From IMG/VR virus record IMGVR_UViG_3300042387_002331: a stretch of DNA of 64,000 bases; one strand, 5' to 3'. Position 1 is the first letter of the stretch. Every line of letters starts with the position of its first letter. This DNA comes from a virus. This document shows, piece after piece, positions 1 to 64,000 of this stretch. Both the position numbers and the translations under genes were made by a program. The notes beneath the pieces are model-generated. The model saw only the letters and a program-made list of their open reading frames with translations, did no database searches and was not told where the DNA came from.

Positions 1-607
1 GAAACATACTCGCTCGGTTAAAGCAGCTGCTCGTTATTTAAATTGCTCATACCAGCACCTTAAACCGTTTATGAAAGCTTACAAGGACGAAGCTACAGGC
101 ATGTCCTTGTTTGACCTACATAAAAACCAATCAGGTAAAGGTATTCCAAAATTTATGAGCAATTCTCCCTTTGGAAGAAAAATGCCTGCAATTGAGGACA
201 TTGTCAATGGAAGAGAAGACCCATCTTCATTTTCCCCAGATAAACTAAAATTTAAGTTAATTGAAGGAGGATATTTAATTGAACAATGCTATTGGTGTGG
301 GTTTGATGAAAAACGAGAAGCAGATGGTAAAATACCCCTTATCATGTTCTTTAAAGACAGTAACAAACACAACTATAGGGATGGAAACTGTCAATTATCG
401 TGCTATAATTGTTATTTTCTGCGCTTAGGAAACGTGTTTACTGAACGTGATATGGAGTCATTAGAAGGTCATCAAACAATTTATAAAACGACTGAAATGG
501 TTGATTTTCAATTAGACGATTATCAACAAAAACGTTTAAAAGAAATAGGTTTATGGGATGGTAAGGTTGATGATGATCCATATTCTTTAGTTTCAAGAAA
601 AAAATAA
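1..607 (+). CDS. HNH-like zinc-binding endonuclease-family protein (5' end outside window)
   Basis: Frame is open upstream of ATG 71 (KHTRSVKAAARYLNCSYQHLKPF). C-terminal CYWC...NYRDGNCQLSCYNC is a degenerate HNH/Zn pattern. Confidence 0.55.
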   Translation, partial: KHTRSVKAAARYLNCSYQHLKPFMKAYKDEATGMSLFDLHKNQSGKGIPKFMSNSPFGRKMPAIEDIVNGREDPSSFSPDKLKFKLIEGGYLIEQCYWCGFDEKREADGKIPLIMFFKDSNKHNYRDGNCQLSCYNCYFLRLGNVFTERDMESLEGHQTIYKTTEMVDFQLDDYQQKRLKEIGLWDGKVDDDPYSLVSRKK

Positions 608-621
608 TATGTATAATCGAG

Positions 622-777
622 ATGAAGAAGAAAAAACATTCAAAAATAGTCAAAGACTACGAAAAGCAAAAGGAGAAACACCTTGAGCGTTTGGCTACAA
701 AAATGTTGGAGAATGATGAAAAGCTTAGTAAATTAAAAGCAAAAAATATTAATACAGACTTTTTAAATTTATTTTGA
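622..777 (+). CDS. small basic hypothetical protein (51 aa, not in ORF track)
   Basis: Manual translation MKKKKHSKIVKDYEKQKEKHLERLATKML...; follows late-type motif ATATGTATA (607-615) and abuts the next ATG. Confidence 0.6.
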   Translation: MKKKKHSKIVKDYEKQKEKHLERLATKMLENDEKLSKLKAKNINTDFLNLF

Positions 778-778
778 T

Positions 779-1084
779 ATGGCAACCGAAATTAGCGTAT
801 TTGATAGTGAGGAATTTGAAAAAATGGTTGCGAATAGAGATTTAAGAATTTCAAAAGCTTTAGTAGATACTATTTTGAAAAACTTAAAAAGCCGAAGAAG
901 ATATTTCCATGCACTATCTATTCTTGTAGAGCAAGAACAGACAATATATGACATAACAGTAGATAAACAAGATTTTGTAACCACTTTAGAACAAAACTTA
1001 TCTATTTTACAGGACAATGAAGATTACGAAACATGTGCTGAAATAGTGAAAGCTATCAAATTTTTAAAAGAAAAGAAAAAGTAG
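779..1084 (+). CDS. hypothetical protein with C-terminal UVR (UvrB/C)-like motif
   Basis: C-terminus NEDYETCAEIVKAI. Confidence 0.55.
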   Translation: MATEISVFDSEEFEKMVANRDLRISKALVDTILKNLKSRRRYFHALSILVEQEQTIYDITVDKQDFVTTLEQNLSILQDNEDYETCAEIVKAIKFLKEKKK

Positions 1085-1133
1085 ATTTGGTTTTCAAAGA
1101 AAACTTTCATATGCTGAAGAAAAAATAAAGGTT

Positions 1134-1442
1134 ATGGTAATCGTCTTAAGTTTGCTCATTTTAGTGATTCTACTTAGAGTTGTACAAGTATACTTGTTTA
1201 TCAAACAAGTTAGTAGAGAATGCGATATTTATGATTGGATGAGTGTTGATGAAAATCCTTTACGCTTACTTGAAATCTTGGAAGATGACTACTATGTAAC
1301 TGCAGAATGGTCAGCATATAACTTTTTATTTTTAAAAGGTCCAAGCCCGTTAAGTATGTTTTTTTCATTTAAACGTCTCACAATAGAAAACATTTATAGT
1401 AAAGAAGTAGTAGCTAGATTAAACGGAGATGAGATTAACTGA
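1134..1442 (+). CDS. hypothetical membrane-anchored protein
   Basis: Hydrophobic N-terminus; AAAGGTTATG start context. Confidence 0.6.
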   Translation: MVIVLSLLILVILLRVVQVYLFIKQVSRECDIYDWMSVDENPLRLLEILEDDYYVTAEWSAYNFLFLKGPSPLSMFFSFKRLTIENIYSKEVVARLNGDEIN

Positions 1443-2079
1443 AATATATTTAAAAGAGGTATTCCTTAAAGAATTTTGGACGGAACTAGAAGAAGATCTC
1501 CAATTAGACGAAGCAATTGATCCAGGATTAACTAAACTATTAGGTGAAGCTAATAAAATTGTATTTGAAAAATTTGGTATTCGTAAATCTGATAAAGTAT
1601 ATTTCATAGCAGGCTCAGCTCGTTTATACCTTTACCCTGAATTAAGGGATGCTTTTGGTTTAAAGGGTTCAATTGGTGATCTAGATATTGTCATCCCAGA
1701 TAAAGAAATTTGGAGAAAAGCAGGACTAGAAAAAGAACTACAAGCAGGAGGAATTTATCGCCCTACATCAGACGGTTCAATTGAAGTATTTACAGAATGG
1801 AACCCAGCTAAAGCAGGTGGTCAATATGCAGATACTAAAGTTAGATCAACAGACGAAATTTTACAAAGTGCATCTCCTGTTGGTGGGTACTATTACATGA
1901 GCTTTTTTGATGTAATGGATTACAAAACAAAATTGGGTAGAGAAAAAGAAAAAGAAGTAGTTGATTTGATAGGAAAATATAGAGAAGGATCCATTAAAGA
2001 TAAAAGAGAATTTTTGCGCCAAATAGTAAACTCAATTGGTGCTGATCAAGCAAAAGAATTATTTGCTATGGGCAACTAA
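1429..2079 (+). CDS. Pol-beta-superfamily nucleotidyltransferase-like protein with LxE-rich N-terminal leader
   Basis: FIAGSARL and IGDLDIVI (GS + DxD motifs); leader MRLTEIYLKEVFLKE. Confidence 0.6.
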   Translation: MRLTEIYLKEVFLKEFWTELEEDLQLDEAIDPGLTKLLGEANKIVFEKFGIRKSDKVYFIAGSARLYLYPELRDAFGLKGSIGDLDIVIPDKEIWRKAGLEKELQAGGIYRPTSDGSIEVFTEWNPAKAGGQYADTKVRSTDEILQSASPVGGYYYMSFFDVMDYKTKLGREKEKEVVDLIGKYREGSIKDKREFLRQIVNSIGADQAKELFAMGN

Positions 2080-2082
2080 AAA

Positions 2083-2113
2083 TTTGGCTTCTTAAAAAAT
2101 TTTTCGTATATTT
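2083..2113 (+). promoter_or_regulatory. Bacteroidota-type promoter TTTG-N18-CGTATATT
   Basis: tttggcttcttaaaaaatttttcgtatattt; same spacing at 9406/9428 and 14261/14283; resembles the Bacteroidota -33 TTTG / -7 TAnnTTTG consensus. Confidence 0.65.
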
Positions 2114-2131
2114 CAAGCAAAGAAAAAGGTT

Positions 2132-2599
2132 ATGTTAAAGGAATTGTATTTAGAGTTTGAAGACGGTAGAAAAGAAACAAAACTCATTCACCTAGAACCA
2201 GGTGAACAAGTAAAAATTTACCCACAACGAGATGGAATTGTAACTGCTGGTTGTAAGACATTCAAATATCAAGTTCCAAAACATAGCTACTTACCTAAGA
2301 TGATATTTAGATTTGGAGAAAAAACATTCATTTACCCAGCGCAAATTGAATGTCACCCTAAAACAACTCTAGATGACATTGTAGAATACCTAACTGAAGA
2401 GCAACTGATAAAAGAAAAAATAGAAGCACCTAAAGTAGAGGTGAAAAAATGGGAATTTGAAAGTTCAAGTGGAGGAGGAACATACATAGTTACCTTAAAC
2501 AAATTCGGTAACCCAAAATGCAACTGCCCAGGAATGTGGAGATCAAAAGGAAGATGTAAACACGTTAAGGAAGTTGAAAAAGAACTTGGAATAGTATGA
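2132..2599 (+). CDS. SWIM zinc-finger protein
   Basis: C-terminal CNCPGMWRSKGRCKHV (CxC...CxH). Confidence 0.75.
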   Translation: MLKELYLEFEDGRKETKLIHLEPGEQVKIYPQRDGIVTAGCKTFKYQVPKHSYLPKMIFRFGEKTFIYPAQIECHPKTTLDDIVEYLTEEQLIKEKIEAPKVEVKKWEFESSSGGGTYIVTLNKFGNPKCNCPGMWRSKGRCKHVKEVEKELGIV

Positions 2600-2725
2600 T
2601 ATTGTTAGTAGATTTAAACAAAAATAAAAAATGAGTAAAAACACACCAAGACAAAGAGTAGAACAATTTAAAGATTGGTTTAGCTGGATTAAAGCAATTG
2701 CTAAAAAAGGGAAAAAATAAAATAA

Positions 2726-2798
2726 GCCTTTGTAGCTCAACAGGTAGAGCAATTGATTTGTAATCAATAGGTTGCAGGTTCGATTCCTGTCAAAGGCT
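2726..2798 (+). tRNA. tRNA-Thr(UGU)
   Basis: Cloverleaf; anticodon arm attga-tttgtaa-tcaat; T loop ggttcgattcc. Confidence 0.92.
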
Positions 2799-2841
2799 CT
2801 AAACTTATAATATCGTTTGGATATTTATAATGGGGAGGTTT

Positions 2842-2924
2842 GCTTGGGTGGTGGAATGGTAGACACGACAGACTTAAGATCTGTTGGCCATGTGGCTGTG
2901 CGGGTTCAAGTCCCGCCCCGAGTA
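2842..2924 (+). tRNA. tRNA-Leu(UAA)
   Basis: acaga-cttaaga-tctgt; long variable arm. Confidence 0.92.
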
Positions 2925-2928
2925 CAAT

Positions 2929-3002
2929 AGTCCTGTAGCTCAGTTGGATAGAGCAACTCACTTCTAATGAGTAGGTCATAGGTTCGACTCCTATCAGGGC
3001 TA
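2929..3002 (+). tRNA. tRNA-Arg(UCU)
   Basis: actca-cttctaa-tgagt. Confidence 0.92.
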
Positions 3003-3016
3003 CAAAAAAATAATTT

Positions 3017-3088
3017 GGTCCCATCGTCTATCGGTTAGGACGCCAGGTTTTCATCCTGGAAAGCGGGGTTCGATTCCCCGTGGGACTA
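3017..3088 (+). tRNA. tRNA-Glu(UUC)
   Basis: ccagg-ttttcat-cctgg. Confidence 0.92.
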
Positions 3089-3092
3089 CAAA

Positions 3093-3166
3093 GGTGTGTT
3101 AGTTCAGTTGGTTAGAATACCTGCCTGTCACGCAGGGGGTCGTGGGTTCGAGTCCCATACACACCG
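3093..3166 (+). tRNA. tRNA-Asp(GUC)
   Basis: cctgc-ctgtcac-gcagg. Confidence 0.93.
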
Positions 3167-3173
3167 CTAAAAA

Positions 3174-3341
3174 ATGAAGATGGAAGACAAAAATAAAACA
3201 TTGAAAATTAAAACAGAGATTAATTCTTTGGAGAGTGTTTTAAAAAAACTAGAGGAAAAGTATAAGACATTTCCTAATAAACATCTTAGTGATGTGATTG
3301 TCCATTTAGCAATGGCAATTGACAGCGCTAAACAAATATAA
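3174..3341 (+). CDS. small hypothetical protein within tRNA cluster (55 aa)
   Basis: Manual translation [28 protein letters not shown]...AKQI*; fills the gap between two tRNAs. Confidence 0.5.
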
Positions 3342-3343
3342 AC

Positions 3344-3428
3344 GGAGAGTTGGCAGAGTGGTCGATTGCGGCGGTCTTGAAAACCGTTGAACCGAAAGGT
3401 TCCGGGAGTTCGAATCTCTCACTCTCCG
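3344..3428 (+). tRNA. tRNA-Ser(UGA)
   Basis: gcggt-cttgaaa-accgt; long variable arm. Confidence 0.92.
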
Positions 3429-3469
3429 CTTTTTTATAAACAAACGAGTTTATAATATGTATAAGAAAT

Positions 3470-3543
3470 GGGGGATTAGCTCAGCTGGCTAGAGCACCTG
3501 CCTTGCACGCAGGGGGTCAACGGTTCGACTCCGTTATCCTCCA
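3470..3543 (+). tRNA. tRNA-Ala(UGC)
   Basis: cctgc-cttgcac-gcagg; G3-U70 pair. Confidence 0.93.
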
Positions 3544-3561
3544 CTAAAATTTCTTAACAGT

Positions 3562-3690
3562 ACCTCGACGCATCCCATTAGATCTGCGCACCCGCTGAGG
3601 TCAATTTTGGTTACAGTGAATAGCCCAAGGCATAAGCAGTAACAACCCCAAACAAGACTACCTGATCAATAGACACTGTTTGGGTTTTTT
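3562..3690 (+). ncRNA. candidate structured RNA between tRNA-Ala and tRNA-Gln
   Basis: Three consecutive GC-enriched hairpins (acctcg/tgaggt, gttac/gtaac, cccaaaca/tgtttggg); no ORF. Confidence 0.45.
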
Positions 3691-3694
3691 ATCC

Positions 3695-3767
3695 TGTCCT
3701 ATGGTGTAATTGGCAACACGTCTGATTTTGGTTCAGAAGAGTCGAGGTTCGAGCCCTTGTGGGACAA
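3695..3767 (+). tRNA. tRNA-Gln(UUG)
   Basis: tctga-ttttggt-tcaga. Confidence 0.9.
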
Positions 3768-3768
3768 C

Positions 3769-4250
3769 AACGTAGAAGTTCTTTGACATAAATCATTAAA
3801 AATCATGGAAATAACATCATTTGTTTTAGGTATGCTTACGATTGTAGCAGTAATTATATTAACTGCTGTTGTTGTAGGTTTAGTTAAGATTAATCAAACA
3901 GTAAAACGTTTAAACACTTTAAACACAAATCTTGATCGTCACATAAGCGATATCTATCGCAATGTGCAAGAAGAAAACCAATCTATTTGGCGCCAGTTTG
4001 AAAATACAGGCCGCGATATAACAATGGTTGAAAAAACCATTATGCAACGCATCAATAATGAAGTGGATAGTATCCACAGACACGAACATGAACTTGAAAC
4101 AGTTCTTCACCGTGATATCGATGAAACACGTCGATATATTGACTCCAGAATTGACAAAGTCGTATCATCTGGAGTATTAAAGGAACCAAAACGACAAATC
4201 CTAAACGGATAACCGAAAATAGTAATTAACCCGTCAAAAACTTCTACGTT
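3769..4250. repeat. 18-bp long-range inverted repeat bracketing one gene; left arm contains a boxA-like GTTCTTTGAC
   Basis: aacgtagaagttctttgac (3769-3787) pairs with gtcaaaaacttctacgtt (4233-4250) with one bulged C; a T-run follows. Confidence 0.75.
3805..4212 (+). CDS. membrane-anchored coiled-coil protein
   Basis: N-terminal TM helix followed by a heptad-like helical region. Confidence 0.7.
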   Translation: MEITSFVLGMLTIVAVIILTAVVVGLVKINQTVKRLNTLNTNLDRHISDIYRNVQEENQSIWRQFENTGRDITMVEKTIMQRINNEVDSIHRHEHELETVLHRDIDETRRYIDSRIDKVVSSGVLKEPKRQILNG

Positions 4251-4350
4251 TTTTTTCCTTGAAATATGTATAGGAAACTCGACCGGCCCATGGTAGATGG
4301 GGGTTTCCAATTGGATTCTTCAAGTGAGTAAAATTTAACCATTTTACCCC

Positions 4351-6657
4351 ATGAAGAACTTTCTACTTTATGTTTTCCTTTTATTTTCCTTTACTATATT
4401 TTCCCAATCATGCACTCACACAATTCGATTAACTGACACCTTTGGTGATGGTTGGAATGGAGGGGCTGTTTCTGTATCGGTAAATGGGGTTACTGTTTTA
4501 AGTAATATTACTTTTAGCTCCGGATATGGCCCAGTTAATTTTAACTTTACTGCATCAACTGGACAAACAATAAGAGTTTGGAGAACCCTATCAGGAAGCT
4601 GGCCTTCTGAAATGAGAGTTCAAATAGTAAATAATATAGGAACAATTCTTTTAAATACCATACAGCCAACAACAGGAACTGCAACAACAGGTGGTTATAC
4701 CTGCATTGCTAGTTGCTCAGGAGGAGGAGGTGGTGGATGTGTTAATACCTCACCTTATATAACTATAGCAGCGCCTACAACACCCGGTATTCTTACCATA
4801 AGTTCATGCACATTCCAATCAGAATATAACACTATAACAAGTGTTACTGCAGGGCGACAGTACAGATCAACTTATAATTTAGGTGGATGGATAACTGTTA
4901 GACATACTACCCCAGGAGGTACTGTTGTAGCTTCAGGTGCATCTCCATTAACATGGACAGCAACCGTTTCAGGAACATATTATATTCACTACAATACAAA
5001 TTCATTATGTGGGACTGCATCAAATTGTGGGACAACAACAATTGAATGTTTAAGTTGTACCGCTCCATTAGCACCAGCAAATGATTTAGTCTGTAATGCA
5101 ACCCCAATTTCTTGTGGTCAAATAATCTCGGGAACAACAGTAAATGCAACTAACAATGGAACCGGTGAAAATGGGATTTGTAGTGTTTCTCAAACCCAAC
5201 CTGGTGTTTGGTATAGAATTACAGGTACCGGACAAATAATGACTGCATATTTATGCAACACAGTATGGGATAGTAAAATATCTGTGTTTAGTGGAACAAG
5301 CTGTTCTACATTAACTTGTGTAGGAGGGAATGACGATTATGGCCCAACATGCGCAACTTCTTCAGCATCGTACCAATGGTTATCTGTTAATGGTTTAAAT
5401 TATTATATTCTTGTTCATGGGTATAGTAGCAGTAGTGCGTTTCAATTAGGTTTAACTTGTACTGCACCACCTCCACCTGATCCTACATCAATCACATCAA
5501 CATCAAACACAATATGTGTTGGTCAATCAACAACATTAACTGCAAATGGTGCAAGTGGAACTGTATACTGGTTTACTAGTGGATGTGGAATAGGTCAGAT
5601 TGCAACTGGAAATTCAATTAGTGTTACACCTACAAGCACAACAACATACTATGCAAGAAACTTTAATGGTAGTTTGTTTAGCAACAATTGTGTATCTACT
5701 ACTATTACCGTTAATCCTACCCCAAGCATAAGCGTAGCTCCGATCACAAACACCATTTGTGATGGGTCATCAACTCAACTAGTAACCACAGTATCAGGTC
5801 TCCCTGCAGGATCAACACCAACTTATAGTTGGACACCTTCAACCGGATTAACAAATCCATCAGCTCCAAGCCCATATGCTTCACCATCAACAACACAATC
5901 TTATCAAGTTTCTGTTTCATTTAACGGTTGTTCTAACTCAACATCAACAACAATAAATGTTAACCCATCAGTAGGCTTTGTTTCAACAATATCAGGGAAT
6001 AATAACATAATTGCAGGAACCCAAGAAACTTATTCAGTTACCCCAGTTGCAAATGCAACTTATCAGTGGGCATATACTCAATCAATAACAGCACCATTTT
6101 GGTCAAATATACCAAACTCAAACTCTCCATCGATATCTTTTTATTGGCCTCAAACAACAACAGACGGATCAGTTAGGGTTACAGTATCGAATGCAAACAA
6201 TTGTGGAACTCAAGTTAGATTTTTTAATATAATTACAAACGGAGCATTACCCATTGAGTTATTATATTTTAGTGGCAAACCAGTAAACAAAAGCAACTTA
6301 ATATATTGGGCAACTGCTACAGAACACAATACAACCCATTTTGTAGTAGAGAAAAGTGAAAATGGAATTACATGGTCTGAATTAGGAACAGTTGCTGCAG
6401 CAGGTAATTCAACACAAGAACTCCGCTATGACATTACAGATAATGCTGTTAAACCAATATACAACTACTATAGACTAACCCAATATGATATTGATGGTGC
6501 TTATGAAGTATTTGACCCTATATTAATCAACAATAAATCAGAAATCAAAATTATAGCAAAACGAATTAATTTGATAGGACAGGAAGTAGATGAAAATGAA
6601 ACGGGAATCATTATAGAAATTTATGAAGATGGAACTTTAAAAAGGACAATAAAATAG
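4351..6657 (+). CDS. secreted Cys/Thr/Ser-rich Ig-like-domain protein resembling Bacteroidota T9SS cargo
   Basis: Signal peptide ending ...TIFS-Q; DTFGDGWNG; PANDLVCNA; Ig-like VTPTSTTTYYA segments; LPIELLYF...YYRLTQYDIDG module; CTD-like tail INLIGQEV...DGTLKRTIK. Confidence 0.7.
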   Translation: MKNFLLYVFLLFSFTIFSQSCTHTIRLTDTFGDGWNGGAVSVSVNGVTVLSNITFSSGYGPVNFNFTASTGQTIRVWRTLSGSWPSEMRVQIVNNIGTILLNTIQPTTGTATTGGYTCIASCSGGGGGGCVNTSPYITIAAPTTPGILTISSCTFQSEYNTITSVTAGRQYRSTYNLGGWITVRHTTPGGTVVASGASPLTWTATVSGTYYIHYNTNSLCGTASNCGTTTIECLSCTAPLAPANDLVCNATPISCGQIISGTTVNATNNGTGENGICSVSQTQPGVWYRITGTGQIMTAYLCNTVWDSKISVFSGTSCSTLTCVGGNDDYGPTCATSSASYQWLSVNGLNYYILVHGYSSSSAFQLGLTCTAPPPPDPTSITSTSNTICVGQSTTLTANGASGTVYWFTSGCGIGQIATGNSISVTPTSTTTYYARNFNGSLFSNNCVSTTITVNPTPSISVAPITNTICDGSSTQLVTTVSGLPAGSTPTYSWTPSTGLTNPSAPSPYASPSTTQSYQVSVSFNGCSNSTSTTINVNPSVGFVSTISGNNNIIAGTQETYSVTPVANATYQWAYTQSITAPFWSNIPNSNSPSISFYWPQTTTDGSVRVTVSNANNCGTQVRFFNIITNGALPIELLYFSGKPVNKSNLIYWATATEHNTTHFVVEKSENGITWSELGTVAAAGNSTQELRYDITDNAVKPIYNYYRLTQYDIDGAYEVFDPILINNKSEIKIIAKRINLIGQEVDENETGIIIEIYEDGTLKRTIK

Positions 6658-6797
6658 CTTGAAAACCTAAAATTTCTTTTGTATGTTTAAGAAAATTAAA
6701 GAAGTTATGGAATTTATTAAAAATAATTCAATTGAAATTATTGTTTTAGGTTGGTTTGTTTTAATAGGCATTATTGCTGTTTTATTCGCTTAGATTT

Positions 6798-7544
6798 ATG
6801 TTAAAGGTTTCGCTTATTTCAGATACACATACCAAACATAATCAAATTACAACTAGCAAATCGTTTCGAAATAGTAAACAACAATTAGATTTGCCTGGAG
6901 GAGATATTCTAATTCATGCAGGTGACTTTATGAGTACAGGTTATCATAAAGCAGAAGCAGTAGGGTTTTTTGAATGGTTTGATAGTATAGACAACTACGA
7001 TACAAAAATATTCATTGCTGGTAACCATGATCGAATATTTGAAGATAATCCACAATGGGCTCAAGGTTTTTTAACAGGATACAAAACAATTGAATATCTT
7101 CAAGATGAAGAAGTGGTATTGTATTTTGATGGACCAAATGGAGATTATCCGGAAGAGAATGTTCGTATCTATGGTTCACCTTGGCAACCTGAATTTTACA
7201 ATTGGGCATTTAATTTGCCTCGCAACGGAGAAGAATTACAAGCAAAATGGAATGCAATCCCAGATAATACAGACATTTTAATCACACATGGACCTCCATT
7301 TGGTTATCTAGACATCCCAGGAGGACGTACTATTCGAGTAGGATGTGATTTGTTACGTTATCGAGTAGATGAAATTCGTCCAAAAATACATGTGTTTGGA
7401 CATATTCATGGGGGTTGGGGACACTACTATGATGGACATACTCACTTTTTTAATGCATCTGTTTTGGATGAACGATATTTATACACAAATTCACCATTCA
7501 ATTTTGAATGGGATAATATTACAAATGAAATAAAATGGCTATGA
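6798..7544 (+). CDS. calcineurin-like metallophosphoesterase (MPPED-like)
   Basis: ISDTH, HAGD, AGNHD, THGPP and FGHIH motifs; ATG at 6798. Confidence 0.88.
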   Translation: MLKVSLISDTHTKHNQITTSKSFRNSKQQLDLPGGDILIHAGDFMSTGYHKAEAVGFFEWFDSIDNYDTKIFIAGNHDRIFEDNPQWAQGFLTGYKTIEYLQDEEVVLYFDGPNGDYPEENVRIYGSPWQPEFYNWAFNLPRNGEELQAKWNAIPDNTDILITHGPPFGYLDIPGGRTIRVGCDLLRYRVDEIRPKIHVFGHIHGGWGHYYDGHTHFFNASVLDERYLYTNSPFNFEWDNITNEIKWL

Positions 7545-7738
7545 AAAAAACTGTTTTTGTAAGATATGAAGGTGAAACGGTTTATAGAAAACACATTGAA
7601 ATAGACCCATCCCAACTAACAGATATTTTAAAACTTCCTGAAGATGTTTTTGCTACTGTAGATGGAATTCGTATATCAATTAAAAGAGATGAATTTGATA
7701 CATTAATAAAAGAGCATGAACAAATTAAATCTAGATAA
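7535..7738 (+). CDS. hypothetical protein
   Basis: ORF overlapping the upstream stop. Confidence 0.55.
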   Translation: MAMKKTVFVRYEGETVYRKHIEIDPSQLTDILKLPEDVFATVDGIRISIKRDEFDTLIKEHEQIKSR

Positions 7739-7741
7739 ATT

Positions 7742-7897
7742 ATGAAAACAGATTGGAAAACAGTATGGATATATTTTATTCATATATTAGCAGGAATAGC
7801 AATCGGATACTATTTAACAGGATGTAAATCATCAAAGTCTGGATGTGATGCATATTCCCAAAATAAAACAAAATATGAGAATATATCACGAAAATAA
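7742..7897 (+). CDS. small putative lipoprotein (51 aa, not in ORF track)
   Basis: MKTDWKTVWIFLFIILAGIAIGYYLTGC; lipobox-like LTGC. Confidence 0.5.
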   Translation: MKTDWKTVWIYFIHILAGIAIGYYLTGCKSSKSGCDAYSQNKTKYENISRK

Positions 7898-8111
7898 AGG
7901 TAGACCATCAGAAAAGAAATTACCGGTGGTGATAGTTTATAAAAAACCAACAGGTAAAAAACACTATTTGATGGTTACTGAATCTAGTATTGATGATATT
8001 ATTGATGGAGGAAAACGTAATCCTCTTATTCCAAACAATTATGAAATAGTTGATATGGGAATTGGTGAAACATTTATTGAAAAATATAAAAAACAATACG
8101 ACATTAAATGA
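7875..8111 (+). CDS. hypothetical protein
   Basis: In-frame ATG of the 7845 ORF. Confidence 0.55.
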   Translation: MRIYHENKGRPSEKKLPVVIVYKKPTGKKHYLMVTESSIDDIIDGGKRNPLIPNNYEIVDMGIGETFIEKYKKQYDIK

Positions 8112-8344
8112 GTTTTTATAAACACAACGACAAACTTTATATTATCCACAGAGATATTCCACTACACAACTTTACAAACAAAGAAGGAGTAGTAAATTTA
8201 GAAATGGTCAAAATGTGTAGAGACTATTTTTTCCGGGTTGATCACGTATTAAGAAACGAAACACATTTTTTATTCGCTGAAACTATACAAGATGCAGAAA
8301 TTATTGAAGAAACTCAAAACGTGGTGGAAGAAGCACATAGCTAA
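8108..8344 (+). CDS. hypothetical protein
   Basis: ORF overlapping the upstream stop. Confidence 0.6.
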   Translation: MSFYKHNDKLYIIHRDIPLHNFTNKEGVVNLEMVKMCRDYFFRVDHVLRNETHFLFAETIQDAEIIEETQNVVEEAHS

Positions 8345-8413
8345 TACCTGCCCAGAACATTTAAACGATTTATTTTAAGTTAGAAAAATAAAACATATTT
8401 ATAGAAAAATAAC

Positions 8414-9118
8414 ATGCCAACAAAATTATCCCAAGACCAGGTTGAAAATTTAAACTCAGACCTTGACTCGTTAGATTTAAAAGATGCTTCTTTAGAAAGC
8501 AAAATTTCAATAGAAGATTCTATAAACGACGGAGTTGATGCATCGCTAGCTTCTTCCCTTGCTGGGAAGCAAAATACATTAGTTAGTGGAACTAATATTA
8601 AAACTATTAATGGCAATAGTATTTTAGGAAGTGGAAATATAACCATATCAGGTACAGCTAACCCTAGAACATTAGCTAATGTAGTTGGTTCAAACTTAAT
8701 AGGTACAACAAACCAAATTAGCACTTCAGTTTTGATTCCTGCTGGAACATTAGTTGCAAATAATTCAATTTATATTCGTAATTTATTAACCAAAACAGCA
8801 GGTTCTACAACTTCAACGGGTAGAATGTATATCAACACTACAAATAGTTTAACAGGTGCTACATTACTTGCAACAGCTGGAGCAATGAACTCAGCTACTT
8901 ACATTCAACGATTCGAACGTAATTTTTTCTTTGACGGAACAAACCTAAATGTTTATAACCCAACAAATGGAATTAGTACAGATTTAACCTCAGGAACAAA
9001 TACGTTAGTTGCTTTTAATCCTTCCATTGACTATTACCTTATATTTGCCGTTCAAAATTCCTCAACAACCCCCGATAATTTAGGTCACAAACGTGTAATT
9101 GTACAAATATACGATTAA
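8414..9118 (+). CDS. tail-fibre-like / virion decoration protein
   Basis: KQNTLVSGTNIKTINGNSILGSGNI motif typical of phage fibre proteins; late motif ATATTTATA at 8395. Confidence 0.6.
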   Translation: MPTKLSQDQVENLNSDLDSLDLKDASLESKISIEDSINDGVDASLASSLAGKQNTLVSGTNIKTINGNSILGSGNITISGTANPRTLANVVGSNLIGTTNQISTSVLIPAGTLVANNSIYIRNLLTKTAGSTTSTGRMYINTTNSLTGATLLATAGAMNSATYIQRFERNFFFDGTNLNVYNPTNGISTDLTSGTNTLVAFNPSIDYYLIFAVQNSSTTPDNLGHKRVIVQIYD

Positions 9119-9142
9119 TTTAGATAATATAGAAAATAAAAT

Positions 9143-9403
9143 ATGCCAATAGCACCCCAATCAATCCGAAGAGGAACCATCATCAAATTTGATGGAGAAA
9201 TAGTTGATAAAAAAACAGTTATCTCAGCAAGTGAGTCATGGAACGAAAATCATCAAACATTATTCAAAAAACTACTTAAACAAGGTGGTATATTCAGAAT
9301 TAATGGAATGCCTGTTGAAGTAATTCCTGAAATGAAAACACTTAATTCCAAAGGTGAAACCGACGGAGGTGCTCAAAAAGTGGATCCACTAGCTCGTTTT
9401 TAA
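9143..9403 (+). CDS. hypothetical protein
   Basis: ORF with A-rich start. Confidence 0.6.
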   Translation: MPIAPQSIRRGTIIKFDGEIVDKKTVISASESWNENHQTLFKKLLKQGGIFRINGMPVEVIPEMKTLNSKGETDGGAQKVDPLARF

Positions 9404-9443
9404 AATTTGGCTTTTTAAATTTTCTTTCGTATATTAAAGAAAT

Positions 9444-9650
9444 ATGGGAAGAAAACCAAAGAAATCAAGAGAAATAAAGTTACCTGAGTTCATCATATTG
9501 AACGAAAACTGTCAAGTATTTTGTGGTTTGCGAAGCGGTTATCCTGCTTTCAGTGATAACATAGAAGATGCAAAACCCCTTACAAACGATGGTCAATTAA
9601 GAATGATTCAACATGGGACATCATTTAAGTTAGAAAAAGAGTACATATGA
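9444..9650 (+). CDS. hypothetical protein
   Basis: Follows the promoter at 9406-9435. Confidence 0.6.
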   Translation: MGRKPKKSREIKLPEFIILNENCQVFCGLRSGYPAFSDNIEDAKPLTNDGQLRMIQHGTSFKLEKEYI

Positions 9651-9838
9651 ATATAGAAGAAGAATCACAAGAGTTATACATCCAATTAAAAACAGCCCAG
9701 CAAGCGTTAGATGATGTTAAAAAAGAAGATATAGAAGCTAAACTATTGTTAGTTACTGCTTTAGAAGTGATGAAAGAAAATCCTGCTTTAAGCATTCAAA
9801 AAGCTATTATAAGTGGTTACGCCAAATGCCTTCAATAA
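9647..9838 (+). CDS. hypothetical protein
   Basis: Overlaps the upstream stop. Confidence 0.55.
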   Translation: MNIEEESQELYIQLKTAQQALDDVKKEDIEAKLLLVTALEVMKENPALSIQKAIISGYAKCLQ

Positions 9839-9892
9839 AGGAATAGTTTTTATAAAAGAACTTTCGTATATTCCAAGTAAATAAAAAAGAAA

Positions 9893-10210
9893 ATGTTTGA
9901 AAAAGGTTTTGATTTATTGAGAAAAGGATTATGGATATGGAGTGGTGTTATTGTAACCAAAGCAATAATTGAAGAAATTGCTATTCATAAACAAAGAAAA
10001 GAAATAGCTAAACTACCAAAATATTTCCAATATGTAGGCAAATACACAGATGGTGGTTTTACCCCAGGTAGAATTTATGAATGTATTAACCCAGCTAATG
10101 TGAATGCTGAAGCAAATTTTATCGATGATGATGGTGAAATTAATGGGTACTGTGGGTTCAATGATGAAATGTTTGTTCCATCTACTAAAGAAAATTTTTT
10201 AGCTCAATAA
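9893..10210 (+). CDS. hypothetical protein
   Basis: Single-gene cassette between two promoter copies. Confidence 0.65.
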   Translation: MFEKGFDLLRKGLWIWSGVIVTKAIIEEIAIHKQRKEIAKLPKYFQYVGKYTDGGFTPGRIYECINPANVNAEANFIDDDGEINGYCGFNDEMFVPSTKENFLAQ

Positions 10211-10267
10211 ACGAGGGAATAAGAGATTTAAAGGAGAATTCGTATATTCCAAGTAAATAAAAAGGTT

Positions 10268-10495
10268 ATGAAAGATAAAAAAGATAAAGGTAATAGTTTT
10301 TTAGATACGCTTGCAAGTATATTAATTGTATTTGTGTTTTTAGCAGTATTTTGGTATTTAATATCTGAGTTCATTAATGCTGTTAAAAATCCCCAAACAA
10401 GAACAATAACACTAATTGTAACAGTAATTACAATCATTTTGATGGTGTTGATTTACAACAACCCAGAGTTTGTAAAATCTTTAATGAAGGAATAA
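10268..10495 (+). CDS. two-TM membrane protein
   Basis: Two hydrophobic helices. Confidence 0.65.
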   Translation: MKDKKDKGNSFLDTLASILIVFVFLAVFWYLISEFINAVKNPQTRTITLIVTVITIILMVLIYNNPEFVKSLMKE

Positions 10496-10554
10496 GAGAT
10501 TAAAAAGAGAATTCGTATATTTCAAGTAATAAAAAAAGAAAAAAAGGAAAAGTT

Positions 10555-11364
10555 ATGAAAATTGAAAAAAGACCTATGAACACAGCAAAACGCGGCCGCC
10601 CCGCAAAACAACAAATCCAAGTTACATTTAACCCTAACTCAGTAAAACTGATGAGAGGTAGTGATTTGCAATTCAGTGAAGCGTTATTCAAACCAATGAA
10701 AACTAATACTGAATTAGATGTTATATTTTCAACTGAAGGAGGAATAATGCCAGGTACTAACATGATGTTAGCAGGTGGACCGGGTTCAGGTAAATCCACA
10801 ATTGTACTTGATGTATTATCTAAACTAACTAAACAAGGATTAAAAGTATTGTTTGTTAGCGGTGAAATGGATGAAATTGCACATTACAAATATTGCAAAC
10901 GTATGCCCGAATTCAGTTGTGTACAAACATTGTTTTTGAAAAACTATTCAGAAACAGTAAAAGAAACACTTGAACATGTATTTAATCAAGGATATGATGT
11001 AGTAGCAATCGATTCAATTGCTGAAGTATTAGAGATGTATAAAGATGCGTATCGTACAACTGAAAGCGCTGCGGAGTTTTGGTTTTTGAATTTGCAAGAT
11101 CAACATAAAAAAGGTGGAAACAAAAACAAATACTATACTACGTTTGTAAATATTCAACAAATGACCAAAGCGGGTGATTTCGCAGGTAGTAATAGATTAA
11201 AGCACATGGTTGATGCGTTTTGCCACGTTGAGCGTTCAAGAGATGGTTTAGAGCGATCATTGCACTTCACAAAGAACCGTGATTGCGATAAAGATTTCAA
11301 AGTATACTTTTCTATATACAACGGAGGCGTACATTATGCTTACGAAATGGAAAAAGCTGATTAA
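10555..11364 (+). CDS. RecA-superfamily (RadA/Sms-like) ATPase
   Basis: Walker A GGPGSGKST, FVSGE, Walker B VVAIDS, AGSNRLKHMVD, KNR; N-terminal KRGRP; no Lon-like domain. Confidence 0.8.
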   Translation: MKIEKRPMNTAKRGRPAKQQIQVTFNPNSVKLMRGSDLQFSEALFKPMKTNTELDVIFSTEGGIMPGTNMMLAGGPGSGKSTIVLDVLSKLTKQGLKVLFVSGEMDEIAHYKYCKRMPEFSCVQTLFLKNYSETVKETLEHVFNQGYDVVAIDSIAEVLEMYKDAYRTTESAAEFWFLNLQDQHKKGGNKNKYYTTFVNIQQMTKAGDFAGSNRLKHMVDAFCHVERSRDGLERSLHFTKNRDCDKDFKVYFSIYNGGVHYAYEMEKAD

Positions 11365-11543
11365 AAGGAATAGGAGGAGCAATCCTCCTTTTGTATATTT
11401 ATTTAATATTAAAAGATATGAGCTGTTCAGGAGGAAAATCAACTAAAAAAGGTCGCTACAATAAAGCGGATAACCTAAAAAAACCTACAGGATATACTGT
11501 AGATAAAAATGGAAATGTTAAACCAAAGTATAATTAAAAAACT

Positions 11544-12293
11544 ATGTTAAAAAGAAATTTTATTCAAGTCGGAAATGACTTAAACAAAGCAATTGCATTT
11601 GCTAACACGTTAGATAACAATAACATTCTAAACGTACAACGAATTAAACAAAAAGAGTTTTATATTCCTACACTAGATGTAGTTTCAAAACTACAAAATG
11701 AAGGATGGGAAATAAATAGTGTTGCTGAACAACGAGGTAAAGGTCGTAAAATTGCACACAATTTTGTTCGGTTACAGCATCCTGATTTTGCTATAAAAAA
11801 CGATAAAGGTAAAGATGAAGCATTGCTATCATTAACAGTTACAAACAGTTGTAACGGAAGCAAACCGATTAGTTTAGAAATGGGTATGTATCGTTTAGTA
11901 TGCTCTAACGGAGCAGTACGATTTGATGAAGCTGCAGAAACTCAAAAGATTAAACATACCGAAATTAACTATAGAAACTTAGATCAATATTTAAACACTG
12001 TTAATCGTAAATCATCTTTAGTACTAAATGAATTTGAAAAGCTAAAACATTCAAACCTATCAGTAAACGATATGCGAATATTAGCTTACGAAGCAGCTAA
12101 GTTAAGATACGATGATGTATCAAATATCAACATTGATGATCTACTTGCAGTTAATCGAATCGAAGATGAAGGAAGCGATTTATGGACAGTGTTCAATCGC
12201 ATCCAAGAAAACCTAACATCAACTGTTAGTAACGCTAGTGATGATATTTTGTTGAATAAACGATTGTTTGCTTTAGCTGAAACGTTTGCTTAA
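11544..12293 (+). CDS. DUF932/DUF945-family protein
   Basis: NSCNGS, GMYRLVCSNG, DLWTVFNRIQE motifs. Confidence 0.8.
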   Translation: MLKRNFIQVGNDLNKAIAFANTLDNNNILNVQRIKQKEFYIPTLDVVSKLQNEGWEINSVAEQRGKGRKIAHNFVRLQHPDFAIKNDKGKDEALLSLTVTNSCNGSKPISLEMGMYRLVCSNGAVRFDEAAETQKIKHTEINYRNLDQYLNTVNRKSSLVLNEFEKLKHSNLSVNDMRILAYEAAKLRYDDVSNINIDDLLAVNRIEDEGSDLWTVFNRIQENLTSTVSNASDDILLNKRLFALAETFA

Positions 12294-12526
12294 AAAAGGA
12301 ATAGCCCTCGTAAGAGGGCTTTCGTATATTTCAAGTAATAAAAAAAGAAGAATATGAAATTTTTAAGCAAATTGTTTTTTATTTGGTGGATAGTAATGAT
12401 TATAGTTTTCATGTATTCAATGTTCACCGATAAGCGTTACAGAGTGTGGATGTGGGTTTGGGTTGCACTTTGTATATTTTTTTGGTTTTATGGAAAAAGT
12501 ATTAGAGATTTATAAATTAAAAGGTT

Positions 12527-12769
12527 ATGAGTGAAAGAAAAATTATAAGTCAAATAGCAGCTAGCAATGCTGATTTTCATCCGATTATTCGAGAGAGTAA
12601 ATTGAGTATAGACGATAAATTATATTTACAAGATGCATTAGTAAACATATTCAACAATGATTTCAGAGCAATGATTAACGATATGTTAGAACATGCAATT
12701 GAAATGGAAGAATATGAAACAGCAATTGTAATTAGAGATGAACTTGATAAAATAGACAAAAATGGGTAA
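12527..12769 (+). CDS. UVR-motif protein
   Basis: AIEMEEYETAIVIRDEL matches the UvrB/C coiled-coil motif. Confidence 0.65.
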   Translation: MSERKIISQIAASNADFHPIIRESKLSIDDKLYLQDALVNIFNNDFRAMINDMLEHAIEMEEYETAIVIRDELDKIDKNG

Positions 12770-13007
12770 GATAATATTAGAATTTGATTCAATCGAAGAA
12801 CAAAACGATGCTAGAACTGCACTTGATGGTTGGAAATGGAAAATGTTAGTATGGGACATAGATCAGAAACTACGATCAATAGTCAAATATGGACAAAGCT
12901 TTGATAGCAATAAAGAAGCATCAAGTGAAGAAATGGATGTTTGTGACAGATTGAGACAACACATAAGAGAGTTAATGTATGAAAGTGGTTTAAATTTAGA
13001 TGATTAA
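12762..13007 (+). CDS. hypothetical protein
   Basis: Coupled ORF. Confidence 0.6.
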   Translation: MGKIILEFDSIEEQNDARTALDGWKWKMLVWDIDQKLRSIVKYGQSFDSNKEASSEEMDVCDRLRQHIRELMYESGLNLDD

Positions 13008-13010
13008 AAA

Positions 13011-13301
13011 ATGACAGAAAAAGAATTGCAGTTATTAGGTTTTGAAAAACAAGAAGATGGTGGAATTGAACTTTCAGATGATGAAAATGGTGTTTGGATA
13101 GAAGATGAATTTCATTACTACACATACACAGTTGCTCAAGGATTTCAATTCATATCAAATTCAAACGATGAGGTTGGTGAAGACGGACAATGGTATGTAG
13201 AATTTTTTGATTCATACCCTTCAATTCGATTTACCGAATTTGGTGAGGTACAAGCATTGATCAATTTGTTAGAAAGTAGAATAGTAAAAAAGGAAGATTG
13301 A
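13011..13301 (+). CDS. acidic hypothetical protein
   Basis: MTEKELQLLGFEK start. Confidence 0.6.
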   Translation: MTEKELQLLGFEKQEDGGIELSDDENGVWIEDEFHYYTYTVAQGFQFISNSNDEVGEDGQWYVEFFDSYPSIRFTEFGEVQALINLLESRIVKKED

Positions 13302-13349
13302 TTTTAAAATATCTTTCGTATATTAAATTAAATAAAAGAAATAAAAGTT

Positions 13350-13685
13350 ATGGCAAAAAAAGAAAAACACCCAATAGAAGTAAAGTACCTAGACCTTAAA
13401 AAGCGATTCAAAGCAAAAGAAATGTCAATTGAAGAAGTTGATTTGATCACCTGTGAATTGATTGCTGAACTAGCTATACTAACAGAAAAAAATGTAACAG
13501 AAATAAATGGCATCTCAATTGATCTATACAAAGATAGAGTATGGTGGATTGTTGAAAATGCAGGACTGTTACCTGAATATAGAGATGAAGATGAAGATAT
13601 AGTTGATGAACTTGAAGAAGACGACTACTACAAAGTAGAGGATGATTTCGACTATGAAATAGATGATAGTAAATTCTACAAGTAA
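13350..13685 (+). CDS. hypothetical protein with acidic tail
   Basis: Follows promoter 13292; AAAAGTTATG start. Confidence 0.65.
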   Translation: MAKKEKHPIEVKYLDLKKRFKAKEMSIEEVDLITCELIAELAILTEKNVTEINGISIDLYKDRVWWIVENAGLLPEYRDEDEDIVDELEEDDYYKVEDDFDYEIDDSKFYK

Positions 13686-14035
13686 TGGTAAATACAGGTA
13701 ATCTATTGATAGGGATATTTTTTGGTTTTTTAGCTCAAATAGCTACATTTTACCAATTGCAAGGCCCTATGAAATATGAATGGTTCAAAAACCATTACTG
13801 GTTAACAGTGCTAATGGGAATACCTATTTCAATGCTATTCATGTTTTCAGTAAAACATATGATTCTAGCATTTGGTGGTCAAATGTGGCCATCACGTTTA
13901 ATTGGATTCAGCATTGGTGCAATGGTGTTCACATACATGAGTTGGACATTATTTAACGAGCCATTAACATTAAAAACATTTGTTTGCTTAATGTTAGCAC
14001 TTGGAATATTGATGGTTCAACTTTTTTGGAAATAA
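13685..14035 (+). CDS. small 4-TM membrane protein (DMT/SMR-like)
   Basis: Four hydrophobic segments; FNEPLTLKTFVCLML resembles the DMT C-terminal motif. Confidence 0.55.
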   Translation: MVNTGNLLIGIFFGFLAQIATFYQLQGPMKYEWFKNHYWLTVLMGIPISMLFMFSVKHMILAFGGQMWPSRLIGFSIGAMVFTYMSWTLFNEPLTLKTFVCLMLALGILMVQLFWK

Positions 14036-14054
14036 AATAAATAAATAAAAAAAC

Positions 14055-14273
14055 ATGAATAGAGTAAAAAACATTTTAGTAGAATTTAGTGCTATTGTAA
14101 CAGTAGGAGTAGCAGCACTTTTAATTTCTTCATTTTTAAAGGAAGAAGTAACATTGTTTACAATGGGATTAGGTATGGTAGGATTTTTAATGCTACTGCC
14201 TGCTCAAGAACATTATGTTGAAGCATTTAAACAGATTTTTAAAAGAAAAGTTGATAAAAATTTGGAGAACTAA
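14055..14273 (+). CDS. small membrane protein
   Basis: Two hydrophobic helices. Confidence 0.55.
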   Translation: MNRVKNILVEFSAIVTVGVAALLISSFLKEEVTLFTMGLGMVGFLMLLPAQEHYVEAFKQIFKRKVDKNLEN

Positions 14274-14336
14274 AAAAGCTTTCGTATATTGAAAGTAAGA
14301 AAAAAGAAAAGAAAGTTAAATTAAAAAAAAGTAGTT

Positions 14337-15146
14337 ATGTTAGATTTAAGCCAAGACAGTTTTTTGACAATGAGTGAAGTTAGACAACGCGCTAAGTCAA
14401 TTTTTACAGAAACAGCCGCTCCAACGGTTTCAGACAAATTTACCCACATTCCAACCAATCGAGTGATTGAAGATATGGAACAATTAGGATGGGGTGTAGT
14501 TGATGCCAAAGAGGTAAAAGCTAGAAAAGAAGGAACAAAAGGATTCCAAAAACACTTAGTTGTATTCCGCAACCCAGATGTAGTAATTAATGGTTCTGAC
14601 GGTGATACAGTATTTCCACAAATCCTATTAACAAATTCAAACGATGGAAAAAATGCGTTTACGTTTACAGCGGGTTTATTCCGTATGGTATGTGAAAATG
14701 GTTTGGTTATTTCAACTGAGCAGTTCAATGATGTAAAAATGCGTCACATGGGTTACACATTTGAGGAATTGCAAGTGCAAATTCGTGAAATGGTTGAGCA
14801 GTTGCCTTTGACAGTTGAGTCAATGAACAAAATGAAAGAAATTAAGTTGGACGAGGAACAAGCAAAAGAGCTTGCTAAAAAAGCATTGACAACTCGTTTC
14901 ACAGAAGATCAAGTTGAAGCTATGAACATTAACCTAGATGAACTACTTGCACCAACACGTAAAGAAGATGAAGGTAGTGATTTATGGTCAGTATTTAACG
15001 TGATTCAAGAAAAGATATTAGATGGTAGTTTTTCATACATGACAGGTGCTAAAATTAGAAAAGCACGTAAAGTGAAGAATTTCAAACAAGACATGGAAAT
15101 CAACCAAAAATTATTTGCAATGGCAGCTGAATTTATAGCTGCCTAA
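14337..15146 (+). CDS. DUF932/DUF945-family protein (paralog 2)
   Basis: GFQKH, NSNDG, GLFRMVCENG, DLWSVFNVIQE; ends FIAA*. Confidence 0.85.
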   Translation: MLDLSQDSFLTMSEVRQRAKSIFTETAAPTVSDKFTHIPTNRVIEDMEQLGWGVVDAKEVKARKEGTKGFQKHLVVFRNPDVVINGSDGDTVFPQILLTNSNDGKNAFTFTAGLFRMVCENGLVISTEQFNDVKMRHMGYTFEELQVQIREMVEQLPLTVESMNKMKEIKLDEEQAKELAKKALTTRFTEDQVEAMNINLDELLAPTRKEDEGSDLWSVFNVIQEKILDGSFSYMTGAKIRKARKVKNFKQDMEINQKLFAMAAEFIAA

Positions 15147-15212
15147 GCAAAAAATCGTCGCAAGTAGAACCGACGGCCGCGTAAAGGTGCCGCTACTATA
15201 AAATTCGGGGTA

Positions 15213-15330
15213 AGTCAGGTGGCGGAATGGTAGACGCATTGGATGGTTATAGCACCAAGGGTAAAAAAGCACACTGCGTGTGGTCACTATAATGGCAGCC
15301 CAAATACAGGTTCAAATCCTGTCCTGACTT
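15213..15330 (+). ncRNA. tRNA-like RNA with the anticodon arm replaced by a long irregular hairpin
   Basis: Acceptor AGTCAGG/CCTGACT; Leu-type D arm gcggaatggtagacgc; T arm acagg-ttcaaat-cctgt; about 65-nt central hairpin (ttgg/ccaa, ttatag/ctataa, acca/tggt). Confidence 0.7.
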
Positions 15331-15334
15331 CAAA

Positions 15335-15420
15335 GTGTTGTTCCCTTGAGAAAGGAATATAAGTAAACAGCAACTAATAACTTAAAAGATAGTTGCCAAC
15401 ACAGAGGATTTCTCATCCTC
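15335..15420 (+). ncRNA. structured RNA: 3-way junction plus hairpin with a 7-bp kissing loop
   Basis: gtgttg/caacac, ttcc/ggaa, gcaacta/tagttgc, gagga/tcctc; loop tgagaaa is complementary to loop tttctca. Confidence 0.65.
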
Positions 15421-15424
15421 ATAT

Positions 15425-15507
15425 AGTCAGGTGGTGTAATGTAACACGGTCCTAATTTAATATGGTGAATACCAGGGCTAGTGCAGGTTCGAGTCCTGCC
15501 CTGACTA
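15425..15507 (+). ncRNA. tRNA-like RNA without a canonical anticodon loop
   Basis: Same acceptor AGTCAGG/CCTGACT; D arm gtgt/acac; T arm gcagg-ttcgagt-cctgc; ggtcct/agggct stem encloses 20 nt. Confidence 0.7.
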
Positions 15508-15540
15508 CGCTGCTCTTCATAACAGTAGTTTTCTTTTTAC

Positions 15541-15570
15541 CCTGCCTCACGAAAGTGGGGCAGGTTTTTC
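15541..15570 (+). terminator. intrinsic terminator
   Basis: cctgcctcac-gaaa-gtggggcagg followed by ttttt. Confidence 0.8.
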
Positions 15571-15631
15571 TAAAAAGGAATAGTTTGAGCAAAAGAAATT
15601 TCGTATATTGAAGTAAATTAAAGAGAGAACA

Positions 15632-15871
15632 ATGAAACAGACAGCAGTAGAGTGGTTGATTGACCAGTTAGTAACAGGAAACGAAGTTACTTTAAAAGGC
15701 GAGAATTATAAGCTATTTGACCAAGCCAAAGAAATGGAAATAAATCAACACAATGAAACTTGGGATGTAGCACATCAAGCAGGTAGATTTGAAGGTAAAG
15801 GCATTGCTGAAAAAGATTGGCAAACATTTGAAGGATATTGGGAAGAAAACTTTAAACAACAAGAACAATGA
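15632..15871 (+). CDS. hypothetical protein (MKQTAVEWL type)
   Basis: Follows promoter 15577; related to the next ORF (AKEME...FEGY vs LEMEKEQ...FEQY). Confidence 0.65.
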   Translation: MKQTAVEWLIDQLVTGNEVTLKGENYKLFDQAKEMEINQHNETWDVAHQAGRFEGKGIAEKDWQTFEGYWEENFKQQEQ

Positions 15872-16104
15872 AAACAGCAATGCAAGAACATATTGAGTGG
15901 CTCAAGGCAACGTTAGACATATGCAAAGAGCATGCACCAAGTTTAGTAAATTGTTTAGAATTGTGTATAAACGATGCTGAGTCTAAGTTAGAAATGGAGA
16001 AAGAGCAGATGATTGATTTTGCAGAAAATTATGAGATGTGGGAAAGTGAAAATTACCCGAGAAAAACATTTGAACAATACTACAACGAAACATATGGAAA
16101 ATAA
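15868..16104 (+). CDS. hypothetical protein (paralog-like of previous)
   Basis: MKTAMQE...EMEKEQMIDF...FEQYYNETY. Confidence 0.65.
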   Translation: MKTAMQEHIEWLKATLDICKEHAPSLVNCLELCINDAESKLEMEKEQMIDFAENYEMWESENYPRKTFEQYYNETYGK

Positions 16105-16267
16105 AAAATCATCAGGAGGAATAGGAATCGGAATGGTTCTGTTCATCATATTTACAGTATTGAAATTAACAGGAAACATTGATTGGAGTTGGTGGTGGGT
16201 TACATCCCCACTTTGGATACCAGCTGTAGTACTGTTGTTGATTGTAGGTTTTATTGCTATGCTTTAG
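16094..16267 (+). CDS. small membrane protein
   Basis: LKLTGNIDWSWWWVTSPLWIP; ATG at 16094. Confidence 0.65.
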   Translation: MENKKSSGGIGIGMVLFIIFTVLKLTGNIDWSWWWVTSPLWIPAVVLLLIVGFIAML

Positions 16268-16270
16268 AAT

Positions 16271-16519
16271 ATGAATTTAGGTAGAAATAAAATAACATCC
16301 CGCATTCATCAAGGACATAACTTGAAAAAAATGGTTGGACGTGTATTGTGTAGTAATGCATTTCCAACATTTTATGGAAAATTATTGTACACAGAAAATG
16401 AACGTTGCTATTTTGAAATGATAGAAAACCCTAAATTTACAAAATACAATGCGTGTGCAGGACAGATAGAGTATTTGTCTGAACAAGTCGTAATAACAGC
16501 AAAATTTGAAGACGAATGA
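16271..16519 (+). CDS. hypothetical protein
   Basis: ORF in operon. Confidence 0.55.
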   Translation: MNLGRNKITSRIHQGHNLKKMVGRVLCSNAFPTFYGKLLYTENERCYFEMIENPKFTKYNACAGQIEYLSEQVVITAKFEDE

Positions 16520-16794
16520 AAAAATTTGCAACAGTAGTAGATAAAGATATGTGGCATGATGGTTTCCAAATCACATTTGGAAATGGTTGTACCATTAGCG
16601 TTATATTTGGAAAATCATCATATTCAGATCAAGGTGAAACCACAGCTGAAGTAGCAGCATGGAACGGAGATAAAGACTGGATGCTATATTCAGATGGGAA
16701 ATGGGTTGTTTTAAAAGATGGTTATGTAGAAGTAATGCCACGTTGTACAGCAGATGAGGTAGCTGAAATGATGTTTACCTTAAGTAAGGAATAG
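16516..16794 (+). CDS. hypothetical protein
   Basis: GFQITFGNGCTISV...AEVAAW. Confidence 0.6.
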   Translation: MKKFATVVDKDMWHDGFQITFGNGCTISVIFGKSSYSDQGETTAEVAAWNGDKDWMLYSDGKWVVLKDGYVEVMPRCTADEVAEMMFTLSKE

Positions 16795-16837
16795 AGATTG
16801 TAAAATAGATTTCGTATATTCCAATAAAATTAAGAAA

Positions 16838-17350
16838 ATGGCAAGAGTTTTTTTCATAGCAGATTTACATTTAGGGCACATCAACATGGCATTGCACCGA
16901 GGTTTCTCTAGTGTAGAGGAACATGACGAATACGTAATTGCCAAATACAACAGTGTTGTTCATAAACGAGACGTTACATATATTTTAGGGGATGTGACTA
17001 TGGAGAAATCATCACCATATCCACTACTTGATCGTTTAAACGGTGTAAAACATGTTGTACTAGGAAACCATGATCGCCGTCAAGACGTTAAAAAACTACT
17101 TGAACACGTTGAAAGTGTAGCTGGGATGATACAGTACAAAGGAGTAATGTTGACACATTGCCCTATTCACCCAATGGAACTTGACTATCGCTTCAACAAA
17201 AATATACATGGACACATTCATGGAAAAGTAGTGATGATGGATGCACCAATGGCTCCATTTGAAATACCAGATGATCGCTACATTTGTGTTTCGTGTGAGC
17301 AAGTAGATTATACTCCAAAAACACTTAAGGAATTAGGTATTGAAAGATGA
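16838..17350 (+). CDS. calcineurin-like phosphoesterase
   Basis: ADLHLGH, LGD, GNHD, THCP and HGHIH motifs. Confidence 0.88.
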   Translation: MARVFFIADLHLGHINMALHRGFSSVEEHDEYVIAKYNSVVHKRDVTYILGDVTMEKSSPYPLLDRLNGVKHVVLGNHDRRQDVKKLLEHVESVAGMIQYKGVMLTHCPIHPMELDYRFNKNIHGHIHGKVVMMDAPMAPFEIPDDRYICVSCEQVDYTPKTLKELGIER

Positions 17351-17379
17351 TTTCGTATATTTAAACAAATAAAAAGGAT

Positions 17380-17985
17380 ATGATTGACAATTTAGAGCAT
17401 ATAAAACTATTACTTAACTTTGAAAATAAAGGTGATTTTTATATGCTTTATGTTTTCAAACGCAAGAAAGATCAACCTGAAGGTGAGCGGGATAACCATC
17501 AATCAGTTAGAACTATTAAAACTTATTGTATTGAATCCATTGAACATTTAGAAAACAGATACGATGAGATTAAGCAACTTTGTGAAATGTTTAAAGCAAG
17601 AGCTTACATCCATGTTCAGAAACAAAACCATAAAGATGTATCGTTGAATATGATGGTTGCTTTGGCTCAAAGAATACAAGACGGAAACCACAATCAAAAA
17701 CACCTATTTGATTCAGTTGTTGGGCAGATCAAAACTCATGAAAAACGATGGATTGTTGATATTGATAACTCTGACGAAAGTTTTGATAGAGAAATTCAAG
17801 AATATATCAATACCAAATGTAAACCATTTGGGATGAAGATTATAGCTAATATTCCAACTAAAAATGGACATCACTTGATTACTGAAAGATTTGATGTTAT
17901 GGAATTTAAAAAGCAATATCCTGAAATTGATATTCAAAAGAAAAACCCAACTCTACTTTATCTACCCTCTAGTTTAGAGGAATAG
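17380..17985 (+). CDS. hypothetical protein with AEP/PrimPol-like motifs
   Basis: RWIVDID and PTKNGHHLI resemble AEP motifs I (DxD) and II (T/SxxGxH). Confidence 0.45.
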   Translation: MIDNLEHIKLLLNFENKGDFYMLYVFKRKKDQPEGERDNHQSVRTIKTYCIESIEHLENRYDEIKQLCEMFKARAYIHVQKQNHKDVSLNMMVALAQRIQDGNHNQKHLFDSVVGQIKTHEKRWIVDIDNSDESFDREIQEYINTKCKPFGMKIIANIPTKNGHHLITERFDVMEFKKQYPEIDIQKKNPTLLYLPSSLEE

Positions 17986-18029
17986 AAATTGTAAAATAGT
18001 TTTCGTATATTTAAACAAATAAAAAGGAT

Positions 18030-18434
18030 ATGAATTTAGAAAATTTAGACAGAGACGAGTTACTAACACTACAACAGCTAATCAATAAAGCACTTGAACA
18101 GCCAGAACCCGTAGTAAAGGATCTTGAATATATGATCAAAGATATTATGGATGAATTTGATTTTGATCAAGTAGAACGTGCTATGGGTGCTTTAGATTGG
18201 AAATGGCGAGGTGAAATGCCTACCATCTATGATTTAAGAGAAACAGCAGAACGTTTATTGCGAGGTGCTGCTGCAAGTAGATTAGGTGATTATAAAGGTA
18301 CTCACCATGAAATACCAATTTTAAATGGTACAGGTGGTTTTGAAGCAAAAGCATGGTGTGATGAAAGTAAAACTAAAATTACAGGATTGCAATTAGACTT
18401 TATAGTAACAAGTTGGGATTCAAGTATAGGCTAA
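18030..18434 (+). CDS. hypothetical protein
   Basis: Single-gene cassette. Confidence 0.65.
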   Translation: MNLENLDRDELLTLQQLINKALEQPEPVVKDLEYMIKDIMDEFDFDQVERAMGALDWKWRGEMPTIYDLRETAERLLRGAAASRLGDYKGTHHEIPILNGTGGFEAKAWCDESKTKITGLQLDFIVTSWDSSIG

Positions 18435-18493
18435 GGAATAGAATACTCAAAAGAAATTTCGTATATTGATTGTATAAAAAAGAAATAAAAGTT

Positions 18494-27691: not shown

Positions 27692-27802
27692 CAAATCTTT
27701 TTAATTATACGACCTGTGAGCCCGAGTAATCGGGCTTTTGGGGGCGGAAGTAGGGTCGCACGAGCGGGTTCGTATATTGAGTGTATAATTAAAATAAATA
27801 AA

Positions 27803-28228
27803 ATGGGACGTTCAGAAAAACAAAGACAATCAGCAGCATATTGGAGAGATCAAGAGTACCGAATGGGTTTAACCCCTAAAGATAGATGGGAGGGTAATGA
27901 AGATGAGTACATTAAGCATCTATTAGGTCTCTCAGGTAATAGATGGAGAAATATAGATGGTAAGAAAGAGTTAGTTGAAATAAGAGGGTTTGAATTCGTA
28001 GATGATTGGTTTGCTGAGTATGATGATACAGATTCATATTCATATAACCATGCTAAGGGTAGAGATTATTTTGATTGGATGCTTACGGTTAGAGATAGAT
28101 ATAATAAGTTAAGACAATCCGGTAAGATCAAAGATGTAGATAAGGCTAAAGCCGAACGTGAAGAATATGAGTACTGGGTTAGATATTATGATAACCACCC
28201 TCAGTTTAGCCGCCCAGAGGGGTATTAG
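27803..28228 (+). CDS. hypothetical protein
   Basis: ATG at 27803 after promoter 27746; the upstream extension in the track overlaps RNA elements. Confidence 0.65.
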   Translation: MGRSEKQRQSAAYWRDQEYRMGLTPKDRWEGNEDEYIKHLLGLSGNRWRNIDGKKELVEIRGFEFVDDWFAEYDDTDSYSYNHAKGRDYFDWMLTVRDRYNKLRQSGKIKDVDKAKAEREEYEYWVRYYDNHPQFSRPEGY

Positions 28229-28284
28229 GAATACAGGTTGGGTAAATGGGTTCGTATATTGGGTGTATAAATAAATTGAGAAAC

Positions 28285-28542
28285 ATGATTAAAGTTGATT
28301 TTACAGTGAGTGATTTAAGTGGTAAAGTAATTAAGACATACGCCCTAAACCTAGAACCAAGCCAAATATTGATTGAGGTTGATAACGCTAGAGAGGTATG
28401 GGATGAGTACCATGTTAGAGCCAAGAGCGATAACCCAATTGCTCCATTTGAGGTGTTTAAGACCAAGACCTATAAGCAGGAAATGATGGAGCGCCAGTAC
28501 ATGCTTGACTTACATGATGAGGTATGTGACCAAGATTTTTAA
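28285..28542 (+). CDS. hypothetical protein
   Basis: ATG at 28285 after promoter 28228. Confidence 0.6.
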   Translation: MIKVDFTVSDLSGKVIKTYALNLEPSQILIEVDNAREVWDEYHVRAKSDNPIAPFEVFKTKTYKQEMMERQYMLDLHDEVCDQDF

Positions 28543-28625
28543 ATAAGCAACAATTTTATCTTTTAATTATACGCCCTATGAGCCCGAGCAATCGGGCTTT
28601 CGGGGTGCGTAAAACAGAGACACAT

Positions 28626-28796
28626 ATGACAACATCAACATTTATCCAATTAAACCAAACACGCATTCTAAACATTGATGGGTGCTTAACCGACCAAGCC
28701 AATGTGACCGTAAAGCGTGAAGACGGTAAGCTGGAGTTTTATTATTTTGAGAACGGTGAGCTGGTAGGTTCAAAGACCAAGGTACAAGGCTGGTAG
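28626..28796 (+). CDS. small hypothetical protein
   Basis: ATG at 28626. Confidence 0.5.
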   Translation: MTTSTFIQLNQTRILNIDGCLTDQANVTVKREDGKLEFYYFENGELVGSKTKVQGW

Positions 28797-28970
28797 GCCT
28801 GTACCGGTACGGCGGTATATATATGGTATGCATATAGTATTATGTACTGGGTACCACGTGCGCCGGGGTCAATATATGGCGGGGTGGTGAAGGACGTGGA
28901 CTTAGAGTAAATCTCTTCTCTTTAAAACCTTAACCCCATCGACCCAATATATAGCTATATACCCCCAAAT
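28795..28970. other. non-coding palindrome cluster at a G-rich to C-rich transition
   Basis: aggcct, gtaccggtac, tatgcata, ggtacc, cacgtg, tatatagctatata within about 170 bp. Confidence 0.55.
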
Positions 28971-29079
28971 GCAACCTAATTTTCCAAATCGGCCATTTTT
29001 GTAAAAGATAGTAAACATCAAATCCTTCTTTTTTAAAAAATCTTTGGCATCGACAAAATATATATGTATATTACAGACC

Positions 29080-29274
29080 ATGGCAAAATTTAGACTACCA
29101 AGAAAAACAAAAAAGAAAATAAGAAAAGGATTTTACTTTTACCCAAAGGATGAAAGGGGTTGTTATTTAGTAGCTTTTCCTAGAAAAGACCAAGAAGACT
29201 ATAACGCGTTTAAAAAAGGTATTTTATCAAACATGTTAGACGATCTTAAAAAAATATCCAAATTACTTGAATAA
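29080..29274 (+). CDS. small basic hypothetical protein
   Basis: MAKFRLPRKTKKK; ATG at 29080. Confidence 0.55.
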   Translation: MAKFRLPRKTKKKIRKGFYFYPKDERGCYLVAFPRKDQEDYNAFKKGILSNMLDDLKKISKLLE

Positions 29275-29392
29275 CCAATATTTATCACCATGAAAAATAT
29301 ATTGATGCTCCCAGTTCATTTCACAATTGGTTCTATTGCAATTATTATTTGTGGTATAATTAGTTTGTTCGAAGTAATACTTAATAAATAAA

Positions 29393-29749
29393 ATGGCAAC
29401 TTATACTCCCTCACAATTAAAAGGAACAGGCTCTATTGGTGAAAACATTTCATCAGGTGTTACAAAAACATTTACATTTGCTAACCCAAGTTCTTCTACT
29501 TACTTTGTTCTAGAAACAGTAAGAACTTCAAGTGGTTTCTATGATTCAAATTCACCACAAAACTTTTCAGGTTCATATACTATATCAAGTAGTTTAGAAC
29601 TAGGTACTCTAGTTTCTTCTTCCTATATTACTGGATTTGTAGTCCCAGGTAATTGTTCTTCATTTTTTACTTTTACCCCCGCTAATAATGTAACCGGAAC
29701 TACCTATTACATGTTAGGAGGAGGGGAATTTACCCTCACAATTTCTTAA
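29393..29749 (+). CDS. Ser/Thr-rich putative virion protein
   Basis: Beta-rich S/T/G composition like the structural genes downstream. Confidence 0.5.
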   Translation: MATYTPSQLKGTGSIGENISSGVTKTFTFANPSSSTYFVLETVRTSSGFYDSNSPQNFSGSYTISSSLELGTLVSSSYITGFVVPGNCSSFFTFTPANNVTGTTYYMLGGGEFTLTIS

Positions 29750-29979
29750 AAACTTTAAAAGATCCTTGGATCTTATATTTTTTATTCGTATACTAACAGT
29801 ATAAATAAATAAAAATAAAGGTTATGTTAAGTAAAGTAGAAAACAAAGGAATTAAAATTTCAGCAATCATTGCATTGTATGTAGCATTTAGTTTTACTGG
29901 GTTATTCGGATTAGCATTTTTAGCAGGGTGCATAATAGGAGACATTTTATCAGATGTTTTATTTTAAATAAATAAAAAA

Positions 29980-30222
29980 ATGGAAAACCAAAAGTATCAA
30001 CCAAGTAGAAAAGTTAGAACTGCAGACGGAACTATCATGTATATGTTTGATGGGAAACTTCACAATTGGGAAGGTCCGGCTTTAATTCCCGAAGGAAACA
30101 AACGTAAAAGAGAGTATTACCTCAACGGAATTAAAATGACGGAAGCACAATGGAAAGAAGCTTTAAAAAACAGAGAAGGACTTCCATGGTATAAAGGTGC
30201 AAACGCTCAAGCTCGGTTCTAG
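29980..30222 (+). CDS. hypothetical protein with KLH..GPA.I beta-repeat motif
   Basis: DGKLHNWEGPALI...EYYLNG. Confidence 0.65.
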   Translation: MENQKYQPSRKVRTADGTIMYMFDGKLHNWEGPALIPEGNKRKREYYLNGIKMTEAQWKEALKNREGLPWYKGANAQARF

Positions 30223-30674
30223 TGAAACGTTTAACACTTGAAGAGGCTAAAGGTTATGTTCCGTATTGTAGAACGCCTTTAGCCCCATCTCCCAAATATT
30301 TTTCAATCAAAAAAGATAGTGATGGTTGGGATGTTGTCGAATATTATACTGGACGTTTAAGACAAAGTATTGATGGTAAAAAAGGTGATCAATATGTTTA
30401 TGTATTAGTTAATCCTTCAATGCCTGAAATGTTAAAAATAGGTTATACAAAACATGATCCCGAAGAACGTGCTGTACAATTAAGTAAATCAACCGGCGTT
30501 CCTATGCCATTTGATGTTGTATATTCGTATAGTTGTTTTAATGGGGAGCGTATCGAAAAAGAAGTTCACAAGCTTTTAAAAGAGAAAAGAGTAAGAGGTG
30601 AAAGAGAATTTTTCTATGTTTCTTTAGATGAGGCTAAACAAGTTATAAGAAAAATTGGAGAACAGTTTGATTAA
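30222..30674 (+). CDS. T5orf172 / GIY-YIG-family protein
   Basis: YVYVLVNPSMPEMLKIGYT...ERAVQLS..TGVP...EKEVH...REFF. Confidence 0.85.
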   Translation: MKRLTLEEAKGYVPYCRTPLAPSPKYFSIKKDSDGWDVVEYYTGRLRQSIDGKKGDQYVYVLVNPSMPEMLKIGYTKHDPEERAVQLSKSTGVPMPFDVVYSYSCFNGERIEKEVHKLLKEKRVRGEREFFYVSLDEAKQVIRKIGEQFD

Positions 30675-30740
30675 ATATTTATGTTCGAAATCAACGATTT
30701 TACACGTAGATTTTAATTTAGAATAATATATACATATAGA

Positions 30741-31190
30741 ATGATGGCTTTAAGTGGAATATTTGCGCTTTTTGGGTTTCCTGAGGATTCTAAGAAAGAT
30801 AAAAAGTTAAAGGGAGAGTTATTAGCTTATAAAGAAACACCACACTTTAAGCTAGGGATGTTTTATAAGTTAATTATGAATGGAACTAGTTTTAAAAAAC
30901 AGGTTTTAGACTTTTTCTCTAAAACAGATGCTGAGTTAGATTTAAAAGGGATTGATGAAGCTGGAGAATTCATGATGTTTACTAGGGCCTATTTTTGGAT
31001 TGAGGGTTTTAAATTTAGAAGTAAAACCTGGAGAGGGGATTTAAAAAAATATTCAAATGAAGAATTTTTAGTTGCAGTAAAGCTTTCTATGAATTACTTT
31101 GAAAGTACAGAAGAATATGAAAAGTGTGCCCACTTAAAAAAGATTCAAGATCTAGTTAAAAAAAATCTTAAAGAATCCGTGACTACGTAA
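30741..31190 (+). CDS. hypothetical protein with C-terminal UVR-like motif
   Basis: YFESTEEYEKCAHLKKI. Confidence 0.6.
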   Translation: MMALSGIFALFGFPEDSKKDKKLKGELLAYKETPHFKLGMFYKLIMNGTSFKKQVLDFFSKTDAELDLKGIDEAGEFMMFTRAYFWIEGFKFRSKTWRGDLKKYSNEEFLVAVKLSMNYFESTEEYEKCAHLKKIQDLVKKNLKESVTT

Positions 31191-31276
31191 AAGAAAGTTA
31201 TTACCTTTAATTTATATTTTAATATTATTATTGAAATAAATAAATGTTATAAAAAAAATAAGTAAATAAAATAAAA

Positions 31277-31443
31277 TGAAAAATAAAGAATTAGTATTGA
31301 GACGCTTGGAGTCTATTGAAGGAAAATTAAAACGTTTAAGACTTGCTCTAAACGAACGAAATGTAGAAACAGCTCGTGAAATTTTAAGAGAACTTTTTGA
31401 ACTTCAAGAAGATACTCAAGCAATTGTAGAACGTGAAAATTAA
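31277..31443 (+). CDS. small coiled-coil protein (not in ORF track)
   Basis: MKNKELVLRRLESIEGKLKRLRLALNERNVE...; fills the gap before 31461. Confidence 0.5.
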
Positions 31444-31460
31444 TTAAATAAATAAAAGTT

Positions 31461-32255
31461 ATGAATCTTACTGCCGAACAAATCCAAGATAATTGGAATG
31501 AATTAATGCTTATTATTTCCAATGAAATATCTTCTCCACGTAGGGAAAAACTTCTAGAATTTTATGAGCAATATGCTGATCGTTTAATGTTAATGCCTGC
31601 TGCGCATAAAAAAGAATACCATAATGCTTTCCCAGGAGGATATGTAGAACATGTTTTACGCGTTATTCGATGCGCATTTAAACAGGCTCAATTATGGGAA
31701 GATGAAGGATGTGATATGTCTACTTTTACAATTGAAGAACTTGTATTCTCAGCCCTAAACCATGATTTAGGGAAAATGGGTGATGAAGTGGAAGATTCAT
31801 ATATTCCCCAGACTGATCAATGGAGAAAAGATAAATTAGGAGAAGATTATATGTTTAATACAAAAGTTCCATTTGCTTCAGTCCCAGATAGAGGTTTATT
31901 TTTACTTCAATCACATGGTATCCAGTATACATTTAACGAAATGTTAGCCATTCAAACCCATGATGGTTTATATGATAAGGCAAATGAGAAATACCTTATG
32001 GCCTATATGCCAGAACAAAAACCAAGGACCTCATTACCTTTTATCTTACACCAGGCAGATTTAATGGCAGCACGTATTGAATTTGAACGTGAATGGTTAC
32101 CTAAATTAAAAGAAGGTAAAAAATCCGTGGATACCGGAAAAGGAAATTTTACATTGGGGAATAAACCCAACATGTCTAAAAAGACATCAACCAAAACCAA
32201 AGCTTTAGGTTCGTTCAAAAGTGATGGTTTAAAAAATATGTTAGATAACTTATGA
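31461..32255 (+). CDS. HD-domain phosphohydrolase
   Basis: YHNAFPGGYVEH, LNHDLGK, THDG, LHQAD motifs. Confidence 0.85.
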   Translation: MNLTAEQIQDNWNELMLIISNEISSPRREKLLEFYEQYADRLMLMPAAHKKEYHNAFPGGYVEHVLRVIRCAFKQAQLWEDEGCDMSTFTIEELVFSALNHDLGKMGDEVEDSYIPQTDQWRKDKLGEDYMFNTKVPFASVPDRGLFLLQSHGIQYTFNEMLAIQTHDGLYDKANEKYLMAYMPEQKPRTSLPFILHQADLMAARIEFEREWLPKLKEGKKSVDTGKGNFTLGNKPNMSKKTSTKTKALGSFKSDGLKNMLDNL

Positions 32256-32539
32256 TAGCTTTAACAATTATTTGCTGTGTATTAGCAGTTTTAGTCGTGG
32301 TCCTAGGGTTCACGACTTTTAATCTTCTAAGAAAAAATGAAAAACAAGAAGATATTGTAGCCGGATATTTAGCTTATTTAGACCGTTTATCTCGTACAAT
32401 TGAGATTTCTGATAAGAAATTGAGAGAATTAGATCGAGGAGGTGTGTTTGAAAAAGATGATGAAGTTGGGGTTATATTTCAATCAATTTTAAAAATCCAA
32501 GAAATCCTAAATGAATTCAACCTCAGAAAATTCAGCTAA
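32252..32539 (+). CDS. membrane-anchored hypothetical protein
   Basis: N-terminal TM; FEKDDEVG motif. Confidence 0.65.
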   Translation: MIALTIICCVLAVLVVVLGFTTFNLLRKNEKQEDIVAGYLAYLDRLSRTIEISDKKLRELDRGGVFEKDDEVGVIFQSILKIQEILNEFNLRKFS

Positions 32540-32540
32540 A

Positions 32541-33248
32541 ATGGCTAAAAAACCAGTTAGTAAAAACTATTTTACTCAAGAGACTGAAAATGCTATTGTA
32601 TTATATAATAATACGATTGACCCAGTTTTAAAAAGTAAAATATATGAAGATAAAATCCATTATCCTTTTTTCAAGCTAACCCAGAACATAATTCATACGT
32701 TTAAATTTTATCATACTGAAGTAGAAAATTTAGAACATTTACAGCATGAAATAATTGTGTTTTTACTTTCTAAAATGCATCTTTTCAATCCCCAAAATGG
32801 AGCTAAAGCGTATTCATATTTTGGTACAATTGTAAAACGTTGGTGTATTTTATATAATGAAAAAAATTACAAAAGTAAGGTTAGTAAAGTATCAACTGAT
32901 GAATTGTTAAAAGATGATACCCATTCATATACTATAGAACCAACAAACACTAATGACCGTTTATCTCAATTTATGGATGAGTATGTTGAATTTGTAAGTT
33001 GTAATTTATATGAAATATTTCCCAAAGAATATGATGCAAAAATTGCAGATGCTGTTTTAGAACTATTTAGAAAACGAGACAGTATAGATGTATTTAATAA
33101 AAAAGCCCTTTACATTTACATCCACGAAATGATCCCAGACGCTAAAACTCCTAAAATTACAAAAATAGCTGGGGTTTTATATGATATATTTAAGAAAAAC
33201 TATTTATTTTATTTGGAACAAGGGTACATGGATTTCCAACTCTCGTAA
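32541..33248 (+). CDS. phage late sigma factor, T4 gp55-like
   Basis: KNYFTQETENAI..YN and FNPQNGAKAYSYFGTIVKR resemble gp55/sigma region 2; located before the structural module. Confidence 0.55.
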   Translation: MAKKPVSKNYFTQETENAIVLYNNTIDPVLKSKIYEDKIHYPFFKLTQNIIHTFKFYHTEVENLEHLQHEIIVFLLSKMHLFNPQNGAKAYSYFGTIVKRWCILYNEKNYKSKVSKVSTDELLKDDTHSYTIEPTNTNDRLSQFMDEYVEFVSCNLYEIFPKEYDAKIADAVLELFRKRDSIDVFNKKALYIYIHEMIPDAKTPKITKIAGVLYDIFKKNYLFYLEQGYMDFQLS

Positions 33249-33254
33249 TTGTTT

Positions 33255-33263
33255 ATATTTATA
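33255..33263 (+). promoter_or_regulatory. late promoter motif ATATKTATA (representative copy)
   Basis: Also at 607, 2821, 3455, 4264, 8395, 36051, 38667, 55391, 58668, 63121; mostly a short distance upstream of structural/late genes or tRNAs. Confidence 0.65.
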
Positions 33264-33276
33264 AAAAACAATACAT

Positions 33277-33615
33277 ATGAGCAATCTAGAATCAAACGTA
33301 TTTGGTAAGAAAAAATTTTCTGATATTTTAAAAGAAATTTACGAAAACCAAAAGAAAAAAGAGCAACAAATTACTGCTTTGATAGGTGAACTAAAACCAC
33401 TTATTAATGATATTGGTGATGCTACACTAATAGTTCCTTTAATTAAGGAATACATGGAATTAGGAATTAAAAATGATGAGCAGCTAATTAAAATGGCTAC
33501 TATTATCCAACGTGCTTTAGCTACTGGTAAATCGGAAGATGAAGGGTTTGGAATGACTGAAGATGAAAAAGCACAATTGCTATCTGAAGTTAAAAAATTT
33601 AATCCAAAAGACTAA
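33277..33615 (+). CDS. helical hypothetical protein heading the structural operon
   Basis: ORF after late motif. Confidence 0.7.
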   Translation: MSNLESNVFGKKKFSDILKEIYENQKKKEQQITALIGELKPLINDIGDATLIVPLIKEYMELGIKNDEQLIKMATIIQRALATGKSEDEGFGMTEDEKAQLLSEVKKFNPKD

Positions 33616-34895
33616 TGGGTGTTACATATAGAACAGGTGTTACTAATTCAACCCAAGGAATACCTTCTGTTTCTTCAACCCCAGACTTACAAAATCAAAT
33701 TAACGATTTAAAATCTCAATTAGTTGCAGCTAGAGTTATTGATATTGTTTTAGATGAAAACCATCCTAGATTTGCAGACGTAGGAGAATGGAATGGAATA
33801 GGAGCTATATTTTATGAATTTGTTAATCAATCAGGAACAAAAAATCCTACAAATTTTGCTTTACCTTACGATTCACAAATTAAAACATATCCATTAGTAA
33901 ATGAAATAGTATTATTATTTTCTTTACCTAATCAAAATCAAGGACAAAATACTTCAAGTCAATCATATTTTTATTTAAAACCTTTAGGTATTTGGAACCA
34001 TCCCCATCATGATGCTTACCCAGACCCTTCAGATTTTATTAGTGTTAAACAATCTAATGATTATAAAACGGTAGAAAACGGTTTAGTAAGACAAGTAACA
34101 GATAATTCAACAGGAATTAATTTAAATAGCCCTATTAATCCGTCTCAAAATACGTTTGTTGAAAAAACAGATATTCACCCTTTAATGCCTTATATGGGTG
34201 ATTCATTACTTGAAGGAAGACATGGGCAAAGTTTACGTTTTGGTAGTACTGCAAAATCAAAAAGTTCAATAGATAATAATTGGTCAACTGCGGGTACTAA
34301 TGGTGATCCTATTACTATAATAAGAAATGGACAACCTACTAACGTTAGTGATAAAGGATGGATCCCTATTGTAGAAGATATATCTCAAGATTTATCTTCA
34401 ATATACCTAACTTCTTATCAAAAAATTCCTTTTAGTATAGCAAATGAAAACTTTGTTTCTTATACTACTAAACCAACTTTACCTTCCCAATTCGCTAACC
34501 CTCAAATTATTCTAAATTCAAATAGAATTGTTTTAAATGCTAAAACAGATAGTATTTTAATTAGTGGACAAAATTCAGTTGGCATATCATCAAACAATAG
34601 TGTTAATATAGAATCTACAAATGAAATAGGTATTGCTAGTAAATTGGTTAAATTAGGTAGTGTAAATGCTAATCAAGCTGTTTTAAGAGGTGACGAAACC
34701 GTAGAATATTTAAAAATATTAATTACTGAATTGCAAAATTTATCTGAAGCTTTAAAAGCAGTTCAAGACTGGCCTGGAGGAGTAGCAGCACCAAACCCAT
34801 TACTTTTAACCACAGCTACTTCAGCTTTACAAGTTTTTGGAACAGTTTATAATGAAATAGATAGTGTTAAATCTAAAACAGTTAAAACAGTATGA
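33615..34895 (+). CDS. baseplate hub/spike protein (gp5/Vgr-like)
   Basis: OB-fold-like YPLVNEIV, EGRHGQSLRFGS, beta-helix-like IILNSNRIVLNAK, AVLRGD; position upstream of gp25/gp6. Confidence 0.6.
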   Translation: MGVTYRTGVTNSTQGIPSVSSTPDLQNQINDLKSQLVAARVIDIVLDENHPRFADVGEWNGIGAIFYEFVNQSGTKNPTNFALPYDSQIKTYPLVNEIVLLFSLPNQNQGQNTSSQSYFYLKPLGIWNHPHHDAYPDPSDFISVKQSNDYKTVENGLVRQVTDNSTGINLNSPINPSQNTFVEKTDIHPLMPYMGDSLLEGRHGQSLRFGSTAKSKSSIDNNWSTAGTNGDPITIIRNGQPTNVSDKGWIPIVEDISQDLSSIYLTSYQKIPFSIANENFVSYTTKPTLPSQFANPQIILNSNRIVLNAKTDSILISGQNSVGISSNNSVNIESTNEIGIASKLVKLGSVNANQAVLRGDETVEYLKILITELQNLSEALKAVQDWPGGVAAPNPLLLTTATSALQVFGTVYNEIDSVKSKTVKTV

Positions 34896-36046
34896 TGTAT
34901 TCTATAAAAGGAGTAGTTGTAAATGGGCAATCTTTAGATCCTATTAAGGGTGCTAAAGTATCTATTTCTCCTATTACATTTGTTTTTACTGATACTAATG
35001 GGAATTTTACAATTGACGGAAATATTCCTGAAAGTGGAAGTTTATCTATGACTGTAAATGCTCCTGGTTTTCAATTTACTGAACCTGCTTTGTATAAAGG
35101 GGATAATACTTTAAAAACCGATTTAGGTGTAATTCAACTACAACCTTTAATTCCTTCTTTAGCCCAAGAAAAACTTAGTTCATCTCAACTTAGTAGAGCA
35201 CAAATAGAAGAACTTTCTAAAGGGAATAAAGGAGCAGATTATTTTGCTCAAGAACGTTTATCTAATCAAATAGGTACTATTAAATCAACTTTAATTCCTT
35301 CTATATTAACTATGATAGCAGGTTTTGGAATAACCCAAGTATCCAACATTAACCCAGAACAATTTACAAAATATTTAGATCAAGCAAGTTGTCCTACTCA
35401 ACCTGAACTAACAGCTTTAATAAACCGAAAAAATAAATTAGTTAGACAATTAAATAATACTTTAAAATTAATAGACAATACTACTAAAGCATTAGGAGTA
35501 ACTGGAGGTATTATTGAAGGGTTAGATATAGCATTTAACATACTAAAAAATCTTCCAATCCCGACATCTACTGGTGTTCCTGGTGTACCTGGTCTCCCAA
35601 CTAATGTTGTGCTAGCCATTCAGGATAATAAAGACAGACTTGATAAACTCATAGGCAAATTAAGAAATATAAACACCAGTATATTATCTATTTTAGTTCT
35701 ATTAAGACAAGTACTTTTACAAGCTCTTCAACTGCTTAATTTACTTGATCAATTAGTTCAAAAATGTTATCCTGATGCTGAACAAGAAAGAGTTGCTATA
35801 GAACTCACAGCTTTAACAAACACCCAATCACAACAATTATCTCCTGTAGTTGTAGATGTAAATGGATTTACAATGGGGGTTGAAACTGAAGTAACAGATA
35901 AACCATTAAAACGTAGAAGAGCAACAGCAACAAATAAACAAGGTGTTGTATTGTTAAAAGGAGAATGGTCATTTAGCTCAATTGATCAGATATTAATTGA
36001 TGAACTTATATTCTATATTCAACAAAATAATTTAAAAGCCGATTAA
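34892..36046 (+). CDS. virion-associated protein: carboxypeptidase-regulatory-like N-domain plus helical region
   Basis: IKGVVVNGQSLDPIKGAKV...TDTNGNFTI. Confidence 0.55.
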   Translation: MMYSIKGVVVNGQSLDPIKGAKVSISPITFVFTDTNGNFTIDGNIPESGSLSMTVNAPGFQFTEPALYKGDNTLKTDLGVIQLQPLIPSLAQEKLSSSQLSRAQIEELSKGNKGADYFAQERLSNQIGTIKSTLIPSILTMIAGFGITQVSNINPEQFTKYLDQASCPTQPELTALINRKNKLVRQLNNTLKLIDNTTKALGVTGGIIEGLDIAFNILKNLPIPTSTGVPGVPGLPTNVVLAIQDNKDRLDKLIGKLRNINTSILSILVLLRQVLLQALQLLNLLDQLVQKCYPDAEQERVAIELTALTNTQSQQLSPVVVDVNGFTMGVETEVTDKPLKRRRATATNKQGVVLLKGEWSFSSIDQILIDELIFYIQQNNLKAD

Positions 36047-36064
36047 CCCTATATTTATAATCAT

Positions 36065-36412
36065 ATGAAAAGTACAGATTTTAAAAAATTAATTAAAGAA
36101 GCAGTACGAGAAGTAATTCAAGAAGAATTAAAAGAAATTCTTTTAGAAGCAGTTAGAACACCTAAAACAGTTGTTAGAGAATCAGTTACACCAAACACAA
36201 TTCCTTCTCAACCTAACAATCCAACCTTTACTCCACCTGTAATGGATACAAGAAAAGCATATATGGATGTTATGAATGAGACTGCTTTAAGTTTTACATC
36301 ACGTGATGCTCAAGTCCCATTTCGACCTCAAGTAAGTGACCCTATAAATGGTAATCTAGGTGCTGGTGAAGTAGGTATGGATCAAATTATGAATTTATTA
36401 AATAGTAAATAA
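36065..36412 (+). CDS. hypothetical protein with LIKE/ILLE leader
   Basis: MKSTDFKKLIKEAVREVIQEELKEILLE. Confidence 0.65.
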   Translation: MKSTDFKKLIKEAVREVIQEELKEILLEAVRTPKTVVRESVTPNTIPSQPNNPTFTPPVMDTRKAYMDVMNETALSFTSRDAQVPFRPQVSDPINGNLGAGEVGMDQIMNLLNSK

Positions 36413-36816
36413 TGCCATTTAATCCCCAACAGGTTAACCCACTTGATTTAAATCCAAACGTTGCTATTGGGGTGAACTTACCTTTTAATGGTCCATCTGT
36501 TTTTACTCCTAATTATCTGACCGCTCAAGCTGTTAAAAATAATTTAATAAACTATTTTTTAACTAACCCCGGAGAATACCCATTAAATCCTACTTTTGGT
36601 GGAGGTTTAAGAGCTTTTTTATTCGATCAGATTACAGAAGGAACCTTAATAGGTTTAGAATCCAAAATTTCTTCTAACATAGCTTCAGTATTCCCTAATA
36701 TTACTATTAATTCATTAGAAATCCTTCAAGATCCAGATAATAATACTTTGACAGTGCAATTAAAATATTCAATTGCCAATTCTAACGTAAACGATACTTT
36801 AACACTTCAACTTTAA
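36412..36816 (+). CDS. baseplate wedge / sheath initiator, gp25-like
   Basis: VKNNLINYFLTNPGEYPLNPTFGGGLRAFLFD. Confidence 0.85.
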   Translation: MPFNPQQVNPLDLNPNVAIGVNLPFNGPSVFTPNYLTAQAVKNNLINYFLTNPGEYPLNPTFGGGLRAFLFDQITEGTLIGLESKISSNIASVFPNITINSLEILQDPDNNTLTVQLKYSIANSNVNDTLTLQL

Positions 36817-36817
36817 G

Positions 36818-38662
36818 ATGGCTACTACAAATAGAGATATAAGATATATTAACCGTGACTTTTCTGAATTTAGATCACGACTAATAGAATATTCTAGAAC
36901 ATATTTTCCCCAAACATATAATGACTTTTCCCCTGCTTCCCCAGGTATGATGTTTATGGAACAAGCTTCATATGTTGGAGATGTTTTAAGTTTTTATTTA
37001 GATAACCAATTTCAAGAAACTTTTATTCAATATGCTCAACAAACAAAAAATGTATTTGATTTAGCATATATGTTTGGATATCGTCCAAAAACAACGGGAG
37101 TAGCTCAAACAGTAGTAGATATATATCAACAATTACCTTCTAAATTAGTAGGAGGAAATTATGTCCCTGACTATGATTATGCTTTGACTGTAAGAGAAAA
37201 TTCAACTATAAGTTCTCAAAATGGAACTTCATTTTTAATCCAAAGTAAAGTCGACTTTTCAGTTTCTAGTTCTCAAGATCCAACAGAAGTTACTATTTAC
37301 CAAATTGCAGGTAATATACCTCAATATTATTTGTTAAAAAAGAGTAGAAATGCTATTTCTGCTACTATTAATACTGAAAATTTTACATTTGGTTCCCCCC
37401 AATCATTTCAAACAATAAACTTACAGGGCTTTAACATTATTAAAGTACTAGACATTACAGATTCTGAAGGAAATCAATGGTATGAAGTAGACCATTTAGG
37501 TCAAGAAATGGTATTAGATACTATTAAAAATACTAATATTAATGATCCTAATGCAAATGGAGATACTCCTTACTTATTAAGATTAAAAAAAGTAGCTAGA
37601 CGTTTTGCAACTCGTTTTACTTCTTTATCAAACCTTCAAATTCAGTTTGGTGCTGGAGCTCCTAATGATGTTACAGAAGAAATTACTCCAAATGCAGATA
37701 ATGTAGGTATTGGACTTCCATTTTCTCAAAATAAACTTACAGCAGCATATTCCCCTGTTAATTTTTTATATACTGGGACTTATGGTATTTCCCCCTCTAA
37801 TACAGTATTAACAGTTAGATATTTAACTGGTGGAGGAGTTATTTCTAATATTACTGCTAATACATTAAATAGTTTAAACACTACAAGAACTAATTTTAAC
37901 CAATTTAATCTTAACCCCACAACATCAGATTATATATTTAATTCTGTTTTTGCTACTAACCCTGAAGCAGCATCTGGAGGTAGAGGTGGGGACACATTAG
38001 AAGAAATCCGTCAAAATACTCTAACTCTTATAGCATCCCAACAACGTTCAGTTACTGCAGATGATTATCTAATTCGTGCTTTAAGTATGCCGTCGGATTA
38101 TGGTGCTATTTCTAAAGCGTTTATTGAACAACCTAAATTAACAGATAATCAAGTTTCAACTATTGAAACACTAAATTTATACATTTTGTCTTTAAATAGT
38201 AGTGGTCAATTAGATTATGCTACTGAAGCATTAAAAAATAATTTAAGAACATACATGTCTCAATATAGAATGATTGGAGACAATATTGAAATTAGAGATG
38301 CTTTTATAATTAATATAGGTATAGATTTTGAAATTATAGTACTTCCAGAATATAATAATAATGAAGTTTTATTAGCATGTATTTCTGCTTTACAACAATA
38401 TTTTGATCTAAGTAAATGGCAATTAAATCAACCTATAATGTTAAGAGATCTTTACATTTTATTAGATAAAATTAAAGGAGTTCAAACAATTAAATCTATT
38501 AATATTTCAAACAAAACAGGAACTACTTTAGGATACTCTCAGTATGCTTATGATATATCATCAGCTACTCAAAATAATGTAATTTATCCTTCATTAGACC
38601 CTAGTATATTTGAAATAAAATATCCTAATCAAGATATTAAAGGTAAGGTAGTTCCTTTATAA
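36818..38662 (+). CDS. baseplate wedge subunit, T4 gp6 / baseplate J-like
   Basis: RDFSEFRSRL, YNDF, GDVLSFYLD, ASGGRGGDTLEEIR, QQRSVTADDY. Confidence 0.85.
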   Translation: MATTNRDIRYINRDFSEFRSRLIEYSRTYFPQTYNDFSPASPGMMFMEQASYVGDVLSFYLDNQFQETFIQYAQQTKNVFDLAYMFGYRPKTTGVAQTVVDIYQQLPSKLVGGNYVPDYDYALTVRENSTISSQNGTSFLIQSKVDFSVSSSQDPTEVTIYQIAGNIPQYYLLKKSRNAISATINTENFTFGSPQSFQTINLQGFNIIKVLDITDSEGNQWYEVDHLGQEMVLDTIKNTNINDPNANGDTPYLLRLKKVARRFATRFTSLSNLQIQFGAGAPNDVTEEITPNADNVGIGLPFSQNKLTAAYSPVNFLYTGTYGISPSNTVLTVRYLTGGGVISNITANTLNSLNTTRTNFNQFNLNPTTSDYIFNSVFATNPEAASGGRGGDTLEEIRQNTLTLIASQQRSVTADDYLIRALSMPSDYGAISKAFIEQPKLTDNQVSTIETLNLYILSLNSSGQLDYATEALKNNLRTYMSQYRMIGDNIEIRDAFIINIGIDFEIIVLPEYNNNEVLLACISALQQYFDLSKWQLNQPIMLRDLYILLDKIKGVQTIKSINISNKTGTTLGYSQYAYDISSATQNNVIYPSLDPSIFEIKYPNQDIKGKVVPL

Positions 38663-38688
38663 TTTTATATTTATAATAAAATAACATA

Positions 38689-39891
38689 ATGGCTGTTTAT
38701 AAAATATTTCCAACCCAAGATACTACGTTATATTCTGCTTACCCAACAATGAATACTGGGTTGGATGCTATTTTAGAAGCTTCTAATAAATTAGATATAA
38801 GTGGAGATCCTGAAGTAGCTAGATATTTAGTTGAATTTGATCAAAATGAAATATTAGACATACGTTCTAATAAAATTGGTAATAGTCAATATAACATATA
38901 CCTTAAAAATTTTATCGCAGAAGCTCAAGGTTTAAATCAAAATACTACTTTAGAAATTTTACCTTTAGCTCAATCATGGAATAATGGTACCGGATATTAT
39001 TTAGATAACCCAAAAGAAGAAGATGGAGCATCCTGGAGATTCGCTAATTTTAGCGGTTCAGGAGTTTGGTCTCCTTCAGGATCGTATATAAATGCTTCTG
39101 GTCAAATATTTTACACCAGTTCATTTAGCAACATTTATGGGGGGATAGGCGGTGGAAACTGGTTTTATGATGCTTCTCAAAGTTTATATGTAGCCATAGG
39201 ATTTGTACTTCCAGGATATGTTTTATCTCAATTAGCTTTTAGTGGTTCATCTCATGTTCAATTTAGTTTACGTGATATTAAAGATATAGAAGCTAATGTA
39301 ACTAATACAGTTAATGCTTGGATTACAGGGTCTATTCCTAATAATGGATTTATAATTAAATTAACCGGTTCTCAAGAATTCAACACCAGTCAATATATTC
39401 AACCTATATTTAAATATTATAGTGTTGATACAAATACAATTTATCCTCCATGTCTAGAATTTAGATGGAGAGATTATTCAACTATATTAACCGGTTCAGC
39501 TACCAGTAGCATTGTAGATACTGTTGACTTAAAAATGTCCCTTTCCGAAAACCCAGGTACATTTTATCCAACTAGTAAAAATAGATTTTATGTAAATGTA
39601 AGTCCGTTGTATCCTCCTAGAGTATATCAAACGTCTTCGTTATTTACTAATTTATATTATTTGCCAACTTCTTCATACTATGCAATAAAAGACTTGGCTA
39701 CTAATGAATATGTTGTTAACTTCGATGACAATTATACTCAAATTAGTTCTAATGAAAACGGAAATTATTTTGATGTATATATGAGTGGATTAGAACCTGA
39801 AAGATATTATTCTATTTTGATTAAAACTAATATTAACGGTTCTACTAAAATTTTTGATGATAACTATTACTTTAAAGTTGTAAACGGATGA
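38689..39891 (+). CDS. virion structural protein (DNRLRE-like)
   Basis: DTTLYSAYPTMNTG, SWNNGTG, IPNNGFIIK, PCLEFRW. Confidence 0.6.
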   Translation: MAVYKIFPTQDTTLYSAYPTMNTGLDAILEASNKLDISGDPEVARYLVEFDQNEILDIRSNKIGNSQYNIYLKNFIAEAQGLNQNTTLEILPLAQSWNNGTGYYLDNPKEEDGASWRFANFSGSGVWSPSGSYINASGQIFYTSSFSNIYGGIGGGNWFYDASQSLYVAIGFVLPGYVLSQLAFSGSSHVQFSLRDIKDIEANVTNTVNAWITGSIPNNGFIIKLTGSQEFNTSQYIQPIFKYYSVDTNTIYPPCLEFRWRDYSTILTGSATSSIVDTVDLKMSLSENPGTFYPTSKNRFYVNVSPLYPPRVYQTSSLFTNLYYLPTSSYYAIKDLATNEYVVNFDDNYTQISSNENGNYFDVYMSGLEPERYYSILIKTNINGSTKIFDDNYYFKVVNG

Positions 39892-40241
39892 GTGAAAGTA
39901 TAAATCTAAATAAACAAGTATATGATAAAAGACAGTACACTAAAGTAATAGATACTTCTTTTAAACAATTGGGTGTTCAAACAATTCAAGAACAAATTGA
40001 CCAACAACCAACTGTAGACGATTTTTTTAATATGTACAATGAATTATTTTATCAAATACCTGAACTAGGGGCAACTAATTCACATGAGTATTTGATTAAA
40101 AAAAGTAGTGAATATATAGCATTTGATGCTAATCAAGATGAAATAATAGCTCTTCAAAATGAAATAGCTCAATTAAGAACAGATTTACTTGAAGCCCAAA
40201 AACAAGTTATAGAATTACAAACCGGAACAACACTTACCTAA
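39888..40241 (+). CDS. structural-module hypothetical protein
   Basis: Coupled ORF with C-terminal coiled coil. Confidence 0.65.
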   Translation: MSESINLNKQVYDKRQYTKVIDTSFKQLGVQTIQEQIDQQPTVDDFFNMYNELFYQIPELGATNSHEYLIKKSSEYIAFDANQDEIIALQNEIAQLRTDLLEAQKQVIELQTGTTLT

Positions 40242-40243
40242 TA

Positions 40244-43200
40244 ATGGCTGCAGAAATTACACAGATAGATGCACAAGATTTTATATTTCAAACATATGGA
40301 GGAAACGATATTTCGTTAATTTCTTCTACTGAAATAGATACTACTTTAACTACTGGAAGTTATATTGAATTATTTATATATGATAATAATCAAAATATAC
40401 TTTTTGAAGATTATAATTTTTCAGAATATACTATCCTTAATAATGGACAATCAGCCGGAAACAATAATTCTATTTCTCAAATAGAAGTTGACCCTGAAAA
40501 AATTCTTATTGATAATGGGTTTGATCAAGGAGAATATATTACATATTTTAATTTCTTTAATAAACAAATAGGTTCTGAACTTCAACAGTTATATATTTCT
40601 GAAATATCATCTGATAGAACTGAACTTAGGTTAGATAGTACTTCTTTAACAGATATTGATTTAGTTGAACAAACAAATAATTTTATTCAACAACGAGAAA
40701 ATAGCTCATATTTTGTAGATTTTTATCTTAACTTTGGAACCAACTCATTAACCCTAGCTAATAACATTCAATTAGATGACTCAGATCCTAATAATGTTTC
40801 TATTTTAATTAAATTATATGAATCTCTTCCTGAACAATTTGATTTAAATTCTCAATTATGGGTAGTAACTTCTTTAGATAATTCTTTAGCATATCAAGTA
40901 GCATTTGAGGATCTTCCTATTATTATTACTGATACTATTCCTATAAAAGGACCTAATTTTAATTTAGACTTAAAAGATCAAGTAAACAATTCAACAGTAG
41001 CTTTAAATTATACTTCTTTAACTACTACTACTTTAACTAGTTCTTTTAATCAATTAAGTAGTTTACTAGAAGAAAAAGAAATTGATATTAACATAGACTA
41101 TACAGACTTTAATAATTTTATCCACTTTAGTTCAGCTCAAACTAGATTAGAAAATTTTTATTATAAAGTATCCCTTCTTGAAAATTACTCAGCATCTATA
41201 GCTACTTTAAATAATACAATAAATAACGATCCAAATGTTAGTATTGCTATATATGAAGCATATATAAACAATATTATAACTAATTTCGACGGTTATGAAT
41301 ATTATTTATATTACTCAAGTGGTTCATGGGCTTGGCCTAAATCAACTTCACAACCTCCTTATCAGTTATATTTAACCGGTAGTACCCAAGTACTAAATTG
41401 GTTTGGTAGTGTTGATGAAACTTCCCCATTCTATGGTGGTATTTTACTTTCAGCATCTATATACGATGATCTTAATAAAGATTATTTATATTATGTAATA
41501 CCTGAATATTTAAGAGACGATCCATCAAACAATCAATATAAATTATTTGTTGATATGGTGGGTCAATTTTATGATAATATTTGGATTTACTATAAAGATG
41601 TTACTGAAAAATATAATGCTGATAACCGTTTAGAATATGGTATTTCAAAAGATATAGTAGCAGATGCTATTCGTGATTTTGGAATTAAACTATACCAAAA
41701 TAATTTTTCAATACAGGATTTATATACTGCATTTATAGGTTTAACTCCTGAAGGTGGTTTATTTCCCTTCCCTAATATTACAGGTTCACTTCCAACTCCA
41801 AGCGGATTTGAATATATTGATACCTTAATATCTGCTTCTAACGATTATATACCGTTAGACGATGTAAATAAATCGCTATATAAACGCATTTATCATAACT
41901 TGCCGTACCTGCTTAAATCAAAAGGTACCCTACCTGGTCTGCGCACGTTAATAACTTCTTATGGTATTCCTGATACTGTATTAAGAATTAATGAATATGG
42001 TGGAAAAGATAAAATCAACTCAAATGATTGGGATTATTGGCAAGATACATTTAATTATGCTTTTTATACAACAGGAAGTAATCATATTTCTTCTTCTTGG
42101 AAAGTAAGTATTGATTGGAACTCTCCGAACAATGTTCCTTCTACACTAGAATTTAGATTTAAAACAGAAGGTTTACCAACATCATCTATCCCATATTCTC
42201 AAAGTTTATGGTATAATGATAATTTTTCATCCATAGTACTCCAATATACTGGATCAGGATATTCCTCAGGTTCTTATTCAGGTTCAATTATAGATCCATA
42301 TTACCAATATGCAAATTTAATTTTCTACCCAGATGCTGTAAATTTCCCTAATTCAACAGCTAGCATATATTTACCATTTTTTGATGGTGGATGGTGGTCT
42401 ACAATGGTAACTAGAAACGGGGATGATTTTACTTTATATGCAGGTAATAACGTATATGAAGGAGGAGATAATGGAACCCTATTAGGTTTTTATACTTCTT
42501 CATTCATAAATGAAGATTCAACAGCCTGGCTTACAGGAAATATTTCTACTTTTGCTAATTCTAATACAGCAATTGCTGGGGGAACTTATGATTCATTCTC
42601 TGGATCTTTACAAGAAATTAGATACTATACAACAGTACTAAGTGAAAGTGTATTTAAGGATTATGTAATGAATCCTTATTCGATTGAAGGAAATTCATTA
42701 AATTCTTCTCCAAATGAATTAGCTTTTAGAGCATCTTTAGGAGGTGAATTATATACTGGATCGGTTTCGATTCACCCTAAAGTAACAGGATCATGGACTA
42801 CAACAAGTTCATTTCTCCCTTCTTTAGGAGGAAATACTTTTTATATTCATGATATACCAACATTTAATCCTAATACAGAATATTTCTTTATAGATCAACC
42901 TATAATTGGTATTAAAAATGCTATTTCTGATAAAATTAGAGTAGAAGATAATACAATTCCTTCTGGAGATACATTATCTGCTTTTAGATCATTATCCCAA
43001 AATGTAGAAATTAGTCAAAGCTACACAGCAAATACTAATTTACTTGAAGTAGCATTTTCACCCCAAGATGAAATCAATGATGATATCATGGGTCAAATTG
43101 GATATTTTAACATTGGAGAATATATTGGTGACCCAAGATTTAGATCATCATCAGCATTATCTTATCCTGAGTTAGATATTTTACGAAATGATTACTTTGA

Positions 43201-46200
43201 AAAATATACAAAAAATTATGATTTAAATGATTTTATTCGTTTAATCAAATTCTTTGATAACTCATTATTCAAAATGATTAAAGATTTTGTACCTGCACGT
43301 ACAAGTCTTGCCTCGGGTATTGTAATCAAACAGTCTATACTTGAAAGAAACAGATACCCTGAACCACAAGTAGATAACTATTCAACAATAGCATATACTA
43401 CTAGTGGATCTAATAATAATGTTCCTTTTACATTTCAAAATATTATAGTTTCTGGAACTTTAACCCCAAGTTGGAATACTTACCACCCAGGAACTGTAGA
43501 AAATTTTAGTGGAGGTCCTGCAGGTGTGTTTAACCCATATAATGGTGTTTTAACTTCTCCTTATGGAGCAAATGGTATTGGACCTAATAACATATACTTT
43601 TTAACTCAAAGTTGGTCCGAAAGTATTATTACTCCCTCTGGCTCTGTAGTTATGCTACATAGTACTCAAGATGAGTTTTATAATGGTGAATTTAGTGGAT
43701 CAAATTTAATAGTAACTACTCAAAGCTTAGCCCAATCATACCCATTACAAAATGTATCTTTACCTTATCAACAAGTTCTCTATTTTCCAACTTTATCAGG
43801 CTCAGTTCTTCCTTTAAATGAAATTGATGAAGCTATATTTTTTGGTAATTTTATAAATCCTGTAACATCTCCTCAAAATGGGGAAATGATGATTTTTATT
43901 GATTATGAAACATTTACGGTTCCATTCCCTGGATCTGAATATGCTGCTACATATTTTAAAATAGCTAAAATAGATTCATTAGGAAATAATAACAGTAATG
44001 TTTTAGGACAACTTGATAAAATTTTAATTTATAATTCATCTACATCACAATATATAGAATATGATTTAGATATCCTTAATGAATATCCAAGTTATTATCT
44101 ATATAAAGTTAATCCTACAACATATGGAAATTTTCCATTTGTTGCAGCTGATAATAAAATTTTAGATTATACTGTTTCTGCTTCTATAACAATTCCTGAA
44201 ATTATACCTGGAACAACTGTTTATCCTTTTTTACTTACAGCTAGCATTAACCCTTTAAACTACTATGATTCTTCCTCAGGAAATACTAATTTTGGATATA
44301 CACCAAATACTCCATTAAATTTTACAGCAAGTTTCCTAGCTCAAACTTCTGTAGGTATAGCTACTTTAAACTTAAATTTCCAACAAATCATCCCAGGATC
44401 TATAGGATCAGGTACAGTAACTAGTCAAACATTTACTATTACAACAACACCAACTACTTATACTATTTCAGGATCATTTTATCCTGTACAAGGAAGTTCT
44501 TACTATTCTTGGGGTTTTATACCTTTTGGAAATCCCGTTACTATAACAAATGCTGAATTTTTAATTACCCAGAGTAGAAATATAAATTCTCCAAGCAGTG
44601 TTTCTAATATTGTAGAACCTTATATTACAGAACCTAATTACTATTATAGTAGTTATAATCCTATAATGAATAATATTGAAGAAGCACGATTAAATTCAAT
44701 ATATGAAGATATAGATTACTCAACTAATATTTTAACTCCGGTTAATTTTAATTTATTAATTAGTGGAAGTGCTCTTAAAGCAGCTGTTCAAGATTCAAAT
44801 TATTCCTCTAAACGAGTAACTTTACCTCGTTATGATGGTGTAAAATCAACTTCACAACAATTAAATGTTTGGACACCTGGTGATACTGGAACTTATGGTA
44901 AACTACCAACAATAGATAGTTTAAAAAACATGGTTGCCTACTGTGATTCTATTTCAGGATGGCCTTCTGAAAAAATGAATGCCTCAGCAATTCACGTTTT
45001 ATATTTAATCAAGTCTGATGGAACTGTTGTTATCCCAAATACCTCAGAAAACTCATTAGCTGATATTAAAGGAACATTTGAGTCTGGAGAAAGAATGTTA
45101 ATAAATACTCAAACAATTTCCGCAGGAGGAACTCAATATAGAAATGTTATTAGAGGTGGTACTCGTATTGAGCCTATTTTATATACTCAGTTTGGTAGTT
45201 CTCCAAATGTTACATGGAATACTACAATGAGTTTTGAAGATATAGTTTTAACTGCTTCTGGTTCTGTAGGAAACTACACAGCATTGTATAATACTACTGG
45301 ATCCTCAATTCAAGTTTTTGGGAATATTCCAACTAAAGTTTCATTTAGTAATGCAGTATATGGAAATACTTATTTGTCAAATAATGGATATCAAGTTACA
45401 ACAGGTCCAATAGGAGATGGTGTTAGTTTATATTTAGATGCTGAGGTAAAATATGTAATAACCCAACCCTTTGGAAGTACTATTAACTATACAATAGAAC
45501 TTTTTATATATAAAAATGGAAATCCCTTATTAGATTCCACTGGAAACCCTATAAGCATTCTTCATACCCCATCATATAACTCCCCAGGAAATAATGGTAT
45601 TATAGATATTACTGGGGTTCTATTATCTAATACTACACTTAATATTAATGATATATATACAGTTTATATAAAATGGATTGGTAATGTTGCTGGAGGATCA
45701 TTTTTTGTATTACCAAATTCAGTTTTTAAAATATATCAATCTCCTATAGCTACTTCCCCTGTTACCTCTTCAGGAGCTAATTCAATTTGGGGATGGCCAA
45801 ATAAAACAACTTATCCAAATGTTATAACTTCTTCTGAAGCAACATTAGTAAACTTATATGGTGATCCTAATGTTAAAATGGTTGATATAACAGGATCCGG
45901 CTTTAACCCAGTTACATTACCTTGGTCAATAAAATATGCAGATGAATTTAGATTTGAAGGTAGAGAAGATTATGTTTATCAAGTAGGAAAAATATTTGGC
46001 CCTGCTGAAAGTGGATCAGATCGCATTACCCAAACAGGATCTATTGAAGTCCATTTTAATTATGCTCTTCCAGTTTCAGCTTCTTCTACAGTATTTAACT
46101 TAGATCACTTTTTAATTAGACGATATGTTGATGATGCTAGTTTAATTTTGATGGAAGGATATAGACCTACAAATGCCAGTGGTCCATATATAGTAAGACC

Positions 46201-46276
46201 TGAATATGTAGTTCCTGAACTAAACAAATCAGTAGATCAATTTATTTTAGATCTTACGCAGAAAGGGTTGATTTAA
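40244..46276 (+). CDS. large baseplate/tail structural protein (2010 aa)
   Basis: YLLKSKGT..GLRTLI (gp7/P2-gpI-like motif), LamG-like FSGSLQEIRYY, long beta-rich SGS/TGS-rich C-terminal half. Confidence 0.7.
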   Translation: MAAEITQIDAQDFIFQTYGGNDISLISSTEIDTTLTTGSYIELFIYDNNQNILFEDYNFSEYTILNNGQSAGNNNSISQIEVDPEKILIDNGFDQGEYITYFNFFNKQIGSELQQLYISEISSDRTELRLDSTSLTDIDLVEQTNNFIQQRENSSYFVDFYLNFGTNSLTLANNIQLDDSDPNNVSILIKLYESLPEQFDLNSQLWVVTSLDNSLAYQVAFEDLPIIITDTIPIKGPNFNLDLKDQVNNSTVALNYTSLTTTTLTSSFNQLSSLLEEKEIDINIDYTDFNNFIHFSSAQTRLENFYYKVSLLENYSASIATLNNTINNDPNVSIAIYEAYINNIITNFDGYEYYLYYSSGSWAWPKSTSQPPYQLYLTGSTQVLNWFGSVDETSPFYGGILLSASIYDDLNKDYLYYVIPEYLRDDPSNNQYKLFVDMVGQFYDNIWIYYKDVTEKYNADNRLEYGISKDIVADAIRDFGIKLYQNNFSIQDLYTAFIGLTPEGGLFPFPNITGSLPTPSGFEYIDTLISASNDYIPLDDVNKSLYKRIYHNLPYLLKSKGTLPGLRTLITSYGIPDTVLRINEYGGKDKINSNDWDYWQDTFNYAFYTTGSNHISSSWKVSIDWNSPNNVPSTLEFRFKTEGLPTSSIPYSQSLWYNDNFSSIVLQYTGSGYSSGSYSGSIIDPYYQYANLIFYPDAVNFPNSTASIYLPFFDGGWWSTMVTRNGDDFTLYAGNNVYEGGDNGTLLGFYTSSFINEDSTAWLTGNISTFANSNTAIAGGTYDSFSGSLQEIRYYTTVLSESVFKDYVMNPYSIEGNSLNSSPNELAFRASLGGELYTGSVSIHPKVTGSWTTTSSFLPSLGGNTFYIHDIPTFNPNTEYFFIDQPIIGIKNAISDKIRVEDNTIPSGDTLSAFRSLSQNVEISQSYTANTNLLEVAFSPQDEINDDIMGQIGYFNIGEYIGDPRFRSSSALSYPELDILRNDYFEKYTKNYDLNDFIRLIKFFDNSLFKMIKDFVPARTSLASGIVIKQSILERNRYPEPQVDNYSTIAYTTSGSNNNVPFTFQNIIVSGTLTPSWNTYHPGTVENFSGGPAGVFNPYNGVLTSPYGANGIGPNNIYFLTQSWSESIITPSGSVVMLHSTQDEFYNGEFSGSNLIVTTQSLAQSYPLQNVSLPYQQVLYFPTLSGSVLPLNEIDEAIFFGNFINPVTSPQNGEMMIFIDYETFTVPFPGSEYAATYFKIAKIDSLGNNNSNVLGQLDKILIYNSSTSQYIEYDLDILNEYPSYYLYKVNPTTYGNFPFVAADNKILDYTVSASITIPEIIPGTTVYPFLLTASINPLNYYDSSSGNTNFGYTPNTPLNFTASFLAQTSVGIATLNLNFQQIIPGSIGSGTVTSQTFTITTTPTTYTISGSFYPVQGSSYYSWGFIPFGNPVTITNAEFLITQSRNINSPSSVSNIVEPYITEPNYYYSSYNPIMNNIEEARLNSIYEDIDYSTNILTPVNFNLLISGSALKAAVQDSNYSSKRVTLPRYDGVKSTSQQLNVWTPGDTGTYGKLPTIDSLKNMVAYCDSISGWPSEKMNASAIHVLYLIKSDGTVVIPNTSENSLADIKGTFESGERMLINTQTISAGGTQYRNVIRGGTRIEPILYTQFGSSPNVTWNTTMSFEDIVLTASGSVGNYTALYNTTGSSIQVFGNIPTKVSFSNAVYGNTYLSNNGYQVTTGPIGDGVSLYLDAEVKYVITQPFGSTINYTIELFIYKNGNPLLDSTGNPISILHTPSYNSPGNNGIIDITGVLLSNTTLNINDIYTVYIKWIGNVAGGSFFVLPNSVFKIYQSPIATSPVTSSGANSIWGWPNKTTYPNVITSSEATLVNLYGDPNVKMVDITGSGFNPVTLPWSIKYADEFRFEGREDYVYQVGKIFGPAESGSDRITQTGSIEVHFNYALPVSASSTVFNLDHFLIRRYVDDASLILMEGYRPTNASGPYIVRPEYVVPELNKSVDQFILDLTQKGLI

Positions 46277-46318
46277 TGATATTTATTACATATAATACAC
46301 CTATAACAATATTAAAAC

Positions 46319-46990
46319 ATGGGATATTTAAATAATCAGGTCATAACAGTTGACGCAATTTTAACAAATAAAGGTAGAGAGCTTTTAGCAAAAAATGACG
46401 GTTCGTTTAGAATTACACAGTTTGCTCTAGCAGATGACGAAATTGATTATACTCTATATAATCCTACTCACCCTTCAGGCTCTTCATTTTATGGTGAAGC
46501 TATTCAAAATATGCCTTTATTAGAGGCATTTCCTATTGAAACTCAAATTATGAAGTATAAATTAGCTACCCTACCTCGCGGAACAGCTAAATTACCTGTA
46601 CTTGATCTAGGATACTCAGCAATTACCTTAAATCAAGGAGCTGCATTATCTGTTACTCCTCAAACATTAAATTATTTAGGAAATACCCAAGCATATGAAA
46701 CTAGCGGATATTCAGCTACTATTTCAGATGTCCGTTTAATGAGTACATTTACAGGAGTAGGTATTAACACAACAGCTGCAGCTTCAGCAAATGCTGCTGT
46801 TACTTCAACAACAACTTTAGGAACAAATGTATCTGTAACAGTCATTGGTTCTCAAATTAACTTAAGAGCAACTACTGTAAATACATTATTTGGTAATAAT
46901 ACTCAATTATCTGCTACATTAACCGTTGTAGGTTTAGATAGTGGTGCTCGTTTAACTATTCCTGTTACAATTAATAAAACAAACATTTAA
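46319..46990 (+). CDS. virion structural protein
   Basis: DAILTNKGRELLA...ITQFALADDEIDY (tail-collar-like N-terminus). Confidence 0.65.
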   Translation: MGYLNNQVITVDAILTNKGRELLAKNDGSFRITQFALADDEIDYTLYNPTHPSGSSFYGEAIQNMPLLEAFPIETQIMKYKLATLPRGTAKLPVLDLGYSAITLNQGAALSVTPQTLNYLGNTQAYETSGYSATISDVRLMSTFTGVGINTTAAASANAAVTSTTTLGTNVSVTVIGSQINLRATTVNTLFGNNTQLSATLTVVGLDSGARLTIPVTINKTNI

Positions 46991-47000
46991 AATATAAATA

Positions 47001-48014
47001 ATGGCATTTAAAAGATTCGATCCCGAAGATTTTTTAGTAAGTAGCGATTCAATTACCTCTACACTCTGGTCAACTGGAGCTCCAACCTTAACAATATTTG
47101 AAACATCATCTATCCAAGCTGCTGGTTCTTCTGGAAATTATTACTTAAGTGTATATCAAACAGCTTCAACAGATTCAACAGCTCAAGTACAATTTGATAT
47201 TGCATATGCTGATGCTTTAGGAAGTGGAAGCACATGGTATAACCCAATTGTTCCTGAGAATTCATACACTAAAACAATTTATGGGCAATACCGTTCATTA
47301 ATTCTAGAAGATGAAAATGCTAGTTTTATTTTTGGAACAGGGAATAACGTATCAACAGGATCTTATTTTTGGGTTCTTTCAATTGAAAGAGCTCGTTACA
47401 AACAATCTCTTTTTCCTGGATCTTTAAATCTACAACTTACAGGACCAGGTGGTACTATTAATTTAACAGATAATTCTCTTGACAACCCAGTAAATACTTT
47501 TATAGGTTCATCTAGAGTATACCAATTAATTTCTGGATCTAATGGTACAGCAGGTTCATTACCTAATAGTGGATATGTTGCTGGATCTGGTTCATATGGT
47601 TTAGTGTTTCCTGATTTAGGAACAATTTTACTTAATCCATCTGCTATTTCTCAATCAATCCAAGTTGATGCAAGTAGATCTAATAATAGTGATGGTTTAA
47701 ATAACCAAACACTATATAATGCTATTGCAGGAGCAGCTTCATTTGCTTTAAATTCCGAAGAAACCATTACTTCTGATTATGTATTTGTTAGAGCACGTAA
47801 TAGTGAATTTAACTACTCAGAAAACCCATCATTTATTTCGGGTTCTACAGGTGAAGTAATTTATGATAACTTTATAAACCAACCTCAAGTTTATATTACT
47901 ACAGTTGGAATGTATAATGACAGTAATGATTTATTAGCTGTTGCTAAAATGTCAAGACCATTGTTGAAAGACTTTACAAAAGAAGCTCTTGTTAGAGTAA
48001 AACTAGATTTCTAA
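47001..48014 (+). CDS. virion structural protein (tail/baseplate)
   Basis: C-terminal YITTVGMYNDSNDLLAVAKMSRPL collar-like motif. Confidence 0.65.
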   Translation: MAFKRFDPEDFLVSSDSITSTLWSTGAPTLTIFETSSIQAAGSSGNYYLSVYQTASTDSTAQVQFDIAYADALGSGSTWYNPIVPENSYTKTIYGQYRSLILEDENASFIFGTGNNVSTGSYFWVLSIERARYKQSLFPGSLNLQLTGPGGTINLTDNSLDNPVNTFIGSSRVYQLISGSNGTAGSLPNSGYVAGSGSYGLVFPDLGTILLNPSAISQSIQVDASRSNNSDGLNNQTLYNAIAGAASFALNSEETITSDYVFVRARNSEFNYSENPSFISGSTGEVIYDNFINQPQVYITTVGMYNDSNDLLAVAKMSRPLLKDFTKEALVRVKLDF

Positions 48015-48020
48015 GAATGA

Positions 48021-48980
48021 ATGAGCGTATTCAAGTCATTTATAACTTCAGACGTTATCGTTTCACCCTTTAAGGTAAACAAATCGTTTACCTTTCAAGG
48101 CAATGAACTTACTGGCTCTAATGTAGAAATTGATAGGTATACCGGAATGAATATTCCGTTTACTCTTTGGGTTTCTGGTTCATACCCAACAGGTTATATT
48201 ACTATCCAAGATGAAATTTTAGTTTACCATTCAATAAAAGAACTTTATTACTCAAATTATATTTCAGGAAGTAACGGTTCCCCAGCAAATACAGCATCAT
48301 TCAATAATGATGGAACAATAACAGGGTTACCATATGAACCTAGTTATTATAATTATCTTTCTACTACTTTAAACCCAAATAGATATTTCCCAACAGGATC
48401 AAATGATTTAATAGGAGTAATTTCAATCCCTTCTAATTTATTCGGAGAATATTTAAAACCAGGATCCATAAGTTTATCCAACGGAACTAGTATTCTTACA
48501 GATGATGGAGAAGGCAATTTAATTTCAGGATCTTTAAAATTTGGAGATGTAATATATGAACATGGAATGATCATTTTAACCAATGACGGAGCCCCAGGTT
48601 TAAGTGGTTATGGGTTTGGAACTTATGGAAATATTTTATACGATTACAATGACGTATCTTTTATTAAAAGTTTTATAACATCTTCAAATGTAACTTGTTC
48701 ATTTGAAAGTACTATAACAATATACGAAGCTCAATATAAGTGTACTTTAAGAGAAAATGAATTTAATTTTTCTCAAAACCCAACTATAGTTTCTGGAAGT
48801 GCAAACAGTGGAGTTATATATGATTTTGCAACTGGTTCTTATTTTTCACCATATGTGACAACAGTAGGACTTTATAATAATAATTACGAGTTAATTGCTG
48901 TAGGAAAACTTGCTCAACCTTTACCAACTTCTGCTGTTACTGATACAACTATATTAGTTAATTTAGACATGTTATCATGA
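48021..48980 (+). CDS. virion structural protein, paralog of 47001
   Basis: Shared EFNFSQNP and YVTTVGLYNNNYELIAVGKLAQPL. Confidence 0.65.
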   Translation: MSVFKSFITSDVIVSPFKVNKSFTFQGNELTGSNVEIDRYTGMNIPFTLWVSGSYPTGYITIQDEILVYHSIKELYYSNYISGSNGSPANTASFNNDGTITGLPYEPSYYNYLSTTLNPNRYFPTGSNDLIGVISIPSNLFGEYLKPGSISLSNGTSILTDDGEGNLISGSLKFGDVIYEHGMIILTNDGAPGLSGYGFGTYGNILYDYNDVSFIKSFITSSNVTCSFESTITIYEAQYKCTLRENEFNFSQNPTIVSGSANSGVIYDFATGSYFSPYVTTVGLYNNNYELIAVGKLAQPLPTSAVTDTTILVNLDMLS

Positions 48981-49426
48981 TTTGGTTATACAAAAAACAG
49001 GAAATTGAGGATATTTCTCAATTTCCAAACAACACCTATGGATTTATCTATAAAATAACCCATATACCATCAGGTAAATCTTATATTGGTAAAAAAGTAC
49101 TTTACTATAATAAAAAAGCAAAATTAACTAAAAAAGATCTTGAATTATATGAAGGTACAGTTGGTAGAAAACCATCTTACAAAATTGTAACTTCTGAATC
49201 TGATTGGAAAAAATATTGGGGTTCAAATAAATTATTACTTGAACTGCTTAAAACAGAATCAAAAGAAAATTTTACACGAGAAATTTTAGTTACTTGTCCA
49301 AACAAAAAGCTTTTAACATATTACGAAACTCAATCTTTATTTATTCATAGAGTGTTAGAGGAATCTAACTTATATTTCAACGATAATATTTTAGGTAAGT
49401 TTTTTAGAAAAGACTTTGATATTTAA
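48977..49426 (+). CDS. GIY-YIG endonuclease (Seg-like)
   Basis: GFIYKITH...SYIGKK...YWGSN...FTREIL...YFNDNI. Confidence 0.85.
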   Translation: MIWLYKKQEIEDISQFPNNTYGFIYKITHIPSGKSYIGKKVLYYNKKAKLTKKDLELYEGTVGRKPSYKIVTSESDWKKYWGSNKLLLELLKTESKENFTREILVTCPNKKLLTYYETQSLFIHRVLEESNLYFNDNILGKFFRKDFDI

Positions 49427-49449
49427 AAGATAGGTCATATCTTCTATTT

Positions 49450-50379
49450 ATGGTAAATGAGTTATTAGTTAATCTGGTAAATTCTGTTTTAGGGGCAGGA
49501 AAACGTACCGCTAGAGGAAATCAATCCTATACCTGTCCATTTTGTCACCATTCCAAACCAAAACTAGAAGTTAATTTTACCGAAAACAAAGAAGGAGTAA
49601 ATCAATGGGCTTGTTGGGTATGTGGTAAAAAAGGTAAAACCATTAGAAGTTTATTTAAACAAATCCAAGTTGATGCCTCTTACTTCCAGGAACTAAGTAA
49701 ACTTGTAAAAAATGTTTCTGTAGAAGATATAGGAGAAGTAAAACAAACTTTACTTGAACTACCAAAGGAATTTAAAACCTTTATCAACAATAAAGATATT
49801 GTAGCAAAACATGCTCTAGCATATCTTAAAAAACGAAATGTATCTAAACACGATATTTTAAAATACAATATTGGATACTGTGATTCAGGCCAATATAATA
49901 ACATGGTTGTTATCCCATCATATGATAGTAACGGTAGATTAAATTATTTTACCGCGAGATCATTTGAGAAAAATCCTTACATCAAGTACCGCAACCCTGA
50001 AACATCTCGCGATATTATACCGTTTGAGTTGTTTATTAACTGGGACTTACCTATTATACTATGTGAAGGTCCATTTGATGCAATGGCTATAAAACGTAAT
50101 GTTGTACCATTATTTGGTAAAAACATTCAATCAAATTTAATGAAAAAAATAGTTACTTCTAAAGTACAAAAAATATATATTGCATTAGACAACGATGCTA
50201 TTTCAAAAGCCCTTGGTTTCTGTGAACAGCTTTTAGACATTGGAAAGGAAATTTATTTAGTAGAACTCCAAGGAAAAGATCCTAGTGACATGGGTTTTGA
50301 AGACTTTACCAAATTAGTACAAACAGTTTCTCCATTAACACAATATAAACTGATGGAGAAAAAATTATCTATAATATGA
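49450..50379 (+). CDS. DNA primase (Zn finger + TOPRIM)
   Basis: CPFC...CWVC; LCEGPFDA; IALDND; KDPSD. Confidence 0.9.
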   Translation: MVNELLVNLVNSVLGAGKRTARGNQSYTCPFCHHSKPKLEVNFTENKEGVNQWACWVCGKKGKTIRSLFKQIQVDASYFQELSKLVKNVSVEDIGEVKQTLLELPKEFKTFINNKDIVAKHALAYLKKRNVSKHDILKYNIGYCDSGQYNNMVVIPSYDSNGRLNYFTARSFEKNPYIKYRNPETSRDIIPFELFINWDLPIILCEGPFDAMAIKRNVVPLFGKNIQSNLMKKIVTSKVQKIYIALDNDAISKALGFCEQLLDIGKEIYLVELQGKDPSDMGFEDFTKLVQTVSPLTQYKLMEKKLSII

Positions 50380-51149
50380 AAAAACGTAACATTAAGCACG
50401 TTAATAACCGTATCCTTGAAATCTCAGAAGATGCTCAACAAATTACTCTTCCAGATTCTAGATACTACAGACGAAATGGTGAATATTACCCATCAATCAC
50501 TCACGTGTTAGGTTCTTACCCAAAAGGTAAACATTTTGAAGAATGGTTAAAAAACATGGGTCGCTCAGCTGATTACATTGTTAGAAAAGCTGGTGAAGAT
50601 GGAACTAAAGTACACGAAATGATTGAAGAGTATTTAGAAGGTAAAGAAATGAACTTTTTAAATGAAGCTGGATACCCACAATACGATCCTAACATTTGGC
50701 AAATGTTTTTACGTTTTGTTGATTTTTGGGAAACTTACAAACCTGAATTAATTGACCAAGAAATTCATCTCTATTCAGATACCCTTAAAGTAGCAGGTAC
50801 AACAGATTTAGTTTGTAGAATTGATAACTCTTTATGGATTATTGACCATAAAACATCAAATCACATCCAGACAACTTATGAATTACAAGCAGCAGTTTAT
50901 GCTCATTGTTATGAAGAATGTTTTGGTGTTAAACCTGATAAAACTGGTATTCTATGGTTAAAATCTTCTAAACGTAAAGGTTCAAAAGATAAAATGCAAG
51001 GTAAAGGATGGGAAATGATTTTACCATCTCGCACACAAGAAGAAAATATTGAAATTTTTAAAACAGTAAAACGTTTATTTGACCTAGAAAACCCAAATGA
51101 AGCGCCTATATTTACTGAATTTAAAACGAGTGTTAGGAAAGAGATGTAA
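50376..51149 (+). CDS. PD-(D/E)XK exonuclease
   Basis: YPSITHVL, GTKVH, AGTTDLV, IIDHKTS, LQAAVYA. Confidence 0.85.
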   Translation: MKKRNIKHVNNRILEISEDAQQITLPDSRYYRRNGEYYPSITHVLGSYPKGKHFEEWLKNMGRSADYIVRKAGEDGTKVHEMIEEYLEGKEMNFLNEAGYPQYDPNIWQMFLRFVDFWETYKPELIDQEIHLYSDTLKVAGTTDLVCRIDNSLWIIDHKTSNHIQTTYELQAAVYAHCYEECFGVKPDKTGILWLKSSKRKGSKDKMQGKGWEMILPSRTQEENIEIFKTVKRLFDLENPNEAPIFTEFKTSVRKEM

Positions 51150-51160
51150 TATGTATGATT

Positions 51161-51916
51161 ATGATAAGTCTAGTTCAATTATTGAAGGAGGTACAAGGAA
51201 ATCCTAAAGCTATATTTTTAGCTGGCCCTGCAGGAAGTGGAAAATCTTATATATCCTCTAAACTTATCCCTAATACATTTACAGTTATCAATTCAGATGA
51301 CACTTACGAAGAGTTATTAAAAGCAAATGGGCTTGGTTTAAAACAAAAGAATTTTACTCCCGATCAATTATCTCAAGCATCTAAACTACAAGCTCAAGCT
51401 AGAAAAGTTACTCAAGATAAATTTGAAAAACTAATTGCAAATAAAGACCACGTTATTTTAGATGGTACTGGTGGTGCTTTAGCTCCTCTTACTAAGAAAA
51501 AACAACAACTAGAAGATTTAGGGTATGAAACGTTGATGTTAATGATCTATGTTTCTCCCTTAGTTTCACTTGAACGTAACCAACAACGTGACAGAAGCCT
51601 AATGCCTGGAATTGTATTACGTAATTGGAGAGATGTAAATAAAAATATTGGAACATATCAACAAGTGTTTGGTAATAATTTTATCTTATTAAACAACAAT
51701 CCAAAAGACGCTAAACAAGAATTTAACACTGATTTACTTGAACCGTTCCTTCAAGCATCTACTGCTATAGGTAAACCTAAAACTCCTGAAGAACAAGCAA
51801 AATCAGATGCTAAAAAAGCTCAATTGAACAAAGATATTGAATCTATGGTTAATCAATTACCTGAATTTGATACCCTAGATACAGCTAAAAATAAAATAGA
51901 TGAATTCGTTAGTTAA
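51161..51916 (+). CDS. zeta-toxin-like P-loop kinase with LLKE leader
   Basis: AGPAGSGKS, INSDD, ILDGTG, ERNQQRDR; leader MISLVQLLKE. Confidence 0.7.
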   Translation: MISLVQLLKEVQGNPKAIFLAGPAGSGKSYISSKLIPNTFTVINSDDTYEELLKANGLGLKQKNFTPDQLSQASKLQAQARKVTQDKFEKLIANKDHVILDGTGGALAPLTKKKQQLEDLGYETLMLMIYVSPLVSLERNQQRDRSLMPGIVLRNWRDVNKNIGTYQQVFGNNFILLNNNPKDAKQEFNTDLLEPFLQASTAIGKPKTPEEQAKSDAKKAQLNKDIESMVNQLPEFDTLDTAKNKIDEFVS

Positions 51917-53666
51917 AATACTTATACAGCCTATATTAGAGGCAGAAGGGCAAAAAGGTATTGCTCTTATTCCTGGTGGATTTAAACCACCTACAGTAGG
52001 TCACTTTGCATTGGTTGATGAAGTAGCTAAAAACCCTAACTTTGAAAAAGTAATCGTTTTAATTGGCCATAAAAACCGTGATGGTGTTTCTAAAGAGGAA
52101 AGTAAAGCAATATGGGATATTTACAAAAAATACTTACCATCTAACGTTGAAATTAAAATAGCAGAAAATTCATCCCCTATTTCGGATGTTGCCTCTATGA
52201 TTAAAAATACCCCAGATACATTTTTCTACCCAGTAGTAGGTATCCGAGGTGAAATGGATTTAGGTGATTTAAAACGTTTTGATAGTTTAAAAGGAAAATA
52301 CCCTAACTTTAAAACTATTGTTATCCGATCAGAAAGTAGTGATGATAGGGTTAGTGGTACAAATACACGTGCTGCTTTAATTGGTGGTGAAAAAGAAAGA
52401 TTTCAATCATATCTTCCAACTCAACTTTCACAAGAAGAAAAAGATAAAGTTTGGTCTATTTTAACAAAAACCCCTATTCAAGAATTTGTTACACAATCTG
52501 AATTAGATGATGTAGAAAAAATAGCTGATGAATGGTTTGAGGATTATGGAATAGATGTTCAATTCACTAAACATTTTATAGAACGAGTAAATGATGAACG
52601 CAATGGAAAACCTATTTCTGCTGAAGAATTGGAAGATCTATTTACCCAAACAGCAGAAAAATACGGAGAAAAATTAGCTAACCTCCCAGATGATTATCAA
52701 GCGGTATTACTTAAATTACGTAACGATATTAACTTACCATTTGCTCTAAACTATGATGAGAAAAATGATGAGATGGATTTAGTTGCTAAAACTGTAATGC
52801 GTAAGAAAAATTTTCAAACATCTAACCCGAAATTAGCTTTACAGGAAATGTATGTTGAACCGAGTGAACATGATTACCCTAAACTAATCAAATCACTTAC
52901 TGAATTTATGTTAAATAAAGGCATGAATATTCGTCCTTTACCTAAAGTAAAATTTGTAAATGATGATGTTGAAAATGCTAGAAATTTCTTCGGTAAAACA
53001 GCATACTATGACCCGAATAACCGCGTTATAGTACTTTACACAATGGATCGTCATCCAAAAGACATTATGCGTTCATATGCGCATGAAATGATTCACCATA
53101 TGCAGAATTGTGAGGATCGTTTAGGTAATATTACAACTCAAAACACAAACGAAGAAGGTGATTTACCTGAAATAGAAAGAGAAGCATATGAAAAAGGTAA
53201 TATGATGTTTAGAGGATGGACAGATACTATTACTGAAGGTGTTATTAAAGAAGAAGATGATACCGATGTACTTTCATACCCTAGCACATTTAAACCAGGT
53301 GTAAATATTTTAGTTATTTTCAAAGAAAATGAAAACTATCCAAATTTAAAACCATATTTTGACGAATATGGGTATGGTTTCTATTACCCAAAAGATAAAA
53401 CAATAATCATTGATGGTGAAACTTTTGTAGATTCAGACTTGGATTTTAATGATTTAAAATTTGTTGAAGCACACGAAGTAACACATTTACTTTTAGGACA
53501 TACAGGACCATATTCTGAAGATGATGAAATGGATGCTGATTTAGGGGCATATGTTTTATTAAAAGATAAAGGTTTACCTACTGACAAGTTAGTAAAAGAA
53601 TTTAAAAATAGACATGGGGTTGATTTTAGTGAAGAACTACTTGAACGTGTAAAAGACCTTTTGTAA
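51900..53666 (+). CDS. multidomain protein: cytidyltransferase-like NTase + BECR-like domain + two HExxH zinc-peptidase domains
   Basis: PGGFKPPTVGH and VSGT (HIGH-type NTase); FTKHFIERVND...AKTVMRK; AHEMIHH...EREAY; AHEVTH...EMDAD. Confidence 0.65.
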   Translation: MNSLVKILIQPILEAEGQKGIALIPGGFKPPTVGHFALVDEVAKNPNFEKVIVLIGHKNRDGVSKEESKAIWDIYKKYLPSNVEIKIAENSSPISDVASMIKNTPDTFFYPVVGIRGEMDLGDLKRFDSLKGKYPNFKTIVIRSESSDDRVSGTNTRAALIGGEKERFQSYLPTQLSQEEKDKVWSILTKTPIQEFVTQSELDDVEKIADEWFEDYGIDVQFTKHFIERVNDERNGKPISAEELEDLFTQTAEKYGEKLANLPDDYQAVLLKLRNDINLPFALNYDEKNDEMDLVAKTVMRKKNFQTSNPKLALQEMYVEPSEHDYPKLIKSLTEFMLNKGMNIRPLPKVKFVNDDVENARNFFGKTAYYDPNNRVIVLYTMDRHPKDIMRSYAHEMIHHMQNCEDRLGNITTQNTNEEGDLPEIEREAYEKGNMMFRGWTDTITEGVIKEEDDTDVLSYPSTFKPGVNILVIFKENENYPNLKPYFDEYGYGFYYPKDKTIIIDGETFVDSDLDFNDLKFVEAHEVTHLLLGHTGPYSEDDEMDADLGAYVLLKDKGLPTDKLVKEFKNRHGVDFSEELLERVKDLL

Positions 53667-53693
53667 ATTTATCAAAAACTCTAATTTTAAACA

Positions 53694-54218
53694 ATGCCAA
53701 ATTTATTAGATTTATACGAAGCAATTAAACCAAAATATATTATTTTTTGTGATATGGATGGTGTATTAGTTGACTTTGACAAAGGATATAAAGATTTAAC
53801 TGGAATTTCTACTAGCCATGCTAATACACAAGGTAGAGATGAATTTTGGGATCTATTTAAACGAAGTTTAGAAGAAAAAGGAATGTCCGAATACGAATAT
53901 TGGGCAAATTTAGATTGGCAACCCGGAGGAAAAGAACTTTGGAGCTATATCAAAAAATATAACCCATACATTCTAACAGCTCCTTCATTAAACCCAGAAT
54001 CCAGAGAAGCAAAAAACGATTGGGTTCAACGTTTAGACAATATGAAAAAAATCTACTTTAAACCTGCTAAATTTAAATCTGATTTTTCTGGAAAAAATCG
54101 TATACTTATAGACGATAGAAAAGACACTATCGACAGATGGAATGCAGCAGGAGGAATAGGAATTTTACATACATCAGCAGAGGATACTATCAAACAATTA
54201 CAAAATTTAGGTCTATAA
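53694..54218 (+). CDS. HAD-family 5'(3')-nucleotidase
   Basis: CDMDGVLVDF, ILTAP, K, LIDDR motifs. Confidence 0.85.
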   Translation: MPNLLDLYEAIKPKYIIFCDMDGVLVDFDKGYKDLTGISTSHANTQGRDEFWDLFKRSLEEKGMSEYEYWANLDWQPGGKELWSYIKKYNPYILTAPSLNPESREAKNDWVQRLDNMKKIYFKPAKFKSDFSGKNRILIDDRKDTIDRWNAAGGIGILHTSAEDTIKQLQNLGL

Positions 54219-54219
54219 C

Positions 54220-54792
54220 ATGTCAGATAACGTTTTAAAAAAGCAATTTGTAGAAAAAGACGTTCAACGTCTCCGTAACCTTGTTCAAGGTAAATACGGT
54301 AATCGTTCTACAATGGGTATAGGTTATACAGGTGAAACTCAAGAAGAACATAAAGAAGGTGATATTTGGGAAGAAAGAGGTAAAACTTGGACTATCCGAG
54401 ATGGTATAAAAGAAAATGTTACTAAACTTGATAGTTTTAAAAAAGCAGCAGTTCCTTTATTTTGTCCAAAATGTAAACAAGTAATGGACAAACAATTAGA
54501 TCCCTTTTATTTTAAAGCATACAACGAATGTTTAGACTGTAGAACAGTTACAGAAACTCAAATGAAAATTTCTGGTACTTGGGAAGATTATAGAATTAAA
54601 ACACATAATGCTGAAATTGATCAGCAAATAGAAGAATATAAAAGTTGGTTTGAAAGTATTCTGAATAATAAAGCTAATAGTTTTATTTCAGAACATGGTG
54701 AAGTACAAAAATGGGTTGGTGGAATAGACAAAGAGCGCGCTCAACAGTCTTTAGATGAAGTAATAGAATATTTAAATTCACTTAAAAAATGA
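54220..54792 (+). CDS. hypothetical zinc-binding protein
   Basis: CPKC...CLDC. Confidence 0.65.
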   Translation: MSDNVLKKQFVEKDVQRLRNLVQGKYGNRSTMGIGYTGETQEEHKEGDIWEERGKTWTIRDGIKENVTKLDSFKKAAVPLFCPKCKQVMDKQLDPFYFKAYNECLDCRTVTETQMKISGTWEDYRIKTHNAEIDQQIEEYKSWFESILNNKANSFISEHGEVQKWVGGIDKERAQQSLDEVIEYLNSLKK

Positions 54793-55418
54793 TGACAACA
54801 ACTACCACAGTAGCAGTTACAATAATTGTAGCTTTAATTACAGCAGTAATAGGTCCTATTATAGTTAATTGGGTTAAACTTAAAATGGAGAAAACTGATA
54901 AAAAAGCTCCGATGCGTGAAGCCCTTGAAACTTCTACTTTAATAGATGGACAATTAGAAGCTATAATGAATGAATTAGAATGCGATAGAGTATGGTTAGC
55001 CCAATTCCATAATGGAGGTCATTTTTACCCTACAGGAAAATCAATCCAGAAATTTTCTTTTTTCTTTGAAAAAACATCCCCAAATACCCCCCCTATTCAA
55101 CATACTTTCCAAAACATTCCCGTATCTTTATTTCCTAGAGTTCTTTCTAAAATATATAGTGACAATGAGATTTCAGTTGAAGATGTAAGTGTAGCAGAAG
55201 ATACTTTAGGATTAGAATATTTAACTACCCAGTTTGGTACTAAATCTATGTGTATGCTTGGTGTGTATAGTTTAGACGATCATTTAATAGGTGTATTGGG
55301 TGTATCTTATAAAGAACCACATCATATGGTAAGAGATGAATGGTCTTTTGTAAGACAGAAAGTAGGAGCGATAGGAACATTACTTTCCGAATATTTATAC
55401 GCAAATAATAAAAAATAA
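54789..55418 (+). CDS. putative holin, T4 gpT-like (one TM + GAF-like domain)
   Basis: N-terminal TM, then CDRVWLAQFHNG...LIGVLGVSY GAF-like pattern. Confidence 0.55.
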   Translation: MMTTTTTVAVTIIVALITAVIGPIIVNWVKLKMEKTDKKAPMREALETSTLIDGQLEAIMNELECDRVWLAQFHNGGHFYPTGKSIQKFSFFFEKTSPNTPPIQHTFQNIPVSLFPRVLSKIYSDNEISVEDVSVAEDTLGLEYLTTQFGTKSMCMLGVYSLDDHLIGVLGVSYKEPHHMVRDEWSFVRQKVGAIGTLLSEYLYANNKK

Positions 55419-55419
55419 A

Positions 55420-56010
55420 ATGGACAATTTTGACTTAAAAAAATTCTTAAAGGAAAATAAATCCCTTGAGAATTTAAATCCTTCATTTAAAGCCCTTAAC
55501 GAAAATGAGTCTCGTGAAGAAAGAGCTGACGTAGACAAATACGAATACGAAAAAGGAAAAAAAGCAGGTAAGCGTGAAGAAATGAAAGCAAAAATCAAAG
55601 AAATGATTGTTGCTGAACTAGAAGGCGAAACAGCAACAGACATGATGGACCCAGTTTACGAAGGAGATCCTGGAGAAGAAGAAGCAGAAATGATGGATGC
55701 TGCGGCTGACGGAGGATTTTTAGATGAAGCTAAAAAAGATAAAGAAGAAGACGTTGAAGACGTTGAAGTAACTGATACAACTGAAGAAGTACCTGCTGAT
55801 GAAGCTCCTGCTGATGAAGCACCTACAGACATAGCTGGTGGTTTAGAAGACATTTCTGCTGATATGAAAGGTACTGAAGGTGATTTGATGGATGCTTTAA
55901 TGAAAGCATTTAAAATTGCTAAAGGAATGAACAATGAAAAACTTGAAACACAAGTCGGAAACACACTTAAATTTTTCGTTAGCGAATATATTGGAGGTGG
56001 AGAAGGCTAA
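55420..56010 (+). CDS. highly acidic protein with MDNFDLKKFLKE leader (scaffold/internal-protein-like)
   Basis: D/E-rich; several LxE sites; late motif at 55391. Confidence 0.6.
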   Translation: MDNFDLKKFLKENKSLENLNPSFKALNENESREERADVDKYEYEKGKKAGKREEMKAKIKEMIVAELEGETATDMMDPVYEGDPGEEEAEMMDAAADGGFLDEAKKDKEEDVEDVEVTDTTEEVPADEAPADEAPTDIAGGLEDISADMKGTEGDLMDALMKAFKIAKGMNNEKLETQVGNTLKFFVSEYIGGGEG

Positions 56011-56039
56011 TATTTAATAATCTATAAATAATAAAATTT

Positions 56040-56210
56040 ATGAACACAACAGAACTTTTAGACGCAATTAAAGAACAAGTTGTTATTATGGAAGCTGAGC
56101 ATGCTAAAACATCAAAAGCAGCTCGTGGACGTGCACGTAGTGCAGCCAATAACATCAAAAAACTTGCAGCTGAATTCAAAAAGACATCAACTGCAGAAGA
56201 CAAGGCTTAA
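56040..56210 (+). CDS. histone-H1-like (Hc1-family) small basic protein (56 aa, not in ORF track)
   Basis: MNTTELLDAIKEQVVIMEAEHAKTSKAARGRARSAANNIKKLAAEFKKTSTAEDKA; resembles the KAA..RARK...LK..FRK.S Hc1-type pattern. Confidence 0.6.
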   Translation: MNTTELLDAIKEQVVIMEAEHAKTSKAARGRARSAANNIKKLAAEFKKTSTAEDKA

Positions 56211-56213
56211 GAA

Positions 56214-56975
56214 ATGAAACTACATGAGGCATTTTCACCAGAAGAATCTAAAAAAATCTATGACAACTTTTTGGCAATCGTAAACGATCCAAAACGTAGA
56301 GATAAATTAGTAAGAAAACATGGTAAAAATGCCGAAAATGTGGCTTATGGTACTGCTGTTAATCAAGTAAAAAAACAAGCAGCCAACAACATTGAAGAAC
56401 CACAACCTGAAGAAACAATGGAAAATAGCAAATTAAGAGAAATGGTTAGAGCTGCTTTAACAGAAAAAGCTAAACCAGATTTTTTAGATCTTGACAAAGA
56501 CGGAGACAAAAAAGAGTCAATGAAAAAAGCTGCTCAAGATAAGAAAAAAATGCAAATGGAAGATATGGATCTAGGTCATGAAGATGATGAACCAAATATG
56601 ATCAAAGCAGACCTTTACCAAATTGGTAAATATGCTATGGAACTTTATAAAATGGTTGATCAATTTGACAATGGCCAAGAAGTTGATTTTCCTCATTGGT
56701 GGCAGTCAAAAATTATCACTGCTAAAAATATGATTTCTTCAGCAAAACATTACCTTGAGTTTGAATTAAAAGAACCAGAACTTAATGCTATGGTAGATGT
56801 AGCTTCTGAAGAAGGTGCTATTGACGAAATGTCAAAAAAGCAAGTTAAAAAACGTGGTGAAATTTATGACGCTTTAAAAGCTCAAGGTATGTCTGATGAA
56901 AAAGCAGGACGCATTGCTACAGCTAAAGCACAAAAAATTAAAGAAGCTATTTTAGCTAAACTTAAACAAAAATAA
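56214..56975 (+). CDS. modular hypothetical protein with EF-hand-like motif
   Basis: DFLDLDKDGDKKE; segments separated by LxE/IxE sites. Confidence 0.6.
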   Translation: MKLHEAFSPEESKKIYDNFLAIVNDPKRRDKLVRKHGKNAENVAYGTAVNQVKKQAANNIEEPQPEETMENSKLREMVRAALTEKAKPDFLDLDKDGDKKESMKKAAQDKKKMQMEDMDLGHEDDEPNMIKADLYQIGKYAMELYKMVDQFDNGQEVDFPHWWQSKIITAKNMISSAKHYLEFELKEPELNAMVDVASEEGAIDEMSKKQVKKRGEIYDALKAQGMSDEKAGRIATAKAQKIKEAILAKLKQK

Positions 56976-57442
56976 TGACACGCGAAGAACTTGTAAATAG
57001 ACTCAAAGCTTTATCAAAGCAGGTGTACTCAAATATGACAGTAACACCTGAAGAGGCAGTTCAATATGATGAACTGACAAAGTTTCCTGAGCTTAAAAAA
57101 GTTATCGTTGATTTATTAACCCCAGAATATGATAGCTTTTTAGCTTCAATTGATTGGGTTGCACCACGTCCTACTACATTCCGTATTAACTTACAAAATG
57201 GTCAAATGTTTTATTTGATCTATGGTAAACGTAGTTGGATTGCACAAGTAGAAGGTAAAAAATATTACCTTTTAAATTTACCTGAAGAAGAAAGAGCAGC
57301 ACAGTCTATAGCAAATATTTTACGTTATGGAGCAAAAGAAGAAGCTGGAACAGAAGGTGGAGAACTTGATTTAGGAACTGAACCAACCCCACCAGCTGAA
57401 GAAACACCAGCAGAAACTCCAGCAGAAACACCTGAAGCATAA
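56975..57442 (+). CDS. hypothetical protein with acidic Pro-rich tail
   Basis: ETPAETPAETPEA tail. Confidence 0.65.
   Translation: MTREELVNRLKALSKQVYSNMTVTPEEAVQYDELTKFPELKKVIVDLLTPEYDSFLASIDWVAPRPTTFRINLQNGQMFYLIYGKRSWIAQVEGKKYYLLNLPEEERAAQSIANILRYGAKEEAGTEGGELDLGTEPTPPAEETPAETPAETPEA

Positions 57443-64000: not shown

Follow-up and report, generated by a model that had tools for sequence, protein, structure and literature searches.

The open reading frame at 51900-53666 (P0001) of a T4-like freshwater phage encodes a 588-aa protein that is, on balance, likely to be a capsid-addressed cargo polyprotein, cut into separate enzymes that are injected into the host, which is probably a member of the Bacteroidota. 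The frame lies in a 64,000-nucleotide stretch of viral DNA (IMG/VR record IMGVR_UViG_3300042387_002331), referred to below as the window. The design of the protein combines two known ideas, the T4 system of capsid-targeting sequence (CTS) and gp21 processing on the one hand and polyvalent proteins on the other. Module exchange at the joints of thousands of related phage proteins hints at a plug-in mechanism by which injected enzymes are loaded and set free. The analysis thereby supports the original prediction, which held that domains are strung together, released by the head protease and open to new modules through in-frame insertion. A search of the literature found no published description of such a polyprotein.

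In the favoured reading, a 14-residue amphipathic leader would bring the precursor into the prohead scaffolding core, like the T4 CTS. A gp21-type serine protease (Peptidase_S77) would then cleave after the Glu of (I/L)-x-E at the leader and in each unstructured linker, freeing a HIGH-type nucleotidyltransferase, a BECR-fold RNase and two zincin-like peptidases. Leaving the capsid together with the DNA, these enzymes would serve take-over or counter-defence soon after entry into the next host, where their substrates would be RNA, proteins and metabolites of the nucleotide or NAD type. Modules could be inserted, deleted, duplicated or split off as solo genes that each carry their own leader. 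As a joint would require nothing beyond a hydrophobic-x-Glu site in a short linker, exchange at such minimal joints would account for the very large combinatorial family. Cleavage, packaging, ejection and the targets of the individual enzymes are what we infer from the anatomy of the protein and its relatives described below.

The protein runs from a helical leader through the nucleotidyltransferase, a BECR-fold RNase-like domain and a first HExxH domain (MP1) to a GVIKE linker and a second HExxH domain (MP2), thus combining disparate activities in one chain. A slash marks the position after Glu here and below.

51900-51941, plus strand: leader, residues 1-14, MNSLVKILIQPILE, a CTS-like amphipathic helix with I-L-E at its end
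51942-52484, plus strand: HIGH-signature nucleotidyltransferase domain, residues 15-195, with TPIQE at its end
52476-52484, plus strand: junction I-Q-E, residues 193-195 (pLDDT <50 at 191-195)
52485-52847, plus strand: BECR-fold (PBECR-like) RNase-like domain, residues 196-316, with LALQE at its end
52839-52847, plus strand: junction L-Q-E, residues 314-316 (pLDDT <50 at 315-323)
52848-53237, plus strand: MP1, the hub HExxH zincin, residues 317-446, with HEMIH at 395-399 and TITE at its end
53229-53252, plus strand: double junction ITE/GVIKE/, residues 444-451 (pLDDT <50 at 445-464)
53253-53666, plus strand: MP2, the second HExxH domain (M78/ImmA-like), residues 452-588, with HEVTH at 525-529

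The frame and every peptide quoted in the original prediction are present in the sequence, and the proposed four-domain layout with junctions on (I/L)xE agrees with the limits drawn by HMMs, phmmer and AlphaFold2. PHROG and HMM matches cover residues 16-199, 197-311, 312-414 and 469-554, and the ends of phmmer stretches gather at 195/196, 316-322 and 445-452. The three inter-domain linkers in the AlphaFold2 model, the segments with pLDDT <50 at 191-195, 315-323 and 445-464, fall on the sites at 195, 316 and 446/451, as expected if structural limits and sites coincide. In this phage, the C-terminus of MP2 has no Glu site.

The nucleotidyltransferase domain adopts the NaMNAT/NMNAT/PPAT fold (Foldseek probability 1.0, E 6e-6, target TM up to 0.77), matches the cytidyltransferase family phrog_3041 and carries TVGH at 32-35 and SGTNTR at 152-157, corresponding to the H/TxGH and ISxTxxR-type motifs of the superfamily. 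Its likeness to NMNAT, NaMNAT and PPAT is thus one of fold and signature residues, without family-level sequence membership. Equivalog status as PPAT (CoaD) or NadD was rejected: TIGR01510 scores 22.8 bits where the cut-off is 103.3, and NF000841 scores 16.1 where it is 197. The second domain, which AlphaFold2 folds alone with a pLDDT of 92.6, was tentatively assigned to the BECR fold because of its VIA scores and its invariant residues. BECR-fold RNases, among them RelE, RegB and colicin D/E5, place a sheet of 4-5 strands after an N-terminal helix, with a conserved His near the helix and a Ser/Thr in a late strand. The closest folds in VIA are RelE (Z 6.7) and T4 RegB (Z 6.5 over 116 residues), both at Z <8, and nearly all top rows are BECR toxins; Foldseek against the PDB gave no match at E <= 0.001 (best E 0.07). 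An Asp, a His and a Thr are invariant in the alignment, which makes H225 and T298 candidate catalytic residues. As with the first domain, the relationship to RelE, HigB, YafQ and T4 RegB lies in the fold and the expected signature residues, without family-level sequence membership, and the Pfam PBECR models have no match on the protein. Homologues of this domain stand alone in phage Melnitz and are C-terminal in phiM12.

MP1 matches PF20573 (DUF6782) weakly, at 17.7 bits under a cut-off of 27, and its profile run against PDB sequences returned only chance matches to DARPins. Its H, E, H and downstream E are invariant across 35 sequences, and the domain occupies any position in proteins of 300-1400 aa with many domain contexts. 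MP2 matches the metallo-protease family phrog_87 and, weakly, PF06114 (13.1 bits, under a cut-off of 22). The Pfam MPTase models stay below threshold on the whole protein.

The [IL]xE sites of the protein end at residues 14, 89, 195, 316, 335, 424, 446, 451 and 582. Nine sites against 8.4 expected, about one per 65 residues, amount to no overall enrichment, so the signal lies in the positions of the sites only. Boundary statistics were therefore taken from 147 representatives of clusters at 50% identity, with domain boundaries projected by HMM. At the C-boundary of internal MP1 copies an [IL]xE is found in 103 of 111 cases (background 0.146; p about 1e-75), whereas none follows in the 29 copies at a protein C-terminus (Fisher 4e-23 against the internal copies). 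The N-boundary of MP1 has the motif in 87 of 112 representatives and the C-boundary of the nucleotidyltransferase in 101 of 134; where it is missing, P3 is mostly V, M or F. At the junctions P3 (Leu/Ile) and P1 (Glu) are conserved and P1' varies (N, G, I, S, K, E and others). The contrast between internal and terminal MP1 goes beyond phylogeny, because MP1 of the NWEDSIKN subtype, when internal, gains a new [IL]xE 4-8 residues downstream.

Leaders recur among the neighbouring genes, which form an island between the tail/baseplate and head modules:

51155-51916, plus strand: zeta-toxin-like P-loop kinase, upstream, leader MIMISLVQLLKE (PF06414, E 4e-12)
53694-54218, plus strand: 5'-deoxyribonucleotidase (HAD/NT5C-like), downstream, leader MPNLLDLYE (phrog_2643)
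58680-61942, plus strand: run of leader-bearing genes
Within this run, plus strand: 58680, leader MERLRKLIKE; 59357, MTRLEKLINE; 59832, MDNFDLKKYLAE
Within this run, plus strand: 60266, leader MIKLIDILKE; 60784, MIKLLDILNE; 61358, MIKLVDILKE

In T4, CTS leaders span 10-19 residues, with targeting set by positions 4 and 7 and processing by positions 8 and 10, and gp21 cleavage falls after L/I-X-E (PMC9026906). An Asp at position 10 of the T4 CTS abolishes processing and leaves targeting intact. By these criteria, the 14-residue leader of the polyprotein, with L4, I7 and I12-L13-E14, fits the length and register of a T4 CTS; in the AlphaFold2 model it forms a separate helix (residues 3-15) ahead of strand 1. 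Across the genome, six genes show the exact T4 register where 0.35 would be expected; five of them belong to the adjacent run 58680-61942, in which the leader of 59832 has 12 residues. The leader of the polyprotein is conserved in close homologues, while distant ones have other leaders ending in LxE or none. Of the relatives that start with the nucleotidyltransferase, 34 of 125 are leaderless and keep the junction sites, which means either that an N-terminal leader is not the sole address or that these forms are processed elsewhere. The recurrent linker motifs KDPFGLNxFAREL and APYGSGY are candidates for an internal address in such relatives. A gp21-type S77 protease is encoded in the same genome (PF03420, 95.5 bits against a cut-off of 27, E 2e-28; phrog_207, E 1e-49), in four related contigs and in Flavobacterium phage immuto (vB_FspM_immuto). 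This cultured relative has a homologue of 907 aa, with predicted cut points after ..LAE/, ..SIE/, ..LPE/ and ..MAE/. Further, the scaffold protein has 19 [IL]xE sites against 10.5 expected, two core proteins have 13 against 4.7 and 6 against 1.9, and the N-terminus of the MCP contains three conserved sites.

Orthologues were expected to gain and lose domains at the (I/L)xE sites, and they do. Close homologues range from 465 to 877 aa as cassettes come and go at the sites; homologues that are 74-92% identical differ by whole cassettes, each beginning after an [IL]xE, and inserted cassettes carry a terminal site of their own (GGIEE, PLNE, KLLE, LALQE). The PBECR cassette is present or absent immediately after the Glu of I-Q-E (residue 195), and the double junction at 444-451 receives a Zn-ribbon, an alternative HExxH domain and other cassettes. 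A search with the whole protein gathered 4228 representative proteins (E <= 0.001; clusters at 50% identity), and weak ART-PolyVal matches occur in relatives.

Solo and fused forms of a module are equivalent around the motif. Solo MIKLLDILNE/SKQVG and fused ..SLNE/SKQVG have the same residue after Glu, and the LYE of solo MPNLLDLYE/AIKPKY aligns with the LNE of fused ..PLNE/NIDSKY. In the solo gene P0125, the leader of MVKLVSLINE/IYAEPS is joined to MP1, which appears fused as ..LALQE/MYVEPS. The body of 60784 is fused after ..SLNE/ in P0174, P0233, P0259 and P0130, and the downstream NT5C gene is fused after MP2 in other phages via ..(P/S)LNE/N..; a Pol-beta-like N-domain is another neighbour showing gene fusion and fission. 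Each solo module is preceded by a 10-aa leader that keeps the register of T4 capsid targeting. A similar segmentation had been proposed for 58680, and it holds: with 10 sites the gene exceeds the 3.2 expected, and cassettes flanked by [IL]xE have been added in its orthologues. As these orthologues lack a zincin and yet have such cassette junctions, they point to a protease acting in trans.

Which protease cuts the joints separates the favoured reading from a self-processing polyvalent protein, in which MP1 and perhaps MP2 would cut the junctions in cis or trans, whether in the cytoplasm, inside the head or not until the chain has reached the next cell, and the head protease would be dispensable. 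We regard this as unlikely. MP1 is the hub of the family with an invariant HExxH and downstream Glu, the best-conserved sites flank it (..LNE/NASYS.. and ..FRNWTDSLNE/), and leaderless members retain their junction sites. However, a fixed Leu/Ile at P3 and Glu at P1 with a variable P1' is the published signature of gp21. Zincins are generally selective at P1'. The same motif also ends the leaders of zincin-free solo proteins, flanks cassettes in the zincin-free orthologues of 58680 and is enriched in scaffold and core proteins, which are substrates of the head protease. Of the two candidates, the head protease is the more probable cutter. Autoprocessing is nonetheless a published model, put forward for MPTase-bearing polyvalent proteins in passages of Iyer et al. 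2017 (PMC5512222).

A second alternative, likewise unlikely, is that the protein works in the cytoplasm as an intact enzyme with several domains, part of the replication/nucleotide module, with no proteolysis or packaging, in which hydrophobic-x-Glu would be a tolerated linker or a preferred breakpoint for shuffling. The gene comes directly after primase, exonuclease and kinase genes, and all relatives keep it syntenic with genes for primase, exonuclease, kinase and 5'-nucleotidase. Fusion and fission, as seen for the NT5C and Pol-beta-like neighbours, are a common pattern for functionally linked genes. Further in favour of this alternative, the late-type motif ATAT(T/G)TATAA occurs exactly at 33255, 36051, 38667 and 63121 only, with no exact copy between 38667 and 63121. 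Copies with one mismatch lie at 51149 and 58668, at a frequency expected by chance. A terminator scan, itself at chance level, returned nothing between 38667 and the polyprotein gene, and the occurrences in a sigma-70 scan and of the T4 late box TATAAATA are also at chance, so that these scans say nothing about timing. A passive linker, however, leaves unexplained why the Glu is absent at 29 of 29 C-terminal MP1 copies and present upstream of anything else, and why the 10-aa leaders of solo proteins end in the same motif in the T4 CTS register. Moreover, the conserved element comprises three residues with variable codons and context, and is thus too short to drive homologous recombination.

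It is quite unlikely that the protein is a self-cleaving pro-effector, in which MP1 would be a Glu-specific peptidase that recognises hydrophobic-x-Glu and times release after injection; the likeness to the gp21 motif would then reflect one site for two proteases, or convergence. If true, polyprotein processing as known from RNA viruses would have an equivalent in a DNA phage, and the zincin would have a new specificity. Finally, there is next to no probability that a motif common in a Glu/Leu/Ile-rich proteome merely had domain ends assigned to it post hoc: the site total of the protein does equal expectation, but structural and homology boundaries, each independent, fall on the sites, and the boundary statistics across the family (p from 1e-10 to 1e-75) together with the AlphaFold limits rule out chance placement.

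Several observations count against the cargo reading. Neither a deoxyribonucleotidase nor an NMNAT-like enzyme would be an obvious choice of cargo for a capsid, and the two apparently intact zincins could cut the protein themselves. The place of the gene behind primase, exonuclease and kinase, the lack of an exact late-type motif between 38667 and 63121, the leaderless relatives and the chance-level site density weigh in the same direction. Published data on cleavage, virion content or ejection were sought for this phage and its relatives, including virion proteomics of immuto and phiM12-type phages, and none were found. A megablast of 20 kb against cultured phages gave no match. The zeta-like kinase gene overlaps the polyprotein gene by 17 nt, a position kept in distant relatives. 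A frameshift fusion of kinase and polyprotein was considered for leaderless relatives (4-8 nt overlap) and rejected, as only ordinary overlapping start and stop codons are found there.

If the joints are real head-protease sites, they reveal the route by which enzymes enter the capsid in T4-like phages of aquatic Bacteroidota: one address leader and a three-residue joint would be enough, and a single in-frame insertion would yield a new injected cargo. The polyvalent-protein idea of 2017 would gain a concrete, testable processing mechanism, and a simple sequence rule would predict mature cargo proteins from metagenomes. Further, a large unstudied set of enzymes would be flagged as candidate effectors of first-minute take-over or counter-defence, including NMNAT-like transferases, RegB/RelE-like RNases, zincins, zeta-like kinases and ART-like domains. 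For engineering, the arrangement hints at natural design rules for using phage capsids as protein carriers.

The closest known parallel is T4, in which IPI, IPII, IPIII and Alt (PMC9026906, PMC3012670) carry 10-19-residue propeptides ending in (L/I)-x-E with hydrophobic targeting positions, and the S77 protease is phage-encoded. The internal cargo of T4 is, like this family, diverse and fast-evolving and includes an ADP-ribosyltransferase, and a published proposal sees in its CTS a way for new proteins to become capsid cargo in the course of evolution (PMC9026906, PMC3012670). T4 cargo, however, consists of single units with one N-terminal cut, whereas the present protein strings together several unrelated enzymes with a site at each joint. 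It has no sequence homology to the T4 internal proteins, and its host is probably a member of the Bacteroidota.

Polyvalent proteins, as described by Iyer, Burroughs, Anand, de Souza and Aravind (2017; PMC5512222), resemble it in their disparate domains around a zincin-like MPTase hub, their PBECR-type RNase and ART-PolyVal modules and their predicted delivery with the DNA, and are explicitly likened there to viral polyproteins. Release by the embedded MPTase is predicted in that work, whose searched passages name no cleavage motif, whereas the family described here has the T4 head-protease motif at its joints and a CTS-like leader. A term search of the same paper returned neither HIGH-type nucleotidyltransferase nor NT5C modules.

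The inner-body proteins of phiKZ, 201phi2-1 and SPN3US are likewise head-internal cargo, which a diverged gp21 homologue cleaves after the Glu of a three-residue motif different from L/I-x-E (PMC5694885, PMC7411985, PMC10052503). These giant-phage substrates are mostly separate genes with propeptides, in contrast to the enzyme polyproteins with swappable cassettes seen here. Cleavage at multiple internal L/I-x-E sites by gp21 is known from T4 gp22, gp67 and gp68, and the corresponding region in the present phage is rich in the motif. The T4 fragments are discarded scaffold peptides, whereas the pieces between sites in the polyprotein are folded enzymes.

The phage genome spans 166,116 bp with terminal repeats, and the window corresponds to C1:25709-89708 on its minus strand. 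All peptides that the original prediction had quoted for ORF 51900-53666 were found in its 588-residue product, P0001. The T4 gp21-type cutting motif, (I/L)xE, ends at residues 14, 89, 195, 316, 335, 424, 446, 451 and 582. These nine sites compare with 8.4 expected by composition and 8.3 +/- 2.5 in shuffles; the motif shows no overall enrichment in P0001, and any real signal must therefore lie in site position.

Domains of P0001 (residues; below, ↓ marks a proposed cut after Glu)
1-14: leader, modelled as a separate helix (3-15) before strand 1 (AlphaFold2)
15-195: nucleotidyltransferase, NMNAT/NaMNAT/PPAT fold (Foldseek prob 1.0, E 6e-6), motifs TVGH 32-35 and SGTNTR 152-157
196-316: BECR-like domain
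317-446: MP1, zincin-like hub domain, HEMIH 395-399
452-588: MP2, second zincin-like domain, HEVTH 525-529

Scores of the predicted nucleotidyltransferase fall far under the PPAT and NadD equivalog cut-offs. Folded alone, residues 196-316 gave pLDDT 92.6, and the best structural matches were RelE of E. coli at Z 6.7 and RegB of phage T4 at Z 6.5 over 116 aligned residues; HigB, YafQ, ParE and CdiA-CT toxins came next, and every one of these proteins is a BECR fold. Across 33 diverse sequences, Asp, His (FTKHF) and Thr (AKTVMRK) never vary. Because these Z values are only moderate, with no Foldseek match below E 0.07 for this segment, the domain is termed BECR-like, in keeping with the PBECR domains described by Iyer et al. 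2017, rather than a proven member. MP1 and MP2 match DUF6782 and Peptidase_M78 of Pfam at sub-threshold level only, and the predicted catalytic residues of MP1 are invariant.

The proposal that the domain junctions fall on (I/L)xE sites was borne out by three motif-independent lines of evidence. PHROG profiles matched residues 16-199 (cytidyltransferase), 197-311 and 312-414 (both unknown) and 469-554 (metallo-protease). The ends of phmmer stretches, from a search of 1.84 billion representatives, cluster at 195/196, 316-322 and 445-452. The AlphaFold2 model (40-row colinear alignment, mean pLDDT 75) drops below pLDDT 50 at 191-195, 315-323, 414-419, 445-464 and 475-487, and the first, second and fourth of these segments, the inter-domain linkers, hold the sites 193-195, 314-316, 444-446 and 449-451. 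Four of nine sites thus lie within 34 linker residues, or 5.8% of the chain (binomial estimate ~1e-3).

The same holds across the family. Domain ends from HMMs were projected onto each of 147 representatives (pairwise identity <=50%), and a boundary was scored positive if (I/L)xE lay within a few residues.

Boundaries with (I/L)xE among family representatives
MP1 C-boundary, sequence continues: 103/111, background 0.146, p ~8e-76
MP1 C-boundary, domain C-terminal: 0/29, Fisher 4e-23 against internal
MP1 N-boundary: 87/112, p ~2e-56
Nucleotidyltransferase C-boundary: 101/134, p ~4e-56
BECR domain C-boundary: 23/36, p ~2e-11
BECR domain N-boundary: 21/38, p ~3e-10

The terminal MP1 domains are of the ..NWEDSIKN subtype. 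Where this subtype is internal, a new site appears 4-8 residues downstream (PINE, ILKE, ELNE, YLKE), so that phylogeny alone does not explain the contrast between internal and terminal domains. At most junctions lacking (I/L)xE, P3 is V, M or F, and the pooled logo reads (S/T)-(L/I)-(N/Q/E/K/T)-E, with N, G, I, S, K and others at the variable P1'.

Gain and loss of domains at these sites, as originally proposed, was evident from a MAFFT alignment of 22 length classes. A word-indexed search found 3173 relatives; the best 120 are 465-877 residues long and 74-92% identical over parts of the query only. The BECR cassette is either present (..TPIQE↓FVTQ...LALQE↓MYAEP..) or absent (..TPLNE↓MYAEP..), and some homologues carry a 23-residue mini-cassette in its place (..TPIEE↓GTCGY...GGIEE↓IYAEP..). 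What follows MP1 (..TDTLTE↓) varies: GVIKE↓ or GVLSE↓, a zinc ribbon with ..PLNE↓ at its end, 80 inserted residues closing on ..KLLE↓, a different HExxH domain, or MP1 once more. The 5'-nucleotidase gene downstream is joined to MP2 via ..(P/S)LNE↓N.. in several phages, and a 907-aa homologue in the cultured Flavobacterium phage vB_FspM_immuto has the same pattern of joints (..TLAE↓, ..SIE↓, ..RLPE↓, ..VMAE↓). The similar segmentation suspected in 58680, which has no zincin, is also seen: its orthologues gain cassettes bounded by ..MLEE↓ and ..YLNE↓. Inter-module linkers that recur among family representatives (K(S/A)APYGSGYxxLNE, KDPFGLNxFARELxxGLEE and a zinc ribbon DRIECDxCGW...HDNTPxxLNE) might act as internal addresses, docking sites or protease exosites; APYGSGY also occurs inside window ORF 59357-59830.

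Neighbouring genes begin with short leaders ending in an (I/L)xE-type motif.

Leaders in the window (gene start: leader)
51155: MIMISLVQLLKE, zeta-like kinase
53694: MPNLLDLYE, 5'-nucleotidase
55420: MDNFDLKKFLKE
58680: MERLRKLIKE
59357: MTRLEKLINE
59832: MDNFDLKKYLAE
60266: MIKLIDILKE
60784: MIKLLDILNE
61358: MIKLVDILKE

Six of ~230 genes, versus 0.35 in shuffles (maximum 4), match the T4 capsid-targeting sequence (CTS) register exactly (hydrophobic at 4 and 7, I/L at 8, E at 10), and five of these are in five of six adjacent genes (58680-61942). Solo and fused forms of the modules are, by sequence, interchangeable. In other phages the body of 60784 (SKQVGPLYHWT...) is attached straight to four distinct upstream modules (ending ..SLNE↓, ..ITE↓, ..LEE↓ and ..NITE↓), and LYE↓ of the solo nucleotidase aligns with fused ..LNE↓. 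Similarly, a solo MP1+MP2 gene (P0125), directly after the exonuclease gene, has the 10-residue leader MVKLVSLINE↓, which meets MP1 at the junction reading ..LALQE↓ in P0001. The residue following Glu is identical for a module alone and in a polyprotein, as predicted by a shared mature N-terminus.

Further leader-like pieces were noted. A second class, ..(F/L)(K/L)RMQ(K/M/L)LAG(L/V)I(N/T)E↓, is found at window 63148-63429 and, outside the window, at C1:102806-103264 and C1:110728-111222; the putative scaffold protein has a similar peptide at its C-terminus (..AFLRMQKLAGII, stop), and this leader class could be a scaffold-mimicking capsid address. A ~56-aa ORF at ~56040-56210, below the length for the ORF table, has a similar leader, MNTTELLDAIKE, and occupies the only sizeable gap of the island. 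A conserved N-terminal piece of 33-50 residues (MDILEKFLYSIAYKFPKGYPDM...ILLLE↓), common to proteins with otherwise unrelated bodies (window 57442-58668; related-phage loci L005, L014, L021, L035, L039, L043, L049 and L068), looks like a longer swappable propeptide. Two more leader genes (MDNFDLKKYLAE.. and MKLTDILRE..; C1:105938-109214, outside the window) adjoin a GroEL-like chaperonin gene and a small gene beside it that may encode its co-chaperonin. Finally, the Methylophilales phage Melnitz has a stand-alone BECR-like domain (L002 3905-4354) that begins MKTFLQFEQ.. if the initial TTG is Met, which resembles the T4 CTS start MKTYQEFIAE. This start holds no (I/L)xE, and the C-terminus of the domain (..KLSFK) lacks Glu, as in other terminal modules.

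A candidate protease is encoded in the genome. A Peptidase_S77 (T4 gp21-type) head maturation protease lies just past the right end of the window in the order terminase, portal, three core proteins, protease, scaffold, MCP, and is likewise encoded in 4/4 related contigs and immuto. (I/L)xE occurs 19 times versus 10.5 expected in the putative scaffold, and 13 versus 4.7 and 6 versus 1.9 in two small core proteins; three sites at the MCP N-terminus persist even in immuto (61% identity). In T4, cleavage by gp21 occurs on the C-terminal side of Glu in L/I-X-E, IP propeptides have 10-19 residues, positions 4 and 7 of the CTS are important in targeting and positions 8 and 10 in processing, and the CTS may be an evolutionary device to load various proteins (PMC9026906). 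Cutting by the embedded zincins is a live alternative and is the processing model already put forward for polyvalent proteins (PMC5512222). However, P1' varies while P3 and P1 stay fixed, and the motif also occurs in proteins without a zincin, which favours this serine protease, acting in trans, as the putative cutter of the P0001 joints.

P0001 is predicted to work like T4 IP/Alt, with an address leader and a gp21 cut, but extends the scheme to several enzymes per chain. By domain content (MPTase hub, PBECR-like RNase domain, weak ART-PolyVal matches in relatives) it classes as a phage-type polyvalent protein. P0001 thus unites two known kinds, and the combination is considered new because the literature searchable here yielded no account of polyvalent proteins whose joints carry head-protease motifs, or of CTS-type leaders in this phage group.

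Leaders are not universal: 34/125 representatives starting with the nucleotidyltransferase begin at strand 1, with junction sites retained, and a leader is also missing from the upstream kinase of one divergent lineage. No virion proteome of any relative was found in the literature. The P0001-type gene is always preceded by SegE, primase, exonuclease and kinase genes. The late-type motif ATAT(T/G)TATAA is matched exactly only at 33255, 36051, 38667 and 63121; copies with one mismatch, at 51149 and 58668, do not exceed chance. The kinase and polyprotein genes overlap by 17 nt (51900-51916), and the kinase end ..KIDE↓FVS(stop) resembles the BECR cassette start ..IQE↓FVTQ, perhaps as the trace of a former fusion. 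In the tail/baseplate block, flanked by ORFs of 223-337 aa without PHROG matches, a 2010-aa ORF (40244-46276) probably encodes a fibre protein.
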